A DNA stretch of 27,068 nt, taken from assembly GCA_003645495.1 (NCBI GenBank), contig QNFK01000001.1, positions 1 through 27,068 on the forward strand. Direction: 5' to 3'. Position 1 is the stretch's first letter; the number at the start of each line of letters is the position of its first letter. The translations under genes were made by a program, and so were the position numbers. This stretch comes from Gammaproteobacteria bacterium (lineage in GTDB: Bacteria > Pseudomonadota > Gammaproteobacteria > Steroidobacterales > Woeseiaceae). Of the stretch, positions 1 to 27,068 are shown one piece after another. The notes under the pieces are model-generated. The model saw only the letters and a program-made list of their open reading frames with translations. It was not told the DNA's origin and made no database searches.

Positions 1-72
1 TATATGGATGAGGCAGAAATGCAGGCTACGCGGGAGCGGACTGAGAATCAGGTTGAGGAATATTGTAATTAG
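1..72 (+). CDS. 3' end of an upstream gene running in from the window edge (…YMDEAEMQATRERTENQVEEYCN*), function unknown
   Basis: Frame 1 is open from base 1 to TAG at 70-72 and is followed by a strong hairpin. Too short to assign a family. Confidence 0.35.
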   Translation, partial: YMDEAEMQATRERTENQVEEYCN

Positions 73-134
73 GGTGAGGTAGGTCTTGTTCCAGAGGTTT
101 ATTCTTTTGGGCGGGTTTGGTTGGTCAGGTTTTG

Positions 135-178
135 CAAACAATTAAGGGCATGTCTTGCGACATGCCCTTAATTGTTTG
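135..178. terminator. Perfect 20-bp-stem hairpin (CAAACAATTAAGGGCATGTC-ttgc-GACATGCCCTTAATTGTTTG); probable bidirectional terminator or palindromic repeat
   Basis: Exact inverted repeat at 135-154 and 159-178, between convergent gene ends (stop at 72, stop at 408). Confidence 0.6.
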
Positions 179-202
179 TCGCCCGTCGGGACGGGCTCCA
201 AC
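178..202 (-). repeat. REP-like palindrome (GTTG-GAGCCCGTCCCGACGGGCGAC), variant of the GTAG-tagged family
   Basis: The minus strand has a GTTG tag followed by the stem GCCCGTC/GACGGGC, the layout of GTAG-type REPs. Confidence 0.5.
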
Positions 203-296
203 GTGACCTTGCTACAATTTTTGATCGCTGAGTAAGATTGGTTGGCTACAATTTCTGAGCGCGTATTTTTTTGGACTGGTGGGATTTCTCCTGGCT

Positions 297-320
297 GTAG
301 GAGCGGCTGTCGTAACCGAT
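297..320 (+). repeat. Degenerate GTAG-type REP (GTAGGAGCGGCTGTCGTAACCGAT)
   Basis: The GTAGGAGCGG start is typical of gammaproteobacterial GTAG REPs. It is inverted relative to the copy at 178-202. Confidence 0.4.
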
Positions 321-407
321 GTGCTTTAGTCTCAGGGCGCAGGAATGTACGGATATCAAGACGCCGCGAATGGTCCGGGCCATATCTCGCTCAATAGAAA
401 CGCCCAA

Positions 408-3251
408 TCAAACGATTTCCAGCGCTTTTCTGCGCTGGGTGTGGAAATCCTGTTTTTCTACAAACGTCAGGAATTCGTCCTGCGGCAGCGCGTGACTGTA
501 GTAGTAGCCCTGCACACAATCGCAGCCGTTCTCACTGAGAAACTCTGCTTGTTCCTTTGTTTCGACACCCTCGGCGATCGCCTTTTTGCCCAGTTCGTGG
601 GCCATCTTAATAATCGTCCGGCATATGTTCTCGGAATTTCCGCCGGAGCCAATGAGATCGATAAACGACTTGTCGATCTTGATCAGGTCGAACGGTAGTT
701 GCTGCAGGTAACTTAGCGAAGAATAGCCCGTTCCGAAATCGTCGATCGCCACCTGCACGCCTGCTTCCCGTAATACATTGAGAATATCGATCGCGGTATC
801 GCGGTTTTGTGCGACTGTGGTTTCTGTAATCTCAAGTTGCAGATATCCAGGGTGAATATTGTGCCGTTGCAAGGCGTCAAGCACATCGCTCGGAAAACCC
901 GACTCCCTGAGTTGCAGGGTAGATACATTGATCGACATCGATCCGGGATGCAGACCCATATCGAGAACCGACCGCAGATCAGCACAAGTCTGATCAACCA
1001 CCCAACGCCCCATTTCAATAATGAGTCCCGAGTCTTCCGCAAGCTGAATGAACTCGCTTGGCGGGATTTGTCCCTGTTCTTTATGGCGCCAGCGCATCAG
1101 AGCCTCTGCGCCACAAATAATGCCGTTGGACAGATCAAACTGTGGTTGGTAATAAACTTCGAGCTCATCGGCATTAAATGCGGTTCGCAGGTCCCGCTCA
1201 AGTTCAATCTTGCGCCGGCTTTCAGCATTCAGCTTCTTGCTGAAGAATACGAAACGGGAGCGACCGGCATCCTTGGCCCGGTACATAGCCGCGTCCGCAT
1301 TTTTCAGCAATGTCTCGACACTATCTCCATCATCCGGAAATACAACGATGCCGATACTTGCACTCAGGAAGTGATTGGTGCCACGTGCCGAAAACGGTTC
1401 AGCCAGTCGTGCCAGTATTCGTGTTGCTGTCTTGCGTAGGGTGTTATCACCGGTGAGATGTGGCATCACGATGACGAATTCGTCACCGCCCAGGCGAGCC
1501 ACGGTATCCGTATCACGCACCTCTGAGACGATTCTCTCAGCAGCCTGGGCAAGAATGAGATCCCCGACCGAGTGACCGAAGACGTCGTTGATCTCTTTGA
1601 ATCTATCAAGGTCAAGAAACAGAATCGCGCCGTTCTGCTTCTCGCGACGAGCGTGTACGAGTTGCTGCTCCAGGCGATCTTTCAGAAGCTGACGATTCGG
1701 CAAGCCGGTAAGCTCGTCAAAATGCGCCTGACGGTAGAGCGCTTCCTCACGTTCTGCACTGGCCAGGGCAACTGCGAGGCGCCCGGCAATATCGATGGAG
1801 CGCTGCAAACGACCGCCACGCATTTCAAAGCTCGAATTGGACCCTAGCAGTAGGATACCCTTCAGATCATCGTTCAGAATGACGGGAATCAGTACGACAT
1901 ACTTCAAACCAAACTTCAGGAAGCGCTCTTTATAGGGTGCAAAAGAACCATCGATCTCTGCCAGCGCCACTTCTCGCGGCTGACACCATTCATGGCCAAG
2001 TTCCTGGGGTAGAGAAACCCGCTCATGGATAAATTCGTCCTCAAACCAGGAGATCATCTTGGCCCAGCTCGGGGCATCGGCGTCTCGTGCGATGACCGCC
2101 GCTGCCTCAAATCCGGTCAGTTTAATAAGATGGCAAATAACATCCTCTGACACTTCTTCAAAATCTGCACCTGACAGAATAAGCCTGTCAATTTTTGACA
2201 TCGCTTTGAGTGTCTCTATCTGACGCCCCAGTCTTCCGGCCATGTTGTTGAACGCATCGCCAAGCGCTTCGAATTCGTCGCCGGTTCTGATGCGAACTCT
2301 GGACTCAAGCTGGCCAGCGGCATACTGACGCGCGACTATTGTCAGGCGTTGCAGAGGCACGAGACTTTGCCCAATCAGGCTTAGACTAAGGGCTCCGACC
2401 ATCATGATTACCAGCACCAGTGCCGGTGGAAATATTCGCCGAAAATCAGCGCTGGAACGTAATGAGTATTTTTTTGGCTGGCTCGCGATGATGTCGATTG
2501 CCGGATGACCGTAGCTGCCATCCAGGAACAGTTGCCACATTGCAGCGAAATGCTTCTCGCCGCCGATTTCCCATTCTGTCGGACTACTTTCCTGTGGGTT
2601 ACGCTCGGCCACCAGGGCCACATGTAATCCGGCATCCATGCCAACGGTACAAAACAGATTCGCACCGCTAGCGGAAAATACACAGAATTCGGTCAGGTAG
2701 GGACGATTCTCTTTCGGGCCCCAGATCGTCTCCGGTTTAAGGCGGAAAGCAAACATCGACTGATCGGGCTCACCAATATTTGCGCCATGCAAAAGTATCA
2801 GGTCATTTTTCGCGGCTGCTGCAGTATCAAGCAACTGACCGTTGCCGGCATTGAGGTGAGCGACATTGATCGTTGAAAAGTCGATCTGGCTACTGCGTAC
2901 GCCGAATATCATTTCATTGGGATAGCTCTCCGCGACAAGCCAGACAGCTTCGAAATCATCAAGCAGGTAGGGTCTGTCCTGAGTAGCCGCCACTCCACCC
3001 GACTCGAATACATCAATCAGTTCCTCTGCTTTGCCAGATGCTCTGGACAAACGCGCCAGGATTTCAACACCATACGCTTTGGAATTTTCCCGAAGGTCCT
3101 GGTTGACCTCCTGCTCCAGTCCGCGACCAACTTCGTTGTAGGCGAGCAGCGCAGTGAAAATAACGGGCAGGATGCCGGCCAGCAAGAACAACATGAGGAT
3201 ACGCCGGCCGACGCCGGCCGTAAGGATACGGGTAAGGCCGGAATCCGCCAT
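408..3251 (-). CDS. Membrane-anchored c-di-GMP enzyme: TM, periplasmic sensor, TM, HAMP, GAF, GGDEF, EAL (947 aa)
   Basis: Two hydrophobic segments and a HAMP (PLQRLT…DEFEALGDAFNNM). GGDEF domain: DELTGLPNR, DLDRFKEIND, RDTD I-site, RLGGDEF. EAL domain: AEALMRW, DDFGTGYSSL, IKIDKSF, AEGVET. Confidence 0.95.
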   Translation of the reverse strand: MADSGLTRILTAGVGRRILMLFLLAGILPVIFTALLAYNEVGRGLEQEVNQDLRENSKAYGVEILARLSRASGKAEELIDVFESGGVAATQDRPYLLDDFEAVWLVAESYPNEMIFGVRSSQIDFSTINVAHLNAGNGQLLDTAAAAKNDLILLHGANIGEPDQSMFAFRLKPETIWGPKENRPYLTEFCVFSASGANLFCTVGMDAGLHVALVAERNPQESSPTEWEIGGEKHFAAMWQLFLDGSYGHPAIDIIASQPKKYSLRSSADFRRIFPPALVLVIMMVGALSLSLIGQSLVPLQRLTIVARQYAAGQLESRVRIRTGDEFEALGDAFNNMAGRLGRQIETLKAMSKIDRLILSGADFEEVSEDVICHLIKLTGFEAAAVIARDADAPSWAKMISWFEDEFIHERVSLPQELGHEWCQPREVALAEIDGSFAPYKERFLKFGLKYVVLIPVILNDDLKGILLLGSNSSFEMRGGRLQRSIDIAGRLAVALASAEREEALYRQAHFDELTGLPNRQLLKDRLEQQLVHARREKQNGAILFLDLDRFKEINDVFGHSVGDLILAQAAERIVSEVRDTDTVARLGGDEFVIVMPHLTGDNTLRKTATRILARLAEPFSARGTNHFLSASIGIVVFPDDGDSVETLLKNADAAMYRAKDAGRSRFVFFSKKLNAESRRKIELERDLRTAFNADELEVYYQPQFDLSNGIICGAEALMRWRHKEQGQIPPSEFIQLAEDSGLIIEMGRWVVDQTCADLRSVLDMGLHPGSMSINVSTLQLRESGFPSDVLDALQRHNIHPGYLQLEITETTVAQNRDTAIDILNVLREAGVQVAIDDFGTGYSSLSYLQQLPFDLIKIDKSFIDLIGSGGNSENICRTIIKMAHELGKKAIAEGVETKEQAEFLSENGCDCVQGYYYSHALPQDEFLTFVEKQDFHTQRRKALEIV

Positions 3252-3721
3252 CAGTAGTGCTCTCCAAGGCCTATGAAATCACCGTTGTTTGCACGAACGA
3301 TGTCATCACGACTTGCCTTGGCAGACAGCGGATCTTTCGAATCACCATCGGAGCCCATGCTGAAGAGATCAAAATCAGTATTAAGCGGGTTGAGTTTGCC
3401 GTCCTTGCGTAACCCACCTGCACCCGGACCGGCGACCTTGATATTCAAAAAACTGTAAGGATTGCCCCACGGATCCAGCGGAACCTCACCGGGTAACTCA
3501 TTAAGATTGACCGGTATCCGATCATTGCTACGCAGACGGAAACTCTCGATCTGGACGCTTATTGAGCCGATGTCGCCAATGGCCTTGGCATTTTTGCCTT
3601 TGTCCACGAAGCCGTTGTATGCCGGCACAGCGAGCGCAGCGAGCAGCGATGCGATCACCAGTGTGAGCATCAGGTCCAGCACGCCATATCCACTTATCTC
3701 TCTGGAACCCAGGTCCGTCAT
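3251..3721 (-). CDS. Type IV pilin/GspG-like pseudopilin with prepilin (class III) signal (156 aa)
   Basis: Short leader MTDLGSREISG, then hydrophobic YGVLDLMLTLVIASLLAALAVPAY, a GspG-like DPWGNPY motif and FDLFSMGSDG. The stop overlaps the ATG of the GGDEF/EAL gene at 3251. Start placed at the second Met (3721). Confidence 0.85.
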   Translation of the reverse strand: MTDLGSREISGYGVLDLMLTLVIASLLAALAVPAYNGFVDKGKNAKAIGDIGSISVQIESFRLRSNDRIPVNLNELPGEVPLDPWGNPYSFLNIKVAGPGAGGLRKDGKLNPLNTDFDLFSMGSDGDSKDPLSAKASRDDIVRANNGDFIGLGEHY

Positions 3722-3783
3722 ATATGTTCTCACACACCCAGCGAGGACAGCTGAGGCACGCATCCGTTGCGAATTTAGGATGA

Positions 3784-3796
3784 TAAGTCATTGATA
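3784..3796 (-). promoter_or_regulatory. IHF consensus site (TATCAATGACTTA) upstream of the pseudopilin operon
   Basis: Exact match to WATCAANNNNTTR in an AT-rich intergenic stretch. Confidence 0.45.
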
Positions 3797-3939
3797 AATA
3801 AGATTCGTTGATCTCCGTCACAGGGAAATTCGGGACTGACTCCAACGCCGAATTCATGCCTTTCCACACGATTTCGGACAGCGATCGGCCACGTATTGAG
3901 CGAGCAAATATCCCGGTCGCCAGGACTGGCACATTGAAA

Positions 3940-3968
3940 GTGACGGCGCCCGGCCACACCGTTATACT
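3940..3968 (+). promoter_or_regulatory. Putative sigma70 promoter for the tRNA (GTGACG-17 bp-TATACT)
   Basis: -10 TATACT at 3963-3968, 17-bp spacing to GTGACG, and a GC-rich discriminator, 40 bp before the tRNA. Confidence 0.45.
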
Positions 3969-4008
3969 TTCGCGTCCCGTGAATCGTGAACGGCGATTCA
4001 CATCGTTT

Positions 4009-4085
4009 GGGCCTGTAGCTCAGTTGGTTAGAGCAGGAGACTCATAATCTCTTGGTCGTAGGTTCGAGTCCTACCGGGCCCACCA
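4009..4085 (+). tRNA. tRNA with CAT anticodon, most likely tRNA-Ile2 (lysidine-modified); elongator Met not excluded
   Basis: 77-nt cloverleaf: acceptor GGGCCTG/CGGGCCC, D arm AGCTCAGTTGGTTAGAGC, anticodon loop CTCATAA, T arm GGTTCGAGTCC, encoded CCA. The GCAGG.GACTCATAATC.CTTGGTCG context resembles E. coli ileX. Paired 1:72 rules out fMet. Confidence 0.9.
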
Positions 4086-4190
4086 CATTCTGTGCAAAGA
4101 ATGGCTTTGACCTGCCATGCTTCGTACAAATTACTAAAGATCAATCCGCGATCAGCATGTGCGGCACAGTTGCGATCGCGGGCGGATTGG

Positions 4191-4215
4191 GGTTCGAGTC
4201 CTACCGGGCCCACCA
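4191..4215 (+). repeat. Exact 25-bp duplicate of the tRNA 3' end (GGTTCGAGTCCTACCGGGCCCACCA); att-like direct repeat
   Basis: Identical to 4061-4085 at an offset of 130 bp. Confidence 0.9.
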
Positions 4216-4273
4216 TATCCGCTCCCGGTGTCAGCACAAAGTTGACAACCGTGCGCGGATTTATCGTAAGTAG

Positions 4274-6529
<2,256 letters not shown>

Positions 6530-6678
6530 GACTTGGTATCTGATCTGACAGATAGTGTAACAGTTGATCAATTCCCAATTGCCGCTCCCATCGATAGCGG
6601 TGATCGTAACTCTGATGTTTTTTTGCTCTGACCCCATTTATTGTGCAATTTCTTGCGTCGATTGACCAGAATGGGTAA

Positions 6679-8028
6679 CTAAGAACACTCACCCATATCC
6701 CGTGGCAGGTAGCGAACGAGTAGTGCGAATTCATCAATCATACCGGGATCAGCCTTTTCCGGAACGGGGATTTTCACGACCCAACCTGAACCAGGGGCGG
6801 CATCGGTCTGTTTACCATCATGACTAGTCATGTCGTTAAGACGAAAAGACAGATTGCCTGACGGTGTAACCAGTTCCATCAGGTCACCGGTCTCGAAACG
6901 GTTTTTGACATCAATACTTAGCCAGTTGTCATTTATATCCAGGACTTCGCCGACAACCTGTTGCAGGTCAGATCGCGATGCACCTCGTTCATAATTCTGA
7001 TATTCGCCGGGCGGGTGACGGCGATAGAAGCCCTCGGTGTAACCGCGATTTGAAAGACCTTCCAGTTCGTCCAGCATGCCCATATCGAACAGCCGGCCTG
7101 CTGCAGCATCCTCGATCGCACGATGGTAAACCTGGGTCGTGCGCGCGGTGTAATAGGCCGATTTGGTACGGCCCTCGATCTTCAGTGAATCGATGCCCAT
7201 GGATGCCAGCGTATGCACGTGCTGAACTGCCCGCAGGTCCCTGGAATTCATGATGTAGGTTCCGTGTTCATCTTCAAAAGCCGGCATCAGTTCCCCTGGG
7301 CGGCCCTCTTCCTCCAACAAAGCAACAGGCGGTGTTTGAGATTGAATTGCAGGCGATGTCTCTTCAGGCACTTTGATCGGCGCGATATCACCGGTACTTG
7401 TCTCTCGGGCTTCATAGGCATTGTATTTCCAACGGCAGGTATTGGTGCATGCGCCCTGGTTGGAGTCACGGTGGGCAAGGTAGCCGGATAGCAGGCAGCG
7501 ACCAGAATACGCAATACACAGGGCGCCATGAACGAAGACTTCAAGTTCTATGTCCGGACATTGCTCGCGAATCTGTGCAACCTCCTTCAGCGACAGTTCA
7601 CGCGACAATATGATCCGGCTGAGCCCTGCATTTTGCCAGAATTTTACCGCAGCGTAGTTCACGACATTGGATTGCACAGACAGGTGTATTGGTAACTGCG
7701 GCCAGCGTTCGCGCACCATCATGATCAGCCCCGGATCTGACATGATCAGGGCATCGGGACCCATGTCCACAATCGGCTCCAGGTCCCTCAGGTAGTTCTT
7801 CAACTTGTTGTTATGCGGTGCGATATTACTGGCCAGGAAAAACAGTTTTCCCGCCGCATGGGTTTCCTCGATTCCCTGCCTCAGTATCGATTCCTTGCTG
7901 AACTCATTGTTACGCACTCGCAAGCTGTAACGTGGCTGGCCCGCATATACGGCGTCGGCACCATATGCGATGGCATAGCGCATATTTTTCAGGGTGCCGG
8001 CAGGTGACAGGAGTTCAGGTTTATTCAT
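6679..8028 (-). CDS. trhP: U32-family tRNA 5-hydroxyuridine synthase TrhP (YegQ), 449 aa
   Basis: KPELLSPAG…YGADAVYAGQPRYSLRVRNNEF, HGALCIAYSGRCLLSGY, NQGACTNTCRW (Fe-S cysteines), DSLKIEGRTKS. Start placed at MNKPELL. Confidence 0.92.
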   Translation of the reverse strand: MNKPELLSPAGTLKNMRYAIAYGADAVYAGQPRYSLRVRNNEFSKESILRQGIEETHAAGKLFFLASNIAPHNNKLKNYLRDLEPIVDMGPDALIMSDPGLIMMVRERWPQLPIHLSVQSNVVNYAAVKFWQNAGLSRIILSRELSLKEVAQIREQCPDIELEVFVHGALCIAYSGRCLLSGYLAHRDSNQGACTNTCRWKYNAYEARETSTGDIAPIKVPEETSPAIQSQTPPVALLEEEGRPGELMPAFEDEHGTYIMNSRDLRAVQHVHTLASMGIDSLKIEGRTKSAYYTARTTQVYHRAIEDAAAGRLFDMGMLDELEGLSNRGYTEGFYRRHPPGEYQNYERGASRSDLQQVVGEVLDINDNWLSIDVKNRFETGDLMELVTPSGNLSFRLNDMTSHDGKQTDAAPGSGWVVKIPVPEKADPGMIDEFALLVRYLPRDMGECS

Positions 8029-8136
8029 AATTACCAATTACGCATGCGAAATTACTGCAGGGTCGCTCCTGGACATGCATGTCTTACGCGACATGAGCCT
8101 GTCTGTACACAATACCGCCCCCGCCACGCAGCATGC

Positions 8137-9666
8137 CTATGCACCGCGCCGCCGCCTTCCTTTGCGACCACGGCGGCCGACTGGTGCGTTTTTCACCGCT
8201 GGAATGGGTGCTGGTGGAAGCTCAGGCAAATCCTGTTGCTCCAACAGGCCATCCTGTACCAATTTACGCATTGCGCTGTCAATCGCAGAATCTGTCTCGA
8301 TTGGTGTGTAACTGGCCAGTCGTTTTTCTACCTGGTCGCGAGCCCGGTCGTAAAGTTGCAGCGATCCGTTTTCCTCCCACGTTTCACGATTTGCGCGGTC
8401 AATTACAGGATCGGTCAGGTAGAGCTCCTGCTGCCAGTGCTCAAGCGTATGCGGTGAAGTTATCAGGTGCTCGTCTCGCAGAAGTTGCTCGACAAGGTCC
8501 GCGGTTGGCAGATCGTCAACCGGTTTCAGTTCTCGAACGAAATGCAACGCCTGGCCGCAGACTTCGTTATCGAAAATAAGTTTTGGCAGGCTGAAGGTAA
8601 GCACAAAGTCCAGCATGCCTGGACCAGAGACAGAATTTACACCAGCGATCGCAGCCAGCAACGCACTGCTGAACGTTTCTCCGCCGCCTTGCGCATCGAG
8701 AAATTTCCCATCACTTAATGCCATGTATGCCTGTGTCGGCAGATCGAGCGACTTCGCGACAGCGACATAGGCTACATTCAGGTGTTGTGCCTCTATCGCC
8801 GCCATCGGTGAGCTTGCTGCTTTCATGTGGAATGTGGCAGGCGCACCGCCAAACAATACCGGTGTGCCTGGATTTACGATTTGTGCCATCGTCAGCCCGG
8901 TCAGCACGTCAACACAGTGAAATACCAGCGCCCCGACCAGGGTTACCGGCGCGATCAACCCCATCAAAGTAACCGGAACAATCTCCACCGGGATGCCGGC
9001 CTCGACACAATCCAGCAGGTTCTGACAGGAGTCCTCACCATAGCGAAAATTGCCGGTAGCGGTGATAGTGAATATCGATTGTGGCTTCCGAATCAGTTCC
9101 GTACGGTCACTGCGGAATAACTGCAGCATCTCTACCATACGCGGTACGCCATGTTCACTGAATGCGCCGGTGACCACCGGTTTCTTTGATGTGATCAACG
9201 TCAGGTAAAGGCGCCACACATCGGAAACTTGCGACTCGATGTCAGCATTGGTCGAAAATGCTGTTGCAAGATAGGCAATGTGTTCCATGCCATCGCAAAG
9301 TCGCGCGTACTCGATGAAATCGGTCGAATCTGTCAGCCGGGTCTCACCAGTGCGGTGATCAAGAACCTTTAGTCCGCTGGATCCCGGCACATAATGCACG
9401 TTGTTACCACCGATCTCTGCATGTGGCTCACCGTCACGATTGTAGAGAGTGAATGATTTCGGTGCGCTCTCTATTGCGGCTTCGACCACGTCGGCAGAAA
9501 ACAGTACTCTCTTGCCAGTCTGATCAGTCTTGAGGCCGTGATCGAGCAGGCGCTGACGTAGTTTCTCGCCACGGATTTCCATCCCGGTTTCGGCCATGAT
9601 GCGCTTGGCCTCATCGAGAACCTTTTTGATGAGTTCATCTGACAGGACATTCAATGTTGGTCGCAT
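8137..9666 (-). CDS. Trimethylamine methyltransferase (MttB) superfamily protein, non-pyrrolysine, paralog 1 (509 aa)
   Basis: [63 protein letters not shown]. No in-frame TAG. Confidence 0.9.
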
Positions 9667-9684
9667 AATTCCGACTCCGGTTTC

Positions 9685-11211
9685 CTAGCTGCACCGCGCC
9701 ATAATGGCTTGCTTCCGCTTGCTTACGTACTCAACAAGCGCTTCGTCTATCGCAGGATCAAGGGGAGGCTGTTCATATTCGCGCAACAGCTGCTTCCAGA
9801 TTGTATTGGCACGCGCGCTGATATCGATGCTGCCGGATTCTTGCCATGATTCGAAGTTCTGCCGGTTAGATAGTATAGGCGTATAAAAAGCCGACTCGTA
9901 ACGCTCCAGCGTGTGGCTCGTACCGAAGTGGTGCCCACCCGGGCCGACTTCGGCAATCGCGTCCAGCGCCAGTTCGTCCTCGGACACTTCGATAGGGCGC
10001 AGATACTCAGCCATCATCTGCAACATTTCGGCATCAATAATAAGTTTCTCGAAAGAGGCTGTTAGCCCGCCCTCAAGCCAACCTGCTGCATGATTAACAA
10101 GATTGGCGTGACCCATGATCGATCCCCATAACGACATCTCGCTTTCAAATACGGCCTGTCCGTCGACACAGTTCGAGACCGTAGTATTGCTGGAGCGAAA
10201 AGGGAGTCCGAGGCGCCTTGCAATCTGGCCGCTTGCCTGGGCAGCTTTCGCATACTCGGGTGTGCCGAGTGCGGGAGCGCCGCTGCGCATGTCAACATTG
10301 GATGCAAAACTGCCGTACATAATCGGGGCGCCGGGCCTGACAACCTGGGCAAATGTTGCGACACCCAGCACCTCGGCAGTCTGCTGGACGAGCGTTCCCG
10401 CCAGTGTTGCGGGGCTCATCGAGCCTGCAAGCGTAAACGGCGTGATACAGCAAACCTGGCCGGCACCAGCGAGCTCCATGACCGCTTCGGTCATTGGAAT
10501 ATCGAGTTGCATCGGTGAATTCGTATTTATCACACCGAGCAGGGCGGGCACCTCAGCCAAGCCAGCACGGTCGGTGCCGAGGGCGATACAGGTCATCTCA
10601 ATGGAATCTGCTGTTCGCGCTCCTCCGAGCGCATAAGACTGAGCGTTCTTGTCCAGTAGTCGAATCTGCGCCAGGTACAGATCAAGATGCCGTGTTTCTG
10701 CCGGCAGATCCAGTGCTTCGAACGGGCCGCCACCTTCCTGGTGGACAATGTTGAGGCTCTGTATGAGGCGCAGGTAATCGCACATCTCGTCGTAGGTGCC
10801 GGGCCGGCGGCCGTTGTCCAGGTCACTGCAAAAGGCTGGCCCGCCGACCGATGAAAACAGTATGTTGTTGTCACCCACTTTGAGGTTGTGCGCCGGATTG
10901 CGTGCCCGCAAACCGAACCTGGGCGGTGCCAGCGCCAGTTTTTCTTCCACGAGCACATGATCGATGCGCACCATTTTTCCAGGCTCATCGACTTCGGCAC
11001 CGGCTCTTTGCATGATTTTTCGACTGCCCGGTTCAAGAAAACGCATGCCTTGCGTCTCCAGCACCTTGAGCGCTGCCTGGATGATAGTTTCAATCTGCGA
11101 CTCATCAAGAACTTCGACGGGTGCATACGGATTAATCACGTTGCGCCATGGCAATTGCACAATCTCATCCACGACTCGTCTTTTTCGCCGACTGCGTCTC
11201 GTCATTTGCAC
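9685..11211 (-). CDS. MttB superfamily methyltransferase (MtgB-like), non-pyrrolysine, paralog 2 (508 aa)
   Basis: INTNSPMQLD, TPFTLAGSMSPATLAGTLVQ, RPGAPIMYGSF, HAAGWLEGGLTASFEKLIIDAE, VGPGGHHFG. Confidence 0.93.
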   Translation of the reverse strand: MQMTRRSRRKRRVVDEIVQLPWRNVINPYAPVEVLDESQIETIIQAALKVLETQGMRFLEPGSRKIMQRAGAEVDEPGKMVRIDHVLVEEKLALAPPRFGLRARNPAHNLKVGDNNILFSSVGGPAFCSDLDNGRRPGTYDEMCDYLRLIQSLNIVHQEGGGPFEALDLPAETRHLDLYLAQIRLLDKNAQSYALGGARTADSIEMTCIALGTDRAGLAEVPALLGVINTNSPMQLDIPMTEAVMELAGAGQVCCITPFTLAGSMSPATLAGTLVQQTAEVLGVATFAQVVRPGAPIMYGSFASNVDMRSGAPALGTPEYAKAAQASGQIARRLGLPFRSSNTTVSNCVDGQAVFESEMSLWGSIMGHANLVNHAAGWLEGGLTASFEKLIIDAEMLQMMAEYLRPIEVSEDELALDAIAEVGPGGHHFGTSHTLERYESAFYTPILSNRQNFESWQESGSIDISARANTIWKQLLREYEQPPLDPAIDEALVEYVSKRKQAIMARCS

Positions 11212-11223
11212 ATGCCTTGGGTG

Positions 11224-12093
11224 TCAATCCTGGGATTGCAGCGCATCCAGGAACTCGTGCCGCCATTGTTCAGCACTTTCGACCTGGTTGAAACAATAAA
11301 TGTGATGCCCGGCAATGTTATAGCTCGGGTCTGCTATGTAGGGCGCCAAATCTGCCAACAACTCATCGGGGCGGTAGGATTTTGACTTAAGCAAATTGGC
11401 CGCGATCTTGCCGCGGTTCTTCAGGTAACGCAGCGAATCACCAACACCAATACGCAAAGACGTCTTTACCAGTGTACTGCGATCGGCGACACCCGGTAGT
11501 CCAATCCAGGCGGGCAGCGTAACGCCGAGATCACGAATTTCGCGCAACCAGCCACCGAGGACTCTTGCATCGAAACACATTTGCGTTACCAGGTAGTTCG
11601 AGAACTCCTGTTTCTTGAGAAGATCTTTCATCAGCACATCCCGACTGATGCTCGGATGGCCTTCCGGATGCGACGCAACACCTATTTCCGACAATTTGTG
11701 ATCGAATTCGGAAATCGCACGTAGCAAGTCAAGTGCGCAGGAAAACTTGCCGATCGGTTTCGCTGCATCCCCACCAGGCACGAAGAGACTGATAATCGGC
11801 AGATCATCCAGGCGCTGCAAAATTTCCCGCAGGTGAGCATCGTCCCTGACCATTCTCGCGGCAACATGTGGCACAACCTTGAAGCCTCTTTGTGCAAGTC
11901 GCTCAACCATATCGAGGGTCACTTCGACACCTTTCGAGGGCGAACAGGTCACCGCGACGTATGACCCTGGCTCCAGCACGTCAAGCCTTGACTCAATGGA
12001 CGATGTTGGGAACACCTCCATATAAGCCTCTCGCACCGTATGCAGGAGCGTATTGTGTTCGGCTTTCGAAAGCGTTTTTTTCGTCGACAACAT
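11224..12093 (-). CDS. metF: Methylenetetrahydrofolate reductase family protein (289 aa)
   Basis: VPHVAAR, GVASHPEGHP, YLVTQMCFD, WIGLPG and HIYCFNQ match the MTHFR FAD barrel; the gene sits in a C1 cluster. Confidence 0.8.
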   Translation of the reverse strand: MLSTKKTLSKAEHNTLLHTVREAYMEVFPTSSIESRLDVLEPGSYVAVTCSPSKGVEVTLDMVERLAQRGFKVVPHVAARMVRDDAHLREILQRLDDLPIISLFVPGGDAAKPIGKFSCALDLLRAISEFDHKLSEIGVASHPEGHPSISRDVLMKDLLKKQEFSNYLVTQMCFDARVLGGWLREIRDLGVTLPAWIGLPGVADRSTLVKTSLRIGVGDSLRYLKNRGKIAANLLKSKSYRPDELLADLAPYIADPSYNIAGHHIYCFNQVESAEQWRHEFLDALQSQD

Positions 12094-12097
12094 ACCT

Positions 12098-14104
12098 TTA
12101 GCGTGCCCGTCTTTTTCTACCGCCGGTCGGCCTCACTTCTTTGTTGGCCGGAAGCTCGACAGTTCTGCTGAGCTCACCAAATTCGTCTGTCTGGTGTGGA
12201 ATGGTCATCGCGGCCACGAAGTGATCCTGGAACCCCTCGGCCACAGCGGTTTCGACTTTTTCAATTTGCCGAACCTGAGCTTCGATATGTGAGCGCGCAT
12301 TCCTGTCGAGAAGCGCAATTCGCGCGCCCGTGCCCGCTGCATTGCCTGCCGAGGAGACCTGTTCGATATCGCAATCCGGAATCAGGCCGAGCACCATTGC
12401 ATACTTGCCATCGATGTGTGCGCCGAATGCGCCAGCCAATCGAATTCGATCGACTTTGTCGACGCCGAACTGCTCCATCAACAACCGGGCACCAGCATAA
12501 AGCGCAGCTTTCGCAAGCTGAATGGCGCGCACATCATTTTGCGAAATATGGATTGTCGGTTGTCCATCGTGAAGTACATACGCAAAGGTTCGACCGTCTT
12601 CGATTATGCGTGCCGACCGCGAGCCAGCGTCGCCCAGTATTTTTCCGTTCTGATCGATGACGCCAGCCAGGTACATCTCGGCAACGACCTCTATAATGCC
12701 GGAACCACAAATGCCCGTGATCCCGGACGAGGAAACGTGTTCCGCGAAGAGCGGATCATCGGACCACAGATCACAGCCGATCACCTTGAATTTTGGCTCG
12801 AGCGTCTGACGATCGATGCGCACGCGTTCAATAGCGCCGGGCGCGGCACGCTGGCCTGCGCTGATCTGAGCGCCCTCGAATGCCGGACCGGTCGGGCTGG
12901 ATGCAGCGAGCAAGCGATCCCGGTTGCCGACAATTATTTCCGCGTTAGTGCCAATGTCGACAATGAGAGATACCTCATCACGATCGTAGGGCGATTCCGC
13001 GAGCAGCACACCGGCGCAATCAGCGCCAACGTGACCAGCGATGCAGGGCAGAGCGTAAACATGTCCACCCGGATTAATAGTGATACCGATATCTGTTGCA
13101 AGGACATCTACAGCTGCGTCGTTGGCTAACGCGAACGGTGCCGTGCCGAGCTCGACCGGATTAATACCCAGAACGAGGTGTTGCATGATCGGGTTGCCGA
13201 CCACGGTCATCTCCACCACATCGGTGGACTCGATTTGCGCCTGTGCAGACACGTCCGCCGCCAACTCACTGATCGCTTCGCGCACAGTTCGGATCAGATC
13301 GGCTTCTCCGCCAGGATTCATCATGATGTAAGACACACGGCTCATCAGATCTTCGCCAAATCGAATCTGCGGATTCATTTTGCCCGCACTCGCGAGAACA
13401 TCTCCGCTGGTCAGGTCGCAAAGATGCGCAGCGATTGTCGTCGAACCGACATCCACCGCTATTCCGTACAGTCGTTCCCTGAATCCCGGCCAAACCGCTA
13501 TGATCTGCTCACCATTTCTTATCGCGACCGTGACCTGCCAGGCTCCCGCACGCAAACAGGTCTGCAGAGTCTGGATGACATTGATTTCGCAGCGAAGGTT
13601 ATCGAGCTGCCATTCAGTTCTAAGTGCTGCCAGCAGACGTTGTAAATCGCCACTGGGGACATGCATATCCGGTTGCGCGACTTCCACGAAATAGGCGTGC
13701 ACGACCGGGTTGATGTCTATATCGTGAGCTTCGTGGTTTTTGCGAACAACCTGGTGGTGAACCTGCGAGCTGGCGGGAACATCGATAACCACATCTGCGC
13801 GAAGTGTTGCCTGGCAACTCAATCGACGGTTGTCTGCGAGGCCACGCCTCGACGCGAAACGTTGTTCGGCTTCGCCACGAGATGACAGGCTTTCAGCTTT
13901 GGAAACAATCTTGTGTTTGGCGAATTCCCCTTCGGACACTTCGACCTGGCACCTGCCGCAAATAGCCCGTCCTCCGCAGACCGAGTCCACGTCAACACCC
14001 AGTTTTTGTGCGGCATTGAGTACCGGGGTAGACAATGGAAATCGACCACGCTTCCCTGACGGCGAAAAGACCACCATTGCGTCATTTTTTGGCGGGTTAC
14101 TCAT
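12098..14104 (-). CDS. ASKHA-domain/[2Fe-2S] reductive activator of corrinoid enzymes (RACE/DUF4445 family, 668 aa)
   Basis: N-terminal ferredoxin CGGRAICGRC…RLSC, ASKHA motifs VDVGSTT and DIGTNAEI, TGPAFEGAQI, GICGSG, LAGAFG, GNAAGTGA. Confidence 0.93.
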   Translation of the reverse strand: MSNPPKNDAMVVFSPSGKRGRFPLSTPVLNAAQKLGVDVDSVCGGRAICGRCQVEVSEGEFAKHKIVSKAESLSSRGEAEQRFASRRGLADNRRLSCQATLRADVVIDVPASSQVHHQVVRKNHEAHDIDINPVVHAYFVEVAQPDMHVPSGDLQRLLAALRTEWQLDNLRCEINVIQTLQTCLRAGAWQVTVAIRNGEQIIAVWPGFRERLYGIAVDVGSTTIAAHLCDLTSGDVLASAGKMNPQIRFGEDLMSRVSYIMMNPGGEADLIRTVREAISELAADVSAQAQIESTDVVEMTVVGNPIMQHLVLGINPVELGTAPFALANDAAVDVLATDIGITINPGGHVYALPCIAGHVGADCAGVLLAESPYDRDEVSLIVDIGTNAEIIVGNRDRLLAASSPTGPAFEGAQISAGQRAAPGAIERVRIDRQTLEPKFKVIGCDLWSDDPLFAEHVSSSGITGICGSGIIEVVAEMYLAGVIDQNGKILGDAGSRSARIIEDGRTFAYVLHDGQPTIHISQNDVRAIQLAKAALYAGARLLMEQFGVDKVDRIRLAGAFGAHIDGKYAMVLGLIPDCDIEQVSSAGNAAGTGARIALLDRNARSHIEAQVRQIEKVETAVAEGFQDHFVAAMTIPHQTDEFGELSRTVELPANKEVRPTGGRKRRAR

Positions 14105-14115
14105 AGGAGAATCAG

Positions 14116-15024
14116 TTATCCACGAGTTGCTCGTCGACGGCGACCGCCCCTTCTGCCGCGGCGCACACTGCCTTCTGCGTCCGGGTCACGGTAAGCGGCG
14201 ATCCAATTCGCGCATTCAGCATCGTTGCCCATAACGACATTTGCTCCACGCACAGACTGCATAAGGTCACTGTGCAGCGGATTCGTAATTGCGGACGTCA
14301 GGCCACTCGCGATTGCCATACTAATGAACGCCGAATTCAACCCGTTACGATTAGGCAAACCGAAACTCAGGTTAGATGCGCCACAGGTTGTGTTGACCTT
14401 AAGTTCGGCACGTAACCGGCGAACGAGCTCCATGACCTGTTGTCCTGCACTGTTTATTGCTCCGATCGGCATTACCAGGGGATCGACGACAACGTCCTCA
14501 GCAGGAATGCCGTAATCAAGTGCGCGTTCCACTATTTTTTTGGCTACCGCAAATCGCACATTGATATCTTCGGATATGCCGGTGTCGTCATTTGATATTG
14601 CGATTACGGCGCAGCCGTGTTTCTTGACCAGGGGTAATACCTGCTCAAGTCTCTCTTCTTCACCGGTAACGGAATTCAACAGTGCTTTACCCTCATACGC
14701 GTCCAGTCCCGCCTCCAGCGCCGCGACAATGGATGAGTCAATGCACAAGGGAACATCGGTTATTGATTGTAATAGCTTGATGGACTTCGCCAGGATCGCC
14801 GGCTCGTCAGCCAGCGGTATACCCGCGTTAACGTCAAGAATCGTTGCCCCTGCGGCTACCTGTGCCAATGCATCTGCCTCCACGCGACTGTAGTCGCCGG
14901 CCTTCATTTCCTCAGCGAGTAATTTGCGCCCCGTCGGATTGATGCGCTCACCGATGACAGCAAACGGTTGCTCAAAACCGATGACCACTTCTCTACTTCG
15001 TGAGCTGATAACTGTTCTAGTCAT
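14116..15024 (-). CDS. Methyl-THF:corrinoid methyltransferase (pterin-binding, DHPS/MetH-like; MT2), 302 aa
   Basis: VIGERINPTGRK, ILDVNAG, PLCIDSS, LLNSVTGE, VVVDPLVMPIGA, CGASNLSFGLP. Confidence 0.92.
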   Translation of the reverse strand: MTRTVISSRSREVVIGFEQPFAVIGERINPTGRKLLAEEMKAGDYSRVEADALAQVAAGATILDVNAGIPLADEPAILAKSIKLLQSITDVPLCIDSSIVAALEAGLDAYEGKALLNSVTGEEERLEQVLPLVKKHGCAVIAISNDDTGISEDINVRFAVAKKIVERALDYGIPAEDVVVDPLVMPIGAINSAGQQVMELVRRLRAELKVNTTCGASNLSFGLPNRNGLNSAFISMAIASGLTSAITNPLHSDLMQSVRGANVVMGNDAECANWIAAYRDPDAEGSVRRGRRGGRRRRATRG

Positions 15025-15038
15025 TCTTTACTCCGTTT

Positions 15039-15356
15039 TCATTCTGCACGTTTTTGCGCTTCTTCAACCAGGCCGTCCGCTTTTACTACTGACTCCAGAA
15101 ATTCATCATCAAAAACACTCTCAAGCAAGGCAACTTTGCGTTCTACGAACTCCTCCAGGTTGCCGCTGACTTCCTCGGGCTCCCTGCGCCAGTCCGCAAG
15201 ATAGGCATCGCTGGAACCACGTCCGGCACGCATTGCCGCACGGTCAATCGCTTTCGCAAAACGCGGCGCCAACTCCTTTTTGGCCTTTTTTCGCCCTTCG
15301 CGACCGATAACCTGGGCCGGGATATCCCGCCAGTAGATGCAGATCAGTTTTGCCAT
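15039..15356 (-). CDS. Small conserved 'virulence factor' family protein (PF13769-like), usually found in corrinoid clusters (105 aa)
   Basis: IYWRDIPAQV…RFAKAIDRAAMRAG…DAYLADWRR signature. Confidence 0.8.
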   Translation of the reverse strand: MAKLICIYWRDIPAQVIGREGRKKAKKELAPRFAKAIDRAAMRAGRGSSDAYLADWRREPEEVSGNLEEFVERKVALLESVFDDEFLESVVKADGLVEEAQKRAE

Positions 15357-15973
15357 TGAATAACCTTTTCCAGTATTTCGCTCCCCACAGGTTCCAGGCC
15401 GGTGTGCACTCGCTCGTACTCGAGACCGAGGTAGTTGGCGTGCTGCTCTGCCAGCGCCGCCAGTTCCGGTGCGTCTGATTGCGACAAGTAGACCAGCCGC
15501 TTGTAATTGCCAAAATACATCGGCAGCAATTGCGGATGTTCGTCGATGCCAAGACCTGACTTGATCAGCCGGTCAAAGTGGCGCGTCAGGAAATCTGTCA
15601 GGTAGAAAGTGCCCATCTCTGCCTCAACCAGGTCGTGAAACACGGCTGCGCCGGAAAAAAACTCGTAACAGTGCGCTCCGGACAAACGTTCAATACCGTA
15701 CTCGGCCAGGACTTCGTCGAGCAAACCACCGGTTCCGCAATCAGCATAAGCAACAAATATCTGCTCGTACTGCCCGCGCTTGTCTTCAATTTCGGCGCGT
15801 ACCGCCGCCGGTATTTTCTCCGGCCTGTTGTGCAGATCCGCAGGCAGACATTGTATTTTCAGGTGCGACCAGTTATTGAGCCGCTTCAGTTCCACAATCT
15901 CCCGGGCCAGCGCACCACAGGCTATGACCAGTACTTGTGCTTTCACCGCTTGATTCCAATCTTTAGCCCGCAT
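15344..15973 (-). CDS. DUF1638 family protein (209 aa)
   Basis: VIACGALAREI, LHNRPEKI, VAYADCGTGG, GAHCYEF, GTFYLTDFL. Start placed at ATG 15973; GTG 15946 is also possible. The longer ORF extension overlaps the corrinoid gene. Confidence 0.85.
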   Translation of the reverse strand: MRAKDWNQAVKAQVLVIACGALAREIVELKRLNNWSHLKIQCLPADLHNRPEKIPAAVRAEIEDKRGQYEQIFVAYADCGTGGLLDEVLAEYGIERLSGAHCYEFFSGAAVFHDLVEAEMGTFYLTDFLTRHFDRLIKSGLGIDEHPQLLPMYFGNYKRLVYLSQSDAPELAALAEQHANYLGLEYERVHTGLEPVGSEILEKVIQWQN

Positions 15974-16679
15974 TTGCCGAGGCGGCTCTCTGCTCACCCA
16001 CCAGTTTCTTGGCAACCTCCACTGCCGTCGCTGCGTCCCGGCAATAGGCATCAGCACCGACCGCTTTGCCGAATTCATCATTTAACGGTGCCCCGCCGAC
16101 CATAACAATGTAGTCATCGCGCAGTCCTTGCTCTTTAAGAGTATCGATGACGACTTTCATGTAGGGCATCGTCGTTGTCAGCAGTGCTGACATGCCGAGA
16201 ATATTCGGTTTATGCGTTTTTAGCGCCTCGATGTAAGTATCGGCATCCGTATTAATTCCGAGATCGATAACTTCAAATCCTGCTCCCTCCATCATCATGC
16301 CAACAAGATTCTTGCCAATGTCGTGAATATCACCCTTGACGGTACCTATCACCATCTTGCCGACTGGCTCCACGCCGGATTCGGCCAGGATCGGCTGCAG
16401 TATCGCCATACCTGCTTTCATGCTGTTGGCGGCAAGCAGAACCTCCGGGACGAAAAGTATGCCATCACGAAAATCTTTTCCTACGATGTTCATGCCGCCA
16501 ACGAGCGCCTCATCCAGCACCTTTTTCGCATCCCAGCCACGGTCAAGCAGAATTTGCGTGCCCTCCGCAATCTCGTCGGCGAGGCCGTCGTAAAGATCGT
16601 CGTGTATTTGCTCGGTGAGCTCGCTATCGGAAAGCTCCGCCAGAACAATATCTTCGTTTTCCTCAATTTCCTGCGACAT
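15963..16679 (-). CDS. Corrinoid (B12-binding) methyl-carrier protein, MtbC/MttC/MetH cap plus B12 domain (238 aa)
   Basis: FVPEVLLAANSMKAG cap region, GTVKGDIHDIGKNLV (DxHxxG), GMSALLTTTM, MVGGAP. Start placed at the second Met. Confidence 0.95.
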   Translation of the reverse strand: MSQEIEENEDIVLAELSDSELTEQIHDDLYDGLADEIAEGTQILLDRGWDAKKVLDEALVGGMNIVGKDFRDGILFVPEVLLAANSMKAGMAILQPILAESGVEPVGKMVIGTVKGDIHDIGKNLVGMMMEGAGFEVIDLGINTDADTYIEALKTHKPNILGMSALLTTTMPYMKVVIDTLKEQGLRDDYIVMVGGAPLNDEFGKAVGADAYCRDAATAVEVAKKLVGEQRAASANAG

Positions 16680-16753
16680 ATGCAATTTCCACTATGATTA
16701 AGAAATTCGGAAAATATGCTTAACGGCTGCAAGCCGAAGCACATTTCCTGTGT

Positions 16754-18346
16754 TTACCATCGTCCGTTACCGGGCCTCATATCTTCAGCTTTAAGCTGTA
16801 TTGGAAAGCGATCGCGGATTCTCTTGTCAGCCGCCGGGTCAATATAAGTCGGGTAATGGCTCGCCAACATTTCCCCGACTTGCTCATGAGCCTGTTCGTA
16901 GAGCGTCTTGCAGCCCATCTCTTCCCAGGCGCCCGGTGTGAGCCGGTCTGCAACTTCCGGATAGAGGTATTCGCTCTGCATCAGCTCAAGCGTCTGCTGA
17001 CTTCCGAGGTAATGGCCTGCGCCAAATACCGTTTCGTTAATAATGTCATACGATAAGGTCTCATCCGTTACCTCGATGCCGCGCAGCACCCGCTGAATGT
17101 TCCCGATCATGTCATTGTCGATAATCATACCTTCGAATGACTGGCCGATGAGGCTACCGACGACTCCCGGATACGCAGCGAGCAAATTCGCGCCAGCGAG
17201 GGCAGCGGTCATAACTGTAATCGCCTTTTCATAGCCTGCCTGCACATCCATCGTTTTCGCATCTGTCATGCCGGCGCCGACACTGGTCGTAAACCCGTAG
17301 TGATTACACAGTTGTACTGTCGCGGCGGTAATCAGTGCTTCCTCGCCACTACCTCCCGAGAATGCACCAGTTCGCAAATCCGAGATAAAGGGCCACATGC
17401 CAAAGTTAATCGCCGCACCTGGCCGGATGAGGTTTACGATCGCGAGGCAGGCCAGGGTCTCTGCAAAGCACTGCACCAGGGTGCCCGCAAGCGCTGCGGG
17501 TGACGTCGCACCCGCTTGTGGCGCGACTGCAATATCCGCCACAAGCCCGAGTTCTGCAATCTTGACGAGAACCTCGGCGTTATCTTTGCCAAAGCGCAGC
17601 GGCGACACAATTGGACAACCGCCAAACGTGCAAAACGGCCGTTTCAGGAAGCCACCATCCTCACCGAGGTACGCGTCGAAGAGGGAGATTATGGGCTCGA
17701 TGTGATCGACCTCGGCAATGCCCAGCGCAAACGACTTGCTGGTACCCGCGAGTTCCGCGTACGCGATGTTTATATCGTGAACAAAAACATTTTCACTGTA
17801 TTCCGCCGCGATAAACGGCTGGCCAAAACTGTGAATGTGCTCGAGCTGATCGGCCAGCCGCGCCGCATCATACAGGTCGGTGAGCCTGGTCGGTCGAAAT
17901 TTCTGTGTTTCGAAATCGAGAATCGTGACCGCTTCACCCGATGTGCAAAAAAGAACGTCTTGTCCCCGGACCGTAAGATCGTGTTTTGGATCCGGCGCAA
18001 AAAGCGGGTACTCGTTGGCTGATTGGGCGATGAGGTCTTCAACCAGCGCACGCGGAAAACGCAGGCGATTGTCGTCGCCAAGAACGCATCCTTTAGGCAG
18101 CACATGATGCAGAATCTCCGCTATTGGGTCGCCGATTCCGATGTTTTCGAGAATATCGAGCGCGGTCGCGTGAATCCGCTGTATATCGGCGTCGCTCAAA
18201 GGCCGATAGTTGCCCCCGGGCAGACCTGGATGTACAGCGCTAGACGCCGGACCGTTGGTCCTGGCAGCACGGCGCGTAGCGCTACCGCCCCCGCGCCTGG
18301 TACGACCTGATTTCTGCCGTTGTCGAGAGATTCTCGCCTCCTGCAA
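16754..18346 (-). CDS. MttB superfamily methyltransferase, non-pyrrolysine, paralog 3 (~525-530 aa; start uncertain)
   Basis: PTRLTDLYDAARLAD, CPIVSPLRFG, PQAGATSPAALAGTLVQ, WPFISDLRTGAFSGGSGE, DVQAGYEK. Start is TTG 18346 or ATC 18331; the ORF-track ATG at 18457 looks too far upstream. Confidence 0.9.
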   Translation of the reverse strand: MQEARISRQRQKSGRTRRGGGSATRRAARTNGPASSAVHPGLPGGNYRPLSDADIQRIHATALDILENIGIGDPIAEILHHVLPKGCVLGDDNRLRFPRALVEDLIAQSANEYPLFAPDPKHDLTVRGQDVLFCTSGEAVTILDFETQKFRPTRLTDLYDAARLADQLEHIHSFGQPFIAAEYSENVFVHDINIAYAELAGTSKSFALGIAEVDHIEPIISLFDAYLGEDGGFLKRPFCTFGGCPIVSPLRFGKDNAEVLVKIAELGLVADIAVAPQAGATSPAALAGTLVQCFAETLACLAIVNLIRPGAAINFGMWPFISDLRTGAFSGGSGEEALITAATVQLCNHYGFTTSVGAGMTDAKTMDVQAGYEKAITVMTAALAGANLLAAYPGVVGSLIGQSFEGMIIDNDMIGNIQRVLRGIEVTDETLSYDIINETVFGAGHYLGSQQTLELMQSEYLYPEVADRLTPGAWEEMGCKTLYEQAHEQVGEMLASHYPTYIDPAADKRIRDRFPIQLKAEDMRPGNGRW

Positions 18347-18453
18347 TGTCTTCTGACTGGTTAGTTCGGAGATGTGTCGGACAGATGACGCATGAATCTT
18401 TGAATTAATTAGGAATTTTAACGGATCCGCTGCTTCAGGAACCAGAGGAAAAT

Positions 18454-18483
18454 CCATAATATGAAATAGATTTCATTATATGG
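18454..18483. promoter_or_regulatory. AT-rich imperfect palindrome (CCATAATATGAAAT-ag-ATTTCATTATATGG), candidate transcription-factor operator
   Basis: 14-bp arms with 2 mismatches, in the low-GC gap between MttB paralogs 4 and 3. Confidence 0.5.
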
Positions 18484-18512
18484 AACGAGCTTGTGCGGGC
18501 ATAGCCAACTGC

Positions 18513-20060
18513 TTACCAGCGACCATTGTCCTTTTGCATGTCAGCCTGCCTGATCTCAATGGGAAATCGATCGCGTATCTTCCGGTCGATCGCCGCATCA
18601 ATGTACTCCGGGTAATGCGAAGACATAATTTCCCTGACCCGGGCAGCGGCCTGCTCACGAATGTCCAGTGACCCGCCCTCCTGCCACTGGTTCGGTGGCA
18701 GGCGGTCCGCAAGATCGGGATACTCGTACTCGGATCGCATAAGTTCGAGGGTCTGGGCCTGCCGCAGGAAATGCCCTTCTCCCCGAACGGCACTCTCGAT
18801 GACTTCCACTGAAAGCGTTTGCTCGTTGACTTCAATGCCGCGCACGGTGCGTAACACCGTCCCCAGCATGTCGTTATCAATCACGAGCGACTCCATCGAC
18901 AGGCCCATCAGACTGCCCATCATGCCAGCCGATTCCGAGACATTATTGCAGCCGCTTAGCGCCGCCAGAGTGACCGCGATTGCCTTTTCGTAGCCAGCCT
19001 GATTGTCGGGTAACTTGGCGTCGCTCATGCCGGCGCCAACTGAGCTCACCAGCCCGTAGAAATTGGTGACCTGTGCTGCTGCGGCACTGACCAGTGCCTC
19101 TTCGCCGCCACCGCCGGTGAAACTGCCGCTGCGCAGGTCGGAGACGAATGGCCACGGCCCCACAATAACCGGATATTTCGGCACCACCAGGTTGATCATC
19201 AGCAGGCTTGCCAGTGCCTCGGCCATCACCTGGACTACAGTGCCGGCCAGTGCTGCGGGTGCCGTCGCGCCCGCCTGGGGCGCAACTACAATCCAGACCG
19301 GGGCGCCGAATTTGGTTGATTCGATGCAAACTTCGGCGTTATCCGCGCCATAGCGAAGCGGCGATATGACCGGGCAGCCCCCGCCATGGCAAAAAGGTCG
19401 CTCGTGAAAGTTTTTCTTACCACCAGCGATCATGTAGAGCATCTCGAGCGTCGGTTCTACATTCTTCGCATCACCGAAAGTCAGGGCCGTGTGCTTTGCG
19501 GTGCCAGCGACACTCGCATAAGCGGTATTGATATCGCATTCGAGCCGGTTGTTCATGTCGGTAGCGACGATCAGGCGAGAGAATGCGTGGATATTGTCGA
19601 GCCTGTCCACCAGTCGGGCGACATCATAGACATCCAGCAATGTCGAGGGCCGATAAGTCGATGCACCAACGTCCAGCATTGTTACGGCCTCACCACCACC
19701 GTAAGTATGCACACGTTGATCGCCGAGATGCAGATCAAAGCGCGGCTCGCGTCCACAGAACCGCAGCTCGTGAGCGGTTTCGGCGATGATGTCTTCCACG
19801 AGTGCCCGGGGGAAACAGAGCCGGCCGTGCTTATCAATCTTGCAGCCTTTCTTGAGTGCGTGTTCCTTTAATACCGGAATCGGATCGGCCATACCGATGT
19901 TTTCCAGTACATCGAGTACAGCATGATGAATACTTTGAATCTCGGCATCAGTCAGTGGCTTGTAAGTACCGCCCGACAGCCCGGGCGCAACCGCCGACTG
20001 TTGCGGTGGACTTTCTCTGCGCGCCTGCCTTCCCCGCCGCATGCTGCCTCTCCTGTTCAT
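18513..20060 (-). CDS. MttB superfamily methyltransferase, non-pyrrolysine, paralog 4 (515 aa)
   Basis: PSTLLDVYDVARLVD, CPVISPLRYG, PQAGATAPAALAGTVVQ, WPFVSDLRSGSFTGGGGE, DNQAGYEK. Close tandem paralog of the previous gene; both end in NGRW. Confidence 0.93.
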   Translation of the reverse strand: MNRRGSMRRGRQARRESPPQQSAVAPGLSGGTYKPLTDAEIQSIHHAVLDVLENIGMADPIPVLKEHALKKGCKIDKHGRLCFPRALVEDIIAETAHELRFCGREPRFDLHLGDQRVHTYGGGEAVTMLDVGASTYRPSTLLDVYDVARLVDRLDNIHAFSRLIVATDMNNRLECDINTAYASVAGTAKHTALTFGDAKNVEPTLEMLYMIAGGKKNFHERPFCHGGGCPVISPLRYGADNAEVCIESTKFGAPVWIVVAPQAGATAPAALAGTVVQVMAEALASLLMINLVVPKYPVIVGPWPFVSDLRSGSFTGGGGEEALVSAAAAQVTNFYGLVSSVGAGMSDAKLPDNQAGYEKAIAVTLAALSGCNNVSESAGMMGSLMGLSMESLVIDNDMLGTVLRTVRGIEVNEQTLSVEVIESAVRGEGHFLRQAQTLELMRSEYEYPDLADRLPPNQWQEGGSLDIREQAAARVREIMSSHYPEYIDAAIDRKIRDRFPIEIRQADMQKDNGRW

Positions 20061-20063
20061 CGT
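20050..20063. repeat. 14-bp direct repeat, copy 1 (CTCCTGTTCATCGT), spanning the start codon of MttB paralog 4
   Basis: Identical to 20528-20541. Confidence 0.7.
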
Positions 20064-20111
20064 TTATTCCCTGCAACGTAATGATTGGCCTGATGACCCA
20101 ACTGTAGCGAG

Positions 20112-20516
20112 TTACTCCGTATAGGACCACGTTTCATGTTGCGGCAGATCATCCGTGATTTCGTACCAGGGTGCCTTCGATCCAACGAAAATGTGAAAAG
20201 AGGGCCGACACTTTGGGTCACCGTTTATGGTACCCAACGCCAGGTAAAGCACGTCGGGCTCTGTATTGAGAATCGCCTGCAACGTTGAACCGCAGACACT
20301 GCAAAACGTTCTGTCCATCGAGGCCGACGATTGATAAACCTGAACGAGGTCGGACCCGGACAGCCAACGAAAATTTTCTCGTGGGACAGCACCATAGGTG
20401 CCGAATGCTGCGCCGTGTATTCGCTGGCACATAGAACAATGACAGTGGCTTACCTCGCCAATATCGCCTTCAACCGCATATTGAATCCTGCCGCAGAGAC
20501 ATTTTCCCTCGATCAT
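20112..20516 (-). CDS. GFA/CENP-V family Zn-binding protein (glutathione-dependent formaldehyde-activating enzyme family), 134 aa
   Basis: GKCLCG, HCHCSMCQR, RTFCSVCGS, HIFVGSKAPW, with an AGGAGG RBS. Confidence 0.9.
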   Translation of the reverse strand: MIEGKCLCGRIQYAVEGDIGEVSHCHCSMCQRIHGAAFGTYGAVPRENFRWLSGSDLVQVYQSSASMDRTFCSVCGSTLQAILNTEPDVLYLALGTINGDPKCRPSFHIFVGSKAPWYEITDDLPQHETWSYTE

Positions 20517-20527
20517 CTGTGTTGTAC

Positions 20528-20541
20528 CTCCTGTTCATCGT
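20528..20541. repeat. 14-bp direct repeat, copy 2 (CTCCTGTTCATCGT), overlapping the GFA ribosome-binding site
   Basis: Identical to 20050-20063. Flanks are also similar (ttattccctgc vs atcttcctgc). Confidence 0.7.
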
Positions 20542-20604
20542 ATCTTCCTGCGCCCGCATGCTGATCGGGCACCCCTTAATTGCAAAGTCCTCTACGGCCT
20601 CTAC

Positions 20605-20653
20605 GGGGTCGGACCAGCACAAGCCGCTAATTTCATTAGGATTTGGCAAGAAA
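20605..20653 (+). repeat. Repeat copy A (GGGGTCGGACCAGCACAAGCCGCTAATTTCATTAGGATTTGGCAAGAAA)
   Basis: 40/44 identical to 24387-24430 (direct). The first 18 nt are 17/18 inverted to 24614-24631. Confidence 0.85.
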
Positions 20654-20800
20654 ACGCCCAGCCAGTACCGGGATGACGTCCGTGCGCACGGCACGTAAGC
20701 TCTTGCTGTCGTCGATTTCTGACTGTGCATTGGCGTTCACTGCCGTACACAACACGCCCAAAATCAGCAATGCTTTTAATTTGCGTCTGCGCAAAAACAT
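20636..20800 (-). pseudogene. Truncated 5' remnant of a secreted protein (MFLRRRKLKALLILGVLCTAVNANA-QSEIDDSKSLRAVRTDVIPVLAGRFLAKS*), possibly CBM9/DUF5916-like
   Basis: 54-codon ORF below the ORF-track cutoff, with a clear Sec signal (basic n-region, h-region, A-N-A site). RAVRTDVIPVL.G resembles the start of CBM9-like domains (recollection, not searched). The frame stops inside repeat A. Confidence 0.6.
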
Positions 20801-21009
20801 GACCCTTGCTCAGACTGTGCGTAGCGTATCGCTAATTTGCGTAAAACTCTCGCAAATAAATGCTGTTGACGAGATTTCCTTCGACGTCGGAAACGCATAT
20901 AGATTTTCGTTACGCAGAGAATGACAGGCGAAAGAGCTGGCTACTGCGGTACACGAAAAATAGTCTATTCTTTCACTATGCATCATCCGGATTCAAAAAA
21001 CGGTTATTG

Positions 21010-22224
21010 ATGAAAGCAAACAGACGCCATTTTCTTGCGGGGCTGGGTACCCTCGCGCCGTTCAGTTATTTCAGGTCGACTGCAACAGCCGCGACCGAAG
21101 CAACGCAGTCGGCTACGCCCGACTATTTTTCTGAATTGCATGTTCGACCATTCATTAATGCAGTCGGGCCGTATTCATCACTTGGCGGTGCTGTTATGTG
21201 GCCCGAAGTCGTTGATGCGATGGATTATGCGATCAGGAACAAGGCGCGCATGTCAGAATTGCATGACGCTGTTGGCAGGCGCATAGCTGAACTAATGCAA
21301 GCCGAAGCCGCGATGGTTACGTCTGGCGCCACCAGCGCCATCATTCTGGGCACCGCCGCCTGCATGACCATGGGTGACGAGGAAAAAATGGAGCGACTGC
21401 CGGACGCATCCGGTATGCCGGCGGAAGTTATTATTCTGCAGAGCCAGCGTTACTTGTACGATCGTTCGATCAGGGCACCCGGTGCTACGCTGGTCGAAGT
21501 AGAAACGGCTGAAGACATTCGCGCTGCCATCAATCCGAGAACAGCGATGATGTTCTACCTGCAGAATCGCCCGGAGAACCTCAGGCTCGAAGCAGGGGAA
21601 TATATAGCACTGGCCAGGGAAAGTAATATTCCTATTATGTGTGATGCTGCAACGACCGTACCGCCGGTTACGAACATCGCCAATACTGTCAGCCTTGGTT
21701 TTGATCTGATCTGTTACTCCGGTGGCAAGGGTTTGCGTGGGCCGTACAGTGCCGGACTTCTGCTAGGCCGGAAAGACCTGATTCGCTACGCACGGCAAAA
21801 CAGCTCCCCCAATCATCGCGCTTACGGCAGAAGCATGAAAGTGTCTGCTGAGGAGTATCTCGGCATGTTGGTTGCAGTTGAGACCAGCCTGAAATTTGAT
21901 GAGCAGTCTGAATATCAACGTCAACTGGAGATCGTCAGCGAAATGGGTAGTGAGCTGTCATTGCTGCCAGGGATTACGACGCAATCGCATGTGCCCGGAG
22001 CCGAAGCGCGTGAACCGTTCATTAGCGTTCACTGGGATACGTCGCAATACAAAATTACAGTGGCAGAGATGAAGCAGGCGCTGCGAGATGGAGAACCGAC
22101 GATCGAAATCAGAGCATTGTTTTTGTCGGATGGCCGTCTTGACCTGACTGCGGCGATGCTCAGCAAGGACGAAGCGAAGATTGTGACCGCAAAAGTGAAG
22201 GAGATACTGTTAATGAGCGCCTGA
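21010..22224 (+). CDS. SelA-like (DgaE/SelA-related) PLP-dependent enzyme with a twin-arginine signal, paralog 1 (404 aa)
   Basis: MKANRRHFLAGLG Tat motif, FINAVGPYSSLGGA, AAMVTSGATSAI, SGGKGLRGPYSAGLLLGR (PLP Lys). Start placed at ATG 21010. Confidence 0.85.
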   Translation: MKANRRHFLAGLGTLAPFSYFRSTATAATEATQSATPDYFSELHVRPFINAVGPYSSLGGAVMWPEVVDAMDYAIRNKARMSELHDAVGRRIAELMQAEAAMVTSGATSAIILGTAACMTMGDEEKMERLPDASGMPAEVIILQSQRYLYDRSIRAPGATLVEVETAEDIRAAINPRTAMMFYLQNRPENLRLEAGEYIALARESNIPIMCDAATTVPPVTNIANTVSLGFDLICYSGGKGLRGPYSAGLLLGRKDLIRYARQNSSPNHRAYGRSMKVSAEEYLGMLVAVETSLKFDEQSEYQRQLEIVSEMGSELSLLPGITTQSHVPGAEAREPFISVHWDTSQYKITVAEMKQALRDGEPTIEIRALFLSDGRLDLTAAMLSKDEAKIVTAKVKEILLMSA

Positions 22225-22252
22225 CATTGTGGCGTAATTCAACATCAAGACC

Positions 22253-23473
22253 ATGGCAAGAAGACGCACATTTCTGAAAAGTCTGGCCGGCATACTTCCG
22301 CTGAGTTTCCTCGGTAGCGTCGATGTTCGCGCTGAGAAATCTACGGCAATCCTTAGTGCATCGGGCAGAGATTATTTCAAAGAACTGGGCGTGAAGCCGA
22401 TTATCAACGCCGCAGGCGCTTACTCTGCACTGGGTGGTGCCAGAATGCGCGCTGAAGTTGTTGATGCGATGCGCTATGCGGTAACCCGAAAAGTAAAAAT
22501 GGCGCAATTACACACGGCGGTTGGCGAACGTATATCTGCTTTGGTTGGTAGTGAGGCGGCGATGGTTACTTCTGGTGCAACCGCGTCTATTGTGCTTGGC
22601 ACGGCTGCGTGCATGACGCTGGATGACGAAGACAAAATGCGCCAGTTGCCGGATACGAGCGGCATGAAAAATGAAGTAGTGATTCAGAAAAAGCATCGTT
22701 ATACCTATGACAGGGCGCTCACCGTGCCAGGGGCCAGCCTGGTTGAGGTGGAAACCGAACAGGATGTTCGTCGTGTAACAAGTAACAAGACGGCAATGAT
22801 GTTCTTCCTGAAGCCCACACGAAATGGCGACGATATTCCCGCCGATCGCTATATCGCGCTGGCGAGAGAACTTGGTATTCCCTGTTTTTGCGATGCGGCG
22901 ACAACGACGCCACCCGCGAGCAACGTAATTGATGGAGTCGGTGAGGGTTTCGATTTGATTTGTTATTCCGGCGGCAAGGGATTACGCGGACCGTACAGCG
23001 CCGGACTGTTGCTGGGTCGAAAGGACCTGATTCGCTTCGCCAGGCGGCATAGCGCACCGAACGACCTCTCGATCGGGCGCGGCATGAAGGTTTCTGCTGA
23101 AGAGTATCTCGGCATGCTGGTCGCGGTCGAGACCGGCCTTAGCATTGGCGATGAGGCCGACTTCTCCTACAAACATGAGCGATTTGCAAACATAGTCGAG
23201 CAACTCGCAGATGTGCCGAGCGTCAGCACCCGGGTCTTCGTCTCGGAAGGACACGCCAATGAACTCTACCTGGACATTGACTGGGATGGCGAAGTTGTTA
23301 AGTTGGGCCGCCAGGCACTGGTTGACGCGCTGCGCGAACATACACCGGCGGTTGAAATTCGATTGTTCTTTTTTTCTGCAGGCAGGATTCAGCTTTCAGC
23401 TACCGTTATGGAAGATGGGCAGGACATAATTGTCGGACAGATCATCAGGGACATTCTGCTTGCCCATACTTAG
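22253..23473 (+). CDS. SelA-like PLP-dependent enzyme with a twin-arginine signal, paralog 2 (406 aa)
   Basis: MARRRTFLKSLAG Tat motif, IINAAGAYSALGGA, SGGKGLRGPYSAGLLLGR, MKVSAEEYLGMLVAVET. Confidence 0.87.
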   Translation: MARRRTFLKSLAGILPLSFLGSVDVRAEKSTAILSASGRDYFKELGVKPIINAAGAYSALGGARMRAEVVDAMRYAVTRKVKMAQLHTAVGERISALVGSEAAMVTSGATASIVLGTAACMTLDDEDKMRQLPDTSGMKNEVVIQKKHRYTYDRALTVPGASLVEVETEQDVRRVTSNKTAMMFFLKPTRNGDDIPADRYIALARELGIPCFCDAATTTPPASNVIDGVGEGFDLICYSGGKGLRGPYSAGLLLGRKDLIRFARRHSAPNDLSIGRGMKVSAEEYLGMLVAVETGLSIGDEADFSYKHERFANIVEQLADVPSVSTRVFVSEGHANELYLDIDWDGEVVKLGRQALVDALREHTPAVEIRLFFFSAGRIQLSATVMEDGQDIIVGQIIRDILLAHT

Positions 23474-23561
23474 GCTGACCATTCTGATTCAGAAGAAACG
23501 CATTCAGGCTTTGCCGGCCTGACCGATAATTCGCTACAGATATCTGCTGCGGGAGGAATGC

Positions 23562-24347
23562 ATGGCAATGCTGGATAAGTCGGAAATAACCAAAGGCAGG
23601 CTGCAATATCATTTGCGGTTGAAGCCTGGTGATGTTGGAAAATATGTGCTTCTGCCGGGTGATCCGGACCGCGTTCTTCGCATTGCCAGGCAGTTGGATG
23701 ATGCGAAGGAAGTCGTGTTTCATCGCGAATATCGCACCGTTACCGGAACGTACAGAGGTATTCCCGTCAGCGCTACTTCTACTGGTATAGGCTGCCCCTC
23801 TGCGGCAATTGCCGTCGAGGAGCTCGCCAATGTCGGCGCGACTCATTTCATCCGGGTCGGTAGTACTGGTGGGTTGCAGCCGGACGTGAAAATAGGCGAT
23901 GTCGTGATCAACACGGCGTCGATGAGAAACGATGGCACGTCGTCTTTCTACGTCAAGGCGGGCTTTCCGGCCGTCGCGGATCACTTTTTAACTAACGCGC
24001 TGATAGAATCAGCAATCGAGTTGCGAGGGGAGAGGGATTTTGGGTTGCACGTCGGCATCAGCGCCAGTGACGACGCGTTCTATGGGGAGACGCCGGAACA
24101 TATCCAGATGCTCTCCGAGCACAAGCTCGTCAATGTCGAAATGGAGGCGTCCGCAATTTTCACGATTGCACACATGAGAGGCCTGAAAGCGGCGATGATC
24201 TGTGGTGTATCAGGAAATCTCGTGACGGCGGATGTCGTCTACGAGGACGAGAACAAGCCGCTGATAAGATCCTGGGAAGACGCCATCGCTATTTCACTGG
24301 ACGCAATTTATCGGTACGAACAGGGATCGCTCGAATCCCGGTTATGA
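23562..24347 (+). CDS. Nucleoside phosphorylase, NP-I (uridine/purine phosphorylase) family (261 aa)
   Basis: YHL, LLPGDPDRV, HREY, STGIGCPSAAIAVEEL, IRVGSTG, NVEMEAS, with a GGAGG RBS. Confidence 0.92.
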   Translation: MAMLDKSEITKGRLQYHLRLKPGDVGKYVLLPGDPDRVLRIARQLDDAKEVVFHREYRTVTGTYRGIPVSATSTGIGCPSAAIAVEELANVGATHFIRVGSTGGLQPDVKIGDVVINTASMRNDGTSSFYVKAGFPAVADHFLTNALIESAIELRGERDFGLHVGISASDDAFYGETPEHIQMLSEHKLVNVEMEASAIFTIAHMRGLKAAMICGVSGNLVTADVVYEDENKPLIRSWEDAIAISLDAIYRYEQGSLESRL

Positions 24348-24386
24348 GAGAGTCGCGGGGATAGTGGCTCAGACTGTCTGCGGAGC

Positions 24387-24430
24387 CGGACCAGCGCAAG
24401 CCGCTAATTCCAGTAGAATTTGGCAAGAAA
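24387..24430 (+). repeat. Repeat copy B (CGGACCAGCGCAAGCCGCTAATTCCAGTAGAATTTGGCAAGAAA)
   Basis: Direct repeat of 20610-20653 with 4 mismatches, offset 3,777 bp. Confidence 0.85.
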
Positions 24431-24600
24431 TTATTTCTTTTCTCGCCCTTAAATCGGCCATTTCACTATCGAAATAGACGATTAACGATTCATTCTCCCA
24501 AGAGTTGCTAGTTGATCTGCGACTTCACTAATTGCGCTTATTGATAGCGAAAACTGTTGTTTAAGAGCGTAAATGACCAAATCGCAAGAGCAATTTATAT

Positions 24601-24631
24601 CAAATCCAGTGAGTTGCGCTGGTCCGACCCC
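24601..24631 (-). repeat. Repeat copy C, inverted and internally shortened (GGGGTCGGACCAGCGCAACTCACTGGATTTG)
   Basis: The reverse complement shares GGGGTCGGACCAGC.CAA and GGATTTG with copy A, and has a 13-bp perfect inverted match to the start of copy B. Confidence 0.8.
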
Positions 24632-24655
24632 GGTAGCATAATTTCAATAACTTAC

Positions 24656-24670
24656 TGGGGTCCGACCCCA
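24656..24670. repeat. Palindrome TGGGGTC-C-GACCCCA, the full core of the same repeat family
   Basis: Perfect 7-bp arms around one central base, 20 bp before the icd fragment. Confidence 0.75.
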
Positions 24671-24689
24671 ATATCCGGCCAATATCCCT

Positions 24690-24763
24690 CGGATGATGAA
24701 TTGACGGAAAAAGCAATGCGGCCAAGCGAAACGCTCAACGCAATCATCGACTCAATCAACTAG
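24690..24763 (+). pseudogene. Displaced, diverged copy of the icd 3' end ([23 protein letters not shown])
   Basis: 61/71 nt identical to 6450-6520, ungapped. Of 10 differences, 8 are synonymous and 2 are Ala>Glu. It has its own TAG stop. Confidence 0.9.
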
Positions 24764-24776
24764 CTCGAGCCGCCCG

Positions 24777-26663
24777 CTACTCGTAACGTAACCCGAACCC
24801 CAGTTCGAACAACGGGTCTTTGCTGTCAGCCGGCGTATCTGTGAGCTGTTCACGCACCGCATTCATCGACGATGGCAATTCAAATGGCAGACTGCCTTCC
24901 GGTTTTGCCACACCGAAAAGAACATCAGCTACAGCACCATCACTGGCGCCGAAATCCGCGATTAGCGCAGTAGCACCCGCTGCGATTTCAGGAATAACTG
25001 CCGGTCGGTCCAGGTAAATAACAACGATAGTTGGGATCGCCTGCAGCAGGTCAAGGATTTCCCTTTTTCGCGATCCTTTGAAGTCGAGATCACCGTGATG
25101 AAACCCGCGTGCGAACGGATTGTCTGTCTCAACTGGATACCATGGCGTGTCGATACGAATAATCGCAACATCGGCATCTTCCGGGGAATCGGCAACCGCT
25201 GCGTACCCGGAGACTGCTGTCGCATCCAGGCCATCCAGATAAACGGTTAACGTGTTCTTTCTCAACGGCAAAGCAGGAGCCGCTTCGAAGTCGACATTCT
25301 TCAGCAGCGTCATCGCGCGCATCTGACTTTCCCGACCAAGCCGCACCGCTTCTTCGCTGCCTACTTTCTGCGCTACCTGCGACACATCGACAAGCGGTTT
25401 ATCGAACAGGCCCAGCGCGAACTTTTGCCGCAGGATGCGACGCGCAGACACATCAATTCGTTGCTCTGCTACCTGCCCGGATTCGACCAGCTCAACAACG
25501 AGATTCGCCGCTGTTTCACCACCGAACTGATCAACGCCGGCATCGAGCGCTTTCCTCACTCGCTGCGCTCTGCTGAGGTGCTCCACACCCCATGCCCTGG
25601 CATGCCATGTCACTCCGTCGCCGACCGTAATGTCAGTGAGTACGCCCCAATCCGTACAAACAACGCCGTCATAATTATATTTATCGCGCAGCAAACCGGT
25701 GATGATCTGTTTGTTGAAGGCCATCGCGACGTTTTCATCAGTTTGGTCCGTTGCGATACCGTAATACGGCATGATCGCGGCTGTGCCGGCATCGATAGCC
25801 GCTTCGAACGGGATCATGTGGTAGTCGAATTTTCCGCCCGGATAAATCTGACCCCGCTGAAATTCGAAATGCGGATCAAGCCCGTCTTTTTGCGGGCCGC
25901 CTCCCGGAAAGTGCTTGGTCATCGTGGCCACGCTGGTGCCTGACAATTCCGCGCCCTGCAGCCCGCGTATATAGGCGCTGGCAATGTTGGCACTTAGCTC
26001 GGCATCAGCGCCAAAGCCGCCGTTAATGCGTGGCCAGCGCGGCTCGGTGGCCAGGTCGACCTGTGGGTGCAACGCGAGACGAAAACCGACAGCGGTGTAT
26101 TCTTCCCTGACAATGCCGGCGAACTTTTGCACGAGGTCCAGATCACCTATCGCAGCCAGGCCAAGTGTTTCCGGAAACTGACTGAAGCCACGCGCATCGA
26201 ATGCAAAAATATTGGTGCTGAAGTGGTGGCGTGGATCTGTTGCGATCGTCACCGGAATTCCGAGACGTGTATTGTCAGCAACATACGTCTGCAGGTTGTT
26301 ATGCCACTGCGCGAACACGGTCGCGTCGTCAGGAATATCCCAGATATTAAAATGATTCATGTTGCGCAGATCAACTGCACCAATCGCAGAATGCCGTTGC
26401 GGCCCTGAGCCTGGAATGTACTCAAGCGATCCATCATCGTTAACAATGGCGCGATTGATAAACATCAGGCCGGCCTTTTCAGCAACCGTCATTTGCCGGA
26501 GAAGATCATCAATTCTGGCTTCGAGTGGCTGTGCCGAATCCTCGTAAATATCGAGATGGCCGTTCTTGTTAAGGTCACGAAAATCTTTATTAACAGAAGA
26601 TGCGTTGCAAGCGCTGATCGCCAGCATTGCGAACAAGCCAATAGTTTTCGAGCCGATAATCAA
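24777..26663 (-). CDS. Glycoside hydrolase family 3 (beta-glucosidase-like), predicted lipoprotein (~628 aa)
   Basis: RLGIPV…DPRH, PQVDLATEPRWPR, KHFPG, GVVCTDW (nucleophile Asp), PEGSLPFELP. The TTG start at 26663 overlaps the upstream TGA and gives a signal peptide with lipobox ISA-C. Confidence 0.92.
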   Translation of the reverse strand: MIIGSKTIGLFAMLAISACNASSVNKDFRDLNKNGHLDIYEDSAQPLEARIDDLLRQMTVAEKAGLMFINRAIVNDDGSLEYIPGSGPQRHSAIGAVDLRNMNHFNIWDIPDDATVFAQWHNNLQTYVADNTRLGIPVTIATDPRHHFSTNIFAFDARGFSQFPETLGLAAIGDLDLVQKFAGIVREEYTAVGFRLALHPQVDLATEPRWPRINGGFGADAELSANIASAYIRGLQGAELSGTSVATMTKHFPGGGPQKDGLDPHFEFQRGQIYPGGKFDYHMIPFEAAIDAGTAAIMPYYGIATDQTDENVAMAFNKQIITGLLRDKYNYDGVVCTDWGVLTDITVGDGVTWHARAWGVEHLSRAQRVRKALDAGVDQFGGETAANLVVELVESGQVAEQRIDVSARRILRQKFALGLFDKPLVDVSQVAQKVGSEEAVRLGRESQMRAMTLLKNVDFEAAPALPLRKNTLTVYLDGLDATAVSGYAAVADSPEDADVAIIRIDTPWYPVETDNPFARGFHHGDLDFKGSRKREILDLLQAIPTIVVIYLDRPAVIPEIAAGATALIADFGASDGAVADVLFGVAKPEGSLPFELPSSMNAVREQLTDTPADSKDPLFELGFGLRYE

Positions 26664-27068
26664 TGCGTCATTGAGTACAAAACATAGTTGATGCCATAAC
26701 GATACGCCAGTGCCGTGTATTCTTCGGGGTACCACGCTTCGTCCGCCAGCTCCCATGCATCTCCGAGGTCTACGTTGAAATTAATGATCACCATCAGGCG
26801 GCCCTCGTCATCGTAAATGCCGCGCCACGTTGGTTTGTAGCCATCATGTTCCCAGGTCACACCATAACGCAGTGCCATGATGCCCGGAATCGGCTTTGAC
26901 TGATCAACATCGAAGTGCATATTCATGACACCGCTTTGTCCGTCAACGTCCACGATCGGTCGATCCGGAAATACTCTTTGCATCGAGCGCATGAAGCCGG
27001 CCCATTGTACCGAGCCATGAAAATCATCAACGACCAGGAATCCGCCGCGCAATAAATACTCATGCAAA
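26660..27068 (-). CDS. DUF4159 family protein, partial (5' end outside the window)
   Basis: YLLRGGFLVVDDF, RGIYDDEGRLMVIINFNVDLGDAWE, GINYVLYSMTH. Confidence 0.85.
   Translation of the reverse strand, partial: LHEYLLRGGFLVVDDFHGSVQWAGFMRSMQRVFPDRPIVDVDGQSGVMNMHFDVDQSKPIPGIMALRYGVTWEHDGYKPTWRGIYDDEGRLMVIINFNVDLGDAWELADEAWYPEEYTALAYRYGINYVLYSMTH

Follow-up and report, generated by a model that had tools for sequence, protein, structure and literature searches.

Arginine-rich enzyme tails and an acidic corrinoid-carrier head in a Woeseiaceae methyl-transfer cluster: a candidate shared docking tag

The methyl-transfer cluster and its arginine-rich termini

The window analyzed here, meaning the whole 27,068-nucleotide stretch of DNA from a Woeseiaceae metagenome-assembled genome (MAG), carries a cluster encoding four MtgB proteins, MtgC, a DUF1638 protein, a PF13769 protein, MtgD, a RamA-like activase, and MetF2. 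Family assignments were upheld by Pfam, and the GFA label was carried over from the initial annotation.

8137..9666, minus strand: MttB1, a non-Pyl MttB-family (MtgB-like) methyltransferase (Pfam PF06253, E 4e-76)
9685..11211, minus strand: MttB2, an MttB-family methyltransferase (Pfam PF06253, E 7e-182, match from residue 4)
11224..12093, minus strand: MTHFR-like gene, the MetF2 of the Mtg system, not a carrier client, tail-less (Pfam PF02219)
12098..14104, minus strand: RACo/RamA-like reductive activase with 2Fe-2S and ASKHA domains (Pfam Fer2, RACo_linker, Raco_middle, RACo_C_ter)
14116..15024, minus strand: MT2 or MtgD, a pterin-binding methyl-corrinoid:THF methyltransferase (Pfam PF00809)
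15039..15356, minus strand: small PF13769 ('Virulence_fact') protein (Pfam, E 1e-19)
15344..16081, minus strand: DUF1638 gene (longest ORF), tail-less (Pfam PF07796, residues 78-230)
15963..16679, minus strand: corrinoid carrier protein of the MtgC type (Pfam B12-binding_2 and B12-binding)
16754..18457, minus strand: MttB3, an MttB-family methyltransferase (Pfam PF06253, match from residue 55)
18513..20060, minus strand: MttB4, an MttB-family methyltransferase (Pfam PF06253)
20112..20516, minus strand: GFA-family gene heading the cluster, tail-less (ORF translation; family name from the initial annotation)

None of the four PF06253 genes has an internal stop, and they therefore contain no in-frame pyrrolysine TAG. 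Genes with PF00809 (a stand-alone MtgD), RACo, PF07796, and PF02219 domains lie together in a single operon, and by its gene content the cluster belongs to the aerobic MtgBCD(E)/RamA/DUF1638 system for corrinoid-dependent methyl transfer, which removes methyl groups from quaternary amines and is described as a glycine-betaine demethylase and split methionine synthase in Ruegeria pomeroyi and Phaeobacter inhibens (PMC12478193, PMC5764234). The set of MtgB, MtgC, MtgD, RamA-like activase, DUF1638, and MetF2 is the same in both, with four MtgB paralogues in the window operon. Neither report mentions arginine, tails, or acidic or electrostatic features, and a shared docking tag of the kind considered below looks undescribed.

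Six proteins of the cluster (MttB1, MttB2, the activase, MtgD, MttB3, and MttB4) have basic termini, all of which are present in the sequence as the initial annotation quoted them. Three tails are C-terminal: that of MttB1 (encoded at ~8140-8178), which lacks an N-terminal Arg motif; RPTGGRKRRAR of the activase (~12101-12133); and RRGRRGGRRRRATRG of MtgD (~14119-14163). Among the N-terminal motifs, MTRRSRRKRR of MttB2 (~11176-11205) opens an ORF that reads (V)QMTRRSRRKRR; its orthologues start M[ST]RRxHRxRR, and the true start is likely the ATG at the third codon. The tail of MttB4 is MNRRGSMRRGRQARRE (~20013-20060). The motif of MttB3, SRQRQKSGRTRRGGGSATRRAAR, occupies residues 44-66 of the longest ORF (~18260-18328) and aligns with the motifs of the other MttB paralogues; the start codon of this gene is uncertain, with an AGGAGG 5 nt upstream of an in-frame ATC.

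These termini are extreme within their own genome (2.56 Mb, 72% complete). Among 2,132 complete ORF C-termini, MtgD ranks first and MttB1 second for Arg density, and the activase is one of only 28 ORFs (1.3%) with at least 5 Arg per 12-residue window. For N-termini, MttB4 (joint first), MttB2, and MttB3 all place near the top of a ranking that is contaminated by over-extended ORFs. The Arg-rich termini of the six proteins thus exceed chance. Because their Arg codons are mixed (CGC, CGT, CGA, CGG, AGA, AGG), the tails are not DNA repeats. We rejected a twin-arginine (Tat) signal peptide as their identity: no hydrophobic stretch separates the N-terminal motifs from the conserved cytosolic MttB domain, and three tails are C-terminal. 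The MtgD tail is predicted to be disordered, since in its AlphaFold2 model the last helix spans residues 269-279, block means are at most 51 from residue 281, and pLDDT is below 50 for residues 285-299.

Reading the termini of the MTHFR, DUF1638, GFA, and PF13769 proteins of the window recovered no comparable tail, and the earlier statement that the first three are tail-less holds. The N-terminal domain of the PF13769 protein, which is cluster-conserved and found in most related loci, is basic without a low-complexity tail. The longest DUF1638 ORF does have an Arg-rich start, located where it overlaps the corrinoid gene; orthologues of 200 aa start ~40 residues later, so that this stretch probably precedes the true start codon.

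The acidic head of the carrier

Read from its ATG, the carrier has 15 D/E and no K/R in residues 1-40, as first reported, and the whole protein has a net charge of -23 and a pI of 4.3. The acidic head comprises residues 1-33 (encoded at ~16581-16679), to which the excess negative charge relative to outgroup carriers, about -11, is confined. Among 78 related carriers the head has a median of 24 residues, 9 D/E, and 0 K/R. The AlphaFold2 model has a floppy segment at residues 1-9, an ordered one at 10-17, and a helix at 18-30; because floppiness is limited to residues 1-9, the predicted target of the tails seems to be a cap-domain patch of acidic residues and not an extended acidic tail.

The carrier is a stand-alone protein distinct from MetH. 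It is 67-75% identical to carriers of other genomes of the same phylum, three of which adjoin MtgE, and only 37-50% identical to outgroup carriers; it scores under the NCBIfam cut-offs for anaerobic MtgC. The relatives with MtgE beside MtgC, probably alphaproteobacteria, bear the same tails. Window proteins fall far under every equivalog cut-off of TIGR02369, NF047995/6, and NF040756 (scores of 289-363 versus 525, 213 versus 370, and 397 versus 800), and the tails lie outside the matches to the NCBIfam family models.

Conservation of tails and head across related loci

The initial annotation had made its docking idea depend on conservation of the tails and their link to the acidic extension, and a survey of about 110 related loci in Proteobacteria, Actinomycetota, and Chloroflexota shows strong conservation of the tails and their co-occurrence with the acidic head. 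MtgD has its C-terminal tail in 97 of 98 cases, and all 120 close MtgD homologues retain it; the activase tail is found in 92/94 orthologues (at least 5 R/K per 12-residue window). Every one of 61 MttB proteins is tailed, as the docking idea predicted: 51 at the N-terminus alone, 9 at the C-terminus alone, 1 weakly at both ends, and 0 at neither. This is consistent with the proposal that the tag works from either terminus, and MttB1 orthologues from 8 loci keep the C-terminal tail and lack the N-terminal motif. Neighboring non-clients (MTHFR, DUF1638, PF13769, and GFA; n = 196) have a median of 2 R/K, with only 4 reaching 5. The R:K ratio in tails is 1237:96, including loci of 44-51% GC, compared to 1.7:1 in the proteome; because this bias holds in the low-GC loci and the Arg codons are mixed, selection acts on the tail residues and not on the DNA.

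These patterns leave very little room for the termini being nonfunctional by-products of composition, gene overlap, or miscalled starts. Start codons are uncertain for MttB3 and DUF1638, and high-GC frames are often Arg-rich, but a start-codon artifact is impossible for C-terminal tails, codons are mixed, tails are found at 44 to 73% GC with higher density toward low GC, they are absent from an outgroup of 64.5% GC, and conservation reaches 97-100% over three phyla. We regard this explanation as close to refuted.

Four outgroup clusters (L029, L129, L130, and L143) have neither Arg tails nor the acidic carrier head, including one with near-identical gene order (L129, the 64.5% GC outgroup). 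Tail density tracks carrier acidity (Spearman 0.49; independent contrasts r = 0.39, p = 0.001), with a partial correlation of 0.34 when GC is controlled, and the co-occurrence of tail and head could stem from one ancestral event. Solved anaerobic homologues (1Y80, 7XCN, 4JGI, 3EZX, 4O0Q, 1F6Y, 3ZYY, 2QNE/9YCE, and 7XCL) contain neither the Arg tails nor the ~20-residue acidic carrier head of the window system. A Rieske oxygenase gene adjoins one of the tail-less outgroup clusters, which weakens a simple aerobe/anaerobe reading.

The docking idea also predicted the state of a fourth client family, the MtgE homocysteine methyltransferase (PF02574), and this prediction was borne out. MtgE ends in a tail where it adjoins MtgC (L117, L118, and L120), in gammaproteobacterium G231, and at 9 alphaproteobacterial loci, while the carrier-independent PF02574 paralogues that these genomes also encode (L122-L125) end in GGCCxxGP with no tail. 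MtgE was not found in the 72% complete assembly to which the window belongs, where full MetH was found; the sole stand-alone PF02574 gene recovered there is MmuM-like, ends in GGCCxxGP, and is tail-less. An intermediate operon, L126, is a partial exception to the association of tail and acidic head: its carrier has the acidic head and its activase an Arg run, but the MtgD tail is weak and the homocysteine methyltransferase ends in QEGEEQE without a tail.

A docking interpretation and its alternatives

Tails thus occur on four unrelated folds (MttB PF06253, MtgD PF00809, the RACo activase, and MtgE PF02574), and carrier docking is the only known property common to them. The tag is found on carrier clients and is absent from non-clients and carrier-independent paralogues, again with the L126 homocysteine methyltransferase as a partial exception. 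On this distribution we think it probable, with considerable reservation, that carrier clients use the Arg tail as a common, portable tag for electrostatic docking, matched by the acidic carrier head. The earlier docking interpretation is partly supported by sequence comparisons: the proposed shared-carrier tag is conserved, sits on clients, and is paired with an acidic head, but does not extend to the L126 enzyme despite its acidic carrier. Physical binding of tail to carrier, assembly of a metabolon or condensate, and shielding from O2 are conjectural parts of that interpretation.

In such a system the four MttB-family enzymes load methyl groups onto a single small B12 carrier, MtgC; MtgD hands the methyl group from the carrier to tetrahydrofolate, and the RACo-type activase re-reduces oxidized cobalt. 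The carrier-docking proteins of this clade have each gained a disordered Arg/Gly-rich peptide of ~10-20 residues and net charge +5 to +8 at either terminus, and the carrier a matching acidic N-terminal element (about -11 over 33 residues), in which a short acidic tip predicted to be floppy leads through an ordered stretch to the strongly acidic first helix of the cap. In the proposed mechanism the tail would steer or tether acidic, mutually repelling clients to the acidic head of the cap domain, raising encounter rates, and competition for the same site would let several clients time-share one carrier. A point against this is that contacts of a purely electrostatic kind would be weaker at the ionic strength of marine cells.

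Client bodies are indeed strongly acidic (net -10 to -24), and N-terminal residues stabilize the MttB hexamer of Methanosarcina barkeri (PMC9842639), both of which would suit tails that serve each enzyme separately, by offsetting an acidic body, aiding solubility or folding, or assembling homo-oligomers, with their resemblance a product of convergent housekeeping. We consider this improbable: non-clients of equal acidity and PF02574 paralogues are tail-less, as are the similarly acidic L129 outgroup versions of MttB, MT2, and RACo (net -10 to -26), and tolerance of the MttB tail at either end argues against a fixed structural role.

Binding to a general polyanion (RNA or ribosomes, nucleoid, polyphosphate, or anionic lipid), which would co-localize or condense the pathway enzymes and recruit the carrier secondarily or never, is unlikely but deserves more weight. 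The other Arg-rich termini in the genome are found on two DEAD-box helicases, Rho, and RlmN, which bind RNA, or are cytoplasmic ends of membrane proteins, making RNA or lipid the default ligand for such peptides. The strong bias toward Arg over Lys fits phosphate binding too, and the predicted disorder of the tails also speaks for this reading. Left unexplained are the localized -11 patch gained by the carrier alone in the same clade, the covariation of tail density with carrier acidity, and the lack of tails on MetF2, DUF1638, PF13769, and GFA, pathway neighbors that never touch the carrier.

The docking tag could go further and form, together with the MtgC head, a true addressing code, in which a disordered peptide at either terminus is both necessary and sufficient for client enrollment and the carrier is rapidly handed over among up to six competing clients. 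We put this forward tentatively, as doubtful though plausible; if it is correct, tails could serve to recognize further carrier clients from genome sequence and to graft new methyl donors or acceptors onto the carrier. Pyrenoid proteins offer a parallel in their Rubisco-binding motifs, where one short motif on many clients directs them to one hub, and histone H1 with prothymosin-alpha forms a tight yet quickly exchanging complex through disordered segments of opposite charge. Both are analogies with no homology to the Mtg system.

DUF1638, which is genetically required for the system in Phaeobacter (PMC5764234), is tail-less, an observation that counts against a docking tag, as do the L126 operon, the restriction of predicted floppiness to residues 1-9 of the carrier head, and the chance that tail and head co-occur through a single ancestral event.

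Among characterized relatives, the anaerobic MtgABC of Desulfitobacterium hafniense and MttBC of M. barkeri share the folds and three-component chemistry of the window system. The MttB-MttC complex docks through the cap domain and dimerization loop with few direct contacts, and the N-terminal domain of MtaC docks into the methanol methyltransferase MtaB (PDB 2I2X) and stabilizes the complex (PMC9842639). The latter is a precedent for an N-terminal addition to a corrinoid protein that aids complex formation; the MtaC addition is a folded domain in the groove of one partner, whereas the window carrier has an acidic patch apparently matched by tails on four to six different partners. The window activase is homologous over residues 10-638 to RACo of the Carboxydothermus hydrogenoformans RACo:CoFeSP activation complex (PDB 3ZYY/4C1N); the solved RACo stops ~9 residues past the homologous region, whereas the window protein (668 residues) adds 30, ending in GGRKRRAR.

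The gene cluster and its arginine-rich termini

The window carries a single operon-like cluster on the minus strand (8137-20516), with genes assigned by Pfam as follows:

Genes of the operon-like cluster
minus strand: GFA-family protein (family name from the initial annotation)
18513-20060, minus strand: MttB4, MtgB-like methyltransferase
16754-18457, minus strand: MttB3, MtgB-like methyltransferase
15963-16679, minus strand: corrinoid protein (the carrier, MtgC)
minus strand: DUF1638 protein
15039-15356, minus strand: small PF13769 protein
14116-15024, minus strand: pterin-binding methyltransferase (MtgD)
12098-14104, minus strand: RACo/RamA-type activase with a 2Fe-2S domain
minus strand: MTHFR-like protein
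9685-11211, minus strand: MttB2, MtgB-like methyltransferase
8137-9666, minus strand: MttB1, MtgB-like methyltransferase

Judged by gene content, this is the aerobic MtgBCD(E)/RamA/DUF1638/MetF2 system, a corrinoid system already known from genetic work in Phaeobacter inhibens and Ruegeria pomeroyi (PMC5764234; PMC12478193). The R. pomeroyi DSS-3 genes are SPO1863 (MtgD), SPO2108 and SPO2134 (MtgB), SPO2041 (RamA), SPO1884 (MtgE), and SPO2160 (MtgC) (PMC12478193). None of the four MttB genes contains an internal stop, and they are therefore non-pyrrolysine members of their family. The source genome, a MAG of 2.56 Mb, encodes a full-length MetH (G000:C104:784-4704; L116) and an MmuM-like homocysteine methyltransferase (G000:C183; L121), and MtgE was not found in the assembly, which is 72% complete; the Mtg cluster may thus serve in catabolism only. 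The longest DUF1638 open reading frame (ORF) and the 3' end of the corrinoid gene share ~120 nt (15963-16081, minus strand), and since DUF1638 orthologues are 200 amino acids long, the true start is probably near 15970. Most related clusters keep the PF13769 ("Virulence_fact") protein in its place between DUF1638 and MtgD; its N-terminal domain is basic (11 K/R in 40 residues), its C-terminal end is acidic, and the protein could be a further unrecognized component of the corrinoid system.

The initial annotation had pointed to Arg-rich termini on MttB1-4, MtgD, and the activase and to 15 D/E and no K/R in the first 40 residues of the carrier; all six termini are present as quoted, and the carrier count is correct when read from the ATG, from which the whole protein has a net charge of -23 and a pI of 4.3. 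We ranked termini across ~2,450 ORFs predicted with a crude codon-usage caller, and among the 2,132 C termini compared, the two most Arg rich were those of the pterin-binding enzyme and MttB1; the activase fell within the 28 ORFs (1.3%) with at least five Arg per 12-residue window, and MttB4, MttB2, and MttB3 ranked near the top at the N terminus. The further Arg-rich ends that we could assign in this genome are those of two DEAD-box helicases, Rho, RlmN, a kinase, and membrane proteins, so that no soluble metabolic enzymes other than the corrinoid enzymes were found to carry them. The tails use all six Arg codons in mixture, which excludes an origin as DNA repeats, and they are not Tat signals, as an h-region is absent and three of them are C terminal; a start-codon artifact was likewise rejected for the C-terminal tails.

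The start of MttB3 (18260-18457, minus strand) has no convincing canonical codon. In the longest ORF, 43 codons for poorly conserved residues precede the Arg motif, and an AGGAGG lies 5 nt upstream of an in-frame ATC just before the motif. The orthologue in L003 likewise lacks an in-frame ATG, GTG, or TTG upstream, and translation from a noncanonical start is possible.

Distribution of the tails among carrier clients

Which proteins have tails, and at which end, is the same in 15 loci of this genus and order, in 20 loci of other families within the phylum, and in 80 activase-anchored loci; the latter two sets together span Gamma-, Alpha-, and Betaproteobacteria, Thermoleophilia, Actinomycetes, Chloroflexia, and Ca. 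Poriferihabitans. The activase alignment used as an anchor recovered only in-group loci (those with Arg tails and an acidic carrier head), and the MttB alignments were too divergent to anchor retrieval. A search of 50%-cluster representatives returned many fragments and chimeras, so that only full-length stand-alone matches were kept; entries P0133, P0136, and P0169 lie on contigs too short to show carrier or partner genes, and no corrinoid genes were found near P0239 on its 10.7-kb contig.

Across ~110 loci (one contig included twice), scored by at least 5 R/K in a 12-residue window, conservation is high: a tail is present near the C terminus of 97 of 98 MtgD proteins (median, 7) and in 92 of 94 activases (median, 6). 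The absence of tails from MTHFR, DUF1638, and GFA noted in the initial annotation was borne out as well, with 196 nonclient neighbors, PF13769 proteins included, having a median of 2 and just 4 reaching 5. DUF1638 is tail-less despite being genetically required in Phaeobacter (PMC5764234). A tail of the form RRGRRGGRRRR is retained in 120 of the 120 best homologs of the pterin-binding enzyme (84 to 100% identity). Tail residues are overwhelmingly Arg rather than Lys (1237:96, versus a proteome ratio of 1.7:1), also in loci of 44 to 51% GC, and the tails are not matched by NCBIfam family models.

Aligned with one another, the MttB paralogues share the N-terminal motif RRxGGRxxRRAxR, but it is absent from MttB1 orthologues and from an unrelated MttB in L112, in which the tail is C terminal instead. 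Placement at either terminus, as proposed in the initial annotation, therefore holds within this family: among the 61 MttB proteins that could be read at both ends, the tail is solely N terminal in 51, solely C terminal in 9 (~2 independent events), and weak at both ends in 1, with none tail-less. The structure closest to MttB2, PDB 4YYC ("putative trimethylamine methyltransferase"), has 49 chain residues ahead of the conserved domain, a stretch that may include the Arg motif; a literature search on this entry found nothing.

If tails mark carrier clients, then MtgE, the homocysteine methyltransferase of the split methionine synthase, should be tailed. PF02574 genes adjacent to MtgC end in KRDRRSRRRRS, RARRGRRRARA, and KRERRGRRRAS in three further genomes of this phylum (probably alphaproteobacterial) and in RSRGRSRRRQA in a gammaproteobacterium, whereas four PF02574 paralogues of the same genomes that are not beside MtgC stop at the conserved GGCCxxGP without a tail, as does, in the same region, the MmuM-like gene of the window's genome. 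When all related loci were scanned without bias for additional tailed proteins, the MtgE family came up nine times and no other family recurred, the remaining hits resembling spurious high-GC ORFs. The tag is thus a simple sequence rule for recognizing carrier clients, one that picked out MtgE without prior knowledge.

The acidic head of the carrier and a proposed docking model

In 78 carriers, medians of 24 residues, 9 D/E, and 0 K/R were found for the stretch that precedes the conserved DDLYDG motif. Alignment of in-group and outgroup carriers places the excess acidity of the former in a 17-residue extension (mean net charge, -5.1) and in the first cap helix, which is very acidic (mean, -6.1; standard deviation, 0.6); elsewhere, the in-group proteins do not exceed the outgroups in acidity. 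The solved corrinoid proteins 1Y80, MttC 7XCN, 4JGI, and MtmC 3EZX start ~18 to 22 residues later. In an AlphaFold2 model of the carrier (mean pLDDT, 89), residues 1 to 9 alone are disordered, 10 to 17 are ordered, and 18 to 30 form a helix, so that the putative docking target is predicted to be an acidic patch that is mostly structured, apart from a short flexible tip. Beyond the last helix of the pterin-binding enzyme (269 to 279), its tail is predicted to be disordered.

As the initial annotation had anticipated, tails and acidic extension co-occur, and four outgroup systems (L129, L130, L143, and L029) have neither. In L129, gene content and gene order are closely similar (MttB, carrier, MT2, activase, DUF1638, MttB; MT2 identity, 54%). 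Tail segments are also absent from the solved anaerobic homologs MtgA 4O0Q, MeTr 1F6Y, RACo 3ZYY, MtgB 2QNE/9YCE, and MttB 7XCL; anaerobic systems, the source of all structural work, lack both tails and head. Within the in-group, head acidity covaries with partner tail density (Spearman, 0.49), as do independent contrasts on a tree of the carrier sequence downstream of DDLYDG (r = 0.39, P = 0.001; 31 same-sign, 16 opposite), and the partial correlation controlling for GC is 0.34. Both traits are stronger at low GC and L129 is tail-less at 64.5% GC, so the tails are not created by base composition.

Given the demonstrated distribution, conservation, charge complementarity, and predicted disorder of the tails, we infer electrostatic docking, in which tails of +5 to +8 on client bodies of net -10 to -24 would complement the carrier head and steer or tether these acidic enzymes to its cap domain, a common site that would let several clients share one carrier. 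The main rival is that the tails bind a general polyanion (RNA, polyphosphate, or lipid), as tails of this kind usually do; this reading leaves both the localized acidic gain in the carrier and the head-tail covariation unaccounted for. An N-terminal docking element on a corrinoid protein has precedent: in the Methanosarcina barkeri MttB-MttC complex, docking relies mainly on the cap domain and direct contacts are few, and an N-terminal add-on of MtaC stabilizes its complex (PMC9842639).

MtgBCD is reported to be a major, highly expressed ocean route for glycine-betaine demethylation and methionine synthesis, and the sharing of one small carrier among several separate enzymes was left unexplained (PMC12478193). 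A conserved, clade-specific tag on all clients offers a mechanism, concrete and testable, by which split B12 enzymes could assemble, and a possible engineering handle for corrinoid methyl-transfer pathways. Tails and acidic head are unmentioned in both system-defining papers (PMC12478193, PMC5764234), and a literature search for MttB or "corrinoid protein" with arginine-rich or basic tails found nothing relevant.

No sign of the O2 shielding suggested in the initial annotation was seen across the loci compared. The tail-less L129 cluster (L129:6103-14795) adjoins an AsnC-type regulator and a Rieske ring-hydroxylating oxygenase gene, which suggests an untagged system in an aerobic host, and the tail-less state is thus probably not confined to anaerobes. 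A compact metagenomic operon (L126:272-5506; MT2 identity, 50%) comprises activase, carrier, HcyMT, DUF1638, and MT2 genes with no MttB and looks like a split methionine synthase; its carrier head is acidic and its activase bears an Arg run, whereas MT2 has a weak tail and HcyMT an acidic end, and as an intermediate in these traits the operon may mark where the tag originated.
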